In this document: piece by piece, positions 1 to 64,000 of the stretch | How the letters are laid out: the number at the start of each line of letters is the position of its first letter | Numbering within the stretch: the first letter of the stretch is position 1 | DNA from: Bacteroidota bacterium | Lineage (GTDB): Bacteria; Bacteroidota; Bacteroidia; Bacteroidales; WCHB1-69 | Assembly: GCA_029570835.1 (NCBI GenBank) | Contig: JAKPTX010000089.1 | Location: 34,637-98,636 of the forward strand | Direction of reading: 5' to 3' | DNA length: 64,000 bases | The notes under the pieces: model-generated | The model's database searches: none | Seen by the model: only the letters and a program-made list of their open reading frames with translations | What the model was told of the DNA's origin: nothing | Translations under genes and position numbers: made by a program

Positions 1-2079
1 ATGAACTCTGTCAAGACCTCGTACATTGTGTTCATGATTAGGATAAACGAAGTAATTTATTAATACTCCATCTGTAACAGCCTGATTTAACAGTTTTAAA
101 GAGTGTTGCCAAAGAACAACGTCATCTTTTCCACCATGAAATATGAGTAGATTCGCTTTAATGTTTTTTACTTTCGGAAGAATAGAGGTTGAGTGATATC
201 CCTCCGGGTTCTCTTCGGGGGTATCCATGTAACGTTCACCATACATAATCTCATATCCACTCCAATCTACTACCGGCCCCCCACAAGTTGCACTATTGAA
301 GTAATCGGGATATGTACTGATTAAGCTCAAAATCATAAATCCTCCATAACTCCACCCATCTAAAGAGATGTTTTTCGCATCAACATAGGGTTGAGATAAA
401 AGATATCTGACACCCGCCATTTGATCTTCCATTTCAAGAACTCCGAGTCTGCGATGGATTACTTGTTCAAATAGAGCTCCTCGTTTTGCGGTACCCCGAT
501 TATCTAGAGTGAATACAATATATCCTTGTTGTGCCATATAATTCAAAAACACACCTCCATTCATAAAAGTGTTAGTTACCAATTGAGAGTGAGGACCTCC
601 ATAAACGTAAAGAAATACCGGATATTTTTTTGATTTATTAAAATTAGGGGGGAAGATAATCCTACAGTACAAAGAGTCACCTTCGTTATTTTGAATTGTA
701 ACGATTTCAGTTTTTCCTAATTGAATGGAGCTGTAGGGGTTTTTTGCATTCAATAGCAATTTGGATTTTCCGTTGTAGCTATTGATCAATTCAATTTGTC
801 TCGGAGTTTCTAAATTGGTAAAATAATCGATAAAGAAATTTTTATCATCTGAAAACATAGGGGAGTGCGTGCCATCTTTATGGGTTAGACAAGTCGATTT
901 TTTAGATTTTAGGTTTAAAGAGTAGAGATAGTTACCAATGGGCGATGGGTTTGTACTAGTATAGAAAAGATACTTCTCTTTTGGATCCAGGCCAAAGAGC
1001 TCAGTTACTTCCCATTCTCCTTTAGTGAGTTGAGAAATAAGATCTCCATTGCGATTATAAAGATAGAGATGGTTCCATCCGTCACGTCTGGATTGCCATA
1101 TAAAGGATGATGAGTTATTAAAAAAGAGGGGTCTTGTTTGCGGTTCTACGTATCGTTCATCACGTTCTTGAATTAAGGTCTTCACCTTTTTACCGGTGTT
1201 AAGGTCGTACTCAATCAAATTCATTTGGTTTTGTTCTCGATTGACATGAGCAATGAAAAGGGATTTTTCATCAGGAGAAAAAGTAATGTTGGTTAGAAAT
1301 TCGCCATCTTCAAGATCTGTTTGAATATAATGATAAACCGATCGATTGGCTTCTATTGATTGATTTACATCAAAAATACCAACTTTAACCTGATGGCTAT
1401 TTTGACCTGCCATAGGATATTTTATGGTTCTATAAGTGGTGATATGCTCGTTAATATCAATGATAGGGTAATCTTCTACCATACTTTCATCCATTCGGTA
1501 GAATGCGATGTAGTTTCCTTTTGGTGAGATATATTGACCCTCATCAATTCCCCATTCACTACGGTGTACTGTTGATCCAAAAACAATGTTTATCCCGGTA
1601 TCCGGACAAAGCAGTATGGGTTGAAAATTATTTTTTTTACTTTTTACAAAGACTTGATTGTCTTCTTTAACAATAAACAGAAGCTCTTTCAAATCAGCAT
1701 CAATCCAATTCTCCGGTAAGGCGGGCTCTGTTACCGCAGCAGACTTAATAGAGACGATCTCATTGGTGGAAGGGAAATAAATATGATCCTGATCAACCCA
1801 AGTAAAATAGGGAAATCTGGTTAGGGCAATTACATCTCTTTTTTCGTTAATATCAGATAATGTAAGTTGTTCTTTTATTTGTCCACTTTTACCATCAAAA
1901 CAAAAGAGGGTATCATTTTGTATATAACAATATTGTTGAGTAGATGGTCTCCAGCTCAAATTTTTCAATTGGTCTATTTGGTACTTTCCTTTAAAAACAG
2001 CTTCCAAATCTATTGTTTGAGCATTAGCACAACTCAAGAAAGCACTCCAAAAAAGCGCTACTATAACATATCTTTTCAT
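1..2079 (-). CDS. S9B-family serine peptidase, dipeptidyl-peptidase IV-like (C-terminal end cut by the window edge)
   Basis: Absent from the ORF track because it runs off the left edge. The reverse strand is open from the ATG at 2079 (MKRYVIVALFWSAFLSCANAQ, signal peptide) to base 1, exactly 693 codons. It contains the nucleophile elbow DGWSYGGFM (rc of 331-360) and the C-terminal IFHGGKDDVVLWQHS...YPNHEHNVRGLDRVH (rc of 1-150). This is the Ser/Asp/His layout of DPP-IV-type peptidases. Confidence 0.8.
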   Translation of the reverse strand, partial: MKRYVIVALFWSAFLSCANAQTIDLEAVFKGKYQIDQLKNLSWRPSTQQYCYIQNDTLFCFDGKSGQIKEQLTLSDINEKRDVIALTRFPYFTWVDQDHIYFPSTNEIVSIKSAAVTEPALPENWIDADLKELLFIVKEDNQVFVKSKKNNFQPILLCPDTGINIVFGSTVHRSEWGIDEGQYISPKGNYIAFYRMDESMVEDYPIIDINEHITTYRTIKYPMAGQNSHQVKVGIFDVNQSIEANRSVYHYIQTDLEDGEFLTNITFSPDEKSLFIAHVNREQNQMNLIEYDLNTGKKVKTLIQERDERYVEPQTRPLFFNNSSSFIWQSRRDGWNHLYLYNRNGDLISQLTKGEWEVTELFGLDPKEKYLFYTSTNPSPIGNYLYSLNLKSKKSTCLTHKDGTHSPMFSDDKNFFIDYFTNLETPRQIELINSYNGKSKLLLNAKNPYSSIQLGKTEIVTIQNNEGDSLYCRIIFPPNFNKSKKYPVFLYVYGGPHSQLVTNTFMNGGVFLNYMAQQGYIVFTLDNRGTAKRGALFEQVIHRRLGVLEMEDQMAGVRYLLSQPYVDAKNISLDGWSYGGFMILSLISTYPDYFNSATCGGPVVDWSGYEIMYGERYMDTPEENPEGYHSTSILPKVKNIKANLLIFHGGKDDVVLWQHSLKLLNQAVTDGVLINYFVYPNHEHNVRGLDRVH

Positions 2080-2097
2080 AAAGGTTAACTCTCGTCT

Positions 2098-3321
2098 TTA
2101 AATCAGATTACATTTGTATTGTTCAACCGGAAGTTTTTGATCAATTTGTTCATTCCAGGGTAGTCCGTATTTTCCGATTTCAGCCATAAAAGGATCCGGA
2201 TCAAACTCCTCAACATTGAAAACACCTTTTCCTAGCCATTTTCCGGTAAGAATCATTTTTGCTCCCAGCATTGCAGGAACTCCGGTTGTATATGAAACAG
2301 CCTGAGCTCCAACCTCTTCAAATGCTTTAGCATGGTCGCAATTGTTCCAGATATAGTAAGTTCTTTCTTTACCATCCTTAATTCCTTTGATTTGACAACC
2401 AATAGAGGTTTCTCCTGTATATCCTTCAGCCAAAGAGGCAGGTTCGGGTAGTACAGCTTTTAAGAACTGTAGTGGAACGATTTCGATCCCCCCATATTGT
2501 ATAGGTTCAATACTAGTCATACCCACTTCCTGTAATACATTGAGAACCTGGATATACTTTTGTCCAAAAGTCATCCAAAAACGAGCTCTCTTAATAGTTG
2601 GGAAGTTCTTAACCAGAGATTCAAGTTCCTCATGGTAAAGGAGATAGGATTCTCTTTCTCCGATATTAGGATAAGCTATAGGTTTATGAATAGACATGGG
2701 ATCAATTTCCACCCATTTCCCATTTTCCCAATACTTTCCTTTTTGAGTAATTTCTCTAATGTTGATTTCGGGGTTAAAATTAGTTGCGAATGCTTTACCA
2801 TGGTCTCCAGCGTTACAATCTACAATATCCAGGTAATGAATTTCATCAAAATGGTGTTTTGCAGCGTAAGCAGTATAAATACTTGTTACACCCGGGTCAA
2901 ATCCACAACCAAGAAGTGCCATAATTCCCGCTTCTTTAAATCTATCATGATATGCCCATTGCCATTTGTATTCAAATTTGGCTTCATCTTTGGGTTCATA
3001 ATTTGCAGTATCCATGTAGTGAGTTTTAGTTGCCAGACAAGCATCCATAATAGCCAGATCTTGATATGGTAAAGCAACATTAATAACCAAATCGGGTTTA
3101 AATTGTTGAATTAAACGGATGGTTTCATCAACATTATCGGCATCTAATTGTGCTGTCTGAATCCGATTTCCACCTACAGCTTCTGCAATTTTATCGCATT
3201 TTGATTTTGTTCTACTCGCTAACATAATTTCGGTGAATACTTCCGGAACAGCAGCACATTTATGTGCAACTACCGATCCAACACCACCAGCACCAATAAT
3301 TAAAACTTTTGCCATAATCAA
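2098..3321 (-). CDS. Saccharopine dehydrogenase-family enzyme, probable carboxy(nor)spermidine dehydrogenase
   Basis: 407 aa with an N-terminal Rossmann motif KVLIIGAGGVGSVVAHK. Length and overall sequence fit the bacterial carboxynorspermidine/carboxyspermidine dehydrogenase group. The start may be Met3 (3315). Confidence 0.7.
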   Translation of the reverse strand: MIMAKVLIIGAGGVGSVVAHKCAAVPEVFTEIMLASRTKSKCDKIAEAVGGNRIQTAQLDADNVDETIRLIQQFKPDLVINVALPYQDLAIMDACLATKTHYMDTANYEPKDEAKFEYKWQWAYHDRFKEAGIMALLGCGFDPGVTSIYTAYAAKHHFDEIHYLDIVDCNAGDHGKAFATNFNPEINIREITQKGKYWENGKWVEIDPMSIHKPIAYPNIGERESYLLYHEELESLVKNFPTIKRARFWMTFGQKYIQVLNVLQEVGMTSIEPIQYGGIEIVPLQFLKAVLPEPASLAEGYTGETSIGCQIKGIKDGKERTYYIWNNCDHAKAFEEVGAQAVSYTTGVPAMLGAKMILTGKWLGKGVFNVEEFDPDPFMAEIGKYGLPWNEQIDQKLPVEQYKCNLI

Positions 3322-3377
3322 TCTAATTTTTATAAGTAAGTAAATATTTATATTTTATCATTTTATCATTTAGTCTG

Positions 3378-3385
3378 CAAAGATA
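3378..3385 (-). promoter_or_regulatory. Bacteroidota -7 promoter box (TAtcTTTG on minus strand)
   Basis: rc of CAAAGATA matches the TAnnTTTG consensus, about 57 nt upstream of the 3321 start. It is divergent from the lgt promoter. Confidence 0.45.
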
Positions 3386-3397
3386 AGATTTTTTTTG

Positions 3398-3405
3398 TAT
3401 GTTTG
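3398..3405 (+). promoter_or_regulatory. Bacteroidota -7 promoter box (TAtgTTTG)
   Basis: Matches TAnnTTTG, 32 nt upstream of the ATG at 3437. It lies inside the longer track ORF, which argues for the internal start. Confidence 0.5.
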
Positions 3406-3436
3406 CAATATCGTTTGTGTAAACTTTAACACTCTT

Positions 3437-4303
3437 ATGATCAATTCATTTAATTATATTAATTGGACAGTAAGTCCGGTTATAGTGTCCATAGGATCTT
3501 TTCAACTCAGATGGTATGGACTATTATTAGCCATAGGCTTTTATTTGGCATATTTGACGCTTCAAAAAATATTCAAAAAAGAGAATCTAAGTCAGCAATT
3601 ATTGGACAGATTGGCTATTTGGAGTATTGTTTGGACTTTTGTCGGATTGAGGTTGGGACATTTTCTCTTTTATGATTTTGAGTTCTTTGTAAAATATCCG
3701 TTACAGGTACTCCTTCCTTTTGATGAGGAGTGGAACTTTGTAGGTTATCAAGGTTTGGCAAGTCATGGGGCGGTGATATCATTGATTATTTTTCTTTCCT
3801 ATTTTGCATGGAAGCATAAAATGAAACCATTGTGGTTGTTGGATAGGTTATCAGTGGTAATCCCTATTGCGGCATCTTTTGTGCGAATTGGGAACTTAAT
3901 GAATCATGAAATTGTTGGCAGTATAACTGATGTTCCATGGGCTTTTAATTTCACACATGGAGGTTTTGGAGTTGCCGGAACATATCGTCATCCGGCACAA
4001 ATTTACGAATCTTTAGTTTATTTGATCCTTTTTTTATTTATGATTTGGTACTATTTTAAACATACTAAAGGAAAGATGCGTGCCGGTAGTACTACAGGAA
4101 TTTTGCTTGTTGTGATTTTTACAGCACGTTTTATTATTGAGTTTTTTAAAGAAGTTCAAGTTGCTAAAGAAACGGAAATGTCTTTATTAATTGGACAATG
4201 GCTTAGTATTCCATTTATTTTGATTGGAATTGCTTTGTTGATCTATTCTGCATTAAAAAAAGAGATTCCGGTATATACGGAGCCCAAAAAAGAAGTAAAA
4301 TAA
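3437..4303 (+). CDS. lgt: Prolipoprotein diacylglyceryl transferase
   Basis: Polytopic membrane protein with Lgt-typical motifs (GNLMNHEIVG, RHPAQIYESL). Start moved to Met15 of the track ORF because of the promoter position. Confidence 0.85.
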   Translation: MINSFNYINWTVSPVIVSIGSFQLRWYGLLLAIGFYLAYLTLQKIFKKENLSQQLLDRLAIWSIVWTFVGLRLGHFLFYDFEFFVKYPLQVLLPFDEEWNFVGYQGLASHGAVISLIIFLSYFAWKHKMKPLWLLDRLSVVIPIAASFVRIGNLMNHEIVGSITDVPWAFNFTHGGFGVAGTYRHPAQIYESLVYLILFLFMIWYYFKHTKGKMRAGSTTGILLVVIFTARFIIEFFKEVQVAKETEMSLLIGQWLSIPFILIGIALLIYSALKKEIPVYTEPKKEVK

Positions 4304-4353
4304 AGGTCATTTGGTTATAGTAGTTTATATTTCTTGTTTGTAATTATAAAAAA

Positions 4354-4959
4354 ATGGAAGATTTATTAAATTTAGAAATTGTTGATATTAGGAATTCAGG
4401 TTCTGCTAATGGAGCTTTTTTTCTGATTTTAAAAGAAAACAATGAGAATAAGATTGTTCCCATTATGATAGGAGAAACTGAAGCCAAGGCAATAGCAACT
4501 ATTTTATCTAATTTTAAATCCAAAAGACCTTCAATACACGAATTAACGGTCGATATTATCAGAAGAACAGGATTTGTAATCAATAGCATCTACATCAGTC
4601 GATTTGAGAACAGTATATTTTATTCGACTATAGTAATGGAAGATGGATCCAAAGAGATTGAGATAGACTCAAGGACGTCAGACGCTATTGCTATTGCATT
4701 ACTTTCTGATATTCCTTTCAAAATAAGAAGATCAATCTTTGATAAAGTTGCTACAAAAGTAGAAGAGGTTGAACTTGAGGATGTTCGTTTTATTAAAGAA
4801 AAAGACCTGTTAGCCCACATCGAAGAGGAATGGGACAAGGTCGAAGTTGAAAGAATATCAAACGATGACTTACAAATTCTACTCGATGAGGCTATATCAG
4901 AAGAGAACTTTGAATTAGCATTCAAGATTCACGAAGAACTTGAAAGAAGGGGAAAATAA
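4354..4959 (+). CDS. Bifunctional-nuclease (DUF151/BFN) domain protein with C-terminal UVR-like motif
   Basis: The N-terminal half resembles the BFN fold (IVPIMIGETEAKAIA...SRFENSIFYSTIV). The C-terminus DDLQILLDEAISEENFELAFKIHEELERR resembles a UvrB/UvrC (UVR) motif. Confidence 0.6.
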   Translation: MEDLLNLEIVDIRNSGSANGAFFLILKENNENKIVPIMIGETEAKAIATILSNFKSKRPSIHELTVDIIRRTGFVINSIYISRFENSIFYSTIVMEDGSKEIEIDSRTSDAIAIALLSDIPFKIRRSIFDKVATKVEEVELEDVRFIKEKDLLAHIEEEWDKVEVERISNDDLQILLDEAISEENFELAFKIHEELERRGK

Positions 4960-4964
4960 AATAA

Positions 4965-5225
4965 CTAAGCTTCAGCTGCAACAACTGAAACTACTGATTT
5001 TCCATTAGTTGTTTTTTTGAATTGAACAATACCATCAACTAAAGAAAATAGAGTATGATCTTTTCCCATTCCTACATTAACACCGGGATGATGTACTGTT
5101 CCTCTTTGGCGGATAATGATGTTACCGGCTTTGGCAACTTGACCACCATAAATCTTAACGCCTAACCTTTTACTTTCGGATTCACGACCGTTTTGTGAAC
5201 TTCCGACACCTTTCTTATGTGCCAT
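4965..5225 (-). CDS. rpmA: 50S ribosomal protein L27
   Basis: [24 protein letters not shown]..., 86 aa, immediately downstream of rplU. Confidence 0.95.
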
Positions 5226-5260
5226 AAAATCAATATTTTATACGTTAATATACAATTTAA

Positions 5261-5572
5261 TTAGACAGTGATATCATCTATTTTAATGGAGGTCAAATAT
5301 TGACGGTGTCCATTTAGTTTTTGATATCCTTTTCTTCTTTTCTTCTTAAAAACGAGAACTTTGTCTCCTTTAAGATGATGTAAAACGGTAGCGGTTACTT
5401 TTGCTCCATCAATAAGAGGAGAACCCACTTTGATAGCACCGTTGTCTTCCACAAGCATCACGCGGTCGAAATCGATTTGCGACCCTTCTTCAGCTTTTAG
5501 GCGATGAACATAGACTTTTTGGTCTTTTTCAATCTTAAATTGTTGCCCTGCTATTTCTACGATTGCGTACAT
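5261..5572 (-). CDS. rplU: 50S ribosomal protein L21
   Basis: MYAIVEIAGQQFK..., 103 aa, canonical rplU-rpmA order. Confidence 0.95.
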   Translation of the reverse strand: MYAIVEIAGQQFKIEKDQKVYVHRLKAEEGSQIDFDRVMLVEDNGAIKVGSPLIDGAKVTATVLHHLKGDKVLVFKKKRRKGYQKLNGHRQYLTSIKIDDITV

Positions 5573-5609
5573 TGTTAATAATAATTTTAATAAATACTGT
5601 TTGGGGCGG

Positions 5610-5617
5610 CAAAAATA
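5610..5617 (-). promoter_or_regulatory. Bacteroidota -7 promoter box (TAttTTTG on minus strand)
   Basis: rc of CAAAAATA, 38 nt upstream of the rplU start. Confidence 0.45.
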
Positions 5618-5784
5618 TAAAAAAAAAATGAGAAAATTAAAATATTTCTCAAATAAGTGTAATTTTTTTTGAAAATTTACGTTAAAGATAGTTACCGAAA
5701 TGAAATTTACTGGTAAATATTTCGTTTTGGCATAATATTATTATTAATCAAACTAGTAAGAATTTGTAAATATTTTTATTTTTT

Positions 5785-6639
5785 ATGAGACAATTAGTAA
5801 TTTCCAAGTCAATCACCAATAGAGATGGTGATTCGTTGGATAGATATCTTGCGGACATTGGTAAGGAGGGGTTGATATCCGCTGAAGAAGAAGTGGAGTT
5901 GGCAAGAAAAATCAAGATGGGTGACTCAGACGCTCTGGAAAAACTGACAAAAACAAATTTGAGATTTGTGGTTTCAGTGGCAAAACAGTACCAAAATCAG
6001 GGAATCGGTCTTCAAGATCTAATTAATGAAGGCAACTTAGGCTTAATGAAAGCAGCGACTCGTTTTGACGAAACCAGAGGTTTTAAATTTATCTCTTTTG
6101 CAGTATGGTGGATTAGACAAGCAATCCATCAAGCTATCGCAGATCAGGCACGAATTGTTAGATTACCTCAAAATCAGGTTGGAAGTATAAATAAATTAAA
6201 AAAAGAGATAGCAAAATTAGAACAATCTCTACAAAGACAGCCAACAATTGAAGAAATTTCTCAATTTGTGGAACTTCCGGAGTATAAAGTTGCAGAGCTA
6301 TTAAAAATGAACTCTCACACACAATCTATGGATGCTGCTATTTCTCCTGAGGAGGATACGGCATTTATTGATACATATGTCCCTGATACAGAGGAAAGAA
6401 CTGACAGTGCTTTGATGCGCGAATCTTTGAACAAAGAAGTGGAACAAGTACTGTCAATTTTACCGGAAACAGAAAGAGCAGTGTTAAAACTCTACTATGG
6501 AATTAATACGACTCACGAATATACTTTGGATGAGATTGGTGATAAACTTGATATTAGTAGAGAACGTGTCAGACAAATTAAAGAAAGAGCTTTAAAAACA
6601 TTGAGGCAAAAAGCAAGAAATACCAATTTTTCATACTAA
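5785..6639 (+). CDS. rpoD: Primary RNA polymerase sigma-70 factor (short Bacteroidota SigA/RpoD type)
   Basis: Region 2 (DLINEGNLGLMKAATRFD, FISFAVWWIRQAI), region 3, and region 4 (YTLDEIGDKLDISRERVRQIKERAL). The 284-aa length is typical of the Bacteroidota primary sigma. Confidence 0.9.
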   Translation: MRQLVISKSITNRDGDSLDRYLADIGKEGLISAEEEVELARKIKMGDSDALEKLTKTNLRFVVSVAKQYQNQGIGLQDLINEGNLGLMKAATRFDETRGFKFISFAVWWIRQAIHQAIADQARIVRLPQNQVGSINKLKKEIAKLEQSLQRQPTIEEISQFVELPEYKVAELLKMNSHTQSMDAAISPEEDTAFIDTYVPDTEERTDSALMRESLNKEVEQVLSILPETERAVLKLYYGINTTHEYTLDEIGDKLDISRERVRQIKERALKTLRQKARNTNFSY

Positions 6640-7596
6640 ATGTCTTTCAAGATTTTAGTCGTTGATATTGCTGATTCTTTATTAGTTACACAACTTGAAG
6701 CCATCGGTTTCTCTTGTGAAGTGAATTTGAAAATGACTCAACAGGAGTTTCAAGAAATTAAGACTCCTGTTGTTGGTCTTATTATTAGAAGTAGATTCCC
6801 CATAGATGCTCAAACTATTGATTCACATCCGGAATTGCGATTTATTGTTAGATTAGGAGCCGGTGTTGAAAATATAGATGTTGCCCATGCAACTTTTAAA
6901 GGTGTAGAGGTAATCTCAACGCCACAGGGAAATGCTCCTGCAGTGGGGCAATTTTGCTTAGCAATGCTATTAAATCGTTTACGAAATATTTCAGAATCTG
7001 ATAGAGAGGTACGAAGAGGAGAGTGGCTGAGGGAAAAGAACAAGGGAAAAGAATTAAGCTCTTTAACTATTGGAATTGTTGGTTTTGGAAATACCGGACA
7101 AGCATTTTATAATTTTTTAAAACCTTTTAATCCGGAAATATTGGTTTATGATCGTTATAAAACCGGATTTAAACAAGAATTTATTCAAGAAGTTTCGTTA
7201 GATGTGTTATTGAAGCGAAGTGATGTAGTCTCAATCCATATCAATTATATTGAGGAAAATCATTATTTTTTTAATGCTCAACTTTTTTCTAAAATGAAAC
7301 GCTCTCCAATTTTGATCAACACATCAAGAGGAGCAGTTTTGAATACTCAAGATCTTCTTAATGCATTAGATCAGGGATTAATTGATCATGCTTGTTTGGA
7401 TGTGCTGGAATTTGAAAATCACAGATTAACCATACCATCTCCAAAAGATTGGCCACCCATATTGAAGACGATAGCAAATCATACTCAAGTTACATTAACG
7501 CCACATATTGCGGGGCAGACTTTTGAATCAGAAAAACGACATGCTGAAATTGCGGTAGAGAAAATCCGTGCTCTATTAGAGCAAAAAAAGTTTTAG
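6640..7596 (+). CDS. D-isomer-specific 2-hydroxyacid dehydrogenase family protein (phosphoglycerate dehydrogenase-like)
   Basis: NAD-binding GIVGFGNTGQAF, plus the catalytic-domain motifs INTSRGAVL and LTPHIAGQT. Confidence 0.75.
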   Translation: MSFKILVVDIADSLLVTQLEAIGFSCEVNLKMTQQEFQEIKTPVVGLIIRSRFPIDAQTIDSHPELRFIVRLGAGVENIDVAHATFKGVEVISTPQGNAPAVGQFCLAMLLNRLRNISESDREVRRGEWLREKNKGKELSSLTIGIVGFGNTGQAFYNFLKPFNPEILVYDRYKTGFKQEFIQEVSLDVLLKRSDVVSIHINYIEENHYFFNAQLFSKMKRSPILINTSRGAVLNTQDLLNALDQGLIDHACLDVLEFENHRLTIPSPKDWPPILKTIANHTQVTLTPHIAGQTFESEKRHAEIAVEKIRALLEQKKF

Positions 7597-9011
7597 TTTC
7601 CGGAACAACCACTACATCCGTCAAAACAAAAAGTACAAAGTTTCTCTTTTGGCAATCCAATAGCTTCAACCAGTTCTTCCATTTTAACAAACTCTAAAGA
7701 GGTGATATGAAGTTGTTCCCGAATATGATTGATCATTTGGTGGTACTCTTTGGTTCCATAAGTGGCATAAAGTTCCAGGTTTTTATCGTTAGATCCTTCT
7801 AATTTTTCAATGGTCCTTCTGGTAATTAACTCTAAAACAGATTTTGATGCCGAAAAGTTGATGTATGGACAAGCAAAAATGAGGGGGGGACAAGAAATTC
7901 TCATGTGTACTTCCTTAGCTCCATAAGTAAATAAAAAATCAACATTGTTCTGGAGCTGAGTTCCACGGACAATAGAATCGTCACAAAATACTACAGATCT
8001 TCCGTTCAATAATTTTCGATTAGCGATGAGTTTCATTTTGGCAACCAATTCACGAACTTCTTGATTAGGGGGAGTGAAACTACGAGGCCAAGTGGGAGTA
8101 TATTTTGTAATAGCACGTCTGTAAGGTAATTTTGATTCTTCAGCATAACCTAGAGCCATTCCCACACCGGAATCAGGTATACCGGAAACAAAATCAGCTT
8201 GAACCTTGTCTCTTGAGGCAATTAACTTCCCCAGTCTTCTTCTGACATTATCAACATTGATTCCTTCATACTCTGAAATGGGAAATCCGTAATAGATCCA
8301 CAAGAATGAACAGATCTGCATTTTATCATTAGGTTTCCGAAGTTGTTTGTAGCCATCGGCAGTAATTAAAACAATTTCACCGGGACCTAAGAAATACTCA
8401 ATTTCATAATTCAAGTTTGAGAAAGCATTAGTTTCACTTGATACGGCATATCCATCAACATGATGTTTCCCAATGATTACCGGAGTTCTGCCATAATAAT
8501 CACGAATGGCAACAATCCCTTCAGCAGTTAGCATGAGTGCAGAAAAAGATCCTTTGACCTTATTAAATGCATTTTCAATACCATCAACGAGGTTCTCTCC
8601 TTGAGAGATGAGTAGTCCGATTAATTCAGTTGCACATGTTTTTCCCAAACTTAATTCGGCTATGTGGGCACCTTTAGAAAGAACTTCATCTTCTAATTCA
8701 GGGATATTGTTAATTCTAGCTACGGTAACTATTGCATATTTTCCTATACGGGTTTTCATGACCATAGGCTGGGGATCGGAATCACTAATCACACCAATTC
8801 CCGAATTACCTCTAAAAGAAGGGAGATCATCTTCAAATTTATTTCTAAAATAAGAATTTTCAATATTGTGGATGGCCCTGATAAAATTATTCTCTTCATT
8901 CATGGTTACCATCCCCGCCCGATGAGTTCCCATATGCGAATTGTAATCAATGCCATAAAAAAGATCTATAGAACACGCTCTGTTCTTGATAGTTCCGAAA
9001 AAACCACCCAT
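7593..9011 (-). CDS. Amidophosphoribosyltransferase-like protein (PurF-like, atypical N-terminus)
   Basis: Ntn-amidotransferase-like N-domain followed by a PRTase domain with the PRPP loop VVFCDDSIVRGTQL. It begins MGGFFG rather than MCG and ends with the Cys cluster CTFCFDGCSGCSGN. Confidence 0.65.
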   Translation of the reverse strand: MGGFFGTIKNRACSIDLFYGIDYNSHMGTHRAGMVTMNEENNFIRAIHNIENSYFRNKFEDDLPSFRGNSGIGVISDSDPQPMVMKTRIGKYAIVTVARINNIPELEDEVLSKGAHIAELSLGKTCATELIGLLISQGENLVDGIENAFNKVKGSFSALMLTAEGIVAIRDYYGRTPVIIGKHHVDGYAVSSETNAFSNLNYEIEYFLGPGEIVLITADGYKQLRKPNDKMQICSFLWIYYGFPISEYEGINVDNVRRRLGKLIASRDKVQADFVSGIPDSGVGMALGYAEESKLPYRRAITKYTPTWPRSFTPPNQEVRELVAKMKLIANRKLLNGRSVVFCDDSIVRGTQLQNNVDFLFTYGAKEVHMRISCPPLIFACPYINFSASKSVLELITRRTIEKLEGSNDKNLELYATYGTKEYHQMINHIREQLHITSLEFVKMEELVEAIGLPKEKLCTFCFDGCSGCSGN

Positions 9012-9038
9012 AAAAATAGAATTTTAAAAATTAATAGA

Positions 9039-9046
9039 CAAAAGTA
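9039..9046 (-). promoter_or_regulatory. Bacteroidota -7 promoter box (TActTTTG on minus strand)
   Basis: rc of CAAAAGTA, 28 nt upstream of the 9011 start. Confidence 0.5.
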
Positions 9047-9070
9047 CAAAAATTAGTGGTAAAAAAATCA

Positions 9071-9078
9071 TATTTTTG
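9071..9078 (+). promoter_or_regulatory. Bacteroidota -7 promoter box (TAttTTTG)
   Basis: 39 nt upstream of the ATG at 9117, divergent from the previous box. Confidence 0.5.
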
Positions 9079-9116
9079 TAAAGATAAATAACCCACTTAA
9101 AAATCTTCACTGTATT

Positions 9117-10106
9117 ATGAAAACAATAAAGAAAAATCTTATTTTATTAGCTGTTCTAATCATTTTACTTGCAGGGGGGTGTAGGAAAAAAGCAGGTTCA
9201 GGATTTAAAGTAGAAAATTATTCTAACGGTAAAGCCGGAGAGATAGTTTTAGTTATGGACCCAAAGCAATATACAGAATCAGAACGCAAAGAGATTATCT
9301 CTATTTTACAACAACCCCAACCGGCAATTAATCAAGTTGAACCGATGTTCGATGTGTTGAAGTTTGGTTTGGAGGATTTTAATGCATTCTATCGTAAACA
9401 TCGAAGCATTGTATATTTTGAGATTACTGATTCTTACGATAAGCCAAGTATCAATTTCGAAGAGAATGTTTGGGCCTCTCCTCAAGTTTATATCACAATT
9501 AAAGGGAATCATGTTGATAGTACGCTTGCTCTTTTTAGACAACATCAGGATGAGATTATTGAAAAATTGTATGAAAATGATCTGAAGCGCTTACAAGCCT
9601 TCAATATTAAGAATAATAGTCCACAGATAGAAAAAACGATCAAGGAAAAATTCGGAATCTCTTTGACTATTCCTCAGCAATATTTTATTGCTCGGGAGGA
9701 ACCGGATTTTCTCTGGTTAAGGTATAAGACTGTTAAAAATGATCGTTTTATTATGATATTTAAAAGTGATGATTTGCTTTTATCAAAAGAACGATTGGTT
9801 GAAACCAGAAATCAAATGACTAAAAATTATATTCCCGGTGCAATACGAGGTGCATATCCAATTCTATCCGATATTTACGAGTATCCGGAATACCGGGAAA
9901 TTGCGATCAAATCAAAAAAAGGAGTTGAAATGAGAGGTCTTTGGGAGTCGGTAGGAGATAACATGGGAGGTCCTTTTTACAGTTTTTCTTTTATCAATTC
10001 AGATCAAACCGCTGTCATAACCATTGATGGTTTTGTTTATGCACCTCAAGAGGATAAAAGAGATTATTTAAGAGAAGTTGAATCTATTGTAAAATCACTC
10101 AGATAA
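9117..10106 (+). CDS. Conserved Bacteroidota lipoprotein of unknown function (DUF4837-like)
   Basis: Signal peptide with lipobox LLAGGC. No catalytic motif recognised. The family name is from memory of similar about 330-aa proteins and was not searched. Confidence 0.45.
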   Translation: MKTIKKNLILLAVLIILLAGGCRKKAGSGFKVENYSNGKAGEIVLVMDPKQYTESERKEIISILQQPQPAINQVEPMFDVLKFGLEDFNAFYRKHRSIVYFEITDSYDKPSINFEENVWASPQVYITIKGNHVDSTLALFRQHQDEIIEKLYENDLKRLQAFNIKNNSPQIEKTIKEKFGISLTIPQQYFIAREEPDFLWLRYKTVKNDRFIMIFKSDDLLLSKERLVETRNQMTKNYIPGAIRGAYPILSDIYEYPEYREIAIKSKKGVEMRGLWESVGDNMGGPFYSFSFINSDQTAVITIDGFVYAPQEDKRDYLREVESIVKSLR

Positions 10107-10111
10107 TATTT

Positions 10112-10705
10112 TTGCAAACAGCGGGAACATTCACCGCAGTTCTGCGTCAAAAGGGAGAAGTGAAAGCTACAAAAACAGATCAAGAACTTATTGAAGGATG
10201 TTTAAACAATGATAGAGTGAGTCAACACGAACTCTATCATAGGTACGCTTCAAAGATGTTTGTTGTCTGTTTACGGTATGCTAAAACTCATGAGGATGCT
10301 GAGGATATTCTGGTTGAGGGGTTCCTCAAAGTTTTTACAAATTTAGTCCACTTCAAGGGAAAAAGTTCTTTAAGAACATGGATACATACAGTTATGGTGA
10401 ATAGTGCAATCTCTTATTATCGGAAACATAAAAAACATATAGAGACCCGTTTTTTAGAAGATTATCCTACCACTGAGGTTCAATCTATCTACTTTTCGGA
10501 GAGTGATAAAATTTCCGAGAAAGAGTTACTGGCACTAATTCAAGCAATTCCTGAACCTTATAAAACTGTTTTTAACTTATATGCTTTCGAAGGATATAGT
10601 TACGAACAAATAGCTGAAATGTTAGATATTCATATTGGAACGGCAAGATCCAGAATGTCGAAAGGAAAAGCCTGGCTCCAAGATAAACTTAAATATACTA
10701 ATTAA
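10112..10705 (+). CDS. ECF-type RNA polymerase sigma-70 factor
   Basis: Region 2 (HELYHRYASKMFVVCLRY...AEDILVEGFLKVF) and region 4 HTH (YSYEQIAEMLDIHIGTARSRMSKGKAWL). TTG start as given in the track. Confidence 0.85.
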   Translation: MQTAGTFTAVLRQKGEVKATKTDQELIEGCLNNDRVSQHELYHRYASKMFVVCLRYAKTHEDAEDILVEGFLKVFTNLVHFKGKSSLRTWIHTVMVNSAISYYRKHKKHIETRFLEDYPTTEVQSIYFSESDKISEKELLALIQAIPEPYKTVFNLYAFEGYSYEQIAEMLDIHIGTARSRMSKGKAWLQDKLKYTN

Positions 10706-10713
10706 ACAATAGG

Positions 10714-11634
10714 ATGATGAAAAAAAACTCAATACAAGATATTGTGAATAATTTCGAGAAGTTTCCACCGGATCATTGTTGGAAAGCTATCGAAAATAAA
10801 CTTAACCTATTGTCAATTCAAGGGACGGATAGTTCAACTTTACCGGAATCACGAACCACTTCTTTTAGCTCCGGAAGTAGCTCTAAGATCGGTTCTTTCA
10901 TTTCAAAAATGATTGCTGCACCATTGAAAGTGGCAGCTATAACAGGCTCGGTGGCTTTAATCTCTGTCGTTTCATACTTTTTGATTAAGGAAAATGATAC
11001 GACTCACCCCTCCCCTTCAACAGAAACTGTACAAGGAGTAGATAGTAGTTCTCTTCCTTTAAGTGACTCCGTTATACATGAGGATGATGATCTTGTAATT
11101 ATTGAGGAGAGTACCTCTGCAACCAAACATATTGAAAAAGATAAAGAGTTCTCTACAAGTGTTTCACAAGAGATAGAAGAAACTCGTGATGAGGTTAAAG
11201 ATCCACTTATCATAACACCTATTACCCTCCCCTCAAATACAAGTTACAACAATTCAAACCAAATAAGTAAGCCTCAAACAACTACTCCTGTTGTTCCTTC
11301 GGTTCCTTCGGCTTCAATTAGTGCAAGTGAAGATCCGGTAGCACCTGAAGTAGAAGTTGCTTACTCTACACCCCTAAAACTGACTATTCCCAATATCTTT
11401 ACTCCCAACGGAGACGGATACAATGACTATTTTGTAATTGAAGGGATTGAACAATGCGAAAATCCCCAATTGGTTATTAAATCAATGAATGGTAGAATAG
11501 TATATAAATCCGCAAATTATCAAAACAACTGGGATGGTGATGGGTTACCGGATGGTGTCTATCTGTTCTATTTTCTCTATAAAATTAACAATATTGAAAA
11601 AAGTATTACCGGGAAAGTGATTTTAAAGAGATAA
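10714..11634 (+). CDS. Anti-sigma-like single-pass membrane protein with C-terminal T9SS type-B sorting domain
   Basis: Starts 8 nt after the ECF sigma. Has an about 70-aa cytoplasmic N-terminus, one TM segment (AAPLKVAAITGSVALISVVSYFLI), a Ser/Thr/Pro-rich linker, and a C-terminal IPNIFTPNGDGYNDYFVIEGIE...GVYLFYF...GKVILKR. That C-terminus matches the gliding-motility-associated CTD (type B) signature. Confidence 0.6.
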   Translation: MMKKNSIQDIVNNFEKFPPDHCWKAIENKLNLLSIQGTDSSTLPESRTTSFSSGSSSKIGSFISKMIAAPLKVAAITGSVALISVVSYFLIKENDTTHPSPSTETVQGVDSSSLPLSDSVIHEDDDLVIIEESTSATKHIEKDKEFSTSVSQEIEETRDEVKDPLIITPITLPSNTSYNNSNQISKPQTTTPVVPSVPSASISASEDPVAPEVEVAYSTPLKLTIPNIFTPNGDGYNDYFVIEGIEQCENPQLVIKSMNGRIVYKSANYQNNWDGDGLPDGVYLFYFLYKINNIEKSITGKVILKR

Positions 11635-11644
11635 CCAATCTTCA

Positions 11645-12166
11645 CTACTGGGCATCATTAATTCCCAATACTTTTTTAACTTGTTGAGTTATATCTTTAC
11701 CATCTTTATAGTAGAGAAGTGTAGAGATATCAAAAACATAGATAATATTTTCGGCTTTAGCAACTACCGCAATAGCTTCTGTAAGTTGTTCCTGAAATGG
11801 TTTTAATAGTTCAATCTGTTTGTTTTGAACTTCGATTTGCATCATTTCAGAAAAGTCTTCGATTCTCCTATATAAAGTTTGCAGTTCATCCTGTTTAATT
11901 TTTAAAATATTAGGAGAAGTATTAGGGTCGTTTGCCAAATTTTCAAACTGTTCTTGCATTTTTCTAAATTCAGAAGCCAAAATTTCACCTTCATCCTGGA
12001 ACTCTTTTGTAAATGCCTCTAGAGCAGTTTGAGCTGTATCCACACCAGGGATCAAGCGAATCACTTCACCGTAATCAATATGTCCAAATTGGACTTTGGA
12101 TTGAGCAGAAATAGCAAATGTTGCGAAAAATAAAAATAGTATTATTCCAAAATTTTTTATATTCAT
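11645..12166 (-). CDS. OmpH/Skp-family periplasmic chaperone (paralog 3)
   Basis: Signal peptide and a coiled-coil-rich about 170-aa protein ending in a ...YVFDIS...LYY motif. Third in a row downstream of bamA. Confidence 0.8.
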   Translation of the reverse strand: MNIKNFGIILFLFFATFAISAQSKVQFGHIDYGEVIRLIPGVDTAQTALEAFTKEFQDEGEILASEFRKMQEQFENLANDPNTSPNILKIKQDELQTLYRRIEDFSEMMQIEVQNKQIELLKPFQEQLTEAIAVVAKAENIIYVFDISTLLYYKDGKDITQQVKKVLGINDAQ

Positions 12167-12194
12167 GTCTGTTTTTTTCTACAATTATGGATCA

Positions 12195-12692
12195 TTATTT
12201 TATACCGAGTTTCGCTTTAACTAAATCGGTGATATCATCTCCGCCAGAATAAAGCAAAATTTGTGTATCAAAAATGTAGGCATAACCTTTTTCTTTAGCT
12301 ACATCATCAATTGCCTTTTGTAGTTGGTCGTGGAATGGTTTGAGCAAAATATATTGTTGTTCCTCAATATCCCTTTGGACATTCTCTTGAAATTCCAAAA
12401 TTCTATTTTGTAAACTTACTAATTCATCCTCCTTACTTTTTCTAACGGATGAAGTCATGGTACCGGCTTGTTTATCCAGTAAGTCCTTCTTGGAAGTAAA
12501 CTCATCTACCATACCTTGATACATCTCTTGGAGACTTTGTTGGAAAATTTGAATCTTAATTTGGAGAGAGTCGGCACCCGGCATCAATTTAATTACTTCT
12601 TGTGAATTAATATGACCATATTTTCCTTGTGCCTGGAGTCCAACTGTTGTTAAACAAAAGATAGATAACAATAATAAAATCGTTTTTTTCAT
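12195..12692 (-). CDS. OmpH/Skp-family periplasmic chaperone (paralog 2)
   Basis: Signal peptide. Similar to the neighbouring paralog (GHINSQEVIKLMPG vs GHIDYGEVIRLIPG; YAYIFDTQILLYSG). Confidence 0.8.
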   Translation of the reverse strand: MKKTILLLLSIFCLTTVGLQAQGKYGHINSQEVIKLMPGADSLQIKIQIFQQSLQEMYQGMVDEFTSKKDLLDKQAGTMTSSVRKSKEDELVSLQNRILEFQENVQRDIEEQQYILLKPFHDQLQKAIDDVAKEKGYAYIFDTQILLYSGGDDITDLVKAKLGIK

Positions 12693-12750
12693 ACAGTAAT
12701 AGTTAAAATAATTTCTAAGTTATATTTTAAAATAATAAGATTTTCTAAAA

Positions 12751-13269
12751 CTATTTAGGAGATATTCCTAGTTTTTCTAAGATTTGATCATTAATATCAA
12801 ATTTTTGATCAGCATAAACAATAGTCATAGCTCCTGCCACATCAAATACGAAAGCATATCCTTTATCTCTGGCATACTCTTCAATAGCGGCAAAAACCCG
12901 ATCCTGAATTGGTTTAACTAATTCCTCTCTTTTCTTAAAGAGGTCTCCATCTTTTCCAAATCTTCTTTTTTGCAGATTTTTTGCATCTTGTTCGGCACTG
13001 ATAATGGCTTCTTCTCTTTTCTTTTTTAAATTTTCAGGCAATGTGATAGCTTCAACTTGGTACACTTTGTACATGGAATCGATGGATTGAAATTTTGCTT
13101 CAATCTCTCTTTGCCATATTGTGGCAATCCTATCTAATTCGGCTTGAGCACTATTGTATTCAGGAATATTACCTAAGATATATTCTGAATCAATATATGC
13201 ATATTTTTGTGCGAAAGCGGGTACTGTGAATAATACAAAAAGCAGTCCCAAAATAATGTTTCTTTTCAT
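12751..13269 (-). CDS. OmpH/Skp-family periplasmic chaperone (paralog 1)
   Basis: Start moved to Met73 of the track ORF (MKRNIILGLLFVLFTVPAFAQ, a good signal peptide). The longer ORF would overlap the bamA 3' end. Confidence 0.75.
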   Translation of the reverse strand: MKRNIILGLLFVLFTVPAFAQKYAYIDSEYILGNIPEYNSAQAELDRIATIWQREIEAKFQSIDSMYKVYQVEAITLPENLKKKREEAIISAEQDAKNLQKRRFGKDGDLFKKREELVKPIQDRVFAAIEEYARDKGYAFVFDVAGAMTIVYADQKFDINDQILEKLGISPK

Positions 13270-13327
13270 AGCTTTATATTTTATATGTTTCTTATTAGAC
13301 TCAATTATTGTTAGTTTGTTAAAAGGG

Positions 13328-15958
13328 TTAATCAATAGATTGCCCAATTGAGATATGAAAATGTCCTTTTCCTGCATTAGGTGTTCCCGGAACCGCATCG
13401 AAACCATAGCCCCAGTCAAAACCAAGAAGTCCAAACATAGGTAGGAAAATTCGAACTCCGACACCAGCAGATTTATACAGAGCAAAAGGAGAGTATTCTC
13501 TTGGATCTAACCAAGCTTTTCCGGCTTCAACAAATGTAAGTAAATAGATTGTCGCACTTGGATTCAATGAAACAGGATACCTCAATTCTGCAGTAAACTT
13601 ATTAAAAATAGTTCCTCCAATAAAATCGGCATTAGCTTTTGGAGTGAGGGAAAACTCTTCATACCCACGCATTCCAACTATTTCTCTACCATCTAACTGC
13701 CATGTAGCTAAACCATCTCCTCCCAAATAAAACCTTTCAAAAGGAGAGGGTCCGATTTGAGAATTATAGTGACCCATAAATCCTGTTCTTAATCTAACAT
13801 TAAGAACTAAGTTTTCCACAATTCTGGTAAACCAAGAAATATTAAATTTCCACTTATGCATTTCAAGCCACTTATATTTTTCTTGTGGAGTTGCTTGTGA
13901 ATAATCTTTTTTTGAAAATAAAGAATAAGGGGGGGTAAACTGTACCGAGAAAAGAATATCTGAACCCTCTCGAGGATAGATTGGTGCACTTACCGAATTT
14001 CTACCTATTGTAAAGGTGTAACTCAGATTATTTGCATACCCGTTAGCAAATACAAAAAGAGATCCATAATTATTAACTTGATATCTTTGATAAAGGAGTG
14101 TATGGGAGAGATAAAAATAATCATCAGGCCACTTGATTTTTTTGTGGAGGGAAGATGAAGCACTCAACACTGTTAAGGATCTATGGTTAGCATCAGTTTT
14201 TAGAAGACCGTTACTTTGAACTTGATATGTTAATGCAGTTGTTAAGGAGTTGGGTCTTTTTCCGCCAATCCACGGTTCAGTGAAAGAAAAGACGTAATAT
14301 CTATAGTATCGTTGTGTTATGGAGGCTTGTAAAGAGAGCCTTTGTCCATCCCCGCTGGGGAGTGGTGTCCACGCTTCTTTTTTAAAGAGTTTTCTAGTTG
14401 AAAAATTATTTAAAGTTACTCTGGCACTCAATATTAATCCAATTGACTGTCCACTATATCCCAAAGAGAGTTCTAACTGGTCAGATGATGCTTCTTCTAC
14501 AGCATAAGTTAAATTTACAGTTCCATCCACTTCATTAGGTTCAGGAATCACATTCATAGCTTCCTGATTAAAATAACCGAGAGATAACAATACTTGTTGA
14601 GTTCGAATGATATCTGCACGGTTAAAGAGTTGACCGGGAATGGTTGAAACCTCCCTTAAAATTACGTTGTCACTAGTTTTGGTATTTCCCTTTACTGATA
14701 TTCTGTTGTAAATGGCTTGTTTTCCTTCCCTTATTCTTATCTGGATATCAATAGAGTCTTTTTCGATCATCACTTCAACAGGTACAGCATTGAAAAAGAG
14801 ATATCCGTTATTCATATAAAGTGAGCTAATATCGTTTCCACTTTCATTAGCAGTGAGATTAGTCATCAATCGGGACTGGTTATAGATATCACCTTTTGAA
14901 ATATTGAGCATTTGGGAAAGTAATTCGGAGTCATACTTGGTATTCCCTGAAAAAGTAATATTTCTAAAATGATATTGGTTGCCCTCTTTTACACGAATAA
15001 AAATTTCTGCTTTATTTTTACTAAAAAGGACAGTATCGGAAAGGATATAAGCGTCTCGATATCCAAAATCATTATATTTTGCGATTAAATTAGCTTTATC
15101 TCTTTCATACTCTTCGGCGATAAATTTTGAGGATTTTGCTAATCTTATCTTTATTCTATCGGAAAAATAATCCTCAAGGTGTTCTAATAGATCTTTTGAT
15201 TTGTATTGGTCAGGATTTTTAATAAAGTATCTGATCACAGTATCCATTTTGTGAAAAGGTGCAATACGTGTTTTTTCTTTTGTATTGGCCATTGCCTTTT
15301 TCAATTTTCCAACAGAGATATCGTTACGGTCACTTATGATATGGATGTTGCTAATAGCTATTTTATATCCTTTATTGATATTAAAAACGAGATTCACTCC
15401 TCTAACTACTTTATCATCAGGATATTCGTCTACAGTAACTGTACAGTGATAATAACCTTTATCAATATAAAATTTTCTAATTTGATTAATACAGGTTTGT
15501 TTCATGTTATCATTGACAATATTTCCGGCTGAGAGTTTGATGAGATCTCTAAGGTCTTTCTCTTGGGTAGATTTGGTTCCTGAGAATCCAAAAGAGACCA
15601 ATCGGGCTCGATCAGTTAGATGAACATTGAAAAAGATAAGGTCATTTTTAACATCGGTAACAGTAATATCGATCTCTTCATAGAGACCGGTATTCCATAT
15701 CCTTTTAATAGATTTAGTAATCTCTTCACCCGGTACTTCTATAATATCACCAACGCTAAAAAAAAGCATTCTGGGATCAAAAGCTCCGGATCCGGAGTTG
15801 GTTATTCCGGCAACTTCGTATCTTTTAGGAGATGTAAAGTCAATTTTAAACGAGTCTCCTAAACTTGTTTTTATGGTATCTTCCTGTGAGTAACCCTTTA
15901 TAGACCAAGTAATTAGGATTAAAAAGAGAGTAAAGATATGGAGTTGTATTAATTTCAT
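13328..15958 (-). CDS. bamA: Outer membrane protein assembly factor BamA
   Basis: 876 aa with a signal peptide, an N-terminal POTRA-repeat region and a C-terminal Omp85 barrel. Canonical uppS-bamA-ompH context. Confidence 0.9.
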   Translation of the reverse strand: MKLIQLHIFTLFLILITWSIKGYSQEDTIKTSLGDSFKIDFTSPKRYEVAGITNSGSGAFDPRMLFFSVGDIIEVPGEEITKSIKRIWNTGLYEEIDITVTDVKNDLIFFNVHLTDRARLVSFGFSGTKSTQEKDLRDLIKLSAGNIVNDNMKQTCINQIRKFYIDKGYYHCTVTVDEYPDDKVVRGVNLVFNINKGYKIAISNIHIISDRNDISVGKLKKAMANTKEKTRIAPFHKMDTVIRYFIKNPDQYKSKDLLEHLEDYFSDRIKIRLAKSSKFIAEEYERDKANLIAKYNDFGYRDAYILSDTVLFSKNKAEIFIRVKEGNQYHFRNITFSGNTKYDSELLSQMLNISKGDIYNQSRLMTNLTANESGNDISSLYMNNGYLFFNAVPVEVMIEKDSIDIQIRIREGKQAIYNRISVKGNTKTSDNVILREVSTIPGQLFNRADIIRTQQVLLSLGYFNQEAMNVIPEPNEVDGTVNLTYAVEEASSDQLELSLGYSGQSIGLILSARVTLNNFSTRKLFKKEAWTPLPSGDGQRLSLQASITQRYYRYYVFSFTEPWIGGKRPNSLTTALTYQVQSNGLLKTDANHRSLTVLSASSSLHKKIKWPDDYFYLSHTLLYQRYQVNNYGSLFVFANGYANNLSYTFTIGRNSVSAPIYPREGSDILFSVQFTPPYSLFSKKDYSQATPQEKYKWLEMHKWKFNISWFTRIVENLVLNVRLRTGFMGHYNSQIGPSPFERFYLGGDGLATWQLDGREIVGMRGYEEFSLTPKANADFIGGTIFNKFTAELRYPVSLNPSATIYLLTFVEAGKAWLDPREYSPFALYKSAGVGVRIFLPMFGLLGFDWGYGFDAVPGTPNAGKGHFHISIGQSID

Positions 15959-15980
15959 TTAAACTTTATAAAATAACCTG

Positions 15981-15988
15981 CAAATATA
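15981..15988 (-). promoter_or_regulatory. Bacteroidota -7 promoter box (TAtaTTTG on minus strand)
   Basis: rc of CAAATATA, 23 nt upstream of the bamA start, in the uppS-bamA spacer. Confidence 0.45.
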
Positions 15989-15995
15989 TGAAAAA

Positions 15996-16736
15996 TCATT
16001 CAGAGATCAATTGTTCAGAAATTTTTCCAAATCGTCTTTCACGGGTTTGGAATTCTTGCACTACTTTTAAGAAATCATTTTTTGTAAAATCTGGCCAAAG
16101 TGTATCCAAAAAGAATAGCTCAGTGTAGGCTATTTGCCAAAGGAGAAAGTTACTAATTCTTTGTTCTTTCCCTGTTCTGATTAAAATATCGGGATCAGGA
16201 ATATTTCGTGTGCAGAGAAAACTTTGAATTAAATTTTCATTAATTTGGTCAACAGATATGGATCCATCTTTCAATGCGTTTCCAATTCGTTTCATTGTAT
16301 CGGTTAGTTCCCATCTTGCACTGTAACTCAAGGCTAAAACTACGGTTAGTCCTTTATTGTGTTTTGTTTTTTCTATAGCATCGCTTAGCTTATTATAAGT
16401 GTTTTTAGGAAGATCTTGGGAGTTTCCTATTGCTTTAAGTCTGATTTGGTTTTTCATTAGATTATCCAATTCTTTATCCACTGCAGATATGAGTAGATCC
16501 ATAAGAGCATCGATCTCTTCTTTAGGTCTATTCCAGTTTTCCGTTGAAAAGGTATATAGAGTGAGGTACTTAACTCCCAGTTCGGCAGCAGCTTCGATAG
16601 CGTTTCGTACTGCTTGTACTCCATTTTGATGTCCAAATATTCGCTCTTCTCCTTGTGCTTGAGCCCATCTTCCATTACCATCCATAATGATGGCAACATG
16701 AGTAGGGATATGAATAATATTAATGTTTTCTTCCAC
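15996..16736 (-). CDS. uppS: Isoprenyl transferase (undecaprenyl diphosphate synthase)
   Basis: HVAIIMDGNGRWA, YLTLYTFSTENWNRP, RTGKEQRISNFLLWQIAYTELFF. Confidence 0.92.
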   Translation of the reverse strand: MEENINIIHIPTHVAIIMDGNGRWAQAQGEERIFGHQNGVQAVRNAIEAAAELGVKYLTLYTFSTENWNRPKEEIDALMDLLISAVDKELDNLMKNQIRLKAIGNSQDLPKNTYNKLSDAIEKTKHNKGLTVVLALSYSARWELTDTMKRIGNALKDGSISVDQINENLIQSFLCTRNIPDPDILIRTGKEQRISNFLLWQIAYTELFFLDTLWPDFTKNDFLKVVQEFQTRERRFGKISEQLISE

Positions 16737-17559
16737 TATTGTTGCGTTTAGGTTTTACATTGTATCTAATTTGGCATGAGGTATCTTCATTTCCAATTCT
16801 AAACGTAAAGGTTAACGCAGCGAAGGAGTACCAATCATTAATTGTGGCATCACCTCTCTGTGTTCCCGGCATATTTTTGATTTTGGATCTGTCGGCAAGT
16901 TGTGCAACTAATTCACCTCTTTGTTGAATGAGTACATCCTGATCATAATATACACCACTTACATCATCTAAATAATCAGTGAAAGTTAATCGCATACCCC
17001 ATTCAGCTCCAAGGATAAAATACTTCCCTAAATTCCATTTTAATCCCATTCCGAAAGGGATAGCCATACTAACTAAACTATAAGGATCAGGTTCTCCTTC
17101 CAAGCCTTGTCCTTCAGTTCCAAAACTCTGTAGATCGTACCATCTTCCATTCAACTCTGCTTTAGGGTTAAAGGAAAAGACGGAGATACCGGTAAATATG
17201 TATGGAGAAAAGTGGTTTCGGGCAGGAATATTGTAAAGATTAAAAAAGTTAAGTTCAACTTGAGCAGAGATTTCAGTGATTGGTGACTTAAAACTCAGGT
17301 ATCTAGGATATTGTTTATTATTAACTGCATCACTAGCAGTTACTTCCGCAAATAGTATATTGGCTTTGAGTGCCCATCTGGGATTAAAGTTATACCTATA
17401 GAGCAAGGCACCGGCAGGTTTTGTACTTCCAAATAGAGTTGTGGGATTCAATTCACCAAGATAAAAAGAACCCCCAACCATTCCTCCAATTTCGGATCTT
17501 TGTGCAAACCCAATCGCACTCAACCCCAGTAAGAAAATGACAATTAACTTTTTTTTCAT
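16720..17559 (-). CDS. Outer-membrane beta-barrel protein (DUF6089-like)
   Basis: Start moved to MKKKLIVIFLLGLSAIGFAQ (signal peptide) because a -7 box sits 20 nt upstream. Alternating beta-strand pattern. Conserved position upstream of uppS. Confidence 0.6.
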   Translation of the reverse strand: MKKKLIVIFLLGLSAIGFAQRSEIGGMVGGSFYLGELNPTTLFGSTKPAGALLYRYNFNPRWALKANILFAEVTASDAVNNKQYPRYLSFKSPITEISAQVELNFFNLYNIPARNHFSPYIFTGISVFSFNPKAELNGRWYDLQSFGTEGQGLEGEPDPYSLVSMAIPFGMGLKWNLGKYFILGAEWGMRLTFTDYLDDVSGVYYDQDVLIQQRGELVAQLADRSKIKNMPGTQRGDATINDWYSFAALTFTFRIGNEDTSCQIRYNVKPKRNNSGRKH

Positions 17560-17578
17560 TTTGAATTGATTTGGAATG

Positions 17579-17586
17579 CAAAGATA
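17579..17586 (-). promoter_or_regulatory. Bacteroidota -7 promoter box (TAtcTTTG on minus strand)
   Basis: rc of CAAAGATA, 20 nt upstream of the ATG at 17559. Confidence 0.5.
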
Positions 17587-17618
17587 CAAATAAACGGAAT
17601 CATGAGCAATTTATTTTA

Positions 17619-17646
17619 TAAAAAAAAAGGGATATGAATCCCTTTT
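17619..17646 (-). terminator. Rho-independent terminator of the infC-rpmI-rplT operon
   Basis: On the minus strand, the hairpin AAAGGGAT-TCAT-ATCCCTTT is followed by a T-run of at least 8. It lies about 45 nt after the rplT stop. Confidence 0.6.
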
Positions 17647-17688
17647 CTATTTTACCTAAAACTCTTTATCTTGGTTATTAAGATTTAT

Positions 17689-18033
17689 CTATTTCACCAA
17701 ATCAACGATGGCTTTAAATGCCTCTGGATGATTCATTGCGAGGTCGGCGAGGGTTTTACGATTTAATTCGATTCCCTTCTTTGAGAGGTTACCCATAAAT
17801 ACTGAGTACGACATGCCATATTCGCGAACGCCCGCATTGATACGGGTAATCCACAAACTTCTAAATGTTCTTTTTTTGTTTTTGCGATCACGGTAAGCAT
17901 ATAGTTGTCCTTTTTCCCATGTGTTTTTAGCCACGGTCCAAACATTTTTACGTCTACCGAAGTACCCTTTGGTACGATTTAAGATCTTTTTTCTTCTTGC
18001 TTTTGATGCAATACGATTTTTTGCTCTTGGCAT
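17689..18033 (-). CDS. rplT: 50S ribosomal protein L20
   Basis: [18 protein letters not shown]..., 114 aa. Confidence 0.95.
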
Positions 18034-18114
18034 AAATTCTCCTTTCTTTTTACGTCAGCGTTTTCTTTCGTAGAAACTCTTAATGGGCTGATGGTAAATT
18101 AATAATTCATTTGA

Positions 18115-18312
18115 TTAACGAAGTCCTAACATCCCTTTGACAGCTTTCTCTTGAGATGCATCGACTAATGTACTATAGGACAAATTACGTTTTCTCTTAT
18201 TAGATTTTTTCGTTAAAATGTGACTATGGTACGCATGTTGTCTTTTTACTTTTCCGGTGCCGGTAAGAGAAAATCTCTTTTTAGCAGCAGATTTGGTTTT
18301 TAATTTTGGCAT
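18115..18312 (-). CDS. rpmI: 50S ribosomal protein L35
   Basis: [24 protein letters not shown]..., 65 aa. Confidence 0.95.
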
Positions 18313-18359
18313 TTTTTTAAGTAGTTTTAAATGTTAATATTTTGAGTTTAGGCAAATTT

Positions 18360-18905
18360 CTATTTTTTTGGAACCAGAATCATAATCATTCTTTTTCCTT
18401 CCAATTTCGGCATACTTTCAACTCTTCCCACATCTTCCAAAGCTGTTGCAAACTTAAGGAGCATCAATTCACCCTGATCTTTATACACAATGGTTCTTCC
18501 TTTAAAAAACACATCAACCTTAACTTTAAAGCCATCGTTCAAAAATTTTTCTGCGTGATTAACTTTAAACTGAAAGTCATGATCATCAGTATGAGGTCCT
18601 AAGCGAATCTCTTTGATTACAACTTTAGCAGATTTAGCTTTAATCTCTTTAGCTTTTTTTCTTTGCTCGTAGAGAAATTTTTGATAATCCATCAATTTGC
18701 ACACCGGAGGGGTAGCTTGCGGAGAGATCTCAACAAGATCCAATTCCATCTGTTCAGCTATGGCTAGTCCCTCTCTGAGAGATACAATCTGAGACTCAAT
18801 GTTATCACCAACTATTCTGATAGTAGGAGCAGTGATAAATTGATTGATCTTATGAGGTGCTTCTTTTTTCTGGTTAGCTCCTCTTTGAAAACGCGGTCTT
18901 TGAAT
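18360..18905 (-). CDS. infC: Translation initiation factor IF-3 (non-AUG start)
   Basis: The track ORF starts at an internal Met. The frame stays open upstream and encodes IQRPRFQRGANQKKEAPHKINQFITAPTIRIVGDNIESQIVSLREGLAIAEQMELDLVEI, the conserved IF-3 N-domain. It is bounded by an in-frame TAA at 18921-18923. Only ATT (18903-18905) or ATC (18915-18917) are available as starts. Confidence 0.85.
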   Translation of the reverse strand: MQRPRFQRGANQKKEAPHKINQFITAPTIRIVGDNIESQIVSLREGLAIAEQMELDLVEISPQATPPVCKLMDYQKFLYEQRKKAKEIKAKSAKVVIKEIRLGPHTDDHDFQFKVNHAEKFLNDGFKVKVDVFFKGRTIVYKDQGELMLLKFATALEDVGRVESMPKLEGKRMIMILVPKK

Positions 18906-18970
18906 TTGCTTTCCGATAAGTTAGTCCTTTCTTGTTTGTTAAACAACTTGATTTACTATAAATTGGGGTG

Positions 18971-18978
18971 CAAAAGTA
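18971..18978 (-). promoter_or_regulatory. Bacteroidota -7 promoter box (TActTTTG on minus strand)
   Basis: rc of CAAAAGTA, about 66 nt upstream of the proposed infC ATT start. Confidence 0.45.
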
Positions 18979-19244
18979 CGAAAAAAAATGATAAATTTTG
19001 TAAAAATGTTTTTGAATAGGAAAATTTTAATAAAATATTGATAATAAACAAGATAGAACAATTTGGGTTTCTTTATGAATTATTTTTTTTAAATGCGTGT
19101 TAACAAAAATGGGATTTTAGGATGAAAAACTGATGGTATAATGAGTAATTTTAACTTTAAAAGTATAGCGAATTGATTGTAAAATTAACAATTGATTGTT
19201 AAAAACAATAGGTTGAACTAAGCCAAACAATCATACTAATCTAA

Positions 19245-19252
19245 TAACTTTG
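19245..19252 (+). promoter_or_regulatory. Bacteroidota -7 promoter box (TAacTTTG)
   Basis: 22 nt upstream of the ATG at 19274. It overlaps the longer track ORF start, which favours the internal start. Confidence 0.5.
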
Positions 19253-19273
19253 CACGTTGAATCTTATTGTATT

Positions 19274-20254
19274 ATGATAAAAGTTGCAATTTTTGCCGGA
19301 GGAAATTCCGGAGAACATGACATATCAGTTAAAACAGGGTTAAATATTGAGGCAACACTTGATAAAAATCAATTTATTCCTTACTTGATTTACGTGGAAG
19401 GTATAGATTGGATTTATCGGGATTCCAATGGGGCCCGGTATAAAATTGATAAAGATCGGTTTTGTTTGACTACACAAACGGAAGTCGTTTTTTTTGATGT
19501 TGTTTTTAATGCTATTCATGGTGATCCCGGAGAGAATGGGAAACTCCAGTCTTACTTTGAGATGATGAACATCAAATATACCGGATGTGACAGTTTTGTC
19601 TCTGCGTTGACATTCAATAAGTATTTTTGTAATAGCATCGTTTCCCAATGGGGAGTACCTGTCGCAAAATCGTGTCATTTTTATCAAGGAGAGGAGATAG
19701 ATTATGACGCAGTAATTGAACAATGTGGTTTACCTTGTTTTGTGAAACCTTGTAACTCCGGTTCCAGTGTGGGGGTGAATAAAGCTCATGACTTGGATGA
19801 ACTCAAGCAGTTTATAGAGTTGGCATTTGAAGTGGATCACCAAATTATGGTTGAGCAGTTTATTCCGGGGAGAGAGATGACATGCGGAGTAACATTGTAT
19901 CAGGGGGAGATCAGTGCTTTGGCGGTATCTGAAATTCTTTCCAAAAAGGAGTTTTATGATTTTGAAGCCAAATATACTCCCGGTTTTTTAGAGGTGGTAA
20001 CACCGGCTGAGATAAATATTGAATTGGAAAAAAAGATTAAAGAGTATTCAGAATTGATATATAAACGATTTGGTTGTAAGGGGGTTGTGAGAATTGATTA
20101 TATAGTAACTCCGGGTGGAACCCCATACTTTTTAGAGATCAACACCATTCCGGGTCAGACAGCGGTAAGTTTAATTCCCCGGCAATTGAAATATAATGGC
20201 ATCGATCTGATCGATTTTTATGGATCTTTAATTATGGAAGCATTACAATCTTAA
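19274..20254 (+). CDS. ddl: D-alanine--D-alanine ligase
   Basis: MIKVAIFAGGNSGEHDISV..., ATP-grasp core, LEINTIPGQT near the C-terminus. Confidence 0.9.
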   Translation: MIKVAIFAGGNSGEHDISVKTGLNIEATLDKNQFIPYLIYVEGIDWIYRDSNGARYKIDKDRFCLTTQTEVVFFDVVFNAIHGDPGENGKLQSYFEMMNIKYTGCDSFVSALTFNKYFCNSIVSQWGVPVAKSCHFYQGEEIDYDAVIEQCGLPCFVKPCNSGSSVGVNKAHDLDELKQFIELAFEVDHQIMVEQFIPGREMTCGVTLYQGEISALAVSEILSKKEFYDFEAKYTPGFLEVVTPAEINIELEKKIKEYSELIYKRFGCKGVVRIDYIVTPGGTPYFLEINTIPGQTAVSLIPRQLKYNGIDLIDFYGSLIMEALQS

Positions 20255-21309
20255 TGAGATTTTATAGTATGAAAAGAGTTGTTGTTTTTTTATTATTATC
20301 GAATTTTTTTGCTACCTTTGCCCAATATACGGAACAGGATATTAGAAATTATATTGAACAGTATCAAGATTTGGCTATTCGAAAAATGTATGAATATCAG
20401 ATCCCCGCGAGTATAACAATGGCACAAGGTGTTTTTGAAAGTGCTTGTGGAACAAGTCGATTAGCTCGGGAAGGGAACAATCACTTCGGAATCAAATGTC
20501 ATAAAGAGTGGGTTGGTGATACGATCAAAGTTGACGACGATACCTTACAAGAGTGTTTCAGGAGATATGAAAAGGTGGAGGATTCCTATAATGATCATTC
20601 GCTTTTTTTAACCAGCAGACCACGTTATGCCACTTTGTTTACTCTGGATATTATGGATTATAGGGGATGGGCGAGAGGACTAAAAGAAGCGGGTTATGCT
20701 ACCAATCCTCAATATGCAGATCGATTAATTAGTTTAATTGAAAGATTTGATCTTGCGAGATTGGATACTTTGTATCAGGAAAGAAATGAAATAGGTTGGT
20801 TTGAACTTCAACAGGTGGAAGTGGCAGATGAAATAGAAGAAGATAATGATAGTGATGAGGTTTTAGATCAGAAAGAGATTCGAGTTTCCCAATTTACTGT
20901 ATTTATTCCAAGAATTTCCAAATATAAAAAAGTAAAATATCCTTTTTCAACCAGACCGGTATATGAAAATAACAAAGTACTCTTTGTTGTTGCAAAAAAG
21001 GGAGATACTTATGCATCGATAGCTGCTGATATTCAAAGTGATGAGCAACGGATACGTTACTATAATGATGTTCCTGTAACCAAAGGGCTAGAACCGGGTG
21101 AGATTGTTTATATTGAGCAAAAAAGGGATGGTAATAATCAAGCAACGCATAGGGTCAATTCGGGGGAAACTTTGCATTTTATTTCTCAAAGATATGGAGT
21201 CAGGATTGCTTCTTTGATGAAATTGAACTCATTTTCAGAAAAAACAGTACTGGAACCCGGAATGATTGTGAATTTAAAAAAAGAGAAGTTTCGTCTCTTT
21301 AAAAAATAA
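20254..21309 (+). CDS. GH73 N-acetylglucosaminidase domain protein with C-terminal LysM repeats
   Basis: ASITMAQGVFESACGTSRLAREGNNHFGIKC and GYATNPQYADRLISLIERF are GH73 signatures and include the catalytic Glu. Two LysM-like segments follow (KKGDTYASIAADI..., VNSGETLHFISQRYGV...). Met6 (20269) is an alternative start. Confidence 0.75.
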   Translation: MRFYSMKRVVVFLLLSNFFATFAQYTEQDIRNYIEQYQDLAIRKMYEYQIPASITMAQGVFESACGTSRLAREGNNHFGIKCHKEWVGDTIKVDDDTLQECFRRYEKVEDSYNDHSLFLTSRPRYATLFTLDIMDYRGWARGLKEAGYATNPQYADRLISLIERFDLARLDTLYQERNEIGWFELQQVEVADEIEEDNDSDEVLDQKEIRVSQFTVFIPRISKYKKVKYPFSTRPVYENNKVLFVVAKKGDTYASIAADIQSDEQRIRYYNDVPVTKGLEPGEIVYIEQKRDGNNQATHRVNSGETLHFISQRYGVRIASLMKLNSFSEKTVLEPGMIVNLKKEKFRLFKK

Positions 21310-21330
21310 TTATAACAAAAAGGAGTAGTT

Positions 21331-22470
21331 ATGAAAAGAATAATATTATTTCTATTTGTATTGATTTTAATTCAAACCGGAATTGCTCAGTCGTTGGATC
21401 CCGAGGCTGTGCGTTCCTACGTTGATCAATACTCAACGATTGCTGTCGAAACGGGTAGAGATCACCATATTCCTTCCAGTATTTTATTGGCTCAGGCTAT
21501 GATCTACACGCGAGCGGGGACCAATCACTTAGCTCAGTTTGCTAATAACCATTTGGCGGTAACCTGTACAGCCGGAGATGTAAATAATCGTTATCATCAG
21601 GATAATAACACCCAAAATGTTTGTTTTCGCAAGTATGATCTGGTTCGGGATTCTTATACTGATTATGCGTTAAGAATCAAACAAAACAGCTTATATGACC
21701 CTCTTTTTGCATTATCAGAAACAGATTACAGAGGATGGGCCGAGGGTTTACAGCGAATCGGACATTCGCAACGGGCTCAATATGGCGCTTTATTAATTTC
21801 ATTGATAGAGACTTATAATTTGTATCGTTTTGACAAAGGTTATGAGCCGGTGGTGGAAGAAAAGGAGATCAAGAGTAAAGTGGAGCAACAGCAGAATCGA
21901 GAAGGGTTAAGAAATGACCAAGGAGGTGAGGCTGTCCTGCCCCCTGATTTTATTTCTTCAAAAAAAGAAGAACCAAAAGAAGTTGAAATGCAGATTCAAG
22001 TTGTGATTGACGATGAATTAATTCAAGAATATCAATTGGAACCGGTAGACACGGCAACTCAAAAAGAAGTACAAGCTAAAGTGTATGTAATTACGGATCC
22101 AAGTGATTTAGAAGAAGTTTATTATCCTTATTCTGATCGAACAGTGTATGTTAAAGATGGATTAAAGTTCGTAATTGCCATCAAGGGGGATTCTTTTGCC
22201 AAGATTTCCAAGTCGGTGCAGCTTCCGGAAACGCATTTGAGATTGTATAATGACATTTATGATTATAAATACCAACCCGTTGAAGGTGAGGTAGTTTACA
22301 TTCAAAAAAAGAAAAAAAAGTGCAAAGTAGAGTTTCATACGATAGAATATGGGGAGTCATTGCGCTATATTTCTCAGTTGTACGGAATTAGATTGGAGAA
22401 AATATTAGATAAAAATGAAAGTAGCAACATAGGTGTAGGCTATATTTTGTGTATTTCTTGTAAAAAATAG
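21331..22470 (+). CDS. GH73-like/LysM paralog with degenerate active site
   Basis: Same architecture as the upstream gene, but the catalytic-Glu motif reads SSILLAQAMIYTRAGTN (E replaced by Y), NNHFGIK reads NNHLAVT, and YATNPQY reads HSQRAQY. Confidence 0.6.
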   Translation: MKRIILFLFVLILIQTGIAQSLDPEAVRSYVDQYSTIAVETGRDHHIPSSILLAQAMIYTRAGTNHLAQFANNHLAVTCTAGDVNNRYHQDNNTQNVCFRKYDLVRDSYTDYALRIKQNSLYDPLFALSETDYRGWAEGLQRIGHSQRAQYGALLISLIETYNLYRFDKGYEPVVEEKEIKSKVEQQQNREGLRNDQGGEAVLPPDFISSKKEEPKEVEMQIQVVIDDELIQEYQLEPVDTATQKEVQAKVYVITDPSDLEEVYYPYSDRTVYVKDGLKFVIAIKGDSFAKISKSVQLPETHLRLYNDIYDYKYQPVEGEVVYIQKKKKKCKVEFHTIEYGESLRYISQLYGIRLEKILDKNESSNIGVGYILCISCKK

Positions 22471-22473
22471 AGT

Positions 22474-23436
22474 ATGGCGAAAACCTTCTATTATTTTAAT
22501 CCATCAACACTTTCTTTTGAAAAAGCAGAGTTCAAATTCAAAGATTTCATCAAAAGAACGCTTTGGCTGATTGCTACTGCGCTCGCTTTTGCATTGGTGT
22601 TTGTTTGGATCTCTTTTTATGTCATCGACTCACCTAAAGAGAGGATGTTACAGAGAGAAAATAATGAGTTAAAGCAACAATTAAAACAAACAGCCAAAAA
22701 AATAAATATGCTTGAAATTGTTCTTCAGGATATTCAAGATCGTGATGACCAAGTATATAGATCCATTTTTGAGGCGGAACCGGTACCGATTGAGATCCGT
22801 AATCCTGTATTGAGTCAAAACAGGAAATATGAGTATATTTCTGAGAATGAAACATTAGAATTGCTTAATATTATCTCAGAGAAGGTCGATTTATTGACGC
22901 TTCGAATTGATTTGGAGAGAAAATCATTAGATACGGTCATGTCGATGGTTAAGAATAAAAGTGACATGTTGCAGGCGATACCTGCTATTCGTCCTATTAA
23001 AAACATGTATAATGTAACATCCGGTTTTGGACGACGATATCACCCTATTTTAAAGATACTTAGAATGCATACCGGGATCGATATTGCAGCACCAAGGGGA
23101 ACACCGGTGTATGCTACCGCAGATGGTGTGGTTTCGAGAGAAGCAGCAGGTTCGGGATATGGAATTACAGTGATTTTGAATCATGGTTACTCCTACAAAA
23201 CAGTGTATGCTCACTTATCTAAAAGAGCAGTAAGACCGGGACAAAAAGTAAAAAGAGGGGAAATTATTGGTTATGTTGGGAGTACAGGTTTATCTATGGG
23301 GTCTCACTTACATTATGAGGTATTAAAAGGTGGAATTCCTGTGAATCCGGTTCACTATTTCTTTAGTGATATTACCCCTCAGGAGTATGAAGCGATTTTA
23401 GAATCATCCAAAAAAATTAATCAAGCACTTTCTTAA
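22474..23436 (+). CDS. M23-family metallopeptidase (membrane-anchored, coiled-coil)
   Basis: N-terminal TM, coiled coil, HTGIDIAAPRGTPVYATADGVV and GSHLHYEV (HxxxD / HxH zinc ligands). Confidence 0.85.
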   Translation: MAKTFYYFNPSTLSFEKAEFKFKDFIKRTLWLIATALAFALVFVWISFYVIDSPKERMLQRENNELKQQLKQTAKKINMLEIVLQDIQDRDDQVYRSIFEAEPVPIEIRNPVLSQNRKYEYISENETLELLNIISEKVDLLTLRIDLERKSLDTVMSMVKNKSDMLQAIPAIRPIKNMYNVTSGFGRRYHPILKILRMHTGIDIAAPRGTPVYATADGVVSREAAGSGYGITVILNHGYSYKTVYAHLSKRAVRPGQKVKRGEIIGYVGSTGLSMGSHLHYEVLKGGIPVNPVHYFFSDITPQEYEAILESSKKINQALS

Positions 23437-23445
23437 ATTGGGATT

Positions 23446-24348
23446 ATGAAATTTAGATTTAGACATATCAAGAAAGCCTGGGGTGCTATAAGAAGGAATT
23501 GGAAAGTCAATCATAGATTGGTCATTTTGGATGAATCGACACATGCACGTGTGTTTGATTTTAAGCTGAATCCCAGAACTCTTTTTGTTGTGGTTACACT
23601 GGCAGCGTTTTTCTTAATTTTTCTCACTGCGATATTGATTGCTTTTACACCATTGCGTGTCTATGTTCCCGGATATACCAATCCCGATGAGTATAGAACC
23701 TATAAAAGAATGGCATATCGTGTTGATTCTTTAGAGAATTTGTTACGACAAAATCAAATATATCTTGACAATTTTGTTAATGTTATGAATGATCATGTTG
23801 ATGTTGTCGAAGTTGAAGAGGAGGCGGAAAAGGTAGAATCCCATTTGAAAGTATCTCAAAAAGAGTTAGAGAAAGCATCAGCTCAATTAGATCAGGAGGT
23901 GGAACATATCTTGATGGAAATCAGTGACAAAAGCACAAGATCTTCTATTCCACTCAGTGAAAAGGCGTCGATTGCAACTTTGACGATCAGTCCACCCTCG
24001 ATGGGGGTTGTCAAAAGATCTTATTCACCTACGGAACAACATTATGGGATAGATATATACAATGCAGCCGGAACCATTATCAGTTCGGTGGCAGATGGCA
24101 AAGTATTGCTTACCGGTTATTCACCTGAGGATGGATACTATATCATAATTCAACATCCGGGAGAGATTATTTCGATTTACAAAAGTGTGGAATCCATTTT
24201 AAAACGGAGAGGAGATCCGGTATATATCGGAGAGCCTATCGCTTTAATGGGAAAGAGTGGACCGGAATCCAAAATGCCCCATCTGCATTTCGAACTGTGG
24301 TTTCATGGAGTTCCCATTAATCCTTTGGAATATTTATCGATCAATTAA
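23446..24348 (+). CDS. M23-family metallopeptidase paralog
   Basis: N-terminal TM, HYGIDIYNAAGTIISSVADGKV and MPHLHFELW. Confidence 0.75.
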   Translation: MKFRFRHIKKAWGAIRRNWKVNHRLVILDESTHARVFDFKLNPRTLFVVVTLAAFFLIFLTAILIAFTPLRVYVPGYTNPDEYRTYKRMAYRVDSLENLLRQNQIYLDNFVNVMNDHVDVVEVEEEAEKVESHLKVSQKELEKASAQLDQEVEHILMEISDKSTRSSIPLSEKASIATLTISPPSMGVVKRSYSPTEQHYGIDIYNAAGTIISSVADGKVLLTGYSPEDGYYIIIQHPGEIISIYKSVESILKRRGDPVYIGEPIALMGKSGPESKMPHLHFELWFHGVPINPLEYLSIN

Positions 24349-24353
24349 AATTT

Positions 24354-25328
24354 ATGGAAAAAACAATCATTATAGATCCAACCATTGTATTGAGTATTTT
24401 CGGCAGGAATAATGCTCATATTAATCTATTGTCCGAAATCTATCCCAAAATTAAGATTACCGCTCGGGGTAATGAAATCAAATTGATCGGAGAGGAGAAA
24501 GAGATTGAAAATGTCGAAAAGAAGATCGAGTTGTTGATCATACATTTTGAAAAATTTGGAACCATCAATGAGAATGATATTCTCAATATCACTTCATCAG
24601 ATGAGTACGCTTTTTATCAATTTGACAAAAATAGTATTGTTGACGACGTGATTTTACATGGAAGGGAAGGAAGATTAATCAAGGCGATTACGCCCAATCA
24701 GAAAAGAATGGTTGAGAGTTCTCAGGTTAATGATATTGTTTTTGCGATTGGTCCTGCCGGTACGGGAAAGACCTATACTGCTGTGGCTCTGGCAGTTAGG
24801 GCGTTAAAAAACAAGCAGATTCGCAGAATTATTCTAACTCGTCCCGCAGTGGAAGCAGGAGAAAATCTAGGATTTTTGCCCGGCGATTTGAGAGATAAGT
24901 TAGACCCTTACTTACAACCTCTGTATGATGCTTTGTGGGATATGATGCCCATGTCCAAACTGTTGAGTTATCTGGAAGACAAAACCATTGAGATTGCGCC
25001 ATTGGCTTTTATGCGGGGTAGAACCCTGGATAATGCCTATGTGATTCTTGATGAAGCACAAAATGCGACAGAAGGGCAGATCAAGATGTTCTTAACGAGA
25101 ATGGGAAAAAATGCCAAGTTGTTCATTACCGGGGACTTAACCCAAATAGACCTTCCCAGAAATCAACAATCCGGTTTGGTGAAAGCTTGCAAAATATTGG
25201 AAAACATCAAGGGAATCGATTTTATATTTATGAAAAAAGTGGATGTGGTAAGACACCCGCTGGTAACAAAAATTATTGATGCTTTTGAAGAATGGTCACA
25301 CAAAGAGGAGAAAAAGGAAGATCAATGA
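24354..25328 (+). CDS. phoH: PhoH-family ATPase
   Basis: Walker A GPAGTGKTYTAVALAV, Walker B ILDEAQN, 324 aa. Confidence 0.9.
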   Translation: MEKTIIIDPTIVLSIFGRNNAHINLLSEIYPKIKITARGNEIKLIGEEKEIENVEKKIELLIIHFEKFGTINENDILNITSSDEYAFYQFDKNSIVDDVILHGREGRLIKAITPNQKRMVESSQVNDIVFAIGPAGTGKTYTAVALAVRALKNKQIRRIILTRPAVEAGENLGFLPGDLRDKLDPYLQPLYDALWDMMPMSKLLSYLEDKTIEIAPLAFMRGRTLDNAYVILDEAQNATEGQIKMFLTRMGKNAKLFITGDLTQIDLPRNQQSGLVKACKILENIKGIDFIFMKKVDVVRHPLVTKIIDAFEEWSHKEEKKEDQ

Positions 25329-26380
25329 GAGGGAGACGGTTATTATTGCCTTTTAGCTGGATATATGCTGCAATTGTAGGAATTCGACGTTGGTTATACC
25401 GAAAGGGATGGATCTCGTCCGCATCTTTTCCGGTTACAACCATTTGTGTCGGGAATTTAAAAGTTGGGGGCACCGGGAAAACCCCTCTGATTGAATATTT
25501 AGTGAAACTCACTTCTCCGCATTATAAAATTGCCATTTTGAGCAGAGGATATAGAAGGAAGAGTAAAGGGTATATTTTGTCCAATCAGCTGGCAGAACAT
25601 GAAAAGAACAGCGATATGTTGGGGGATGAACCTTTGCAATATGTTACTAAATTCACTTCTATACCGGTTGCGGTATCGGAAAAGAGAGCCGTTGGAATTC
25701 AAAGGTTGCTGGAAACCTATCCCGACCTGGATCTCATTTTGCTGGATGATGCATTTCAGCATTTGGCGGTGAACTATTCTCATAAAATTCTCTTAACGGA
25801 GTACGATGACCTTTATATCAACGATGTTCCGTTTCCTGCCGGTAATTTAAGAGAATCACGAAGGGTTGCCCGCCATGCGGATATGGTGGTGGTAACCAAA
25901 TCTCCGCAAAATTTGGATAAAGTACAGGCATCGGTGGTTGAAGAGAAATTGAAACTCAAACCGAATCAGTTGTTGTTCTTTTCAACCATTCAATATAACC
26001 CGTTAATTCCTTTAACAGAGAGTGCCGGCAATCTGGAACTGGATACGATTAAGGAAGTGGTTGTTGTAACAGGTATCGCCAATTCAAGAAACTTATTAAA
26101 ATACCTGGAAAATTCATTTTCAAAAATCGTATTGTTTGATTTTCCGGATCACTACATATACACCGAAAAGGATCTAGAAAAAATCCATAATTTTTATACC
26201 AAATGTTGCCATAAAAATGCAATTATCGTTACAACTGAGAAAGATTGGATGAGGTTGAAGGGAATTCAACAAAATTGTTTATCTTTGCTCCCGTTCTTTT
26301 TACAGCCGATAGAGGTTCAGATTGTATACGAAGAGGAACTATTTAAATCAAAAATTGAAGAATATGTACGAAAAAATTAA
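25325..26380 (+). CDS. lpxK: Tetraacyldisaccharide 4'-kinase
   Basis: VGNLKVGGTGKTPLIEYL P-loop, ILSRGYRRKS. Start placed at the ATGA overlap with the phoH stop (Met12 of the track ORF). Confidence 0.85.
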   Translation: MRGRRLLLPFSWIYAAIVGIRRWLYRKGWISSASFPVTTICVGNLKVGGTGKTPLIEYLVKLTSPHYKIAILSRGYRRKSKGYILSNQLAEHEKNSDMLGDEPLQYVTKFTSIPVAVSEKRAVGIQRLLETYPDLDLILLDDAFQHLAVNYSHKILLTEYDDLYINDVPFPAGNLRESRRVARHADMVVVTKSPQNLDKVQASVVEEKLKLKPNQLLFFSTIQYNPLIPLTESAGNLELDTIKEVVVVTGIANSRNLLKYLENSFSKIVLFDFPDHYIYTEKDLEKIHNFYTKCCHKNAIIVTTEKDWMRLKGIQQNCLSLLPFFLQPIEVQIVYEEELFKSKIEEYVRKN

Positions 26381-27176
26381 AGAAAGTGTAAGTTTTTTAA
26401 AACCACAATATCATACTCATCCCAAGATTGCAATTATTTTAGGTTCAGGATTGGGCGGTTTGGTTGATCATCTTGATATCGAAGTAGAAATTCCCTACGC
26501 TGAAATTCCATATTTTCCGGTGTCCACTGTCAAAGGGCACAGAGGCAGTTTGGTTTTTGGAAAAATGAACGGAGTGGATATTGTTGTGCTTTCCGGTAGA
26601 TTTCACTACTACGAAGGCTATACCATGAAGGAGGTAACTTATCCCATCCAGGTTTTAAAAGAGATGGGCGTTGAAATATTGATTCTGTCCAATGCTGCCG
26701 GAGGAATGAATCCTTCTTTCAAGGTGGGCGATATCATGATTATTAAAGATCATATCAACATGATGGGTGATAATCCTCTTTTAGGTCCTAACGACGACCG
26801 CATGGGAGTTCGTTTTCTGGATATGAGTGAACCCTATTCGAAAAGAATCCAAAAAATTGCATTTGAAACCGGAAAAACGCTACAACTCCATTTACAACAG
26901 GGCGTTTATGTAGGGGTTTCAGGTCCTTGCTTTGAAACACCTGCCGAGTATAAAGCTTTTTATATTTTAGGAGGAGATGCAGTCGGCATGTCCACCGTTC
27001 CGGAAGCTATTGTTGCCCGTCACAGAAAGATGGAAGTGTTTGCTTTGTCCGTAATTACCGATTTGGGTGTTGTGGGACAAGTAGAAAAAGTATCCCATGA
27101 AGAGGTATTAATAGCCGCCAAAGAAGCCGGACCCAGAATGGTTGATTTGGTGTATAATATGTTGCCTCAATTGTAG
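26364..27176 (+). CDS. Purine nucleoside phosphorylase (trimeric PNP-I type)
   Basis: ILGSGLGGL, VLSGRFHYYEGY, GMSTVPEAIVARH. Start at Met15 of the track ORF (MYEKIKESV). Confidence 0.88.
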   Translation: MYEKIKESVSFLKPQYHTHPKIAIILGSGLGGLVDHLDIEVEIPYAEIPYFPVSTVKGHRGSLVFGKMNGVDIVVLSGRFHYYEGYTMKEVTYPIQVLKEMGVEILILSNAAGGMNPSFKVGDIMIIKDHINMMGDNPLLGPNDDRMGVRFLDMSEPYSKRIQKIAFETGKTLQLHLQQGVYVGVSGPCFETPAEYKAFYILGGDAVGMSTVPEAIVARHRKMEVFALSVITDLGVVGQVEKVSHEEVLIAAKEAGPRMVDLVYNMLPQL

Positions 27177-27583
27177 ATTCGAAGTCGGATACCATCAAAG
27201 GCTGTACGATAAGTATATAACGGATTGACTGCCGGTCCGTTGACTATATTCCCGTCCAAAATATTGAATCGGGAGCCACAAAGTGTACATTGAAGGGTGA
27301 GTCCGCTATCTTCAACCCAAATCCATGAATCCGGATGTTGCCAATCGTGAGGACAAGCCCTGTCATAACACACGAACATATTCTCAGCAACCCGGTAAAC
27401 CACCAATCCATTCACCCCTCCGGTCAAATAAACGTAGCCACCATAATTGAGCAGGTTTTGATACCGAATATCATCGAGGTAAATAAAAAAATCGACCTTT
27501 CGCGTTGGAATTGTGGGATGAACATACTCTCCACAAGAGTTCAAAAGGAACAAAAAAGCGAAAAAAGGCAGCAATTTTTTCAT
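27167..27583 (-). CDS. Small lipoprotein with Rieske-like (degenerate) domain
   Basis: MKKLLPFFAFLFLLNSCGEY (lipobox). CPHDW...CTLCGSRF resembles a Rieske fold, but the second CxxH box lacks the His. Function unknown. Confidence 0.4.
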   Translation of the reverse strand: MKKLLPFFAFLFLLNSCGEYVHPTIPTRKVDFFIYLDDIRYQNLLNYGGYVYLTGGVNGLVVYRVAENMFVCYDRACPHDWQHPDSWIWVEDSGLTLQCTLCGSRFNILDGNIVNGPAVNPLYTYRTAFDGIRLRIYN

Positions 27584-27663
27584 TATCAAAAGGATTATCC
27601 GACTATAACGTGTTTCGTTCAACTTTTATTTTCTTTTTTTGCCGAATCTATCGAAAAAAATTA

Positions 27664-27671
27664 TATCTTTG
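27664..27671 (+). promoter_or_regulatory. Bacteroidota -7 promoter box (TAtcTTTG) with TTTG 22 nt upstream
   Basis: Matches TAnnTTTG, with a possible -33 TTTG at 27638-27641. The next plus-strand start is 27844, which implies an about 165-nt leader containing the repeat element. Confidence 0.4.
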
Positions 27672-27704
27672 AGAGTTGATTTTTTAGTTGTTTTTTTTGG
27701 AAAT

Positions 27705-27762
27705 AAAAAAAATTAGGGGGCAGCATAGAGGGTGACTTTTTAGTTGTGTTTTTCCCCCACTC
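27705..27762. repeat. Dispersed intergenic element, copy 1 (A-run / AGGGGGCAG / CTTTTTAGTT / CCCCACTC blocks)
   Basis: Shares three ordered blocks with 50073-50128. The G5 (27716-27720) and C5 (27754-27758) tracts could pair. Confidence 0.6.
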
Positions 27763-27794
27763 GGAAGCATTAAACGCTTTGGATATGCAGGATC

Positions 27795-27815
27795 AATTAC
27801 GAATTACGAATTACG
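27795..27815. repeat. Tandem heptamer array (AATTACG x3)
   Basis: Read directly. The sequence CAATTACGAATTA recurs in reverse orientation at 49988-50003. Confidence 0.8.
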
Positions 27816-27843
27816 GAATCGGGATTAATTAAAAACAAACGAT

Positions 27844-28815
27844 ATGAAAAGATTTTTATTTATTGCAGCATTGATTTTTTCATCATTGACTTTGTTGAGT
27901 CAAAGTTATGTTTCATTTTTTGCGGATACCAACAAATATAACATTTTGCATCCCATAACTTGGAAAGGAGATTTATCCTCTGATCGTTTTCCGGATTGTG
28001 TTTCCACATTCACGTACTGGGTTATAAAAACGAATCAACACACAATAAATGATAAAACTTATTATGTATCACGACCCGAGTTTGATGAAGATAATCTGAG
28101 GGCTTTTGATGAAGATATATTTATAAGGGAGGATACAACAGGTAAAATTTTTCGTTATTTTCCTTCGATAGAAGATGAAGTATTGATTTGTGATATGTCT
28201 TTAAATCAAGGAGATACATTTCAATTATATACTTTGGATAGTGAGTTTGGTACGGAGTACTACTTTACTGAACAAGGTTATAAACTTGTGGTTGATAGTG
28301 TAACTTATGAAAATGGGAGAAAAATTATTCATTTTCCTAATATTGATGAAAATATTACCTACACTTATTTCTATAATGGGTTGGATTGGGAATATAATGT
28401 CAGATTAAAATTTATTGAAGGTGTGGGTCCAACCTATGGTCCATTCGGCTTTGTAAGTGTGTCTTATGAACCCTTTTTGCCATTACTCCTATGTATTACT
28501 CGGGGTACTCAATTAGAATTTGTACTTCATGATAATCTTGGTTGTCACTATAATTATGTTGGTATAAACGATTATGAGTCTTTAAAAATCAAACTGTATC
28601 CCAACCCTTCCGATGGATTAATACATCTTGATTTGGATGAAAATTGCACAGATTGTTATGTAGAGGTATTTAATCTGTTGGGTGTTTCAGTCTATTCAAC
28701 AACAATTTCCGAAAGCATGACCATTGATTTGTCGAATAATCCGGCAGGAATCTATTTTTTGTCGCTCCGAAACAAAGAATCGGTGTTGGGGGTTAAGAAG
28801 GTGATAATCAAATGA
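27844..28815 (+). CDS. Secreted protein with T9SS type-A C-terminal sorting domain
   Basis: Signal peptide. C-terminal KLYPNPSDGLIHLDL...GIYFLSLRNKESVLGVKKVIIK is the Por/T9SS CTD signature. Confidence 0.7.
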   Translation: MKRFLFIAALIFSSLTLLSQSYVSFFADTNKYNILHPITWKGDLSSDRFPDCVSTFTYWVIKTNQHTINDKTYYVSRPEFDEDNLRAFDEDIFIREDTTGKIFRYFPSIEDEVLICDMSLNQGDTFQLYTLDSEFGTEYYFTEQGYKLVVDSVTYENGRKIIHFPNIDENITYTYFYNGLDWEYNVRLKFIEGVGPTYGPFGFVSVSYEPFLPLLLCITRGTQLEFVLHDNLGCHYNYVGINDYESLKIKLYPNPSDGLIHLDLDENCTDCYVEVFNLLGVSVYSTTISESMTIDLSNNPAGIYFLSLRNKESVLGVKKVIIK

Positions 28816-28845
28816 TTTCGGAGGGCGGATTGCGGATCAAAAAAA

Positions 28846-28894
28846 GTCGAAAGTCGAAAGTCGAAAGTCGAAAGTCGAAAGTCGGAAGGCGAAA
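28846..28894. repeat. Tandem heptamer array (GTCGAAA x5, GTCGGAA, GGCGAAA)
   Basis: Read directly. Seven contiguous 7-nt units. Confidence 0.9.
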
Positions 28895-28904
28895 GTTTTT
28901 TTAT

Positions 28905-28937
28905 AAATTGAAAATTGAAAATTGAAAATTGAAAATG
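28905..28937. repeat. Tandem heptamer array (AAATTGA x about 4.5)
   Basis: Read directly. Confidence 0.9.
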
Positions 28938-28958
28938 GTCAAATATCTAGCGTATCTC

Positions 28959-29120
28959 ATTGATATTCATATCAATAGCCATGTCCTTTAGGGCATGGTT
29001 GGGAATTAACCCCAAGATATCAAGGGCTTTAGCCCAAATTTATTATAATGTCACCCCTTCGGGGTTCTTTGGGCTCTTGGGGTCAATATTTTGCTATAAT
29101 AATGTCACCCCTTTGGGGTT
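28959..29120. other. Cluster of short hairpins with alternative long-range pairings (possible structured RNA or REP/BIME-like element)
   Basis: Hairpins: ATTGATAT/ATATCAAT 28959-28976; CCATGTCC-TTTA-GGGCATGG 28979-28998; TTGGG/CCCAA 28999-29015; GGGC-TTTA-GCCC 29024-29035; ACCCC/GGGGT 29053-29065 and 29107-29119. Long-range pairs: ACCCCAAG 29009-29016 with CTTGGGGT 29076-29083, and AGCCCAAA 29031-29038 with TTTGGGCT 29068-29075. Confidence 0.5.
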
Positions 29121-29125
29121 ATTTT

Positions 29126-29160
29126 GAAGTAAGAAGTGTGAAATTAGAAATATGAAATCT
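29126..29160. repeat. Degenerate heptamer array (GAAGTAA GAAGTGT GAAATTA GAAATAT GAAATCT)
   Basis: Read directly. Five 7-mers each start with GAA. Confidence 0.7.
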
Positions 29161-29193
29161 ATTTTAAAATGTAAATACCTGATATTCAAATAT

Positions 29194-29221
29194 TTCTAAA
29201 TTCTAAACTCTAAATTCTAAA
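29194..29221. repeat. Tandem heptamer array (TTCTAAA x4, one CTCTAAA)
   Basis: Read directly. Confidence 0.9.
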
Positions 29222-29228
29222 TTTATTC

Positions 29229-29290
29229 ATTCCGCCTTCCGCCTTCCGATTTCCGCCTTTAATTCTACCTTCTTCATTCTACCTTCTACC
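29229..29290. repeat. TTCCGCC/TTCTACC heptamer module, copy 1
   Basis: TTCCGCC TTCCGCC TTCCGAT TTCCGCC, then TTCTACC TTCTTCA TTCTACC TTCTACC. The 31-nt core ATTCCGCCTTCCGCCTTCCGATTTCCGCCTT is identical to 50005-50035. Confidence 0.9.
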
Positions 29291-29309
29291 TTGTAGCACC
29301 GAAATCTTT

Positions 29310-30119
29310 TTAGTTTTTCTTTTCTCTTTCGGCGTAAATTTCGTCGGTCATCATTTGTTTGAGGACTGAGGGGGAGATGTTTCTGGTGAGTTTTCCGCCT
29401 TTACACCAGGAGATGTGACCGGTTTGTTCTGAAACAATGACGGAGATGGCATCGGTATGGGTGGTTGCTCCGATGGCGGAACGGTGTCGTAAACCTAAGT
29501 CGGAAGGGATTGATTCATCCTCCGATACCGGCAAAATACATCGTGCAGCGGCGATGCGGTGGTTAGCAATAATAACAGCCCCATCGTGCAACGGTGAGTT
29601 TTTATAGAAGAGATTTTCTAACAATTCCTGGGATACCACAGCGTCAATCTCTTGTCCGGTAGCTAAAAACTCATCCAGTGGATTTTTTCGTGCAAACACC
29701 ATTAAAGCACCGGTTCTGCTTGCCGACATTCTTTCACAAGCACGTGTAATGGCCTCTACGTCTTCTGCATAATCTGCGGGAATGTTTTTCCCTTTGATGT
29801 AGAAACGTGCCCATTTCAAGACTTCAGTATTACCCAGATAGAGTAAAAATTTCCTCAATTCCGGCTGGAACACCACAATCAACAAAATCACCCCGACACT
29901 CAGAAACTGTTCGAGGATCACGTTCAGCATATTCAACTGCAAGAGAGAGACTGCTTTCCAAATCACAAAAAGGATCATCAATCCGATAAAAATTCTCACG
30001 GCAGCGGTTCCTTTCAGCCATTTGTAGAACTGAAAAAGAATAAACGCAACCAGAAGAATATCAATCAGGTCGGTGATTTTGAATTGAATAAAACTTAAAA
30101 CGTTCAAATAGAGAGTCAT
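29310..30119 (-). CDS. cdaA: Diadenylate cyclase CdaA (c-di-AMP synthase)
   Basis: Three N-terminal TM helices, then a DAC domain: TGALMVFARKNPL, SPLHDGAVII, LGLRHRSAIGATTHTDAISVIVSEQTGHIS. Confidence 0.88.
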   Translation of the reverse strand: MTLYLNVLSFIQFKITDLIDILLVAFILFQFYKWLKGTAAVRIFIGLMILFVIWKAVSLLQLNMLNVILEQFLSVGVILLIVVFQPELRKFLLYLGNTEVLKWARFYIKGKNIPADYAEDVEAITRACERMSASRTGALMVFARKNPLDEFLATGQEIDAVVSQELLENLFYKNSPLHDGAVIIANHRIAAARCILPVSEDESIPSDLGLRHRSAIGATTHTDAISVIVSEQTGHISWCKGGKLTRNISPSVLKQMMTDEIYAEREKKN

Positions 30120-30140
30120 TGCAGTTTCCTAAAACGGCTG

Positions 30141-30148
30141 CAAAAGTA
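30141..30148 (-). promoter_or_regulatory. Bacteroidota -7 promoter box (TActTTTG on minus strand)
   Basis: rc of CAAAAGTA, 22 nt upstream of the cdaA start. Confidence 0.5.
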
Positions 30149-30159
30149 CAAAAAAAGAT

Positions 30160-30744
30160 TTAATTTTTAGTTGCAGCGTGGTAACATTTCCGACAAAGTG
30201 GTTCGTATGCTTCTGTTTCTCCCAGTAGAATCTGTTTGTCGTTTTCAATAGTTCTGAAAGAGAAAGAAGCCAGGTTGCCGCATCGAACGCAGATGGCGTG
30301 CACTTTGGTAACATATTCGGCAATCGCCATCAGTCCGGGCATGGGTCCGAAGGGTCTGCCGAGAAAGTCCATATCGAGACCGGAGAGAATGACACGAACT
30401 CCCTGATTCGCCAGGGTGCGACACACTTCAATCAGTCCATCATCAAAAAATTGAGCCTCATCAATACCTACGACATCCACATCTTCGCTGTTGACATAGA
30501 GCAGAATTTCAGCGGAATTGACTACAGGTGTTGCCTCTTCCGCTTTTTTATCGTGGGAAACCATCTCCGAATCTGCATAACGTGTATCGATACTGGGTTT
30601 AAAAAGCTCCACTTTTTGTTTTGCAAAACGAGCTCTTTTAATGCGTCTAATCAGCTCTTCCGTTTTTCCGGAAAACATGGAACCGGTGATCACTTCAATC
30701 CACCCTTGCTTTAGTTTTTTATCGGCTTTATTTTCAAGAAACAT
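30160..30744 (-). CDS. tdk: Thymidine kinase
   Basis: [18 protein letters not shown]-loop. C-terminal zinc ribbon CVRCG...CRKCY. Confidence 0.92.
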
Positions 30745-30770
30745 CTGTAATATAAATGATATTTTTTTTG

Positions 30771-30778
30771 TATTTTTG
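30771..30778 (+). promoter_or_regulatory. Bacteroidota -7 promoter box (TAttTTTG)
   Basis: Upstream of the 30835 (TTG) and 30874 (ATG) candidate starts. Confidence 0.4.
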
Positions 30779-30873
30779 ACGTTTGATTATGAAAGAACAA
30801 AATTACATTTTTTTTTGATATCTTTTTTTAATAATTGATAAAAATTCAAACCATTAAAAATTGTCGGTTCATT

Positions 30874-31971
30874 ATGGAAAAACCTACCCGTTTAATTGCA
30901 AAAGTTATTGAAACACTGAATGTTATCAATAATGCTGATGTTCCCTACACTCCTATTGAGAAGGAGATCATTTTGCATCATGTTCGTGCAGCCTATATTC
31001 AATTGATCAATACTCCGGTCTCAGATGAGCTTCCCAATGAGGTCAGATTTTCGTTGGATGCGGAACCGAATGTGGCGTCTCAGCAGTTGGAGCAAGAGTT
31101 CAAAGCACAGATTGAGTCGTTAACCAAACAGTTGGAAGAATTGCAGCAAGCAGGTACTGCTTCTCAGAATGAGGTTGTAGATTTGCGTAATCAGTTAGAA
31201 ATAAAAAATGAGGGGGAGAAAAGTCTCACCACTCAACTTCAGCAGTTGCAATCGGAAGTGAATCGCTCCAAGGAAGAGCATCAGCAGATGATGGATGCAC
31301 TACAGCAGAAGAATGACACTATTTCGCAACTGCAAACCGAAATAGAGAGTTTGAAAAAAGAAGCGGCTGCTGCTTCAGAACAGGTGAGCGAGCAGGTGTC
31401 CCCAGAGCGGGAGGAAATGCGGGAGGATCCCCCCCAAATTATTGAAATCCAAAAAGAAACAGAAAAACCTACTGCTACTGAAACTCCCAAAGAGGAAACA
31501 AAAGAGGTGGCACCACAACCACAACCCGGCTTACAGACAGATCTTTTCATGGAAGATGATATTGTGGAGTTTATTCGTCAGGATGATCCGAAAGAAACGC
31601 AACCTGCGGCTCCGAAACCTCATACTATTCCCTATTTTGAACAGAAAGAGGAACCTAAAAAAGAGAAAAGATCGTTGCATGATCTGCTTTCCGATAAGAA
31701 AGAGGATAACTCAGTGGTGACTCATTTTCAACAGTCCAAAATTCATGATTTGACCAAAGCAATTACGATTAATGATAAGTTCTTATTTATCAAGGAGTTA
31801 TTTAAAGGAAAAGGAGAGGAGTTCAGCAGTGCAATCCAGAAAATCAACAATAGCAGCAATATGGATGAAGCGTTTGGACATATCGATGAGATGAAAAATT
31901 ATTATTTCTGGGATACGACAGCGCCTGCTTATTTAACATTTTGTGACTTGGTAAGAAGAAAATTTATATAA
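30874..31971 (+). CDS. Hypothetical protein with central coiled-coil and Glu/Pro/Lys-rich linker
   Basis: Heptad-rich QQLEQEFKAQIESLTKQLEELQQ... region, an acidic/proline linker, and a conserved-looking C-terminal about 90-aa domain. No motif recognised. The ATG at 30874 is preferred over the TTG at 30835. Confidence 0.5.
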   Translation: MEKPTRLIAKVIETLNVINNADVPYTPIEKEIILHHVRAAYIQLINTPVSDELPNEVRFSLDAEPNVASQQLEQEFKAQIESLTKQLEELQQAGTASQNEVVDLRNQLEIKNEGEKSLTTQLQQLQSEVNRSKEEHQQMMDALQQKNDTISQLQTEIESLKKEAAAASEQVSEQVSPEREEMREDPPQIIEIQKETEKPTATETPKEETKEVAPQPQPGLQTDLFMEDDIVEFIRQDDPKETQPAAPKPHTIPYFEQKEEPKKEKRSLHDLLSDKKEDNSVVTHFQQSKIHDLTKAITINDKFLFIKELFKGKGEEFSSAIQKINNSSNMDEAFGHIDEMKNYYFWDTTAPAYLTFCDLVRRKFI

Positions 31972-32006
31972 ATATTTATTAAAAATTATAAAAAGATTAT
32001 TTAATT

Positions 32007-33209
32007 ATGAATAAAAAATTATTATTACTCCTTTTATCAGGGATTATTTTGTTTTCATTTCAACCTCTGTTTGCTCAGGAAGAAGGGGAAGGTTATATTT
32101 TCACAACTCAGAAATCGATTCCGGTTACTTCGGTTAAGGATCAAAACCGATCCGGTACCTGCTGGAGTTTTTCCGGTTTGGGCTTTTTGGAAGCTGAATT
32201 GATACGAATGGGTAAGGGAGAGTATGACTTGTCGGAGATGTTTATTGTCAACAGAACTTATTTACACAAAGCAGATATTTACGTTAGAATGCACGGAAAT
32301 TTTAATTTTGGTGGCGGTGGTGCCTTTTTTGATGTATTCAATATGATCAAAATGTATGGTATTGTTCCGGAATCTGCTTATACCGGTTTGTTTGATGAGG
32401 AAGCCGGACACGTACATGGTGAGTTGGATGCATTAACCAAAGCGTATGTGGATGTGATTGTAAAAAATCCTCAAAAGAAACTTTCTCCACAATGGAGAAA
32501 AGGATTTGAAGCAGTTGTAAACACCTATTTGGGTGAAATTCCATCCGAATTTGAGTATGAAGGCAAAAAATATACACCGGAATCTTTTAGAAAAGAGTTG
32601 GGTTTGAACATGGATGATTATATCAGTATCACCTCCTTCACACACCATCCTTTTTACACCAAATTTGCGATTGAGATTCCTGACAATTGGGCATTGGAAC
32701 AATCCTACAATGTACCTTTGGAGGAGATGATGATCATTATGGAAAATGCAATCAACAACGGATATACTATTGCCTGGGGTGCCGATGTGAGTCACAAAGG
32801 ATTTAACTGGAGAAAAGGGGTTGCCATTATTCCGGAAAAAGATTTTACTTCTACATCAGGATCAGATCGTGCAAGATGGGAAAATTTATCTCAAAATGAG
32901 AGAGATAAAGAGCTTTACACATTTGATAAACCCGGTAAAGAGCAAGAGATTACTCAAGAGATGAGACAGATCGCTTTTGATAATTATACCACTACTGATG
33001 ATCATGGTATGGTTTTAACCGGTATTGCGACAGATCAAGTCGGGAATAAATATTTTATCGTAAAAAATTCATGGGGATTGAAATCGAGCAATCCTTACGA
33101 AGGTTATTTTTATGCTTCTTTCCCATTTGTTGAAATGCAAACCATTAACATTATAGTTCATAAAGATGCGATACCTAAGGATATTCGTAAAAAATTAAAT
33201 ATTAAATAA
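32007..33209 (+). CDS. pepC: C1-family cysteine aminopeptidase (aminopeptidase C / bleomycin hydrolase-like)
   Basis: Signal peptide. Catalytic [11 protein letters not shown], downstream DDHGMVLTG and KNSWG. Confidence 0.8.
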
Positions 33210-33232
33210 CACTAAAAATTAAGACAAGAAAG

Positions 33233-34447
33233 ATGAAAAAACAACTTATAGATCGTTTTACAAAATATATCTCCTTTGACACAAAGGCAGATCCTACTTC
33301 AGAAACATATCCTTCTACTCATGGACAGTTGGTTTTCGGAGATTATCTCGTTGAAGAATTAAAACAAATCGGTTTGCAAGAGGTTCGCAAAGATGAACAT
33401 GGTTATGTAACCGCTTTGCTTCCAGCGAATTGTGATGAGAAAGCGCCAACGATTGGCTTTTTGGCTCACATGGATACAGCTCCCGATATGCCGGGGATTG
33501 CGAAACCGGTAATTATTGAAAATTATGATGGAAAAGATATTCTACTCGATAAGGAGAGCAATACGGTTTTATCGGTAGAAGATTTTCCGGAATTGCTTGA
33601 TTATGTAGGACAAACCCTGCTGACTACCGATGGCAAAACATTGTTGGGAGCAGATGACAAAGCGGGTATTGCGGAAATCGTAACTGCGATGGAGTATCTG
33701 GTGAAGCATCCGGAGATTAAGCATGGACCAATCAAGGTAGGTTTTACCTTAGATGAAGAGATTGGAAAGGGAGTGATCCATTTTGATGTTGCTTCCTTTG
33801 GTGCTGACTTTGCTTATACCATGGATGGCGGTGGAATTGGAGAGTTGGAGTTTGAAAACTTCAATGCTGCGGGAGCCAAGGTGTTTTTCCAGGGCAGAAA
33901 TGTTCACCCCGGTTATGCTAAGAATAAAATGGTGAATGCACAGCTTTTGGCGATGGAGTTCAACGCATTACTTCCTGAATTTGAGAGACCTCAATACACT
34001 CAGGATTATGAAGGATTTTACTTGTTGATTAGTATGAAGGGAGAAGTGGAAGAGGCTGAATTACAATATATTATCAGAGATCATGATCAAACGCTTTTTG
34101 AAAATAAAAAGCAGTATATGATTGATGTGATGAAGTTTATGAATAAAAAATATGGCGAGGGAAGAGTGAGAGTGGAGATCAAAGATCAATACTTTAACAT
34201 GAGAAAAATGGTTGAGCCTGTGTATCATATTGTGGAAAGAGCCGAAAAAGCGATGGTTGATGCAGGCGTGAAGCCAATTGTAAAACCGATCAGAGGAGGT
34301 ACAGACGGAGCCAACCTTTCTTTCAAAGGATTGCCTTGTCCCAACATCTTTGCCGGAGGACACAATTTCCACGGGAAATATGAGTTTATTCCTGTAGAAT
34401 CAATGGTGAAGGCGGTAGAAGTGATTGTCAATATTGTTAAAATCTAA
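33233..34447 (+). CDS. pepT: Peptidase T (tripeptide aminopeptidase, M20B)
   Basis: LLDRF-type N-terminus ([13 protein letters not shown]), [27 protein letters not shown]. Confidence 0.9.
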
Positions 34448-34462
34448 GAGATTATTGCACTA

Positions 34463-35059
34463 ATGCGGCAAATAAAAGTTCTGTTTTTGGGAGTTTGCAT
34501 TGCTCTCCTTGCTGTTTCTTGTGTTAAGAAAGGGGATTCTAATTCTGCTAAACCTAAGGGTTACTTCAGGATTGAGATTCCGGAACCTCAATATAAGCTT
34601 TTTGATTCTGTAATCCCGTTTCAATTTGAGAAAAATGAACTGGCGGAGCTGAAAATCAGTAAAAAAGAACAGGATAATATGTGGATTGACGTAGATTATC
34701 CCTCGTTGAATGCCACTTTTAAGATGACCTCAATCAGGTTACATAATAATCTGCGTGATTTGATGTACAATGAGGATAAGATGTTGATGTTTCATGTGGA
34801 GAATCGTAAAGCGGATGATATTCAATATTCAGTCATTGAGGATCCCAATGCAAGATTATTTGGCTATATCTATGATATTGAGGGAAAAGGAGCAGCCACG
34901 CCACTCAGATTTTGGGTTACTGACAGCACCTCCCATTTTGTCAGAGGATCACTCTATTTCAACTTTGTTCCCAACAATGACTCTTTACAGCCCGTAATCC
35001 AATATTTAAGAAATGATCTTTTACAAATGATTGAAACCTGGAAATGGAACAAAAAATAA
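34463..35059 (+). CDS. gldD: Gliding-motility lipoprotein GldD
   Basis: Lipobox LLAVSC followed by KPKGYFRIEIPEP. About 190 aa, matching the GldD family as I recall it. Adjacent to a GldB-like gene. Confidence 0.65.
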   Translation: MRQIKVLFLGVCIALLAVSCVKKGDSNSAKPKGYFRIEIPEPQYKLFDSVIPFQFEKNELAELKISKKEQDNMWIDVDYPSLNATFKMTSIRLHNNLRDLMYNEDKMLMFHVENRKADDIQYSVIEDPNARLFGYIYDIEGKGAATPLRFWVTDSTSHFVRGSLYFNFVPNNDSLQPVIQYLRNDLLQMIETWKWNKK

Positions 35060-36111
35060 AAAACAGAAAAAGGTGGTATTGGATAGGGGCTGCTCTATTA
35101 CTTGTTGGAATTGTAATAGGAGTAGTGTATCTCTTTTCTCCCCAATCAACGTCACCCAATATGGTGACGGAAAGGGAGGCAAAAAAGGTTGAAAAGCAGA
35201 TTTCTGTGGCGATTTTACGTTATGAACAGGATCTTTTCGGGATTGACTTCAATCATTTTGATGAGGAGATAACGAAGTTAACAGAAAAATATCCTCCTTA
35301 TCTGATAGATAAAAAATATGCTCAGGATCCGGAAGTAAAAAAAATGTTACAAGGTTATCTTGATGACCGTTTTATCAAAGATTTGTATTCTAAATCTCAA
35401 GCTTTGTTTGCTAATATTGAGCCTTTGAAAGAGGAGTTAAAACAAGCGTTTTCGTACTACTTAAACTATTTTCCAAAAGATTCTGTTCCAACCATGATCA
35501 CTATTGTACCGGGTTTGGATCTTCAGATGCCCTCAGTTTATTTTTTTGATCAAATTTTGTACATTAATCTGGATCAATATTTGGGTACCGGATACTCTTA
35601 TTACGCGAAAATGGGTATTCCAAAATATATAACTGAACGGATGGAAGCAAAATATATTCCTGTAGATATTTTTAAAAAAGCAATTGTTTATCGGCATCTT
35701 CCGGATAAAGAGTTGGTTACATTATTGGATTGGATGATTCAAGAGGGAAAAAAGCTCTATTTTACAGAGATGATGTTACCCCAACTTCCTAAAAATTTAA
35801 TTATTGGTTATACCGAAGAAAAATTTAAGTGGGCGGAAACCTACTATCCCAATGTGTGGGGTCATTTGATAGAAAAAAATCAGATTTTTTCTAAAAGTGA
35901 TGATGTGGTGCGGAATATGATAGAGGAATCTCCTTTTACCAAGCCATTTGGAAATGTTTCTCCCGGAAGGATGGGACAGTTTATTGGATGGAAAATCGTG
36001 AAAGAGTTCATGAAAAACAATCCCGAAGTAACACTTGAACAATTAATGAAAATGGAAAATGCTCAAAATATACTAGACAGATCAACATTTAAGCCAATTA
36101 TAAAAAAATAA
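35044..36111 (+). CDS. gldB: GldB-family gliding-motility-associated protein (membrane-anchored variant)
   Basis: RYEQDLF near the N-terminus and VSPGRMGQFIGWKIVKEFMKNNP...FKP at the C-terminus match my recollection of GldB. It has an N-terminal TM helix rather than a lipobox Cys. Confidence 0.55.
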   Translation: MEQKIKNRKRWYWIGAALLLVGIVIGVVYLFSPQSTSPNMVTEREAKKVEKQISVAILRYEQDLFGIDFNHFDEEITKLTEKYPPYLIDKKYAQDPEVKKMLQGYLDDRFIKDLYSKSQALFANIEPLKEELKQAFSYYLNYFPKDSVPTMITIVPGLDLQMPSVYFFDQILYINLDQYLGTGYSYYAKMGIPKYITERMEAKYIPVDIFKKAIVYRHLPDKELVTLLDWMIQEGKKLYFTEMMLPQLPKNLIIGYTEEKFKWAETYYPNVWGHLIEKNQIFSKSDDVVRNMIEESPFTKPFGNVSPGRMGQFIGWKIVKEFMKNNPEVTLEQLMKMENAQNILDRSTFKPIIKK

Positions 36112-36143
36112 AAAATTTATTTGGCTATTTGAAAATTTTATTC

Positions 36144-36151
36144 TATCTTTG
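36144..36151 (+). promoter_or_regulatory. Bacteroidota -7 promoter box (TAtcTTTG)
   Basis: 24 nt upstream of the ssb ATG. Confidence 0.55.
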
Positions 36152-36174
36152 CTGTGTACTAAAAACTAACTACT

Positions 36175-36612
36175 ATGTCTGGAATTAACAAAGTAATTTT
36201 GATTGGCCGACTCGGAAGAGATCCTGAAGTCAGAGCCTTCGAAGGAGGATTGAAGAAAGCTTCCTTCTCATTAGCAACCTCTGAAGTGTATAAAGACAAG
36301 GAGGGGAACAAAGTGGAACACACAGAGTGGCACTACATTGTGTGTTGGCGTTTTTTAGCAGAGATTGCTGAAAAATATCTAACCAAGGGAAAACAGATCT
36401 ATCTCGAAGGGAGATTAAGAACACGTTCTTGGGAAGATAATGGAATTAAGAAGTATACAACTGAGATTGAGGCGACTACTTTTACGATGTTGGGGAGTAA
36501 GGATGATGGGGATAATAAACCAACAGCGGAAAAAGTGATTCAGGCACCTCAAGCGGAAGCGGGGCCCGTCAGTACGGAAACGGATTTCGTATCGGACGAT
36601 TTGCCCTTTTAA
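36175..36612 (+). CDS. ssb: Single-stranded DNA-binding protein
   Basis: MSGINKVILIGRLGRDPEVR OB-fold start. Acidic tail ending DDLPF. Confidence 0.93.
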   Translation: MSGINKVILIGRLGRDPEVRAFEGGLKKASFSLATSEVYKDKEGNKVEHTEWHYIVCWRFLAEIAEKYLTKGKQIYLEGRLRTRSWEDNGIKKYTTEIEATTFTMLGSKDDGDNKPTAEKVIQAPQAEAGPVSTETDFVSDDLPF

Positions 36613-36620
36613 TAAAATCA

Positions 36621-36651
36621 AAAAGAGGAGGTCAAACTCCTCTTTTTTTTT
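36621..36651 (+). terminator. Rho-independent terminator after ssb
   Basis: AAAAGAGGAG-GTCAAA-CTCCTCTTTT followed by a T-run. Confidence 0.75.
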
Positions 36652-36664
36652 GTAATGTTTTAAT

Positions 36665-37954
36665 ATGATGTTGATAAAACGAATTTCTTTATTGGTTTTT
36701 ATTTTTATTGTGTTGAAAAGTGTTGTATTGATGGCAGATACGATAAAAGTGATGCACTACAATTTACTTTATTATACCACTTCGGTACCTTCAGGATGTC
36801 AGGTTTCAGCTCAATACCTGGATGAGAAAGATCTTTCTCTCAGAAAAATTATTCAATATGAAAAACCGGATGTTTTTTCTGTGAATGAGATTGGAAGTCA
36901 GTCGGTTTACGTGGATCGGATTTTGAATCAGGTTTTGAATAGCAATGGAGTAGATTATTATAAAAATTGTCCGTTAACCAATTTTTCCGGAGGCTCAATT
37001 GCGAATATGCTTTACTATGACTCGAGAAAGTTAGCTTTTCATTCCCATTTTTATATTACGACATCGGTTCGGGATATCAATGGCTATAAAATGTACTACA
37101 AGACACCACAATTAAGTCAAGGAGACACCATTTTTACAACTTTTATCGTAGCGCATCTCAAAGCAGGATACTATGATTCTGATAAGCAGCTTAGATTAAC
37201 ACAAGTACAAGCTCTTATGAATAAGCTGGAGCAGATCCCTTTGGTTGACAATTTTGTTTTTTCCGGTGATTTCAATCTCTATTCCTCTTCAGAACCGGCC
37301 TATCAGCATTTGATTAACTATTCCAACACACTATTCAGATTGTATGATCCGATCAATAAGCCGGGAGAATGGAACAATAACAGTCAGTTTGCTCCATATC
37401 ATACTCAATCAACTCATACTTCTTCTTCTAATGGATGTTATGCATCAGGGGGGCTGGACGATCGTTTCGATTTTATTTTGGTTTCCCCTTATGTTTATTA
37501 TGGTAGTAAAAAGGTAAAATCGATTAATGAGAGTTATCGTGCTGTTGGACAAGATGGACAACGATTCAATGGAACTATTATTTCTCCTTCTAACAGTGTT
37601 GTTCCCGATTCGATAGCGCAAGCATTGTATCAGGTTTCCGATCACTTGCCTATAGTGTTGCAACTGGATGTGAATGCGACAATCAATTCGATTGAAGAAT
37701 ATCCTGCTTTGAATTGCTGGATAATGAGTCCGATTGAAGATCGAATAGTCATGGAGATTGGTCCGGAGCAAGCAGAAGAGGTAGAGATTCAGATTTGGGG
37801 AATAGACGGCAAATTGCTTAGCTCAAAACGGATCTCATTAGAGGCAGGGGGTAATAGGATAGAATATCCATTTGAGTACAGTTCAGGGTTTTATCTGGTG
37901 AGAATTAAAACCCAAAAGGGTCAATATGTTACTAAAAAAATGATAAAAAAATAG
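36665..37954 (+). CDS. Endonuclease/exonuclease/phosphatase (EEP) family protein with T9SS type-A sorting domain
   Basis: Signal peptide. EEP hallmarks (VMHYNLL..., NEIG, SGDFNL, VSDHLPIVLQLD). C-terminal ...GFYLVRIKTQKGQYVTKKMIKK CTD-like tail. Confidence 0.7.
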   Translation: MMLIKRISLLVFIFIVLKSVVLMADTIKVMHYNLLYYTTSVPSGCQVSAQYLDEKDLSLRKIIQYEKPDVFSVNEIGSQSVYVDRILNQVLNSNGVDYYKNCPLTNFSGGSIANMLYYDSRKLAFHSHFYITTSVRDINGYKMYYKTPQLSQGDTIFTTFIVAHLKAGYYDSDKQLRLTQVQALMNKLEQIPLVDNFVFSGDFNLYSSSEPAYQHLINYSNTLFRLYDPINKPGEWNNNSQFAPYHTQSTHTSSSNGCYASGGLDDRFDFILVSPYVYYGSKKVKSINESYRAVGQDGQRFNGTIISPSNSVVPDSIAQALYQVSDHLPIVLQLDVNATINSIEEYPALNCWIMSPIEDRIVMEIGPEQAEEVEIQIWGIDGKLLSSKRISLEAGGNRIEYPFEYSSGFYLVRIKTQKGQYVTKKMIKK

Positions 37955-37980
37955 TTTATATTTAATATCGTTTTTTTTAC

Positions 37981-37988
37981 TATATTTG
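37981..37988 (+). promoter_or_regulatory. Bacteroidota -7 promoter box (TAtaTTTG)
   Basis: 59 nt upstream of the ATG at 38047. Confidence 0.45.
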
Positions 37989-38046
37989 CCACCTCAATTT
38001 TAGAATCAAAATTCAAGTAAAATTTTAGAATAATTTAAATACTGCA

Positions 38047-40176
38047 ATGAAAGTTTATCAAACCAAAGAAATTAGAAACGTGGCCCTCATAGGGGGGAAT
38101 AGAGTAGGAAAAACAACACTAGCCGAGACCATGGCTTTTCATGGAAAAGTGATTGGCAGAAGAGGTTCAGTTGAAGATAAAAATACACTATCGGATTATC
38201 GTGATATTGAATTAGAAAGACAACAATCGATCCAGGCAACAGTAATGTATACTGAGTATGCAGGGATTAAGATCAATATGATAGATTGTCCGGGTTTTGA
38301 TGACTTTATCGGAGAAGTAATCGGATCGTTGAGAGTGGCTGATACTGCTTTGATGGTAATCAACGCTCAAAATGGAGTTGACGTTGGTGCAGAAATTCAA
38401 TGGAGATGGACTGCAAAAATGAATACTCCTGTTATGTTTGCAGTGAATCAATTGGATCATGAAAAAGCAAACTTTGAAGAAACGATTCGTCAGTTGAAAC
38501 AATACTTTGGAAATAATGTAGTTCCTTTCCAATATCCTGTGAATGCGGGAATCGGTTTTGACAGTGTGATTGACCTGTTGAAAATGAAATTGATGAAATT
38601 TCCTGTAGGTGGTGGAGCTCCTGTTATCGAAGAGATTCCTGCAAGTGAAAAAGACAAAGCAGAAGAGTTGCACAATGCGTTAATTGAAGCAGCAGCTGAA
38701 AATGATGAAGCATTGATGGATAAATTCTTTGAAGAAGGATCATTGACCGAAGAGGAGATGGCACACGGATTGAAATTGGGAATCATCAGTAGAGGAACTT
38801 TCCCAGTTGTTTGTATTGCTACTAAATCGGATCAAGGAGTAACCAGATTGATGGAGATCATTAAAGATAGCTGTCCTTCACCAGATGAAATGTCCGGCGT
38901 AGAAACAGAATCAGGAAATAAGTTGACTTGTAAAGCTTCTGATCCAACAGCAGCTTATGTATTCAAAACTTCAATTGAGCAACATATTGGAGAGCTTGCA
39001 ATTATGAAGATCTATGGTGGTGAAATTACTGAAGCGATGGATTTAGTGAATACTACAACCGGAGCTAAAGAAAGATTATCACAAGTTTTGTGTGTTGCCG
39101 GAAAAAATAAAGAAAAAGTAGAAAAAGCAGTTGCCGGAGACATCATTGCAACAATCAAATTAAAGGGAACTCAATCTTCACATACTTTGGTTAAATCAGG
39201 TTCAGAAGTAATTGTTCCAACAGAATATCCTGAACCTAAATTCAGAACGGCAGTAAGAGCGAAAAATAGTTCAGATGATGAAAAATTGGGAGCTATTTTG
39301 AATGAATACCGTAAAACTGACTTAACTTTCTTGTCTGAACAATCCAAAGAGCTAAAACAGTTAATTATATCCGGTCAGGGAGAACAACACTTGAATATTA
39401 TCAAGTTCATGATTGAAAAATACAACAAGATTGAGATTGAATATTATGCTCCAAAAATTCCTTATCGTGAAACTATTACCAAGTCATCAGAGGCGATGTA
39501 CAGACATAAAAAACAATCTGGTGGAGCAGGACAATTTGGTGAAGTTCACATGTTGATTGAGCCTTACTATGATGGTATGCCAAACCAAACCAAATATCCT
39601 ATCAGAGGAACAGATACTTATGACTTACCTTGGGGCGGAAAATTAATCTTCAACAACTGTATTGTAGGAGGTGCTATCGATGCTCGTTTTATGCCTGCTA
39701 TTCTGAAAGGGATCAATGAGAGAATTGAAGAGGGACCACTAACAGGTTCTTATGCACGTGATATCGTTGTGAATATTTATGACGGTAAAATGCACCCCGT
39801 TGACTCTAACGAAATGGCGTTTAAATTGGCAGGAAGAAATGCGTTTAGAGAAGCGTTTAAAAATGCTGGTCCTAAGATTCTTGAACCGATTTATGATGTT
39901 GAAATTTTTGTTCCTTCAGAAAGAATGGGTGATGTGATGACTGACCTTCAAGGAAGAAGAGGTGTTGTAATGGGAATGGATAGTGAAGGTGAATTTCAAA
40001 AGATTAGAGCAAAAGTTCCATTGGCAGAAATGAATAAATACTCTACTACATTGAGTTCAATCACCTCTGGTCGTGCTTCTTATGGAATGAAATTCGCTGA
40101 ATATCAACAAGTTCCTGCTGATGTTCAAAGCGAAATCATTAAGAAATACGAAGAAGAAATGCAAGAGGAAGATTAA
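38047..40176 (+). CDS. Elongation factor G paralog with divergent GTPase motifs (EF-G2-like)
   Basis: 709 aa with five-domain EF-G architecture. G1 is GGNRVGKTT, G3 is DCPGFDDF (canonical DTPGHVDF), G4 is NQLD (canonical NKxD). Confidence 0.8.
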   Translation: MKVYQTKEIRNVALIGGNRVGKTTLAETMAFHGKVIGRRGSVEDKNTLSDYRDIELERQQSIQATVMYTEYAGIKINMIDCPGFDDFIGEVIGSLRVADTALMVINAQNGVDVGAEIQWRWTAKMNTPVMFAVNQLDHEKANFEETIRQLKQYFGNNVVPFQYPVNAGIGFDSVIDLLKMKLMKFPVGGGAPVIEEIPASEKDKAEELHNALIEAAAENDEALMDKFFEEGSLTEEEMAHGLKLGIISRGTFPVVCIATKSDQGVTRLMEIIKDSCPSPDEMSGVETESGNKLTCKASDPTAAYVFKTSIEQHIGELAIMKIYGGEITEAMDLVNTTTGAKERLSQVLCVAGKNKEKVEKAVAGDIIATIKLKGTQSSHTLVKSGSEVIVPTEYPEPKFRTAVRAKNSSDDEKLGAILNEYRKTDLTFLSEQSKELKQLIISGQGEQHLNIIKFMIEKYNKIEIEYYAPKIPYRETITKSSEAMYRHKKQSGGAGQFGEVHMLIEPYYDGMPNQTKYPIRGTDTYDLPWGGKLIFNNCIVGGAIDARFMPAILKGINERIEEGPLTGSYARDIVVNIYDGKMHPVDSNEMAFKLAGRNAFREAFKNAGPKILEPIYDVEIFVPSERMGDVMTDLQGRRGVVMGMDSEGEFQKIRAKVPLAEMNKYSTTLSSITSGRASYGMKFAEYQQVPADVQSEIIKKYEEEMQEED

Positions 40177-40210
40177 TCTTCATCTTTTGTATTACTCAAA
40201 TAAAGATCAA

Positions 40211-40239
40211 GGCAGAGTCAAACGATTCTGCCTTTTTTT
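40211..40239 (+). terminator. Rho-independent terminator after the EF-G paralog
   Basis: GGCAGA(G)TC-AAAC-GA(T)TCTGCC followed by T7. Sits between convergent genes. Confidence 0.7.
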
Positions 40240-40243
40240 GGCT

Positions 40244-40636
40244 TTATCCCGGTAGATTGATTCCGGAGTAGCGCAACTCCTCCTTCTCTTTACTGATTAT
40301 GGTTCTGCAGATTTCAATTTGCTGGGTACAGGAGAAATTCATCATTTCGAGCAACTCCACCAGGTATGTTTCCTCGGCAACAGTTCCATCCAATAGTGTA
40401 TTCTGGACCTGATAAGAGAACTTATTTTCTTTTTTTTTGTCAATTTGATCTTTCGTTTTTTCCTCTTTCACTTTTCTGAGAAAGCGTCTGGCATTGGCTA
40501 ACAGATAACCTGTACGATAATGAATGGCTCCCAATTGGGAGATTTTTTCAATGCAGAGGTTCATTTCAGTTGGGATGGGTTGTGCAAGTTGTTTTTGATA
40601 TTTGGCAATTTCTGCCCTAAATTGATCAATATTCAT
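40244..40636 (-). CDS. Hypothetical small helical protein
   Basis: 130 aa from MNIDQFRAEIAKYQK. The longer track ORF start is overlapped by a -7 box (40709-40716). No motif recognised. Confidence 0.4.
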   Translation of the reverse strand: MNIDQFRAEIAKYQKQLAQPIPTEMNLCIEKISQLGAIHYRTGYLLANARRFLRKVKEEKTKDQIDKKKENKFSYQVQNTLLDGTVAEETYLVELLEMMNFSCTQQIEICRTIISKEKEELRYSGINLPG

Positions 40637-40708
40637 AGTAAAAATGGAAGAAAAGTGAGTAAAATAAAATAGAACATCTTTTGGTTTTGAAGTCAAAACC
40701 AGGAATGG

Positions 40709-40716
40709 CAAATATA
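40709..40716 (-). promoter_or_regulatory. Bacteroidota -7 promoter box (TAtaTTTG on minus strand)
   Basis: rc of CAAATATA, 73 nt upstream of the ATG at 40636. Confidence 0.4.
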
Positions 40717-40724
40717 TAAAAAAA

Positions 40725-41621
40725 CTACTTATTAAAATAGAGGTCGCTCATGACCAAACGGATCATGATACCATAGTTAAAGGTAAATCCCTGATTATAT
40801 CCGATTAAGTTATCGGAGTGTCCCATAGAACTGATGGAGAAAAAGGCTACCGGATCCAATGAAAAAATTTGATTAAATATTATTTTAACTCCTCCTGAAA
40901 AAGAGAGCCCATATCCGGGGGCGCCCCAATTGCGGTAGTTGGGTGTTACTTGTTGTCCGGGGACATAAGGGGTTGATACAGAACCAAGTAGATCAAAAGG
41001 TCGATCTTCGATGATGGCTTCAAAACTTCTCACTTTTATGTAGTTAAATTGTAGTCCCATTTCAAGAAATGGTCTTAAAGTTTGGTGTGCGTGAAAAGTG
41101 TGGGTTATCCCAACATCAAAAAAAGAGCGTTCCTCTACTGCTTTGAGGTATTCCATGGCGTAATCATTTCTGATATTTCCCGGAGGTTGTGGAAATCGGA
41201 TCAGGAAAACATCGGAAGCAGTTAACCGAATATGAGAATAATTAATCATCAAACCCCAGTTTTTATGAAACTGATATTTCATTCCCAATCCCAAGCACAT
41301 TCCCAGTTTATATTTCACTTTTTTTGGCAGGTCAGCCGGATCAAACCAAATAGAGTCCACGTAGGGATAATTATTTATAATTAATTTCGTGATCTCATCG
41401 TAGCGATACTTATTATCAAAAAGCAATCCTAAGTTTACTTCGTGACTTGGATCAGCATTGTAATATTGTGCTGTTTTAGAGTCTGCAAAGTAAATCCCAC
41501 CGCCTACGTAAAAATCGAACCCCAACCCACTCCATCTGTCTATTTTAGCGGGTTCCTTTTTTTGGGCAAACCCGACAGTTAGAAGGAACAGGATGAGGTT
41601 GAATAGGATTATTCTTTTCAT
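40725..41621 (-). CDS. Hypothetical outer-membrane beta-barrel protein
   Basis: Signal peptide MKRIILFNLILFLLTVGFAQ, alternating hydrophobic strands and an aromatic C-terminus (...DLYFNK). Starts 9 nt after the lpdA stop. Confidence 0.45.
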   Translation of the reverse strand: MKRIILFNLILFLLTVGFAQKKEPAKIDRWSGLGFDFYVGGGIYFADSKTAQYYNADPSHEVNLGLLFDNKYRYDEITKLIINNYPYVDSIWFDPADLPKKVKYKLGMCLGLGMKYQFHKNWGLMINYSHIRLTASDVFLIRFPQPPGNIRNDYAMEYLKAVEERSFFDVGITHTFHAHQTLRPFLEMGLQFNYIKVRSFEAIIEDRPFDLLGSVSTPYVPGQQVTPNYRNWGAPGYGLSFSGGVKIIFNQIFSLDPVAFFSISSMGHSDNLIGYNQGFTFNYGIMIRLVMSDLYFNK

Positions 41622-41630
41622 TGAGTATTT

Positions 41631-43022
41631 CTATAGGTGGATCACTTTGTCGTAAGCGGCAGCGGTAGCTTCCATGATCGCTTCAGAGAGTGTTGGGTGA
41701 GGATGAACTGCTTCCAGAATATCTTGTCCGGTTACTTTTTTACTCATTGCCAATACTGCACCGGAGATCATTTCAGTAACATTATCCCCAATTAAGTGAC
41801 AGCCAATCCATTCATTACTATTTTTGTCAAAGATTACTTTCACCATACCATCACGACTTCCTGCGGCTGTTGCCTTACCGGATGCAGTAAATGGAAATTT
41901 ACCGACTAAAATTTCTCTACCTTCTTGAACACAAGCTTGTTCTGTCAATCCAACAGAAGCAATTTCAGGGGTAGTATAGGTGCAACCGGGAATGAGACCA
42001 TAGTTGATAGGTTCAGGATTAAGTCCGGCAATTTTTTCGACACAAATATGTGCTTCAGCGGAAGCAACGTGAGCCAAAGCGGGTCCGTGTACCACATCGC
42101 CAATAGCGTAAATTCCTTCGCAGTTGGTGCGGTAATAGGGGTCAACGATAATTTTGGTTCTTTCAACTTCTACTCCATACTCTTCCAAGCCAATTCCTTC
42201 AATATTGGTGGTTACTCCCACGGCAGAAAGCACGATATCACAGCTGATTTCGGTAATTTTATCTTTAGAATCCTTGATTTTCACCAGACATTGATCTTGG
42301 GAACGATCCACCTCTTCAACAGCCGCTCCGGTCATCACTTTAATACCCATTTTACGGAAAGCTCTGCCCAATTGTGCCGAAATTTCGTCATCTTCAATAG
42401 GTACCAGTTTAGGCAAGAATTCCACAATGGTTACTTTTGTTCCCATGGAAGCATAAAAGAAAGCAAATTCACTACCAATTGCTCCCGATCCCATGACAAC
42501 CATAGATTCGGGACGAGTTGGGAGGGTTAATGCTTCACGATATCCGATCACTTTTTTCCCATCTTGAGGAATATGAGGTAGTTCTCTGGATCGAGCACCG
42601 GTCGCAATAATGATGTGGTTTGCCTGATAATCGGTTACAGTTCCATCAGCAGCAGTAACTTCGACGGTTTTGTCTTTTTTTAATTTTCCAAATCCTTCGA
42701 TAACTGTAATGTTGTTCTTTTTCAACAAGAACTGTACTCCTTTACTCATCATATCTGAAACTCCTCTGCTTCTGGAAATCACCTGATCCCATTGAGGAGT
42801 AGCCTCTCCAACTTGAATACCATACTGTGTGGCATTTTTAATATAGTTATATACCTGTGCAGATTTTAATAAAGCTTTGGTTGGAATACATCCCCAATTG
42901 AGGCAAATTCCACCTAATTCAGCTTTTTCAACAATGGCTACTTTCATTTGTAGCTGACTGGCTCTGATGGCTGCAACATAACCACCCGGGCCACTTCCGA
43001 TCACGATTAAATCAAAATTCAT
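41631..43022 (-). CDS. lpdA: Dihydrolipoyl dehydrogenase
   Basis: FDLIVIGSGPGGYVAA FAD fold, redox disulfide GGICLNWGCIPTK, C-terminal HPHPTLSE. Confidence 0.92.
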   Translation of the reverse strand: MNFDLIVIGSGPGGYVAAIRASQLQMKVAIVEKAELGGICLNWGCIPTKALLKSAQVYNYIKNATQYGIQVGEATPQWDQVISRSRGVSDMMSKGVQFLLKKNNITVIEGFGKLKKDKTVEVTAADGTVTDYQANHIIIATGARSRELPHIPQDGKKVIGYREALTLPTRPESMVVMGSGAIGSEFAFFYASMGTKVTIVEFLPKLVPIEDDEISAQLGRAFRKMGIKVMTGAAVEEVDRSQDQCLVKIKDSKDKITEISCDIVLSAVGVTTNIEGIGLEEYGVEVERTKIIVDPYYRTNCEGIYAIGDVVHGPALAHVASAEAHICVEKIAGLNPEPINYGLIPGCTYTTPEIASVGLTEQACVQEGREILVGKFPFTASGKATAAGSRDGMVKVIFDKNSNEWIGCHLIGDNVTEMISGAVLAMSKKVTGQDILEAVHPHPTLSEAIMEATAAAYDKVIHL

Positions 43023-43054
43023 ATTTTGTTCTGTATAATAGTTAGTACAACCCG

Positions 43055-43062
43055 CAAAGGTA
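43055..43062 (-). promoter_or_regulatory. Bacteroidota -7 promoter box (TAccTTTG on minus strand)
   Basis: rc of CAAAGGTA, 33 nt upstream of the lpdA start. Confidence 0.5.
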
Positions 43063-43098
43063 ATAAAAAATATTGTGATATGATAATATTTTTTTCTC

Positions 43099-43106
43099 TA
43101 TCTTTG
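43099..43106 (+). promoter_or_regulatory. Bacteroidota -7 promoter box (TAtcTTTG)
   Basis: 20 nt upstream of the ATG at 43126. Confidence 0.55.
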
Positions 43107-43125
43107 CAGGTTAATTTCTAATAAC

Positions 43126-44937
43126 ATGAGGAAGGTACTACTGTTAGTAATGACTATTATTTTATGGATTACTGCAATTCAAGCTGCTTATTTGGAGAAA
43201 GTTCCGGTTGTTCTATTCCAACCCAATGGAGATACACTTTACTGTTTCGCTACGGGAGATGATTATTACCAATGGTTGCATGATAAGGATAACTACACCA
43301 TTATTTTAGATCAAACTACCGGATTTTATGTTTATGCTAATTTGGAAAGAGGTCAGTTGGTTCCCACTAACTTGATTCCGGGGATTGATTCTCCGAAACG
43401 AGTATTGAGTCCCGGGTTGAATATTTCTGCCCAAAAGATAAGATTATTGAGAGAAAAAATGGAGGTGGGTACGCGGGAGGCTCCCCCAAAAAATAATTTT
43501 CGCAATGTAGGCACAATGAATAATATTGTGATTTTTATTCAGTTGGCAGATGCAGATGATTTTACACAACCGATTACATATTTTAATTCAATTTTTAATG
43601 ATTCTTCGTCAGTAACCGATGTTTCAGTCTATAATTATGTAAAGAAAACTTCTTATCAGCAGTTATTTGTGAGTTCTCATTTTTTCCCTGTACCCAATGG
43701 AGATACTATTATTGCTTATAGAGATATTTACCCTATTCAATACTATATGCCTTATAGTGAAGAAAATAATATAGGATATTTGCAAAATGATACCATTTCG
43801 GAAAGAACAGAACGAGAACATGCATTATTGAAAAGGGCTGTTCAGTTTGCTGCAAGCTCGATACCGGCATCAATGAATCTTGATTTCAATGGAGATGGCT
43901 TTGTGGATAATATTAGTTTTATTATTCAGGGAGAGTTAGGGGCTTGGGCATCCCTATTGTGGCCTCACCGTTGGTCGCTCTTTTCAGAAGAGGTTTATAT
44001 TCACGGGTTAAGAGTGTGGGATTATAATTTCTTAATGACACACCCCGCTTACTTGAATACTTCCGTACTCTCTCATGAGTTGCTACACACCTTTGGTTTT
44101 CCTGATTTATATCGTTACTCCTACGAAGGAACACCGGTTGGAACATGGGATATTATGGCAGGTAATGGTAATCCTCCTCAGCAAACCGGAGCCTATCTTA
44201 AATGGAAATATGGGGGATGGATTGAAGGAATCCCGGAAATAACAGAAGCCGGTTTTTACACCCTATATTCTAATCAGAATCACAAAGAGGGTTCTGTTTA
44301 TAAGATTGCTTCTCCTGATCCGAATCAGTTTTTTATACTTGAATATCGCAAAAAGGAACCCCCTTTTGATTTAAGTATTCCTTCATCAGGTGTTATTATA
44401 TCAAGAATTAACCAGCTTTACGATGGTAATGCAGAAACCGATTTTATAGATTATTTTGATGAAGTTTATATTTACCGCTCTGAGGGAACTATGGAGGATG
44501 ATGGTAACATTTATGCAGCAGCATTTAGTCAAAATTCATTTTTAAATCAGTTTAATCCCTGGACTAATCCTTACCCATTTTTAACAGATGGGACTGTTTG
44601 TTTTTTTGAACTTAATCAGTTTGGAACTCCTTTTAGAGATAGCATTACTTTTTACTATTCTCCGGAACCGGTAGGTGTTCAGGAAAATATTGTCGATGTA
44701 GGTTCAGCTAAATTATTTCCCAATCCGGCACAAGATCAGATTACAATATGGGTTGATGCTGAAGATGGAGAGGTAATCGATTATCAGTTGATCGATATTC
44801 ACGGGAGAGTGGTTCTTGCCGGAGGATTACAAGTTCAGAATAATTATATAAATGTTTCGCAATTATCACCAGGGATCTATTTTGCAAACATCAGACAAGG
44901 TGAAACCGAAAATAGAATTAAATTTATTAAACAGTAA
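43126..44937 (+). CDS. M6-like (immune inhibitor A-type) zinc metalloprotease with T9SS type-A sorting domain
   Basis: Signal peptide. HELLHTFGFPDLY (HExxH plus downstream Asp). C-terminal KLFPNPAQDQITIWV...GIYFANIRQGETENRIKFIKQ. Confidence 0.6.
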   Translation: MRKVLLLVMTIILWITAIQAAYLEKVPVVLFQPNGDTLYCFATGDDYYQWLHDKDNYTIILDQTTGFYVYANLERGQLVPTNLIPGIDSPKRVLSPGLNISAQKIRLLREKMEVGTREAPPKNNFRNVGTMNNIVIFIQLADADDFTQPITYFNSIFNDSSSVTDVSVYNYVKKTSYQQLFVSSHFFPVPNGDTIIAYRDIYPIQYYMPYSEENNIGYLQNDTISERTEREHALLKRAVQFAASSIPASMNLDFNGDGFVDNISFIIQGELGAWASLLWPHRWSLFSEEVYIHGLRVWDYNFLMTHPAYLNTSVLSHELLHTFGFPDLYRYSYEGTPVGTWDIMAGNGNPPQQTGAYLKWKYGGWIEGIPEITEAGFYTLYSNQNHKEGSVYKIASPDPNQFFILEYRKKEPPFDLSIPSSGVIISRINQLYDGNAETDFIDYFDEVYIYRSEGTMEDDGNIYAAAFSQNSFLNQFNPWTNPYPFLTDGTVCFFELNQFGTPFRDSITFYYSPEPVGVQENIVDVGSAKLFPNPAQDQITIWVDAEDGEVIDYQLIDIHGRVVLAGGLQVQNNYINVSQLSPGIYFANIRQGETENRIKFIKQ

Positions 44938-44941
44938 GGGT

Positions 44942-45367
44942 ATGACGATAGTAGAACGCGAAAAAGAATTACTGGCAGAGTTTGAACTCTTTGAAGATTG
45001 GATGGATAAATATAGTTATATCATTGAGTTAGGGAAAGAGCTTCCTCTCATCGATAAAAAATATAAAACAGAGCAATATCTGATCTCAGGATGTCAATCT
45101 CAAGTGTGGCTTCATGCTGAATTGAAAGATGGGAAGGTGATCTATACAGCAGATAGTGATGCGATTATTACTAAGGGGATTGTAAGTCTGTTGATCAGGG
45201 TATTCTCTGATGCTCCTCCTCAAGCTATTATAGATGCCTCTTTAGAGTTTTTGGATGAAATTGGATTGACTCAACATCTCTCACCGACACGTTCCAATGG
45301 ACTTACATCAATGATTAAACAGATGAAGATGTATGCTGTTGCTTTTAATATGAAAAACGAAGCATAA
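44942..45367 (+). CDS. sufE: SufE-family cysteine desulfuration protein
   Basis: Start at MTIVEREKELLAEF. Active-site SGCQSQVWL. Confidence 0.85.
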   Translation: MTIVEREKELLAEFELFEDWMDKYSYIIELGKELPLIDKKYKTEQYLISGCQSQVWLHAELKDGKVIYTADSDAIITKGIVSLLIRVFSDAPPQAIIDASLEFLDEIGLTQHLSPTRSNGLTSMIKQMKMYAVAFNMKNEA

Positions 45368-45368
45368 T

Positions 45369-46613
45369 ATGGCGATTCCTTATACAAAACATATTTTATC
45401 AAATGGACTTACATTATTGATTCATGAGGATCACTCTACACCTTTAGTCTCATTTCATCTGGTTTATAAAGTAGGCTCCAAACATGAGGATCCATCTTTA
45501 ACCGGTTTAGCTCACTTTTTGGAACATTTTATGTTTGATGGCTCTGTGAATGTTCCCGATTTTGATGCACACATTCAAAAGATTGGAGCGAGTTGTAATG
45601 CCTATACATCAAAGGATATGACCGGATACCATGCCTTGTTACCTGCCCAAAATCTGGAAACCATCCTTTGGTTGGATTCGGATCGTATGTTGTCATTGGC
45701 TTTTGATGAGGAGAAGTTTATAGTACAGAAAAATGTGGTTTTGGAAGAGTTTAACGAACGTTATTTGAATAAACCATTCGGAGATCTGTCCCATCAAGTG
45801 AGTGAGTTGGTTTTTCAAGTCCATCCATATCAGTGGCAACCTATTGGGAAAGAGCGATCTCATGTAGAAAAAATCACAATGGATGATTTAAAGCAGTTTT
45901 ACAATCGTTTTTATAATCCCTCTAATGCAGTTATTGCGATTGCCGGTCATATTAAAGTAGATGAAGTTATTCGCTTGGTAGAGAAATGGTTCGGCACCAT
46001 TCCTTCAGGAAAACATCCTTTGATTCAGTTGCCTCAGGAACCGGAACAAAAAGAACCTCGATTGTTAAAGTTACAAAGGGATGTTCCTGTTCCTCTTGTT
46101 TATAAAATGTGGAGTATACCCTCAAGCCCTTCTAAAGAATATTATCCATTGGTTATTTGGGCTGAAATTTTGGGTGGTAGTGATTCTGGTTATTTACATG
46201 AGGAGTTAGTTCACAAACAGAAGCTATGTGTTGATGCGTATACTTTTTTAAATATTTATGCAGAAACAACTGTTCTATTTGTTGCAGGGGTTCCCAATAC
46301 TAATTTCAGTGTAGAACAGGTAAATCAGGCTTTAAACGATTTAGTGTACTCTTATCAAGCTGGAGAACGACTGTCGTATAACTTACAAAGAGTGAAAAAT
46401 AAAGTGGTGTCAGATTTGTTGTATGACGAGATTTTGGTTCAAGATAAGAGTTCTCGGTTAGCTGTGCGGGAAGCAATAGCAGGGGTGGAACAGTTTGAGA
46501 ATGAGATAGATCGCTATCTTGCTGTTACTGAGGAAGAGATGTTGAAAACTGCGCGACAATGGATGGTACCTCACAGAGAGAATACCCTTTTTTATGGCAA
46601 TTTTAATAAATAA
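45369..46613 (+). CDS. M16-family (pitrilysin-like) zinc peptidase
   Basis: Inverted zinc motif HFLEHFMFDG (HxxEH). 414 aa. Confidence 0.85.
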   Translation: MAIPYTKHILSNGLTLLIHEDHSTPLVSFHLVYKVGSKHEDPSLTGLAHFLEHFMFDGSVNVPDFDAHIQKIGASCNAYTSKDMTGYHALLPAQNLETILWLDSDRMLSLAFDEEKFIVQKNVVLEEFNERYLNKPFGDLSHQVSELVFQVHPYQWQPIGKERSHVEKITMDDLKQFYNRFYNPSNAVIAIAGHIKVDEVIRLVEKWFGTIPSGKHPLIQLPQEPEQKEPRLLKLQRDVPVPLVYKMWSIPSSPSKEYYPLVIWAEILGGSDSGYLHEELVHKQKLCVDAYTFLNIYAETTVLFVAGVPNTNFSVEQVNQALNDLVYSYQAGERLSYNLQRVKNKVVSDLLYDEILVQDKSSRLAVREAIAGVEQFENEIDRYLAVTEEEMLKTARQWMVPHRENTLFYGNFNK

Positions 46614-46629
46614 AGTTAAATTTATCAAT

Positions 46630-48909
46630 ATGAAATATATCCATATCATTTTATTCCTTTTTATTTTATTGTTGACACCTATCTTGAGCAGTGCTCAACC
46701 CGGGACTGTTAAAGGATTTGTGTATGATGATGAGAATGGGGAGCCTCTTGGTTACTGTATGGTACAACTAAAAGGTACGCAGTTTGGATCAATGACTGAG
46801 CGCAGCGGAGCTTTTATTATCACTAGAATTCCGGAAGGAACTTATGTGTTATCAGTTAAAAATTTCGGATATTCTACAATAGAGGATACTGTTGTGGTGG
46901 GTCGGGGAACTATTACAAAGCGCTATTTATTGAAAAAGGCTACTACCAAGTTGGATGAGTTTGAGGTTTCCGCGGATGCACAACGTAGAGTACAAGAAAC
47001 ACGCACGTCAGTAATCAGTGTAACTCCCAAAGAGATGGCCAAAATGCCCTCTATTGGAGGACAACCCGATTTTGCACAATATTTGCAGGTATTGCCCGGA
47101 GTGATTTCAACCGGAGACCAGGGGGGACAACTTTACGTAAGAGGGGGAACACCTATTCAGAATATGTTGCTCATTGATGGAATGTTACTTTATAATCCAT
47201 TTCACTCCATTGGCTTGTTTTCTGTTTTTGATACGGAAATTATCAATTCTGCCGATGTTTATACCGGAGGATATGGGGCAGAGTTTGGTGGAAGAATCTC
47301 ATCTGTAATGGATATAAAAACCAGGGATGGAAATAAAAAAAGAACTTCAGGAAAAGTGGATTTGAACAGTTTTGGTGCTAAATTATTGTTGGAGGGTCCT
47401 ATAGTAAAATTAAAAGAGGAGAAAAGTACATCCCTCTCTTATATTGCATCGATTAAAGGTTCCTATCTCGAGCAATCATCGAAACTATTGTACCCCTACC
47501 TGGGCGAAGTGGGATTGCCCTATAACTATTTCGACTTGTATGGAAAACTTTCTTTGACCACTACAGAGGGTTCTAAAGTGAGTTTCTTTGGATTTAGATT
47601 TGATGATCAGGTTAAATTCCCAGATATTGCACAATACGGTTGGAATAATTGGGGTGCAGGGACTCAGTTTCTTATAGTCCCCGGAAGTGAACCCACTACT
47701 ATATCCGGGAGTATTTCATACAGTAACTATGATTCTCAACTCGTTGACCCTGAATTTCATCCTAAGGAGAGCTCTATTGGCGGATTTTTAGCCAATATGG
47801 CTTTTAATTTCTATATGGGAAAAAATTACTTTACTGCCGGCTTTGATTTGACAGGATATAAGGCTTACTATAAATATTTTACCAGAGGTGGGTTAATGGA
47901 AGAGGAAATAGATTATACCACCGACGTAGCTTTATTTGCAAAATATAAGTTTAATTATCAAGATCGTTTAATTATTGAACCCGGAATCAGATTGCAATAT
48001 TATGCTTCGATGAGTGCGGCCGTTCCGGAACCTCGATTGGCAATGAAGTATAATCTGACTAAAAAAGTACGGTTGAAACTTTCTGCAGGACTCTTTTCGC
48101 AAAATTTTACCACAATCACTTCCGATAGAGATGTGGTTTCCCTATTTTCCGGCTTTTTATCGAGCCCGGATCAACTTCCTCTCGAATTTGACGGAAAAGA
48201 GATGAAAGATAACTTACAAAAAGCAGCACACCTGATTTTGGGACTAGAGTTGGATCTGTTTAAGAATGTGGTGATTAATGTGGAAGGATATTATAAAAGA
48301 TTTATACAATTGACTTCTATCAACCGATATAAAATGTTTGAAATAGATCCCGATTTTATTTGGGAAAAAGGATCTGCCTATGGAGGTGATATTTCACTGA
48401 AATATGATCATAAAAACCTCTATATATGGGCAGTTTATTCATTAGGATTTGTAGATCGTTATGATGGGAAAATTAATTATAATCCCCATTTCGATAGAAG
48501 ACACAATGTTAACTTGCTTGTTTCTTATGCCTTTGGGAAACAAGTTCGTAAGGTTTGGCAAACTGACTTACGTTGGAATTATGGTTCCGGATTTCCCTTC
48601 TCCCAAACTCAAGCAATCTATCCTCATACTACCTTGGGAGGAACTATTTCAGGGGATTATGTGCAAGAGAATGAGGAAATCTATTATCTATTGGCTGAAC
48701 TCAACGCTGGAAGATTACCCGCTTATCATCGTTTGGATTTCAGTATAAAGAGAAAATTTTATTTTGGGGAACGAAATTTAATTGAGTTAACCGGTTCAAT
48801 TACAAATGTGTACAATTATAAAAATATCTTCTACGTTGATCGGGTAACCGCTGAAATTATCTATCAGATGCCACTTTTATACTCATTTGGGGTTACCTGG
48901 AGTTTTTAG
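46630..48909 (+). CDS. TonB-dependent receptor with N-terminal carboxypeptidase-regulatory-like domain
   Basis: Start at MKYIHIILFLF (signal peptide). GTVKGFVYDDENGEPLGYCMV...GTYVLSV (CarbopepD_reg), a plug region, and a beta-barrel ending ...SFGVTWSF. Confidence 0.8.
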   Translation: MKYIHIILFLFILLLTPILSSAQPGTVKGFVYDDENGEPLGYCMVQLKGTQFGSMTERSGAFIITRIPEGTYVLSVKNFGYSTIEDTVVVGRGTITKRYLLKKATTKLDEFEVSADAQRRVQETRTSVISVTPKEMAKMPSIGGQPDFAQYLQVLPGVISTGDQGGQLYVRGGTPIQNMLLIDGMLLYNPFHSIGLFSVFDTEIINSADVYTGGYGAEFGGRISSVMDIKTRDGNKKRTSGKVDLNSFGAKLLLEGPIVKLKEEKSTSLSYIASIKGSYLEQSSKLLYPYLGEVGLPYNYFDLYGKLSLTTTEGSKVSFFGFRFDDQVKFPDIAQYGWNNWGAGTQFLIVPGSEPTTISGSISYSNYDSQLVDPEFHPKESSIGGFLANMAFNFYMGKNYFTAGFDLTGYKAYYKYFTRGGLMEEEIDYTTDVALFAKYKFNYQDRLIIEPGIRLQYYASMSAAVPEPRLAMKYNLTKKVRLKLSAGLFSQNFTTITSDRDVVSLFSGFLSSPDQLPLEFDGKEMKDNLQKAAHLILGLELDLFKNVVINVEGYYKRFIQLTSINRYKMFEIDPDFIWEKGSAYGGDISLKYDHKNLYIWAVYSLGFVDRYDGKINYNPHFDRRHNVNLLVSYAFGKQVRKVWQTDLRWNYGSGFPFSQTQAIYPHTTLGGTISGDYVQENEEIYYLLAELNAGRLPAYHRLDFSIKRKFYFGERNLIELTGSITNVYNYKNIFYVDRVTAEIIYQMPLLYSFGVTWSF

Positions 48910-48929
48910 GAGTGTAACGACTTGTTGAT

Positions 48930-49943
48930 ATGGATGCAACAAAGACAGAACATGAGTCTGCTCATAGGAATATAAAATTAAAAGTCCAAAGAATAATTGC
49001 CATTGGATCCGTTTTAATTTTTATAGGCAAGCTCTTGGCTTACTTTTTGACCCATTCGGTGAGTATTATGACAGATGCTCTAGAAAGTATAGTCAATGTG
49101 ATTACCGGATTTATCACGCTTTATGCTGTTTACTTATCCTGTAAACCCAAAGATGAAAATCACCCGTTTGGACACGGAAAGGCGGAATTCCTTTCCGCTT
49201 CTATTGAGGGATTTCTGATTATTATCGCCGGACTCGTGATCATTTTTGAGGCGGTAAAACGTTTTTTTATTCCGGTTCCGATTCTAAAAATGGATATCGG
49301 GATTATCATTGTTGCGATTGCAGGTGCTTTAAATTATTTGTTAGGGTGGTACAGTATTAGAATGGGGAAAAAGCACAACTCTATTGCACTCATTTCGGGA
49401 GGAAAACATTTACATTCAGATACATACTCATCCATTGGATTGTTGATAGGATTGCTATTGATCTATTTCACTAAACTAGTATGGTTGGATAGTCTCGTTG
49501 CGTTGCTATTTGGTGGCATAATCATCGTTACCGGCGTGAAAATCCTAAGAGAAACTGTTTCACATTTAATGGATAAAGCCGATTTTGTACTAATAGAGAA
49601 AATCGGTAAAATGATAGATCAAAACAAGTCGGATCAGTGGATTGACATTCACAATTTCAAATTAGTTAAGTATGGCAACGGATATCATATCGATTGTGAT
49701 CTGGTGCTGCCTCGGAATTTGTACTTGTCAGAAGCTCACGAAGAGGGAGAAAAATTGCGGGAACTATTGGTTTCCAATTTTTCAGAAGATATCATTTTCA
49801 ACCTGCACACCGATGAATGTTTCAGAAACTATTGCAAACATTGTAAAAGAGAAAATTGCACTGAACGGACCCACGAGTTTGAATCCCAAATCAGTTTTGA
49901 TATCGACCGATTTACCAAGGAAATTTCAGAAATTTTAGATTGA
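48930..49943 (+). CDS. Cation diffusion facilitator family transporter
   Basis: Six TM helices with HSVSIMTDALES and HLHSDTYSS metal-site motifs. Cytoplasmic C-domain with a Cys/His-rich tail. Confidence 0.85.
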   Translation: MDATKTEHESAHRNIKLKVQRIIAIGSVLIFIGKLLAYFLTHSVSIMTDALESIVNVITGFITLYAVYLSCKPKDENHPFGHGKAEFLSASIEGFLIIIAGLVIIFEAVKRFFIPVPILKMDIGIIIVAIAGALNYLLGWYSIRMGKKHNSIALISGGKHLHSDTYSSIGLLIGLLLIYFTKLVWLDSLVALLFGGIIIVTGVKILRETVSHLMDKADFVLIEKIGKMIDQNKSDQWIDIHNFKLVKYGNGYHIDCDLVLPRNLYLSEAHEEGEKLRELLVSNFSEDIIFNLHTDECFRNYCKHCKRENCTERTHEFESQISFDIDRFTKEISEILD

Positions 49944-50004
49944 TCTATTTTTATAGGATGATGAGGTAGGTACCTCTTTACGATCTCATAATTCGTAATT
50001 GATT

Positions 50005-50070
50005 ATTCCGCCTTCCGCCTTCCGATTTCCGCCTTGAATCCCTTCTACCTTCTTCCTTCTTATTTCTGAA
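50005..50070. repeat. TTCCGCC/TTCTACC heptamer module, copy 2
   Basis: 31 nt identical to 29229-29259, then TTCTACC TTCTTCC TTCTTAT TTCTGAA. Preceded by the rc of the AATTACG motif (49988-50003). Confidence 0.9.
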
Positions 50071-50072
50071 TT

Positions 50073-50128
50073 AAAAAAATCAGGGGGCAGGATGTGTCTT
50101 CCTTTTTAGTTATCCCATTTCCCCACTC
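50073..50128. repeat. Dispersed intergenic element, copy 2 (A-run / AGGGGGCAG / CTTTTTAGTT / CCCCACTC blocks)
   Basis: Same ordered blocks as 27705-27762. Followed by the hairpin CTCTC-CAATGT-GAGAG (50126-50141) and a T-rich tail. Confidence 0.6.
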
Positions 50129-50194
50129 TCCAATGTGAGAGCTTATTATTTATTTCGTGAACCAGGTAATACAATCTATCCCAAAAATCGTTTA

Positions 50195-51040
50195 TTATTC
50201 CACTACAAAACTCCTCAAAAGCGCAATCTCTTCTGCCCAAAGTGTAGGATCAGGAGTTTCTAAAATGATAGGAATATGGTTAAAACGAGGATCATTCATA
50301 AAGCGTTTAAAGAAATCGATCCCTAAGAAACCTTTGCCAATACTGTCATGTCTGTCCACTCTGCTGCCAAACTCTTTTTTAGTGTCATTTAAGTGGATCG
50401 CTTTCAGATAGTTAGCTCCAATGATTTCATCAAACTGACGGAAAGTTTCCGCATAGCCTGCTTCCGTTTTTAAGTCATAGCCGGCAGAGTAGGAGTGACA
50501 AGAGTCTATGCAAACTCCAACTCGCGATTTATCTTCCACCTGATCAATAATTTGGGCAATCTGTTCAAAAGTGTGTCCGAGATTGGTTCCTTGTCCTGCT
50601 GTATTTTCAATAATGGCAGAAACCCCTTTGGTCCTATCCAAAGCGATGTTGATTGACTCGGCAATGGTTGCCAGACAGTCTTCAATAGAGTGTTGATTCA
50701 GGTGACTCCCGGGGTGGAAATTGAGCAACTGTAATCCCAATTGCTCACAGCGTTGCATCTCATCTAAAAAAGCGTTGCGTGACTTCTCCAATCCTTCCTT
50801 TTCAGGATGTCCCAAATTGATTAAATAACTATCATGGGGGAGAATATGTTCCGCTTTGATTCCATATTTTTCACAATTTTGCTTGAAAAGTTCTATACTT
50901 TTTTTAGTCAAAGGAGGTGATACCCATCTTCTTTGATTTTTGGTAAATAAAGCAAAGGCATTGGCTCCAATCTCATGGGCTCTGATGGGTGCATTTTCAA
51001 CGCCTCCTTCAGCGCTGACATGGGCTCCGATATATTTCAT
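50195..51040 (-). CDS. nfo: Endonuclease IV (deoxyribonuclease IV)
   Basis: [13 protein letters not shown]...[41 protein letters not shown]. Confidence 0.92.
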
Positions 51041-51050
51041 ATTTCAATAC

Positions 51051-52811
51051 TTATTTTTTAATTATTCTTCCGTATCTTCTTCTTCGGATCAATATGAGTA
51101 CTACTCCCATTACCAAAATCATAACGAGAGGAATAACGATATTGATTACCGCATAAAAGGTACCGTTTTCTCTTATTTTTTGTGGATCCAATGTTCCAAT
51201 TTTAAAACTTTTTGAACGCACCTGAAGGAGATCATCATCAGCACAGAGATAGTTGACACAGTTTAAAATAAAGTCAGTATTGTCGTATAGGGTTCGCGTA
51301 TAAATATCATATCCGGCAGGGTAAGGTTGGTTGGACTTGGAGTCGAAATAGTTACGAATAACATCTCCATCCGCAACGAAGATTTGTCTGGTATTGGGAC
51401 TTTTATCTTTGAATCCCAGTTCTTTAATGGTATCAAATTCAACAGGAAGAATACCACTGTAAGCAGAGGTAAACTCTCCTTCAACCAATACCGCTAACGG
51501 AAGATATTTAAAGGCATACTCTTCCATAATCGGTTTGGATTTGACTACTCCCAATGAAACGATAGCCGGTGTGGGCACCATTTTTGTGCGTTCGGATGTA
51601 GTTACTAAAACAGTCTTTCTGAGATCTCCCGAAGAACCGATAAAATCAACAGTACCGGTGAAATCCATCTTTAGATTCTTGAGTTTTCTGGTAATCGGAT
51701 GCGAGGAGAAGTTTACAGCATTCACAAGATAGGGGAAAGCCCAAAATTTGAATTGGGGTTGATCTCCGATATATCCTGAGGGGATGGGTACGGAGAGACA
51801 GGTTAAATCTTGTATCAGATTGGGATTGATACGGACTCCATATTTAAAAAAGAGCGTATTCAGTCCCAAAGGGCGTTCAACCGCGAAGAACTCGGGAGCA
51901 GTCTGTAAGCTGTCTATGGAAGCGTTGGAAGCATCGATGAGCCACAAAACTTTCCCCCCCCTCATGATATGTTGGTCAATCAAATACTTATTGATATCAT
52001 CAAAGGGTTCGGTAGGTTGTGCCACGATCAACACATCATATTTATTCCCCAAATCTTTAATGGTTTGTTTTACAGAATCTTCAATCGCAATACTTCTCAA
52101 AGTGTTGATTCTGCCATCTAAGGTAACCCGCTCTACACTATAAAAGCGCTTTAGCTGGTACATCATCCAGGAGGTACTCATAAAGTCCAGCTCACCATGC
52201 CCGTCAGTAAAGGCGATTTTGGCAGTTCTGGGTGCAACCAATTGACGGATTGTAGCGACTAAGTTATACTCCAGCTCTTGAATGGAATAGTCGAGCCAGC
52301 TACTGCTATTGTTGGGATCGGAAACCACTAGAGTAGCGGGTGCTTCCTTAACTTTGTACGAAATCATGGCTCCCGGTACTACGTAGTGCGTAGAGAAACC
52401 TGTAGCATCCTGTTTACTGATGGGAATCGGGTGCAATCCTTTTTTATAAAATTCACCGAAGATAGCTTTACTTTCATCAGCAGATTTACCGGCAATAGGA
52501 TCTACAAATTCAAAATAGATATTTCTTGAATAGCGACGAAACTCTTGCAGAATATCCTCTGTTTTTCTGGCAAATAGCTCATAATCAGCAGGTTGATTCT
52601 TTCCTTTCAGATACACCTTGATATATACCTTCTCATCTAGTGATTTGAGTAGTTCAATCGTGGTTTTGGAAAGTGAATTACGCTTGTCTTGAGTAAGGTC
52701 AATTCTAAAAAACAGGTACGAGAAAACGATATTCAAGGTAACCAATATGATTATCGCTACGAGCAAACTCGTTAAGGCCGTTTTTTTATATTTTTTGCTA
52801 TTATTCATCAT
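51051..52811 (-). CDS. gldG: Gliding-motility-associated ABC transporter substrate-binding/auxiliary protein GldG
   Basis: 586 aa with N- and C-terminal TM anchors and a large periplasmic domain. Lies directly downstream of gldF, as in other Bacteroidota. Confidence 0.72.
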   Translation of the reverse strand: MMNNSKKYKKTALTSLLVAIIILVTLNIVFSYLFFRIDLTQDKRNSLSKTTIELLKSLDEKVYIKVYLKGKNQPADYELFARKTEDILQEFRRYSRNIYFEFVDPIAGKSADESKAIFGEFYKKGLHPIPISKQDATGFSTHYVVPGAMISYKVKEAPATLVVSDPNNSSSWLDYSIQELEYNLVATIRQLVAPRTAKIAFTDGHGELDFMSTSWMMYQLKRFYSVERVTLDGRINTLRSIAIEDSVKQTIKDLGNKYDVLIVAQPTEPFDDINKYLIDQHIMRGGKVLWLIDASNASIDSLQTAPEFFAVERPLGLNTLFFKYGVRINPNLIQDLTCLSVPIPSGYIGDQPQFKFWAFPYLVNAVNFSSHPITRKLKNLKMDFTGTVDFIGSSGDLRKTVLVTTSERTKMVPTPAIVSLGVVKSKPIMEEYAFKYLPLAVLVEGEFTSAYSGILPVEFDTIKELGFKDKSPNTRQIFVADGDVIRNYFDSKSNQPYPAGYDIYTRTLYDNTDFILNCVNYLCADDDLLQVRSKSFKIGTLDPQKIRENGTFYAVINIVIPLVMILVMGVVLILIRRRRYGRIIKK

Positions 52812-52827
52812 TACTAAAGTTAACAGA

Positions 52828-53559
52828 TTACCATTTTCTACTGATCAAAACAATACGTGTAGCAATTAAAAAGAGGAAAATCATACTAAAAAAGTAGAGG
52901 AGATCCCGTGAATCAATCACCCCTTTACTAATGGAGGCGTAGTGATGGTCGATTCCGATGGTTTTAATCAAATATCCAACTGAGCCCAAAGCTTCAAAAG
53001 AGTAAATAAACTCGAATCCAAAATAGAAAATAAAACAGAGTGGTGCAGCCACAATAAAGGCGATGATTTGGTTGGTAGTCAGCGCCGAAGCAAAAATCCC
53101 GATACTGATAAAAGTAGATCCCAGCAAAACCAATCCCAAATAGGAACCCCATGTACTACCCATATCAATATTGCCGGGAGGCGAGCCTAAGTTATATACT
53201 GTAATGATATAGATTAACGTAGGTAACAGCGCAATAATGAGCAGGACAACGCTGGCAAAAAACTTAGCCAGGATAATCTGAGTGTCCGATAACGGCTTGG
53301 TCAACAGCAATTCAATGGTTCCACTTCGTCTCTCTTCCGCAAAAGAACGCATGGTAATAGCGGGTACCAGAAACAGAAAGAGGAACTTGGAAATATTGAA
53401 AAGACCTTGCAAATCAGCATAGCCGGAGTAAAGGACGTTGTTAATATTGGGAAAAACCCATAAAAAAAGAGCCGCAACAATCAGGAAAACACCGATAAAA
53501 ATATAACCCAAAATCGAGCTCAGATAAGATTTCAATTCCTTCAAGAAAAGCGTGTACAT
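52828..53559 (-). CDS. gldF: Gliding-motility-associated ABC transporter permease GldF
   Basis: MYTLFLKELKSYLSSILGYIFIGVFL... ABC-2 type permease with six TM helices, 243 aa. Confidence 0.78.
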   Translation of the reverse strand: MYTLFLKELKSYLSSILGYIFIGVFLIVAALFLWVFPNINNVLYSGYADLQGLFNISKFLFLFLVPAITMRSFAEERRSGTIELLLTKPLSDTQIILAKFFASVVLLIIALLPTLIYIITVYNLGSPPGNIDMGSTWGSYLGLVLLGSTFISIGIFASALTTNQIIAFIVAAPLCFIFYFGFEFIYSFEALGSVGYLIKTIGIDHHYASISKGVIDSRDLLYFFSMIFLFLIATRIVLISRKW

Positions 53560-53578
53560 AGTTTATGTATTTAACCTG

Positions 53579-53586
53579 CAAAGATA
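53579..53586 (-). promoter_or_regulatory. Bacteroidota -7 promoter box (TAtcTTTG on minus strand)
   Basis: rc of CAAAGATA, 20 nt upstream of the gldF start. Confidence 0.55.
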
Positions 53587-53602
53587 TGAAAAATCTTTTG
53601 AA

Positions 53603-53637
53603 GGCGGAAGGCGGAATTCGGAAGGCGGAAAGAAGGA
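53603..53637. repeat. Tandem heptamer array (GGCGGAA GGCGGAA TTCGGAA GGCGGAA AGAAGGA)
   Basis: Read directly. Reverse complement of the TTCCGCC units at 29230-29257 and 50006-50033. Confidence 0.9.
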
Positions 53638-53679
53638 CAGGATCTGTTTCAAAATGTAGGGTAAAATCTGAAAATAATG

Positions 53680-53687
53680 TATATTTG
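53680..53687 (+). promoter_or_regulatory. Bacteroidota -7 promoter box (TAtaTTTG)
   Basis: 17 nt upstream of the ATG at 53704. It overlaps the track ORF start at 53677, which is therefore rejected. Confidence 0.5.
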
Positions 53688-53703
53688 CACTCTATTTCTC
53701 TTC

Positions 53704-56127
53704 ATGATGAGACGTTTATTGTTGATATTTTGTATTCCTCTATTTCTTTTTTCCTGCAGTACGGTGAAAAGAGAATCGCAACAGGTTTTGCAGTTGTACT
53801 ACGACAATCCGGCAACCCGCTGGGAGGAGACGCTTCCCTTGGGAAATGGGAGAATAGGAATGATGATAGATGGAGGTGTTGAGCAGGAGGAGATCGTTTT
53901 AAACGATATCACAATGTGGTCGGGGAGTGTTGATCCGGAAACGATCAATCCCGATGCCCAGGAGCAGCTTCCTGTGATTCGTCAGCTTTTGCTTGAAGGG
54001 AAGAATGAGCAGGCGCAGGAGTTGGTGTATCGCTATTTCAAATGTGGCGGCAAAGGTTCCCATTTTGGAAATGGTAAAGATGCTCCTTACGGATCTTTTC
54101 AACTGCTTGGAAATCTGAAAGTTAAACATCTTTATCCCGATCAGTCCGAAGTGACGGAGTATCGCAGGACGCTCTCTTTGAACGACGCTGTCGCCACTAC
54201 GCAGTTTCAGAAAGGAAAGGTGACTTACCAACGACACTATTTTGCGTCCCATACGGATGATCTGCTGGTGGCTCACTACACTGCGGATCAGCGGGGTGCG
54301 TTGTCGATGGAGATTGCGTTGGATCGTCCCGAAAGAGTGCAAATCAGTGTTCATTCGGATGAAATAGTGATGCAGGGGCAACTGAATGACGGTTATGATA
54401 GTGATCAGGGAGTTCGTTATTTTTTTACTTTAAAAATTAAAAAAAAGGGGGGGACGCATACCTCTACAGATAGTTCTTTGATTATTAGCCAAGCCTCTGA
54501 GGTTACGATACTGATGTGTACCTCTACGAACATGTTGGAGAAGAACCACATTCAAACCGTTCAAGACAACTTAAGTCATGCAGAAAAGTACAGTTTCCGG
54601 CAGCTGAAAAAGCGTCATATTGAAGCTTATCGCGAAAAGTTTGATCGGGTGGAACTGGATTTAGGTCCGCAAAATTTGGATATTCCCACAGATCAACGGC
54701 TACTCCAATTTCAGTCGGATGAAGATCCTGCTTTGGTGGCGCTCTATTTTCAGTATGGTCGCTACTTGATGATCAGCGGGACGCGAGAAAACAGCTTACC
54801 GTTAAATCTGCAAGGACTTTGGACCAATCAGGTGCAGACACCCTGGAATGGAGATTATCATTTGAATATCAACGTTCAGATGAACTATTGGCTGGCTGAA
54901 GTGGGGAATCTGGCGGAACTTCACCTTCCTCTGATCAGACTGACTGAGTCGTTGCAATCGTCAGGGGAAAGGACGGCAAAAGGGTTTTATCAGGCAGAGG
55001 GTTGGGTGGCTCACATGATGACCAATCCGTGGCATTTTACCGCTCCGGGAGAGCATGCTTCCTGGGGAGCAACCAATACCGGTGGAGCCTGGCTCTGTGC
55101 ACACCTTTGGGAGCATTATCAGTACGGATTGGATACGGCTTATTTACGATCTGTTTATCCGATTATTCGGGGTGCAGCTCAATTTTTCCTATCCGCTATG
55201 ATTGAGGAACCCCGCCACAATTATTGGGTTACAGCGCCCTCCTCTTCTCCGGAGAACGGCTTTAAAATACCCGGTTCGGATCAGACAATTTACGTCTGTC
55301 TTGGTCCTACTATGGATGCACAGATTATCCGCGAGCTCTTCACTAATCTCCTTTCGGCGGCGCAGATATTGGGTAGCAGCGATGAGGTGACGGAAGCGGT
55401 TGAACAGGCGCTATTCCGCCTCCCCCCAAATAATATTAGTCCAAAAGGATATTTAATGGAATGGCTGGAAGATTATGAGGAAGTAGATACCCAACACCGG
55501 CATGTGTCTCATTTGTATGGATTGTACCCATCCAATCAGATTTCTCCGGACTTTACGCCGGAATGGGCTCAGGCGGCGAAAGTAACGCTCAATCGGCGAG
55601 GTGACGGGGGTACCGGATGGTCAAGAGCGTGGAAAATCAATTTTTGGGCAAGATTGAAGGATGGAAACCGGGCGTACAGCTTGTTGAAAAAACTGCTGGA
55701 ACCTGCCTGGAATCCGGAAAATAAAGAGGAACAGCGAGCAGGAACTTATCCGAACCTCTTTTGTGCGCATCCTCCTTTCCAGATTGATGGCAATTTTGGA
55801 GGGAGTGCAGGAATTGCCGAAATGCTGATCCAGAGTCAGCACGGGTTTATTGAGTTGCTTCCCGCACTGCCCGATCGATGGGAGAAGGGTAGTCTCAAAG
55901 GAGTTTGCGTTCGGGGAGCCGGAGAGGTGGATCTCGTTTGGGAAAATCATCAGGTTCAGGAGGTTACGCTCAGAGCCAAAGCAGATCATCAATATCGGAT
56001 CAAAATACCCGACTATGTTAAAACCGTGAAATGGGATCGCAATAAAGTGGATAGAGCAGATACTCCTTTTGTGGAAATTAACTTGAAGAAGGGGGAAGAA
56101 GTTACATTGCAATTGATTCCTTTCTAA
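53704..56127 (+). CDS. Glycoside hydrolase family 95 protein (alpha-L-fucosidase-like)
   Basis: Lipoprotein-type signal peptide (MMRRLLLIFCIPLFLFSCS). N-terminal YDNPATRWEETLPLGNGRIGMM...NDITMWSG is typical of GH95. About 800 aa. Confidence 0.85.
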   Translation: MMRRLLLIFCIPLFLFSCSTVKRESQQVLQLYYDNPATRWEETLPLGNGRIGMMIDGGVEQEEIVLNDITMWSGSVDPETINPDAQEQLPVIRQLLLEGKNEQAQELVYRYFKCGGKGSHFGNGKDAPYGSFQLLGNLKVKHLYPDQSEVTEYRRTLSLNDAVATTQFQKGKVTYQRHYFASHTDDLLVAHYTADQRGALSMEIALDRPERVQISVHSDEIVMQGQLNDGYDSDQGVRYFFTLKIKKKGGTHTSTDSSLIISQASEVTILMCTSTNMLEKNHIQTVQDNLSHAEKYSFRQLKKRHIEAYREKFDRVELDLGPQNLDIPTDQRLLQFQSDEDPALVALYFQYGRYLMISGTRENSLPLNLQGLWTNQVQTPWNGDYHLNINVQMNYWLAEVGNLAELHLPLIRLTESLQSSGERTAKGFYQAEGWVAHMMTNPWHFTAPGEHASWGATNTGGAWLCAHLWEHYQYGLDTAYLRSVYPIIRGAAQFFLSAMIEEPRHNYWVTAPSSSPENGFKIPGSDQTIYVCLGPTMDAQIIRELFTNLLSAAQILGSSDEVTEAVEQALFRLPPNNISPKGYLMEWLEDYEEVDTQHRHVSHLYGLYPSNQISPDFTPEWAQAAKVTLNRRGDGGTGWSRAWKINFWARLKDGNRAYSLLKKLLEPAWNPENKEEQRAGTYPNLFCAHPPFQIDGNFGGSAGIAEMLIQSQHGFIELLPALPDRWEKGSLKGVCVRGAGEVDLVWENHQVQEVTLRAKADHQYRIKIPDYVKTVKWDRNKVDRADTPFVEINLKKGEEVTLQLIPF

Positions 56128-56143
56128 ATCATTTATTTTATCG

Positions 56144-56151
56144 TATCTTTG
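56144..56151 (+). promoter_or_regulatory. Bacteroidota -7 promoter box (TAtcTTTG)
   Basis: Ends 2 nt before the first ATG (56154). This favours the second Met (56172) as the start. Confidence 0.5.
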
Positions 56152-56171
56152 CCATGAAAAATAGTTTAAGC

Positions 56172-56657
56172 ATGAAAAAATGGATCATTATCCCTTTGCT
56201 TTTTATAGTTTTCTGCTCATTTGATATACAGCACGGTATGGTTAAAGTGTATCATAAAGATTCCCGCTACTCTTCCGATCAGATTTGCAACCTTCGGGAC
56301 GGAAAAGTGTACAAAAAAAACTCCTCATACTCTTCCGATATTGTCTGTCGGATCGAGGGGAATAAGATTTATAAAAACAACTCGACTTACAGCACCGATA
56401 TCATCTATACCATTAAGGAGAACAAGATCTATAGAGGCAATTCCACTTATTCCAGCGACCAGGTTTATACAATTAAGGATGGCAAGGTGTACAAGGGAAA
56501 TTCCACTTACAGCAGCGATCTCCTCTACACCATCAAGGACAATAAAGTGTACAAAGGCAACTCAACCTACAGCAGTGATTTGTATTTCAGCTACGATAAC
56601 TACGTCACCATTGAAGAGTTTGTTGCTATTTTACACGTGGTGAGATATACTTTTTGA
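56172..56657 (+). CDS. Small exported protein made of six tandem 20-aa repeats (KVYKGNSTYSSDxxYTIKDx)
   Basis: MKKWIIIPLLFIVFCSF hydrophobic N-terminus, then six consecutive 20-residue units, then a unique about 25-aa tail. No family recognised. Confidence 0.5.
   Translation: MKKWIIIPLLFIVFCSFDIQHGMVKVYHKDSRYSSDQICNLRDGKVYKKNSSYSSDIVCRIEGNKIYKNNSTYSTDIIYTIKENKIYRGNSTYSSDQVYTIKDGKVYKGNSTYSSDLLYTIKDNKVYKGNSTYSSDLYFSYDNYVTIEEFVAILHVVRYTF
56244..56603 (+). repeat. Coding 60-nt tandem repeat (6 units)
   Basis: The DNA periodicity underlies the 20-aa repeats. It also keeps a second frame open (track ORF 56221-56643). Confidence 0.8.
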
Positions 56658-56741
56658 AGACGAATTTCGGAAGGGGAGTTTTGTATCTTTTTTGCCTATA
56701 GTTTTTTATTTACATAATTTAGTGGACATTGTCATTTAAAG

Positions 56742-58766
56742 TTACCACACTTTTTCATACCACCGTCCATGAATATTCCTTTCGAGAAATTCAGTAATGC
56801 GTTTCATATGATAAAAATTATTATTTTCAATCCTACATTTTTTTATACAAATTTTTCTTATTTTTTCATCTAAAGTTTTCGAACAGTTTGAGTCAAATGG
56901 TCCAAAAATTGATTCAAGAAATCCATTATCATATTCACAGTAATTATTATTTTTGTTTCTAATTCCAACTTTAAATGAGCCCGATCCAGCTACATCCCAT
57001 ACCTTTATTTCGTAGTAAATAATTTTTCCATCATCACTTACTTCAGTGTATATTATCTCATAAGAGGGTGTTTTGCCATTTTTTACAATTTGATTAAAAG
57101 CTTTATGATATCTTCTTGATAATTGATTATAATAGTTTACAGCTTGATTGTGGGTTCTTGATAAAATAATGTGATTATCTGAACATTGTTGTAATTTATT
57201 ATTCGCAATAGCTATATACTCAGGATTATTAAAAGTTTCTATAAAAGTTGAGCAATTTGATATTACAGTAGCCACCTTTCTTTTCTCAGCTAATATTAAA
57301 TCAGAATCGTCATCTGTTTTATATCCTATATATCCAGTATTTGCATCCTTAATAAATTTATCAAATGCAATTTTTTCAATATCTGAAGATTTGCTGGGAA
57401 AATTTAAAAATAATGAAGCAAGTTCATCAATAGAGTTAGTTTCTATTGTTTTTTCATAATATGTTTTTGTAGTATTTTCAACCTCCGAAATCAAATTTTT
57501 TTTCAAGTTCTGAGGGATAGTATTTATTTCGGAGATTTCGTTTATTAAATCAGTTGAAATTTTTTCGCTTTTATAAAATGTTTCTGAATAATTTTTTAAA
57601 ACATAAAGTGGAAAAACAGTATTTCTGGAAACAAATTCTTTTATATTTTTTGAGCTTAAAATATATTCTTCTTTAAGACTATATAAATTTTTATAAGCAG
57701 TTGAATTATTATCTATTGAAAGGTTTGAAAATAAAGAAATAAAGTCAGGGATTTGTTCAGTTGTTATATTAAAATTCGTTCTTTTATATTGTTCTGAAAT
57801 AAAATAAAGCCTTTTATCTGGATATAGTCTTGTTATAATTTTCATTTTTTCCAGATTTTTAACACCAGTTTTTAGTTTGTCAAATATTATATTTTTAATT
57901 TCGCTACTAGCATAGGGTATACAAGTGTATGCATTAATTAATGCTAATCTATCTTCAGATAGAGGATACTTTGAGTTAAGTAATGTTGAAACATGTTGAG
58001 AGTTATTCTTTGATACAGCAAAATACAGAGCATCACGGTTATCTTTATTAGTGATACTAACATCTGCACCTTTGGAAATACAGTACGAAAACAAATCTGG
58101 TCTTTCTGTTATAACAGAATAGGTCAAGATACTATTTGAATTATCGTCTCTTGTATTGACAGAAGCTCCTTTTTCAATAAGTGTTTTAATAATATCTGAC
58201 GAGATATATTCTTTACTATATGATTTTCTATTGAAATAATAGTTTCTAGATATTAAAAACGATAAGGGTAGAGGAGAACCTTTACATAATTGATTTACGT
58301 CAAAATTAGGTTTATTACAAAATAAGTAAAAAAGATTTTCAGCGTTTTGACATTCTTCAATTTTATGTGTAGCAATAAACTCTAATACTAAATAGAATGG
58401 TGTAAGGTCATCAAATACACAATACATAAATGGATCGTATTTCAGTATTAATTTTACCATCTCTACAGAGTGTTTTTCGTACAAACATCTATCAACCGCA
58501 TCATATAACAAAGGTATTTTACCGGCAGCCAATACCGAATGTTTTGAAGGAGCTGTCATTTTTGAAGATGAGTTAACTAATGAGGGGTCTTTATCAAGAA
58601 TTTTTTTCATAAGTTTAACGTCATCCCCATCGAGTGCTTCAGCAATCTTTTTATTAAATTCTGTTTTTAGTTTCTTGTCAGATTCAAAGTTAAATTTCTG
58701 GGCATACATATGCCCAGAAATTAGAATTAATAAAATAACTAGAATACTATATTTTGTCTTTTCCAT
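56742..58766 (-). CDS. Secreted protein with degenerate ankyrin repeats and a long uncharacterised C-terminal region
   Basis: Signal peptide MEKTKYSILVILLILISGHMYAQ. ANK-like units are present, e.g. IIKTLIEKGASVNTRDDNSNSILTYSVITERPDLFSYCISKGADVSITNKDNRDALYFAV. About 380 C-terminal residues have no recognised motif. Confidence 0.5.
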   Translation of the reverse strand: MEKTKYSILVILLILISGHMYAQKFNFESDKKLKTEFNKKIAEALDGDDVKLMKKILDKDPSLVNSSSKMTAPSKHSVLAAGKIPLLYDAVDRCLYEKHSVEMVKLILKYDPFMYCVFDDLTPFYLVLEFIATHKIEECQNAENLFYLFCNKPNFDVNQLCKGSPLPLSFLISRNYYFNRKSYSKEYISSDIIKTLIEKGASVNTRDDNSNSILTYSVITERPDLFSYCISKGADVSITNKDNRDALYFAVSKNNSQHVSTLLNSKYPLSEDRLALINAYTCIPYASSEIKNIIFDKLKTGVKNLEKMKIITRLYPDKRLYFISEQYKRTNFNITTEQIPDFISLFSNLSIDNNSTAYKNLYSLKEEYILSSKNIKEFVSRNTVFPLYVLKNYSETFYKSEKISTDLINEISEINTIPQNLKKNLISEVENTTKTYYEKTIETNSIDELASLFLNFPSKSSDIEKIAFDKFIKDANTGYIGYKTDDDSDLILAEKRKVATVISNCSTFIETFNNPEYIAIANNKLQQCSDNHIILSRTHNQAVNYYNQLSRRYHKAFNQIVKNGKTPSYEIIYTEVSDDGKIIYYEIKVWDVAGSGSFKVGIRNKNNNYCEYDNGFLESIFGPFDSNCSKTLDEKIRKICIKKCRIENNNFYHMKRITEFLERNIHGRWYEKVW

Positions 58767-59713
58767 TTTTTTCTTAATTTAGGGTCTGTAGGAAGTATTT
58801 TGCCGTCAACATTTTCATATTTTACTTTTCCGTCTAAAGCAATTTGATCTATTTGTCCGGAAATGTTGTCACTAATTTCTTTAAAAAAATAGTCAAAAAC
58901 TGGTTCAAAAAAATGTTCCCATCTATGTTGATTAACACCAATTACTAGTTTATCACCTATGATCTTGTCAACTTGATCAGGCCAATATTTAGCTATACCA
59001 CCTATCACTTTGAGCGAGGGTAACCTATCCCTCGTAATGACTTCGCTTGAACCATTTTTAATAGCATTTTCATATATTTCGAATTGTTCTTTTGTTTTTT
59101 TTCTAAATTCACCCCGGACAGTTTTATTATATAACTCTAAACCACCTGCAAAAAGTATAAGGGCTTTTCCTACACCAGTTTCAGTACTTAAGATTAAACC
59201 ATATTCATCTGATACTGCTTTGTCCGCTGGGTAAATTATATTTGCATCTCCCCATTCTTTTCCATTACCTTTGCCACCTTTGAGGCAATTTAAATAACCA
59301 TCTTCATCAACAAAAGCAATTACCTTAGAATAAAAATTTGTAATCGTGATTTTCATTTGCCCAAGATTATTAAGTAAGATAAATACATCAAAGTATAATG
59401 TAACTGGAGGTGCAACTTGAGGAGCACCCCACAATCCTTTTGTTAAATACTGACCATGCTTAAACCCAAATCCCACTTTATATTCAAAGATATTTTCATC
59501 GTAAATAGTTATTTCTTCGGTAGAATCAATTAATTTCTCTGAAACTAAATAATCTTTTACCCTTAAGATTAATTCTTCTTGTTTTAAAGCTGTATTAATT
59601 ATTGCTGAATACGCTCTATCTTCACTAATTTCGCTATTCATATAAAAAAGTTGTTGAGAAAATCCTTGATAGCAAATTATTGTAATAAGTGAAATTAAAA
59701 TTACTTTTTTCAT
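58739..59713 (-). CDS. Hypothetical secreted protein
   Basis: Signal peptide MKKVILISLITIICYQGFSQ. Its 3' end overlaps the downstream ANK gene by 28 nt, consistent with translational coupling. No motif recognised. Confidence 0.45.
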   Translation of the reverse strand: MKKVILISLITIICYQGFSQQLFYMNSEISEDRAYSAIINTALKQEELILRVKDYLVSEKLIDSTEEITIYDENIFEYKVGFGFKHGQYLTKGLWGAPQVAPPVTLYFDVFILLNNLGQMKITITNFYSKVIAFVDEDGYLNCLKGGKGNGKEWGDANIIYPADKAVSDEYGLILSTETGVGKALILFAGGLELYNKTVRGEFRKKTKEQFEIYENAIKNGSSEVITRDRLPSLKVIGGIAKYWPDQVDKIIGDKLVIGVNQHRWEHFFEPVFDYFFKEISDNISGQIDQIALDGKVKYENVDGKILPTDPKLRKKWKRQNIVF

Positions 59714-60055
59714 TTTTTTATATTTAGTTTATTATTCATGAGGCTTTTAAGAATAAGCCCTATTTTTTCGAGTAGTTTCCAAGTACCACTTTTTATAGTT
59801 TCTGTTTATCATAAATAATAATTAAGAGCTATCAAAGTAGTTCCTAAACGAGTTTAGTGTTTGTTTACTAAATGTTTTTTTTAATTTTTTCATAATATTA
59901 ATTATTTTGGAACAAACACATAATACTTATTATGAAACTTAATGAAATGAATTTCAAATTACTAGGAGATTTTCATACGTTTTAAGTGTCCCCTTTATTA
60001 GGACAGTTTTTTTTAAAATTTGTTAATATTTTATTTTTTAAAGAACTTAAATCTT

Positions 60056-60071
60056 TAACTTTGCAAAGTTA
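60056..60071. promoter_or_regulatory. Perfect 16-nt palindrome TAACTTTGCAAAGTTA (two back-to-back -7 boxes)
   Basis: Reads TAacTTTG on both strands. It lies in an ORF-free 560-bp region. No convincing -33 TTTG is present at canonical spacing on either side. Confidence 0.35.
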
Positions 60072-60275
60072 CACAAATTATTTAAGATTTTCACTATATC
60101 TTAAGCAATTATTTTAACACACATTAAGTGTTTGGTTAATAAGAGCGTATAAAATAATATATGTTAGAAAAGTATAATTGCACTGAAGTATTCTTTAATA
60201 TTATAATAATACTATTATTTTGTGACTGCAGATATATAATTTTAAATTAATGATCGGTTCTGATCAAATTTTATC

Positions 60276-60767
60276 TTAGCGTATCTGTAATTCTTCTTGT
60301 TTTAGTTTCAAATAATTATATTCCGATTGATAGCGTTTCAATCTGTCGAGGTCTTTTTGGGTTGGTGCAGATAGGCGTGTTAAGTCCATATTGTTCTGCA
60401 GATCATACAATTTTACGGTTGTTGCCAGCAACTGTTCTCCTATGGTAGCGATATACTCTTTTCGCGAAGGGGCATGGTTGCTATTGAGTAGGGTTAGCGC
60501 AGTAGCGAGTTCAGATTTTACATCTAGAGGAAGTTCTTCTCCGGCTTCTTGTTCAAGAAAATTCAATACTTCATCTTCAGTATGAGGAGTATCTTCACTG
60601 GCATCATGCAGGTAACCGGTCACTTTCTCCAGCCAGGTTTTGCCTTGGTTGGCAACCGAACTGATATGTCCTTTAAAATAATCTTCTCCGGCTTTATCAA
60701 ATTGACCGGCATGTAAACGCTTTGCCAGGTTGGCAGCGGCACTTATAAACACATTGTAGTTTGTCAT
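60276..60767 (-). CDS. HD-domain protein of the RelA/SpoT-hydrolase type (small alarmone hydrolase-like)
   Basis: AKRLHAGQFDKAGEDYFKGHISSVA and GYLHDASEDT match the H..HD..ED layout of (p)ppGpp-hydrolase HD domains. 163 aa with no synthetase domain. Confidence 0.65.
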   Translation of the reverse strand: MTNYNVFISAAANLAKRLHAGQFDKAGEDYFKGHISSVANQGKTWLEKVTGYLHDASEDTPHTEDEVLNFLEQEAGEELPLDVKSELATALTLLNSNHAPSRKEYIATIGEQLLATTVKLYDLQNNMDLTRLSAPTQKDLDRLKRYQSEYNYLKLKQEELQIR

Positions 60768-60792
60768 AAATCAATCGGAATATTCTTTGTTT

Positions 60793-61506
60793 TTAATAAT
60801 TTATTATCTCTTTTTTTCTTATATCTCTTGCATAATGACGCTTAATGCTTTTGATGCCCATTTTCCACATAAAAATATCGAAAGCGATAAAAGCAACAAA
60901 TATTAATGACATCATCAATTCACTTTCAACATGAGCATTATACATCAGTAAAAAATTGAATGTTCCATGGAAAAGAAAAGGAACGAAGAAGCTTAAGAAT
61001 AAATATATTTGTCTCTTATAATCATTTGAAAATCTCGCCAAGGCATAAAAATATCCCATCATAATCCCAAATAATCCGTGACCGGGAACAGATAAGATTC
61101 CCCTAAAAATGGAAACAACAAATCCATGCTCCGATACGTACATAATATTTTCGACCATGGCAAAACCCAATGATACAAATACGGCATAAACTATACCATC
61201 ATAACTTTGATTGAATTCTTTATTTTTCCATGTTACTTTTTTAAGAAAAAAGAATTTTGTTCCCTCTTCCACCAGGGCAGCTACAATAAAAGCGCGATAT
61301 AAAGAGTGTAACAAAGGAGAATTGATAGAGTTACTATAAGAATCAATAGCAAGCTCAATCAAAAAAACAGGTATGATACTAAGGGCACCAAATAAAAAGC
61401 ATTTAGCTAAAAGTTTTTTAGGTTCTTTCTCTGAATCTTTTCTGTAAATAAAGGATAAAAAAATAATTATAGGTAAAACAGCTGAAATGATAAGCGAAAT
61501 GTTCAT
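60793..61506 (-). CDS. PrsW-family intramembrane metalloprotease
   Basis: Polytopic. ALVEEGTKFFFLK (EExxK), FAMVEN, and VPGHGLFG motifs. Confidence 0.78.
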   Translation of the reverse strand: MNISLIISAVLPIIIFLSFIYRKDSEKEPKKLLAKCFLFGALSIIPVFLIELAIDSYSNSINSPLLHSLYRAFIVAALVEEGTKFFFLKKVTWKNKEFNQSYDGIVYAVFVSLGFAMVENIMYVSEHGFVVSIFRGILSVPGHGLFGIMMGYFYALARFSNDYKRQIYLFLSFFVPFLFHGTFNFLLMYNAHVESELMMSLIFVAFIAFDIFMWKMGIKSIKRHYARDIRKKEIINY

Positions 61507-61552
61507 ACTGTTATTTTTCTAATTTGTTGATTTAAAAAGTGGTATGTGGTTT

Positions 61553-62707
61553 TTAAAAAATATCGCTATGCCATAACATTTTTAAAAATTCTAATGCCGG
61601 GTAAACCTCTATATTATTCATTCGGCGGGGATATTTATCCAATGAAACAACAATTAGCCGACAATCGGGAAACTCTTCAGAAAAAGCTTTTAATCCTTTG
61701 GTGTGGTGCGATTGTACTTCATCGGACGATTTAATTTCGATGGCCACCTCGGCATTTCCGATAATGGCATCCACTTCGTATCCCGATGATGTGCGCCAAT
61801 AAGAAAGATTTTGCAACGGTCTGAAATAGCCGATATAGGCGATAATTTCTTGTAAGATAAAATGCTCGAAAGCATGTCCAAACTCAGGCGAACCCGGAAT
61901 AAGGTTAGTCCTTTTCAAGAGAAAATTAGCAACACCCACATCGAAATAGTAAAATTTAGGAGATTGAATAACGCGGCGCTTTACATTTCGGGTAAATGCA
62001 GGAATGACGTAGCCGATTAGCGTTTCTTCCAAAATGGAAAAATACTCTTTCACGGTAGGAGCACTTATGCCACATTCCGAGGCGATGTTATTATAGTTCA
62101 AAATTTCACCATTGCTTAGCGCAGCAACCTCCATAAATCGGGTAAAGGTGTTTAGGTTTCGGGTCAGTGCTTCGGCTTTGATTTCCTGTTGAAGATAATC
62201 GCCAACATAAGCGTGGAGTCGGTTTGTAGCATTTTCTACCAAATAATGGGGTGGAAGCATTCCGTTATTGCAGGCTTTGATCAGGTCGAATTCGGGAATT
62301 TCAGCACTAACGAAGGGATAGAGCTGTTTTCTGATAGCTCTGCCACCCAACAGGTTTACACCGCTGCGACGTAGTTTGCGAGCACTGGAACCGCTCAAAA
62401 TAAAACGAAGATGATGGTTGCTTATCAGCCAATGCACTTCGTCAAGCAATGCAGGGATTTTTTGAATTTCGTCGATAATCACCAATTCATTCTCGGGAAG
62501 TAAACTAAGCTCTTCACGCAAGAGTGCCGGACGACGATTATAACGTGCAAATTCATCAGATTTTAATAAATCGATATAACGAACGTCCGGGAAAAGCATT
62601 TTGAGCAGTGTACTTTTACCGGTTTGACGAGCACCCCAAAGGAAAACACTCTCATTTTCAGTATCTTGAAAATTTATTTTCCGTGATAACATATTCAATG
62701 ATTTCAT
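61553..62707 (-). CDS. AAA-family ATPase with DUF4143-type C-terminal domain
   Basis: Walker A GARQTGKST, Walker B LVIIDEIQK, C-terminal ...WRTSSGYEVD restriction-endonuclease-like segment. Start set to Met12 because the -7 box at 62730-62737 overlaps the longest ORF. Met8 (62719) or Met17 (62692) are also possible. Confidence 0.78.
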   Translation of the reverse strand: MKSLNMLSRKINFQDTENESVFLWGARQTGKSTLLKMLFPDVRYIDLLKSDEFARYNRRPALLREELSLLPENELVIIDEIQKIPALLDEVHWLISNHHLRFILSGSSARKLRRSGVNLLGGRAIRKQLYPFVSAEIPEFDLIKACNNGMLPPHYLVENATNRLHAYVGDYLQQEIKAEALTRNLNTFTRFMEVAALSNGEILNYNNIASECGISAPTVKEYFSILEETLIGYVIPAFTRNVKRRVIQSPKFYYFDVGVANFLLKRTNLIPGSPEFGHAFEHFILQEIIAYIGYFRPLQNLSYWRTSSGYEVDAIIGNAEVAIEIKSSDEVQSHHTKGLKAFSEEFPDCRLIVVSLDKYPRRMNNIEVYPALEFLKMLWHSDIF

Positions 62708-62729
62708 AAATTGACCCATTTTCACTGCG

Positions 62730-62737
62730 CAAAGATA
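62730..62737 (-). promoter_or_regulatory. Bacteroidota -7 promoter box (TAtcTTTG on minus strand)
   Basis: rc of CAAAGATA, upstream of the ATPase start candidates. Confidence 0.5.
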
Positions 62738-62749
62738 CAAAATTTTCGT

Positions 62750-62811
62750 GTAAATCTAAAGTGTAACTTTATTTTTACATGTATTTCTAAAGTACAACTT
62801 TTGATTTACAT
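62750..62811. repeat. Two abutting 31-nt imperfect direct repeats, each with an AAAGT-N3-ACTTT palindrome (candidate operator pair)
   Basis: R1 is 62750-62780 and R2 is 62781-62811, with 24/31 identical positions. Outer ends GTAAATC (62750-62756) and GATTTAC (62803-62809) are inverted repeats. Confidence 0.5.
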
Positions 62812-62913
62812 CGGATTTTAGGGATACAAATAGACAATAAATGATTCAAATGAAACCATGAACATAATATAAGCCAAATCAGATCAGTACATTTTAGGAT
62901 TTGCTTCAACCAA

Positions 62914-63936
62914 TTATTTTAGCTCATTATCTGTAATTTCAAATCTATCTCTCAAATAGATGTCAATAAATAAGTTGGTTCGCCGGCGTTTTTCAAAAAG
63001 AGGTGCCTCACTGTCAAACTTTATGTCGCGAGCATCTTTGTAAAGCCCCGGCACATTGTTTTCATCGTATATCTGAAATTCGGTAGTGTGGGTACGTCTT
63101 TTTTCCAAGATCCAATCAAACATCAAGCTCGGGTCGTAGATAAAGTAATGTACATAATCAACGTTTTCCGTGCCATTTTCAGGATTATACCACTCTTTTT
63201 TCTTTAAGATAGTTGTAATTTTAATTTTGTTTTGATTATTGAATTTTCCACCAATTATTTCCATTGGGATATTCACTTCATGGGCCCATTCATGAGGGTT
63301 TTCAGGGCTTAGATTGATTAAGTCCAGTAAAGCTAGCCCTAATGCAGAGCATCCTCCTCCTTCGTTCTCGAAGCGGGGATTAAAAGCCCCACCATAAAAT
63401 TCAGATTCAGCTCGTCCATCTTCTTTGGGTCTGGTGTATTCATCAATAAATGCCAAGATCCTTTCTATTGCTTCTTTGGAAACTCGGTATTTAATAAAAG
63501 CCAGTTTCTTTCTATCTGCGTAAATCTTGAGTTTTTTGCGAATCATCTCTTCCGGTTCCAATCTTCCGATTAAAGTTGCACCCATAATAGCCATTCCGAC
63601 TTTTTCTTTGAAAATCATATTATGCTTTTCTTTCATCGTACCCGATATTTGAGATATGTAGAGTTCGCCACCGGACAATAAATGACTTTCTAATCTTACT
63701 GTAATGTGTCCTAACAGATAGTTGTTTTTTACTCCAATTGTTTTTCTGTAACAACTTATCATAGATGAGCAGAGTGTTGACGGACTGTCCCAAATGAGTG
63801 GTTTGAGAGTGGGCATAGCGTAAATTGTGATTTCATGCTTTTCATCCGTGTTATTCTGTGCAGAAGCAATAATCGGATAAAACAGAAGCAGAAGTAAAAT
63901 AAAATAAGTTCTGATTGATTGAAAACGTCTTTTCAT
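62914..63936 (-). CDS. Hypothetical secreted protein
   Basis: Signal peptide (...LLLLFYPIIASAQ). Contains LLGHITVRL and, about 120 aa later, GGGCSALGLALLDL. No family confidently recognised. Confidence 0.45.
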   Translation of the reverse strand: MKRRFQSIRTYFILLLLLFYPIIASAQNNTDEKHEITIYAMPTLKPLIWDSPSTLCSSMISCYRKTIGVKNNYLLGHITVRLESHLLSGGELYISQISGTMKEKHNMIFKEKVGMAIMGATLIGRLEPEEMIRKKLKIYADRKKLAFIKYRVSKEAIERILAFIDEYTRPKEDGRAESEFYGGAFNPRFENEGGGCSALGLALLDLINLSPENPHEWAHEVNIPMEIIGGKFNNQNKIKITTILKKKEWYNPENGTENVDYVHYFIYDPSLMFDWILEKRRTHTTEFQIYDENNVPGLYKDARDIKFDSEAPLFEKRRRTNLFIDIYLRDRFEITDNELK

Positions 63937-64000
63937 GAGGTGTTTTATTGTGATGATATAAAACTATATTGCTTACTTCTATAAATAACATTTAAACATA

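What the first reader, a model, noticed from the sequence alone, without database searches (positions are those of the whole stretch)
28816..29309. 495-bp ORF-free island between convergent genes, built from blocks of different tandem heptamers in mirror-image order around a hairpin core
Seen in sequence:
- Location: the island lies between the stop of the T9SS-cargo gene (28815, +) and the stop of cdaA (29310, -). No frame carries an ORF of 60 aa or more.
- Periodicity: almost the whole interval is 7-nt periodic.
- Left arm: GTCGAAA x5 then GTCGGAA and GGCGAAA (28846-28894), followed by AAATTGA x about 4.5 (28905-28937).
- Right arm: five GAA-initial 7-mers (29126-29160), TTCTAAA x4 (29194-29221), TTCCGCC/TTCCGAT x4 (29230-29257), and TTCTACC/TTCTTCA x4 (29263-29290).
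- Symmetry: the right-arm TTCCGCC units are the reverse complement of the GNCGRAA-type units on the left. The island therefore has an inverted-arm architecture flanking a 160-bp core of GC-cored hairpins.

Established knowledge: convergent intergenic spacers in this window are otherwise 0-70 bp (for example 4960-4964, 11635-11644, 40177-40243) and carry at most one terminator.

Inference: this is an inserted or expanded non-coding element. It could be MITE-like, REP/BIME-like, a protein-binding array, or a structured RNA locus. I do not recognise it as a described family. It is my best candidate for something new in this window.
Basis: partly seen in the sequence, partly recalled or inferred. 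Interest (0 to 1): 0.7.

Follow-up and report, generated by a model that had tools for sequence, protein, structure and literature searches.

The report
Mosaic of tandem-heptamer repeats between genes
The 494-bp gap between two convergent genes is real repeat DNA, one fast-changing copy of a dispersed family built from short runs of 7-base units; this kind of repeat is already known in other bacteria, its function is unknown, and it does not look like a new gene or RNA.

Summary
Five period-7 tandem arrays lie at the stated coordinates. Lag-7 self-similarity is 0.47 against 0.27±0.02 in shuffles. In the whole 64-kb window there are nine period-7 arrays and none of periods 4-6 or 8-12.

The island is not a one-off. 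The same blocks recur at 27792-27824, 49985-50070 and 53600-53634, including the exact 31-mer ATTCCGCCTTCCGCCTTCCGATTTCCGCCTT. They also recur at many sites in contigs of related uncultured Bacteroidales, in a recurring block order.

Repeat matches start at the T9SS gene's stop codon and end 14 nt before the cdaA stop. Close strains carry quite different versions of this spacer: 119 bp, 494 bp, about 2.1 kb and about 2.9 kb, the last two with inserted genes. Orthologous arrays differ by 7 or 14 nt. More distant relatives (CdaA 78-84% identical) lack the island.

My best reading is a lineage-specific interspersed mosaic of heptamer simple-sequence repeats. It grows by slippage, is reshuffled by recombination, and is tolerated at gene 3' ends. 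It is organised like BIMEs and resembles cyanobacterial STRR, Xanthomonas GGGAATC and TAACTGA repeats.

I found no Rfam hit, no MITE features and no strand bias relative to genes. I rate it a new member of a known but mechanistically unexplained kind, of moderate interest.

The parts
28816..28838 (+). Outermost left block: degenerate CGGA-type heptamers TTTCGGA GGGCGGA TTGCGGA, starting right after the T9SS gene stop. It is a diverged reverse-complement counterpart of the TTCCGCC block.
   Evidence: Sequence. blastn matches to family copies begin at 28814-28818. The same sequence abuts the T9SS stop in allele L182.
28839..28896 (+). A7 tract followed by an AAAGTCG (GTCGAAA) array of 7.7 units, ending GTCGGAA GGCGAAA. 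This is the 'D' module of the family, (TTTCGAC)n plus a T-run on the other strand.
   Evidence: TRF. 40-90 blastn matches per position to related loci. The same module stands next to the 28-mer in L131, L132, L139 and L149.
28897..28937 (+). T7 tract and AAATTGA array, 4.6 units (inner left block).
   Evidence: TRF. 73% complementary to the TTCTAAA array (I3).
28938..29035 (.). Core part 1, not 7-periodic. Small hairpins: CCATGTCCTTTAGGGCATGG (28979-28998), TTGGGAATTAACCCCAA (28999-29015), GGGCTTTAGCCC (29024-29035).
   Evidence: Sequence. 28979-29022 has no match in the metagenome loci searched (L128-L152). The same hairpins occur in the orthologous long allele L181, fetched later.
29036..29125 (.). 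Core part 2: a dispersed hairpin module holding a 30-nt direct repeat (29041-29070 and 29095-29124, TATAATGTCACCCCTTYGGGGTT). Two small GC hairpins lie at 29053-29065 and 29107-29119; the latter has a U-rich tail.
   Evidence: the repeat finder D3. Terminator-like site 29107-29119. 84-90-nt matches in L145, L144 and L135.
29126..29193 (+). Five GAA-initial heptamers (GAAGTAA GAAGTGT GAAATTA GAAATAT GAAATCT) and a loop containing AAATACCTGATATTCAAATA. Together with the next block this forms a dispersed hairpin module.
   Evidence: Sequence. Inverted repeat I2. 86-110-nt matches in L142, L149, L132 and in L138 in both orientations.
29194..29223 (+). TTCTAAA array, 4.3 units.
   Evidence: TRF. 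25-47 matches per position in related loci.
29229..29259 (+). Conserved 31-mer ATTCCGCC TTCCGCC TTCCGAT TTCCGCC TT (TTCCGCC array with a fixed variant third unit).
   Evidence: Identical at 50005-50035. The exact 28-mer occurs in 25 metagenome stretches at many distinct sites.
29260..29292 (+). TTAA linker and TTCTACC/TTCTTCA array, 4.3 units. The usual neighbour of the 31-mer in the family.
   Evidence: TRF. Same order in L138, L139, L143, L145 and L149. Present reverse-complemented in the 119-bp allele of L178.
29293..29309 (+). Tail GTAGCACCGAAATCTTT before the cdaA stop. CCGAAATCTTT is shared with the short allele. ATTTCGG at 28815-28821 and CCGAAAT at 29299-29305 are inverted.
   Evidence: I6.
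27792..27824 (+). Related site: AATTACG x3 plus GAATCGG, 20 nt upstream of the T9SS gene start codon. Sister strains have 4 units.
   Evidence: Alignment with L178, L181 and L182 shows one 7-nt indel.
49985..50070 (+). Related site in a second convergent spacer: TAATTCG units, the same 31-mer, then a CTTCTAC/CTTCTTC array.
   Evidence: 72 nt, 86% identical to 29213-29280. A 14-nt indel against orthologous L133.
53600..53634 (+). Related site between divergent genes: GAAGGCG x4.4, with variant unit GAATTCG.
27717..27761 (+). Linker element 'E' (GGGGGCAG, about 25-30 variable nt, then CCCCACT), which accompanies the heptamer blocks in the family. Copy 1 in the window.
50084..50127 (+). Linker element 'E', copy 2 in the window, directly after the heptamer blocks of the 49985-50070 site.

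Best explanation
The island is one allele of a hypervariable intergenic mosaic. It is assembled from dispersed repeat modules: mainly blocks of 3-8 tandem heptamers that can all be written TTCNNNN (GAA on the other strand), plus a few small hairpin modules.

The modules belong to a high-copy family confined to a clade of uncultured Bacteroidales from anaerobic digesters and activated sludge.

The island consists of two composites of this family facing each other. The left one, read on the minus strand, is TTTTCAA block, TTTCGAC block plus T-run, then a degenerate TTCCGCC block. The right one is TTCTAAA block, TTCCGCC 31-mer, then TTCTACC block. They flank hairpin modules, which is why the island looks like inverted arms around a core.

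Shown: arrays change length in 7-nt steps between strains; whole blocks are swapped, inverted or replaced between strains; and genes have been inserted in the same spacer.

Inferred mechanism: slipped-strand mispairing expands and contracts the blocks. Ectopic recombination or gene conversion between the many copies spreads and reshuffles them. They persist where they do least harm, downstream of genes and especially between convergent genes.

Inferred function: there is no locus-specific function. As a by-product, transcripts from either gene can fold the arms into a long imperfect hairpin, which may hinder read-through or 3' decay.
For: Arrays are real and far beyond chance.

Repeat matches cover 28814-29295 and stop at both coding sequences.

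Other copies lie in the window. The exact 28-mer is found in 25 metagenome stretches at many different sites, with a recurring block order.

In about 261 kb of clade loci there are 127 distinct period-7 arrays. 122 are intergenic, although about 87% of that DNA is coding. By spacer type they split convergent 54, tandem 28, divergent 19. 124 of the 127 units contain TTC/GAA, and runs are mostly 3-5 units.

Indels in 7-nt steps at orthologous sites: 14 nt at 49985-50003 against L133, and 7 nt upstream of the T9SS gene.

Four alleles of this very spacer occur among strains that encode the identical CdaA variant P0122: 119 bp, 494 bp, about 2.1 kb and about 2.9 kb. For L178 the flanks are 90-95% identical to the window. 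The GGTAGAA+GGCGGAA block of the short allele is the reverse complement of the window's right arm.

Relatives with 78-84% identical CdaA have an 11-bp or 134-bp spacer there, different downstream genes, and no period-7 arrays in 12 kb.

Block orientation shows no bias relative to neighbouring genes: 75 versus 72 downstream and 36 versus 34 upstream. The TTC positions are not better conserved within arrays than the other four positions.

The arms pair in predicted RNA folds: minus strand z = -6.3, plus strand z = -4.2.

The island is identical in four separate assemblies (L001-L003, L180), so it is not an assembly artefact.
Against: - No slippage or recombination event was observed directly; both are inferred from comparing alleles.
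- The exact 28-mer, with its fixed variant unit, is conserved at many sites and even in contigs of 47-53% G+C (L129, L148). That is more conservation than free-running slippage predicts, and it hints at selection or recent spread by an unidentified mobilising activity.
- The strong polarity of inverted pairs is unexplained by a purely neutral model. The GAA arm comes before the TTC arm in 17 of 22 junctions in the clade and in 13 of 14 pairs in other phyla.
- The three 494-bp copies first compared are 100% identical, so this locus is not mutating on the time scale of those populations.
- No expression data are available.
Confidence: 0.6

Rival explanations
1. The heptamer blocks are functional binding platforms. 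A multimeric single-strand RNA- or DNA-binding protein (for example a cold-shock-domain, S1-like or Rho-type factor) or a nucleoid protein reads a TTC/GAA mark every 7 nt. This would control mRNA 3'-end stability, termination or translation of neighbouring genes.
For: - 124 of 127 unit types in the clade share TTC/GAA in phase.
- Blocks have a preferred size of 3-5 units, about 30 nt. Rehm et al. report the same for Xanthomonas, where most arrays have 4 units.
- The exact 28-mer is conserved across many sites.
- (GGCGGAA)n occurs in many phyla, with at least 118 loci against about 4 expected for a random 19-mer (the expectation is my estimate).
- Inverted pairs have a consistent GAA-then-TTC polarity.
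- MacGregor proposed S1, Csp or CsrA binding for TAACTGA repeats.
Against: - There is no orientation bias relative to adjacent genes.
- The TTC positions mutate as often as the other positions within arrays.
- Blocks are gained, lost and inverted between near-identical strains at the same locus.
- Relatives lack them altogether.
- No candidate protein was identified.
Confidence: 0.2
2. The island is a discrete miniature transposable element (MITE) with terminal inverted repeats, inserted into a formerly short spacer.
For: - The arms are inverted, and a 7-8-nt inverted pair ATTTCGG / CCGAAAT lies at the extreme ends (I6).
- Copies are dispersed.
- Isolated pairs in other phyla have perfect 28-29-nt inverted arms, for example L014 and L049.
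Against: - Copies do not share fixed ends or a fixed length; modules assort independently.
- No target-site duplication flanks the island.
- The shortest allele (119 bp) is not an empty site. It is built of the same arrays, partly in the opposite orientation, and shares CCGAAATCTTT with the long allele.
- Length changes come in 7-nt steps.
Confidence: 0.06
3. The island encodes a structured non-coding RNA, or is a long bidirectional terminator or insulator selected for that role at this locus.
For: - Predicted folds are more stable than shuffles (z = -4.2 and -6.3).
- A terminator-like hairpin lies at 29107-29119.
- A7 precedes the left arm, so the minus-strand hairpin would be followed by U7.
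- Cores of some inverted pairs in other phyla are GC hairpins with T-runs, in L034 and L081.
Against: - There is no Rfam family at gathering or permissive threshold.
- The sequence is not conserved at this locus in close or more distant relatives.
- Cores of most GAA-to-TTC junctions in the clade are AT-rich loops rather than terminator hairpins.
- Inverted low-complexity arrays fold well by construction.
Confidence: 0.08
4. The arrays are contingency loci (phase variation by simple-sequence repeats) that switch expression of the T9SS-secreted surface protein or of cdaA.
For: Copy number differs by one 7-nt unit (3 versus 4 AATTACG) just upstream of the T9SS gene between strains. The gene encodes a secreted or surface protein.
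Against: - The island itself lies downstream of both genes.
- Arrays of the family are mostly at 3' ends and between convergent genes, next to genes of all kinds.
- The 494-bp allele is identical in four assemblies.
- A unit of 7 nt outside coding sequence gives no frame switch.
Confidence: 0.05

Closest known systems
Xanthomonas GGGAATC and Nostoc GGGGA(C/T)T intergenic heptameric simple-sequence repeats (Rehm et al. 2015, PMC4692102)
   Same: - Tandem heptamers, about 90% intergenic, mostly about 4 units.
- About 180 sites per genome.
- Many occur as closely spaced inverted pairs.
- They sit closest to the end of the upstream ORF.
- Length and sequence vary between close species.
- Function unknown.
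- GGGAATC can be read as GAATCGG, a GAA-NNNN unit, and GAATCGG occurs at 27816-27822.
   Different: - One unit type there, against at least a dozen unit types arranged in a recurring order here.
- The G-quadruplex potential invoked there is absent from most units here.
- Different phylum.
- Dispersal of exact composite blocks and the E linker are not described there.
TAACTGA and mixed heptamer assemblages in Beggiatoaceae, Cyanobacteria and five Bacteroidetes (MacGregor 2015, PMC4679880); cyanobacterial STRR heptamers (Mazel et al. 1990, from my own knowledge)
   Same: - Intergenic tandem heptamers.
- Indels in 7-nt increments between close strains.
- In Gramella, Aequorivita, Elizabethkingia and Microcystis, intergenic regions hold several different heptamer repeats.
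- Relatives with the same gene neighbourhood lack them.
- A link to gene rearrangement has been suggested.
   Different: None of the named units occurs in tandem in the window: TAACTGA, CCCCAGT, TTGGTCA, CAACAGT. In 'Maribeggiatoa' the repeats sit just upstream of start codons in forward orientation; here they are mostly downstream of genes and show no orientation bias.
BIMEs (bacterial interspersed mosaic elements made of REP/PU units) of enterobacteria (from my own knowledge)
   Same: - Intergenic, mostly at 3' ends.
- Mosaics of a few dispersed module types in alternating orientation, with different linkers at the two kinds of junction. Here, hairpin cores sit at GAA-to-TTC junctions and the E element at TTC-to-GAA junctions.
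- Variable between strains.
   Different: The repeated unit here is a block of tandem heptamers, not a 35-40-nt imperfect palindrome with a GTAG head. No RAYT transposase or IHF/gyrase site is known or was tested. There is no sequence similarity.
Long simple sequence repeats of prokaryotes (Mrazek et al. 2007, as summarised in PMC4679880 and PMC4692102)
   Same: Heptanucleotide units are the most over-represented class of long SSR in many genomes. Polymerase slippage has been proposed as the cause.
   Different: That survey treats arrays as independent microsatellites. Here identical composite blocks are dispersed, which needs copying between sites as well as slippage.

Membership tests
Intergenic heptameric simple-sequence repeats (LSSR / STRR-like class) | Head-to-tail tandem copies of a 7-nt unit, at least 2-3 units | tested here: met
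   TRF finds five arrays of 4.3-7.7 units. Period 7 is the only period found.
Intergenic heptameric simple-sequence repeats (LSSR / STRR-like class) | Many dispersed sites per genome, overwhelmingly intergenic | tested here: met
   There are 4 sites in 64 kb of the window. In the clade loci, 122 of 127 arrays are intergenic. No complete genome was available for a total count.
Intergenic heptameric simple-sequence repeats (LSSR / STRR-like class) | Length polymorphism in multiples of 7 nt between close strains | tested here: met
   14-nt and 7-nt indels at orthologous sites.
Cyanobacterial STRR / TAACTGA / Xanthomonas GGGAATC families in the strict sense | The family's own unit sequence in tandem | tested here: not met
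   CCCCAGT, TTGGTCA, CAACAGT, TAACTGA, GGGAATC, GGGGATT and GGGGACT: no tandem dimer of any of them in the window.
REP / BIME | Unit is a 20-40-nt imperfect palindrome (REP/PU) repeated across the genome | tested here: not met
   The dispersed units are heptamer blocks. The small hairpins (ACCCCTTYGGGGT and others) are minor components.
REP / BIME | Clusters of units in alternating orientation with junction-specific linkers | tested here: met
   GAA-arm and TTC-arm alternate. E sits at TTC-to-GAA junctions and hairpin or loop modules at GAA-to-TTC junctions.
REP / BIME | Cognate RAYT (Y1 transposase) in the genome | not testable with these tools
   No complete genome of the lineage could be read. 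Only loci around matches were available.
MITE | Fixed terminal inverted repeats and uniform copy length | tested here: not met
   Copies share modules but not ends or length.
MITE | Target-site duplication and a matching empty site in relatives | tested here: not met
   There is no direct repeat at the island borders. The short allele is itself made of arrays and is not an empty site.
Rfam RNA families | Covariance-model match at or near the gathering score | tested here: not met
   No match at gathering threshold in the window. The best permissive hits score 9-14 bits against thresholds of 37-75.
Intrinsic (bidirectional) terminator | GC-rich stem-loop followed by a U-run on the transcribed strand, close to the stop codon | tested here: inconclusive
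   One small site lies at 29107-29119, about 290 nt after the T9SS stop. U7 would follow the giant minus-strand hairpin. There are no 3'-end data.
Phase-variation contingency locus | Repeat inside a coding sequence or between promoter elements of the switched gene | tested here: not met
   The island is downstream of both genes. Only the separate AATTACG array at 27795 is upstream of a gene.

The most novel reading that the evidence does not exclude
GAA/TTC-phased heptamer arrays may form a widespread bacterial class of cis-elements with a fixed architecture: a GAA arm, a core, then a TTC arm. They would be made or read by a conserved, still unknown machinery. The Bacteroidales mosaic, with its ordered blocks, invariant 28-mer and the E linker with its hypervariable interior, would be an unusually elaborate and tractable instance.

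Hints:
- (GGCGGAA)n was found in at least 118 loci of about ten phyla and in 25 viral contigs.
- 13 of 14 inverted pairs have the same polarity.
- GAA/TTC is enriched twofold among unrelated co-located heptamers: 26 observed against 12.9 +/- 3.3 expected.
- The Xanthomonas unit can also be read as GAA-NNNN.
Probability: 0.15. Interest if true: 0.8.

Novelty: new member of a known kind. Interest (0 to 1): 0.45.

Why it matters
Tandem heptamers are the most over-represented long microsatellites in many bacteria, yet after 35 years nobody knows why the unit is 7 nt long, how the repeats spread, or whether they do anything.

This lineage offers a dense and well-structured example. It has a dozen related units in a recurring order, an invariant 28-mer, junction-specific linkers, and several alleles of one spacer among near-identical strains. 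Two of those alleles have genes inserted.

That makes three questions testable with existing metagenome and metatranscriptome data from digesters: slippage versus copying between sites, neutral versus functional, and whether such spacers are hot spots for gene gain.

For annotation of this window the practical message is simpler. The island is repeat DNA, not a missed gene or a known RNA.

Tried and rejected
- Rfam at gathering threshold on the whole window, and at a permissive threshold on the island and on 49900-50250. Nothing credible.
- Literature search for the dimer strings GGCGGAAGGCGGAA and TTCCGCCTTCCGCC. No paper holds them.
It did not include the window's own genome, so no genome-wide copy number could be obtained.
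- MITE reading. Rejected: no fixed ends, no target-site duplication, no empty site.
- Structured RNA for the E element. RNAalifold on 22 distinct copies gives only a 4-bp GGGG/CCCC pairing on either strand. A small variable hairpin before its T-run was seen by eye only and was not tested.
- E as a promoter (Bacteroidetes TTTG / TAnnTTTG, or sigma-54). No convincing match by eye; not pursued.
- 'The arms flank terminator hairpins'. This holds for some pairs in other phyla (L034, L081), but most cores in the Bacteroidales clade are AT-rich loops.
- Selection on the TTC triplet within arrays. Not seen: deviation rates are 8-19% at all seven positions.
- Strand bias relative to neighbouring genes. 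None.
- Assembly artefact. Rejected: identical in four separate assemblies (L001-L003, L180), with related alleles in others.
- One paper search failed on a term-length rule, and one script failed and was rerun.
Full report
**1. What is in the sequence**

Between the stop of a T9SS-sorted protein gene (27844-28815, +) and the stop of cdaA (29310-30119, -) lie 494 bases with no ORF of 60 aa or more.

The five GAA-initial 7-mers at 29126-29160 can be read directly.

The 7-nt periodicity is far beyond chance. The lag-7 match fraction is 0.468, against 0.271 +/- 0.020 in 1000 dinucleotide-preserving shuffles. No shuffle produced a single 21-nt stretch with 17 matches at lag 7, whereas the island has 68 such positions. 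In the whole 64-kb window my scan finds nine period-7 arrays and none of periods 4-6 or 8-12.

The arms are partly complementary: 31 nt at 81%, 33 nt at 76% and 33 nt at 73%.

The description needs three corrections:
- Only about half of the interval is periodic. The core 28938-29125 is not.
- The mirror order is approximate.
- The window has a second long convergent spacer, 49944-50194, which carries the same repeats.

**2. It is a member of a dispersed family**

The 31-mer ATTCCGCCTTCCGCCTTCCGATTTCCGCCTT recurs exactly at 50005-50035, including its odd third unit TTCCGAT. There it is followed, as in the island, by a TTCTACC-type array; the match is 72 nt at 86% identity.

A GAAGGCG array lies at 53600-53634 between divergent genes. 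An AATTACG array lies 20 nt upstream of the T9SS gene's start codon.

A scan of JGI metagenomes with the exact 28-mer gave 25 stretches. Most have 34-41% G+C and come from digester or activated-sludge samples, and they represent many different genomic sites.

Read on the TTC strand, the blocks come in a recurring order:
- a TTCTAAA block;
- a TTTCGAC block with a T-run, or a CGTAATT block;
- the 28-mer;
- a TTCTACC/TTCTTAC block;
- and often a conserved 45-nt linker that I call E (GGGGGCAG, about 25-30 variable nt, CCCCACT).

A blastn of the island against these loci shows repeat matches from 28814-28818 to 29295 and none in the flanking coding sequence. Only 28979-29022 is unmatched, and that piece is present in an orthologous allele.

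Read on the minus strand, the island's left arm follows the same order: TTTTCAA block, TTTCGAC block with T7, then degenerate TCCGCAA TCCGCCC TCCGAAA. The island is therefore two family composites facing each other across hairpin modules. That explains the 'inverted arms around a core'.

**3. Census in the clade**

In about 261 kb of clade loci I counted 127 distinct period-7 arrays:
- 122 are intergenic, although about 87% of that DNA is coding by a rough ORF call.
- 54 lie between convergent genes, 28 between tandem genes and 19 between divergent genes.
- 124 of the 127 units contain TTC/GAA.

Runs are mostly 3-5 units. The orientation of the TTC strand relative to neighbouring genes is unbiased: 75 versus 72 downstream of genes and 36 versus 34 upstream. 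Within arrays the TTC positions deviate from the array consensus as often as the other four positions. Junctions from a GAA arm to a TTC arm outnumber the reverse by 17 to 5, and three of those five carry E.

**4. How it evolves**

The organism is an uncultured Bacteroidales bacterium. The island is 100% identical in three separate assemblies and in a fourth (L180).

Strains that encode the very same CdaA variant (P0122) carry four different alleles of this spacer. For L178, the flanks are 90-95% identical to the window.
- 119 bp (L178, L179). This allele is made only of arrays. Its GGTAGAA and GGCGGAA blocks are the reverse complement of the window's right arm.
- 494 bp (window, L180).
- About 2.1 kb, with an AAA_14/DUF4143 gene (L182).
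- About 2.9 kb, with two or three hypothetical genes, an E element and the same core hairpins (L181).

Orthologous arrays differ by whole units: 14 nt at 49985-50003 against L133, and 3 versus 4 AATTACG units upstream of the T9SS gene. At other sites one flank is conserved while the blocks and the other flank differ (L135 versus L142; L132/L136/L137).

Relatives with 84% and 78% identical CdaA keep the TK-cdaA side. Downstream they have other genes, spacers of 11 and 134 bp, and no period-7 arrays in 12 kb.

The island is therefore lineage-specific, sits at a synteny break, and turns over quickly.

**5. Most likely mechanism**

Shown: unit-wise length change; swapping, inversion and replacement of blocks; insertion of genes at the same spot; restriction to intergenic DNA with a preference for 3' ends; and no strand relation to genes.

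Inferred: slipped-strand mispairing changes block length. Ectopic recombination or gene conversion among the many copies spreads and reshuffles blocks. The repeats persist where they are least harmful.

A by-product may be functional. Predicted RNA from either strand folds better than shuffles (z = -4.2 and -6.3), and on the minus strand the arms pair into one long hairpin followed by U7. That could hinder read-through between the convergent genes. This is inference only, and inverted low-complexity arrays fold well by construction.

Some points do not fit a purely neutral picture. These are the invariance of the 28-mer across many sites, its presence in contigs of 47-53% G+C, and the polarity of inverted pairs.

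**6. Rival readings**

- A protein-binding platform reading TTC every 7 nt remains possible (0.2). It is weakened by the lack of orientation bias, the lack of extra conservation of TTC, and the rapid gain and loss.
- A MITE is largely excluded: no fixed ends, no target-site duplication, and the short allele is not an empty site.
- A structured RNA or a dedicated terminator lacks support: no Rfam match, no conservation at the locus, and AT-rich rather than terminator-like cores at most junctions in the clade.
- A contingency locus does not fit an element downstream of both genes.

**7. Comparison with what is known**

The kind is described.

Rehm et al. (PMC4692102) found about 186 GGGAATC heptamer arrays per Xanthomonas genome. 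About 90% are intergenic and most have four units. There are 70-75 closely spaced inverted pairs. The arrays lie on average 28 nt from the upstream ORF, vary between close species, and have no known function.

MacGregor (PMC4679880) described TAACTGA repeats with 7-nt indels between strains. She also described intergenic regions with several different heptamer repeats in Gramella, Aequorivita, Elizabethkingia and Microcystis, absent from close relatives, and suggested a link to rearrangement. Both papers cite Mrazek et al. 2007 for the over-representation of heptamers and the polymerase-slippage idea.

The cyanobacterial STRR heptamers are the oldest example (my own knowledge).

None of the named units occurs in tandem here. 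This is therefore a new member of the kind, not a member of any named family.

In organisation it resembles enterobacterial BIMEs, with alternating orientation and junction-specific linkers. Its unit is a heptamer block, not a REP palindrome.

No paper in the searched library contains GGCGGAAGGCGGAA or TTCCGCCTTCCGCC.

**8. A wider observation**

About 4 are expected for a random 19-mer by my estimate.

The loci come from Planctomycetota, Verrucomicrobiota, Acidobacteriota, Chloroflexota, Bacteroidota, Gemmatimonadota, Actinomycetota, Pseudomonadota and others. A further 25 viral contigs carry the pattern.

Those loci hold 279 period-7 arrays of 93 unit types, against 0-26 arrays for any other period. 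Fourteen loci have inverted pairs within 400 nt, and 13 of these have the GAA arm first. Among co-located units unrelated to GGCGGAA, GAA/TTC is enriched about twofold.

I could not scan control heptamers, so I cannot say whether GGCGGAA is exceptional.

**9. Verdict**

It is not a MITE, and there is no evidence for an RNA gene. The general kind is already described, although its mechanism is not.

Novelty: new member of a known kind. Interest: moderate (0.45). It rests mainly on the unusually rich block order, on the multiple alleles of one spacer among near-identical strains, and on the cross-phylum polarity of GAA/TTC arms.

Noticed in passing
window 27717-27761 and 50084-50127; 22 distinct copies in L130-L152: A conserved intergenic element 'E': TTATTTGGAAAT..AAATGGGGGGCAG, then about 25-30 variable nt usually ending in a T-run, then ATTTCCCCACTC. 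It always sits next to heptamer blocks, typically at a TTC-arm to GAA-arm junction. It has no Rfam hit and no consensus RNA fold. Its interior differs completely between orthologous copies (window versus L178) whose flanks are near-identical.
   Followed up: partly
It carries TAATTCG units, the same 31-mer, a CTTCTAC array and an E element. The orthologous locus L133 has two more heptamer units.
   Followed up: yes
window 27792-27824: An AATTACG x3 array 20 nt upstream of the T9SS gene's start codon. Sister strains (L178, L181, L182) have 4 units. This could affect expression of that gene.
   Followed up: partly
L181:10811-13734 and L182:10811-12927 (orthologous to window 28816-29309): In strains with the identical CdaA protein variant P0122, the same spacer holds inserted genes flanked by the repeat modules: an AAA_14/DUF4143 ATPase in one, and two or three hypothetical proteins in the other. 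The spacer behaves as an integration hot spot.
   Followed up: partly
L004-L121 (genome contigs) and L153-L177 (viral contigs): (GGCGGAA)n arrays occur in about ten bacterial phyla and in viral contigs, often together with other heptamer arrays. In 13 of 14 inverted pairs the GAA arm precedes the TTC arm. Some pairs (L014, L049) have perfect 28-29-nt inverted arms.
   Followed up: partly
L129 (53% G+C) and L148 (47% G+C): The exact 28-mer TTCCGCCTTCCGCCTTCCGATTTCCGCC, with its variant third unit, also occurs in contigs of clearly different base composition. L008 (Lewinellaceae) and L034 have near-identical versions. Shared descent, transfer or convergence is unresolved.
   Followed up: no
L058:5175-5480 (uncultured Bacteroidales MFD02416): A tandem unit of about 150 nt that itself contains a TTCCGCC array and a CCCCTCCCGGGAGGGG hairpin, followed by a CCTGTGC heptamer array. 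This is a higher-order repeat of heptamer modules.
   Followed up: no
window 56378-56579: A 60-nt-period tandem repeat (3.4 copies, 69% matches) inside the ORF 56154-56657. It is probably a repeated protein segment.
   Followed up: no
window 31959-32023: An AT-rich repeat of 10-22-nt period (AAAAATTATAAAAAATTATTT x3), running from the last bases of gene 30835-31971 across the short spacer into the start of gene 32007-33209.
   Followed up: no

Follow-up and report, generated by a model that had tools for sequence, protein, structure and literature searches.

The 494-nt spacer at 28816-29309 of the window, as we call the whole 64,000-nt stretch of DNA that was analyzed, holds a nest of hairpins (28959-29120) with competing local and long-range helices. 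The question raised by this locus is whether the nest is a regulatory RNA switch or a group of repeats that fold like one. The first-pass annotation had favored an attenuator, riboswitch or RNA thermometer, and had kept as a fallback a nest of REP-like palindromes sharing the words CCCAA/TTGGG and GCCC/GGGC. The fallback was supported and could be given a specific form: two of the nest hairpins are members of a repeat family that is linked to a Y1 gene. The stop codons of two convergent genes lie on either side of the spacer, and the host genome (36% GC, Bacteroidales-type) is known from anaerobic-digester metagenomes. The features of the locus are as follows.

27844-28815, plus strand: gene of a T9SS-sorted protein (Por_Secre_tail).
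28843-28936, plus strand: left heptamer tandem arrays, with six copies of AAAGTCG, GAAGGCG, and four copies of AAATTGA, in GAA-N4 phase (TRF period 7).
28959-28998, plus strand: two further local palindromes, ATTGATAT/ATATCAAT and CCATGTCC-TTTA-GGGCATGG.
28999-29017, plus strand: hairpin hp2, TTGGG-N7-CCCAA, with the 3' arm region ATTAACCCCAAGA.
29024-29038, plus strand: hairpin hp3, GGGC-TTTA-GCCC with AAA after it and an ATATCA tail before it, the partner in the inner long-range helix.
29038-29070, plus strand: REP_a, a canonical family copy with the 5' tail ATTTATTATAATGTCA and the hairpin ACCCC-TTC-GGGGT.
29071-29091, plus strand: G/T-rich spacer of the REP doublet.
29092-29124, plus strand: REP_b, a canonical copy with the tail TGCTATAATAATGTCA and the hairpin ACCCC-TTT-GGGGT, then TTATTTTG.
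29125-29159, plus strand: degenerate GAA-N4 heptamers (GAAGTAA, GAAGTGT, GAAATTA, GAAATAT and GAAATCT), which travel with REP_b.
29194-29292, plus strand: right heptamer tandem arrays (TTCTAAA, TTCCGCC and TTCTACC) in TTC-N4 phase, detected by TRF.
29310-30119, minus strand: cdaA, encoding the diadenylate cyclase CdaA.

The local hairpins described in the first-pass annotation were all recovered. The palindrome ATTGATAT/ATATCAAT occupies 28959-28976, and the hairpin CCATGTCC-TTTA-GGGCATGG, which contains one T.G pair, occupies 28979-28998. These are followed by TTGGG-N7-CCCAA at 28999-29015 and GGGC-TTTA-GCCC at 29024-29035, while the hairpins ACCCC-TTC-GGGGT and ACCCC-TTT-GGGGT are located at 29053-29065 and 29107-29119, respectively. 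The direct repeat of 22 nt (29045-29066 and 29099-29120) occurred exactly twice in the window, compared with 0 copies expected in shuffled sequences, and can be extended to about 30 nt.

The proposed long-range pairing was present as well. The 16-mer TTTGGGCTCTTGGGGT (29068-29083), which consists of the final bases of REP_a and part of the doublet spacer, is perfectly complementary, in nested order, to AGCCCAAA (29031-29038) and ACCCCAAG (29009-29016). A split 8 + 8 helix of this kind was obtained in 4 of 2000 dinucleotide shuffles, and the outer long-range helix extends to 13 nt at 92%. The region 28940-29130 was folded with RNAfold, which gave -58.2 kcal/mol for the plus strand (z -3.4) and -56.8 kcal/mol for the minus strand (z -4.25); no shuffled sequence out of 200 reached such an energy for either strand. 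The long-range helix was used in the MFE structure of both strands. It was also borne out that the local and the long-range helices are mutually exclusive, and they were nearly isoenergetic on the plus strand, where the energies were -52.5 kcal/mol with local hp2 and hp3, -53.7 kcal/mol with strict long-range pairing and -56.0 kcal/mol without constraint. On the minus strand, the long-range state was favored by about 10 kcal/mol. As ssDNA, the single hairpins were modestly stable (-3 to -5.7 kcal/mol). These results confirmed that the hairpin nest and its complementarity are real and not due to chance.

Then, the members of the repeat family in the window were located with the covariance model R1, which was built from the repeat. 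With the filters off, exactly two members were found in the 64 kb, both inside the hairpin nest, namely REP_a at 29038-29070 (44.7 bits, E 2.4e-9) and REP_b at 29092-29124 (46.1 bits, E 1.1e-9). The upstream hairpins (hp2, hp3 and the others) gave E > 10 with the same model and the filters off, and were rejected as family members; the ATATCA tails at 28969 and 29018, which the upstream hairpins have in common, are only suggestive. None of the sub-hairpins was found elsewhere in the window, where each is unique even with mismatches allowed. A BLAST search with the left part of the nest (28937-29040) against all fetched loci returned chance-level words only and no homolog. Judging from these comparisons, the upstream hairpins are lineage-specific palindromes.

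One of these palindromes may also account for the long-range pairing. The 3' arm region of hp2, ATTAACCCCAAGA, repeats the spacer word TCTTGGGGTCAAT (29075-29087) in inverted form, with 12 of 13 positions complementary. In the outer helix, this spacer word pairs with the inverted copy of the same word, the reverse complement of 29005-29017 being TCTTGGGGTTAAT, and the complementarity therefore amounts to an inverted duplication of a spacer word of the family. In the locus L038, TTGGGGTTAATTT comes after a REP. REP_b, too, can serve as a partner for the C-rich arm at 29004-29015, so the pairing among the shared words is promiscuous.

The family unit consists of the tail CTATAATAATGTCA and a 5-bp GC hairpin with a TTC loop. 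The full conserved unit is longer than the 21-mer used for searching and reads CTATAATAAT(G/A/T)TCA, then ACCCC-TTC-GGGGT, then T. When one genome per GTDB species was scanned with the core 21-mer TAATGTCACCCCTTYGGGGTT, exact matches were obtained in at least 120 genome stretches from several phyla, with at least 163 exact copies. Among the matches listed, the hosts within Bacteroidota were Chitinophagales, Bacteroidales, Saprospiraceae, Flavobacteriales and Cytophagales, and the further hosts were Ignavibacteria, Nitrospira, Brocadiaceae/Loosdrechtia (anammox Planctomycetes), Elusimicrobiota, Calditrichaceae and one Limnohabitans bin. The matches listed were all from MAGs, multi-megabase long-read contigs included; given these contigs and the consistent positions of the repeats relative to genes, an assembly artefact is unlikely. 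The copies are often repeated in tandem and in direct orientation about every 50 nt, with G/T-rich spacers between them (L037, L039 with at least 11 units, L041, L043, L060 and L011).

The pairing of the stem was evaluated in unique instances that were anchored on the tail, so that the hairpin was not preselected. All five pairs were formed in 23 of 43 instances, compared with 5.7 when the 3' arms were swapped. Stem pair 2 was C:G in 14 instances, G:C in 11 and T:A in 8, and compensatory double changes were present at pairs 3-5. This covariation shows that the hairpin stem has evidently been kept in the family. As a separate observation, a conserved flank of about 40 nt, AACAGCTAACCCGGAA..GGTG..CAAAACACAGCTTCA, precedes the repeat in the Brocadiaceae/Loosdrechtia loci L045, L048, L078, L093, L109 and L120, which suggests a larger repeated element in the anammox bacteria.

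In the loci L019, L050 and L085, the repeat array abuts a gene that starts with MAGTFSQIYIQ and contains an HIH motif. The array-adjacent gene matched the Pfam family Y1_Tnp (PF01797; 1.2e-23) and also exceeded the cutoff of the NCBIfam IS200 model. A homologous Y1 gene was present in 26 of 120 stretches of 8 kb among the matches listed. The repeats upstream of the Y1 gene had the opposite orientation, and those downstream had the same orientation as the gene. In L113, L021, L044, L066 and L018, the stop codon of the Y1 gene is the TAA of TAATGTCA in the repeat, so that the end of the CDS and the start of the first downstream repeat coincide exactly.

The association was also tested in reverse with 80 metagenome loci that were picked by the Y1 protein alone. 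In these loci, R1 gave 351 matches in 200 kb. With a stricter nhmmer cutoff, the nearest upstream match was on the opposite strand by 21:6, and the nearest downstream match was on the same strand by 20:3. Only 4 repeat matches were located more than 600 nt from the Y1 gene, in 82.7 kb of these protein-picked loci. By this comparison of sequences, the arrangement of repeats and Y1 gene in other genomes, with its orientation rule, is shown to be of the REP/RAYT type and not an IS200 element.

The Y1 proteins next to the repeats were about 150 aa long and shared a C-terminal tail, and the motifs DH[IV]H, WQ and Y---Q--HH were present in 22 of 22 aligned proteins; the invariant residues in A4 were D54, H55, H57, W95, Q96, Y115, Q119, H122 and H123. 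Subclass 1.2 is defined by DH[IV]H, WQ and Y---Q--HH, together with a typical length of about 148 aa and a C-terminal tail of its own (Quentin et al., 2018, PMC6006769). In its sequence, the repeat-adjacent protein matches an IS200-like Y1 (HuH) protein of TnpA_Y1 subclass 1.2. Genes of this type with repeats were also found in loci assigned to Ignavibacteria, Calditrichaceae and others. Subclass 1.2 was reported to be low-copy and to occur mostly in Cyanobacteria and Bacteroidetes, with no typical IS200 end structures and 'no' REP (PMC6006769), whereas the genes found here are flanked by a clear repeat family. In our literature search, we found no description of the repeat sequence or of a REP for subclass 1.2. 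We tentatively propose that the repeat family is the DNA partner of this orphan Y1 HuH subclass, with the odds slightly below even. In the 64-kb window, no Y1 ORF was found. The locus L169 was considered as the Y1 locus of the window organism and rejected; it was obtained from a JGI sample whose accession number is close, and it has no special similarity.

The best explanation of the nest, to which we give a probability of roughly 0.78, is that repeats of the REP type are clustered here in a junk spacer that is specific to the lineage and separates convergent genes, and that the cluster acts as DNA and not as an RNA switch. According to this explanation, the 16-mer would be the G/T-rich spacer within the usual tandem unit of about 50 nt of the family, and the upstream hairpin that holds an inverted spacer word would create the long-range complementarity. 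The family would act at the DNA level, with the tail and hairpin extruded as single-stranded DNA. By analogy with REP/RAYT and IS200/IS605, the extruded tail and hairpin would be recognized by the subclass 1.2 Y1 HuH protein, which may cleave, copy or move them; we infer from the same analogy both the binding and cleavage of the repeat by Y1 and its mode of spread. The clusters would grow through tandem duplication and promote rearrangement, and RNA effects, such as termination or 3'-end protection for the T9SS gene or cdaA, would be a by-product.

The family resembles the REP/BIME sequences and RAYTs (TnpA_REP, 'REPtron') of Proteobacteria in having short extragenic GC-rich hairpins with a conserved single-stranded 5' tail. 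It also shares with them the many clustered copies, the single Y1 HuH gene bracketed by inverted copies and the covarying stem, as well as the presence of clusters at gene 3' ends and rearrangement points. However, there are several differences. REPs carry the tag GTAG or CGTC at one end of the palindrome (PMC3733652), whereas the tail of this family is CTATAATAATGTCA, without a GTAG or CGTC tag, and its stem is of 5 bp only. Most clusters hold copies in direct tandem order, repeating about every 50 nt, unlike alternating BIMEs, and the same 21-27-mer is found across phyla, unlike the classical lineage-specific REPs. Moreover, the associated protein is of class 1, IS200-like with Y---Q--HH, and not a class 2 TnpA_REP (Y---NP).

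With IS200/IS605, the family shares the protein family (PF01797, with the NCBIfam IS200 model above its cutoff), and a small hairpin with an adjacent single-stranded guide or tail would be the expected recognition mode by analogy. IS200/IS605 elements have hairpins on the same strand at both ends and form a discrete unit of about 0.7-2 kb with tnpA. In contrast, the copies that flank the Y1 gene here are inverted, solo copies and arrays are scattered at a great distance from Y1 genes, and tnpB was not observed. In the window itself, the repeats are present and a transposase gene is not.

The spacer was then compared with related loci. It is 100% identical in three independent contigs of the same species, which therefore give no covariation signal. 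Relatives with 84 and 78% identical CdaA have spacers of 11 and 130 nt, respectively, after cdaA, with no repeats and different neighbors. No tRNA or tmRNA genes were found. Only two homologous copies of the doublet were found besides the window. In L105 (Bacteroidales UBA5429), the REP-spacer-REP doublet, with a spacer identical over 41 nt, is located at an unrelated locus and lacks the upstream partners AGCCCAAA and ACCCCAAG. The L124 contig shares 93.4% identity with the window along 5.1 kb, and the synteny extends as far as the T9SS gene. There, the doublet and its right flank are inverted and directly follow the T9SS gene; the spacer has diverged and hp3 is absent, as it is from L105. The doublet spacer of L124 differs from that of the window by an indel and many substitutions, and a hairpin weakly homologous to hp2 is present. 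The GAA heptamers (29125-29159) adjoin REP_b in L124 too, with 41 nt identical. The gene downstream in L124 has no counterpart in the window. On these sequence comparisons, the spacer is lineage-specific and located at a synteny breakpoint, and the difference between L124 and the window points to a recent local inversion and array expansion.

The cluster may in addition have been co-opted as a bidirectional terminator or 3'-end stabilizer for the T9SS gene and cdaA. This role is compatible with the best explanation, and we regard it as rather unlikely. E. coli REPs stabilize upstream mRNA and provide a precedent. The position between convergent 3' ends would fit such a role, as would the GC hairpins followed by T-rich tracts. 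Among the matches listed, 181 of 188 clusters were intergenic, lying outside long ORFs, and clusters were rarest between divergent genes (16 of 140). However, there was no bias toward the sense orientation relative to the upstream gene (75 clusters co-directional and 65 opposed among the matches listed), and the close relatives manage with the 11-nt or 130-nt spacers. A sense-oriented terminator as the main role of the family was rejected for lack of this orientation bias.

Another possibility is that the nest is a composite mobile unit like a REPIN or BIME, in which the inverted spacer copies around REP_a form a long hairpin that is mobilized. The inverted 13-nt spacer word is indeed found on both sides of REP_a. 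Moreover, the doublet and its spacer have been transferred together between unrelated loci (L105), and in L124 they are inverted. Nevertheless, the left arm is missing in both other copies of the doublet, the two REPs of the window are direct and not inverted, and a second copy of the whole composite was not found in the window or the fetched loci. A composite unit of this kind is improbable.

Still less credible is the cis-acting RNA switch, in which termination or read-through would be controlled by competition of the 16-bp long-range helix with the hairpins at 28999-29015 and 29024-29035. The mutually exclusive helices, nearly isoenergetic on the plus strand, the complementarity beyond chance and the low fold z-scores on both strands are what such a switch would predict. 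In addition, REP_b was scored as terminator-like in a simple scan and resembles an intrinsic terminator, and the T.G pair in the first hairpin (CCATGTCC-TTTA-GGGCATGG) fits an RNA of the plus strand. The nest is thus like riboswitches, attenuators and thermometers in its mutually exclusive helices of similar stability and in one hairpin that is followed by a T-run. It differs from them in that it has no 5' leader position, no conserved helices, no Rfam model and no regulated gene. The element follows two convergent stop codons and therefore has no downstream gene to control; in the window, no gene start was found downstream of the nest on either strand, and both neighbors end at the spacer. 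There were no Rfam matches at gathering scores in the 64 kb, and permissive thresholds gave nothing usable. The best sub-threshold match was Acido-Lenti-1, with 14 bits compared with a gathering score of 37. This match spans hp3 and REP_a (29024-29066) and was taken as chance.

The two halves of the proposed switch also do not travel together. The first-pass annotation had looked to covariation among homologs for support of the long-range helices, and this failed to appear: in L105 and L124, the partners are either absent or disrupted, and no compensatory change is seen. In the three-way alignment of the window, L105 and L124, a test with three sequences only, the long-range helices were 62.5 and 72.7% paired with the window itself counted, and 335 of 500 shuffles did as well, while the REP hairpin was 100% paired. 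The spacer is absent in the relatives with 78-84% identical CdaA, and the ability of the C-rich arm (29004-29015) to pair with REP_b too also speaks against a dedicated switch. Since the spacer is lineage-specific and no gene start lies downstream, an ordinary leader-type switch is ruled out. The attenuator, riboswitch or thermometer of the first-pass annotation is not supported. The structure could conceivably be under recent selection in this lineage.

A small RNA or small protein gene (a 55-aa ORF with a TTG start at 28960-29127, or an ORF of 35 codons from an ATG at 29048, MSPLRG...MSPLWG) is the least plausible of all, for although the region is structured, the ORFs exist and the 54-nt spacing of the repeats is divisible by three, Rfam gave no match, the sole Bacteroidetes-type -7 motif in the spacer is on the minus strand (29035-29042) and at chance frequency (this motif had no genome-wide enrichment, and a sigma-70 scan was at chance), the indel and substitutions in the L124 spacer break the frame, and the family has unrelated spacers in hundreds of loci.

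If the REP-type explanation and its Y1 partner are correct, the family would be a second, independently arisen 'REPtron' that is built on a class 1 enzyme. That REPtron would be distinguished by a conserved tail of unusual length, by direct arrays in tandem and by repeats that are nearly identical across phyla. The tail-plus-hairpin repeat, which is easy to recognize and brackets the subclass 1.2 genes in many phyla, is a candidate substrate for HuH proteins without a known target. Furthermore, the family would account for some of the so far unexplained hairpins between genes in Bacteroidota, Ignavibacteria, Nitrospira and anammox bacteria from wastewater and sediments. The repeats may also mark sites of local rearrangement: a relative of 93% nucleotide identity has the module inverted, and the spacer coincides with a synteny breakpoint. 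The switch-like fold at this locus would be a by-product of repeat words that pair with each other, which calls for caution in structure-based scans of intergenic regions.

The hairpin core is surrounded by heptamer arrays, which are a separate feature. The left and right arrays are inverted relative to each other, with a complementarity of 81 and 73%. The array with the units TTCCGCC, TTCCGCC, TTCCGAT and TTCCGCC is found again at 50006-50035 and, inverted, at 53600-53630. Heptamer arrays are also present at 27795-27815, 49987-50061 and 53600-53630 of the window. AATTACG is a further unit, and all heptamer units in the window are in GAA-N4 or TTC-N4 phase. Among the matches listed (L004-L123), 7 was the commonest short tandem period, with 39 arrays compared with 0-9 for the periods 5, 6 and 8-11. 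The period-7 units of these loci were unrelated in sequence, and some formed inverted pairs around REPs (L090 and L010). A mechanistic link between heptamers and REPs was considered and rejected, as 6 of 39 arrays were within 120 nt of a repeat, where 6% of the bases lie, which is a weak enrichment. Heptanucleotide repeats of TAACTGA were reported in Beggiatoaceae, Cyanobacteria and Bacteroidetes (MacGregor, 2015, PMC4679880). The heptamers of the window resemble these and the cyanobacterial STRR as varied period-7 direct repeats in this and other spacers, and differ from them in the GAA-N4/TTC-N4 phase and in the inverted arrays around the core.

Some minor observations were made on the arrangement of the window. 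The segment 5144-5377 of L124 corresponds to 29045-29295 of the window, with the REP doublet, the GAA heptamers and the TTCTACC array inverted as one block, and the window has an extra heptamer insert of about 100 nt. In L133-L136 (78% identical CdaA), a C69 peptidase gene and a gene of a pterin-binding (FolP-like) protein directly follow cdaA. In the window, the C69 peptidase and FolP-like genes (50195-52811) are 21 kb from cdaA and end at the spacer 49944-50194. That spacer carries a second TTCCGCC/TTCTACC array, so that the two synteny breakpoints fall at one and the same heptamer array. In addition, the GC content changes sharply within 54001-60000 of the window, from 0.478 at 54-56 kb to 0.29 at 56-60 kb, and a 60-nt tandem repeat with 3.4 copies and 69% matches is located at 56378-56579. 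The GC shift and the 60-nt repeat may represent an island boundary or a repeat-containing gene.
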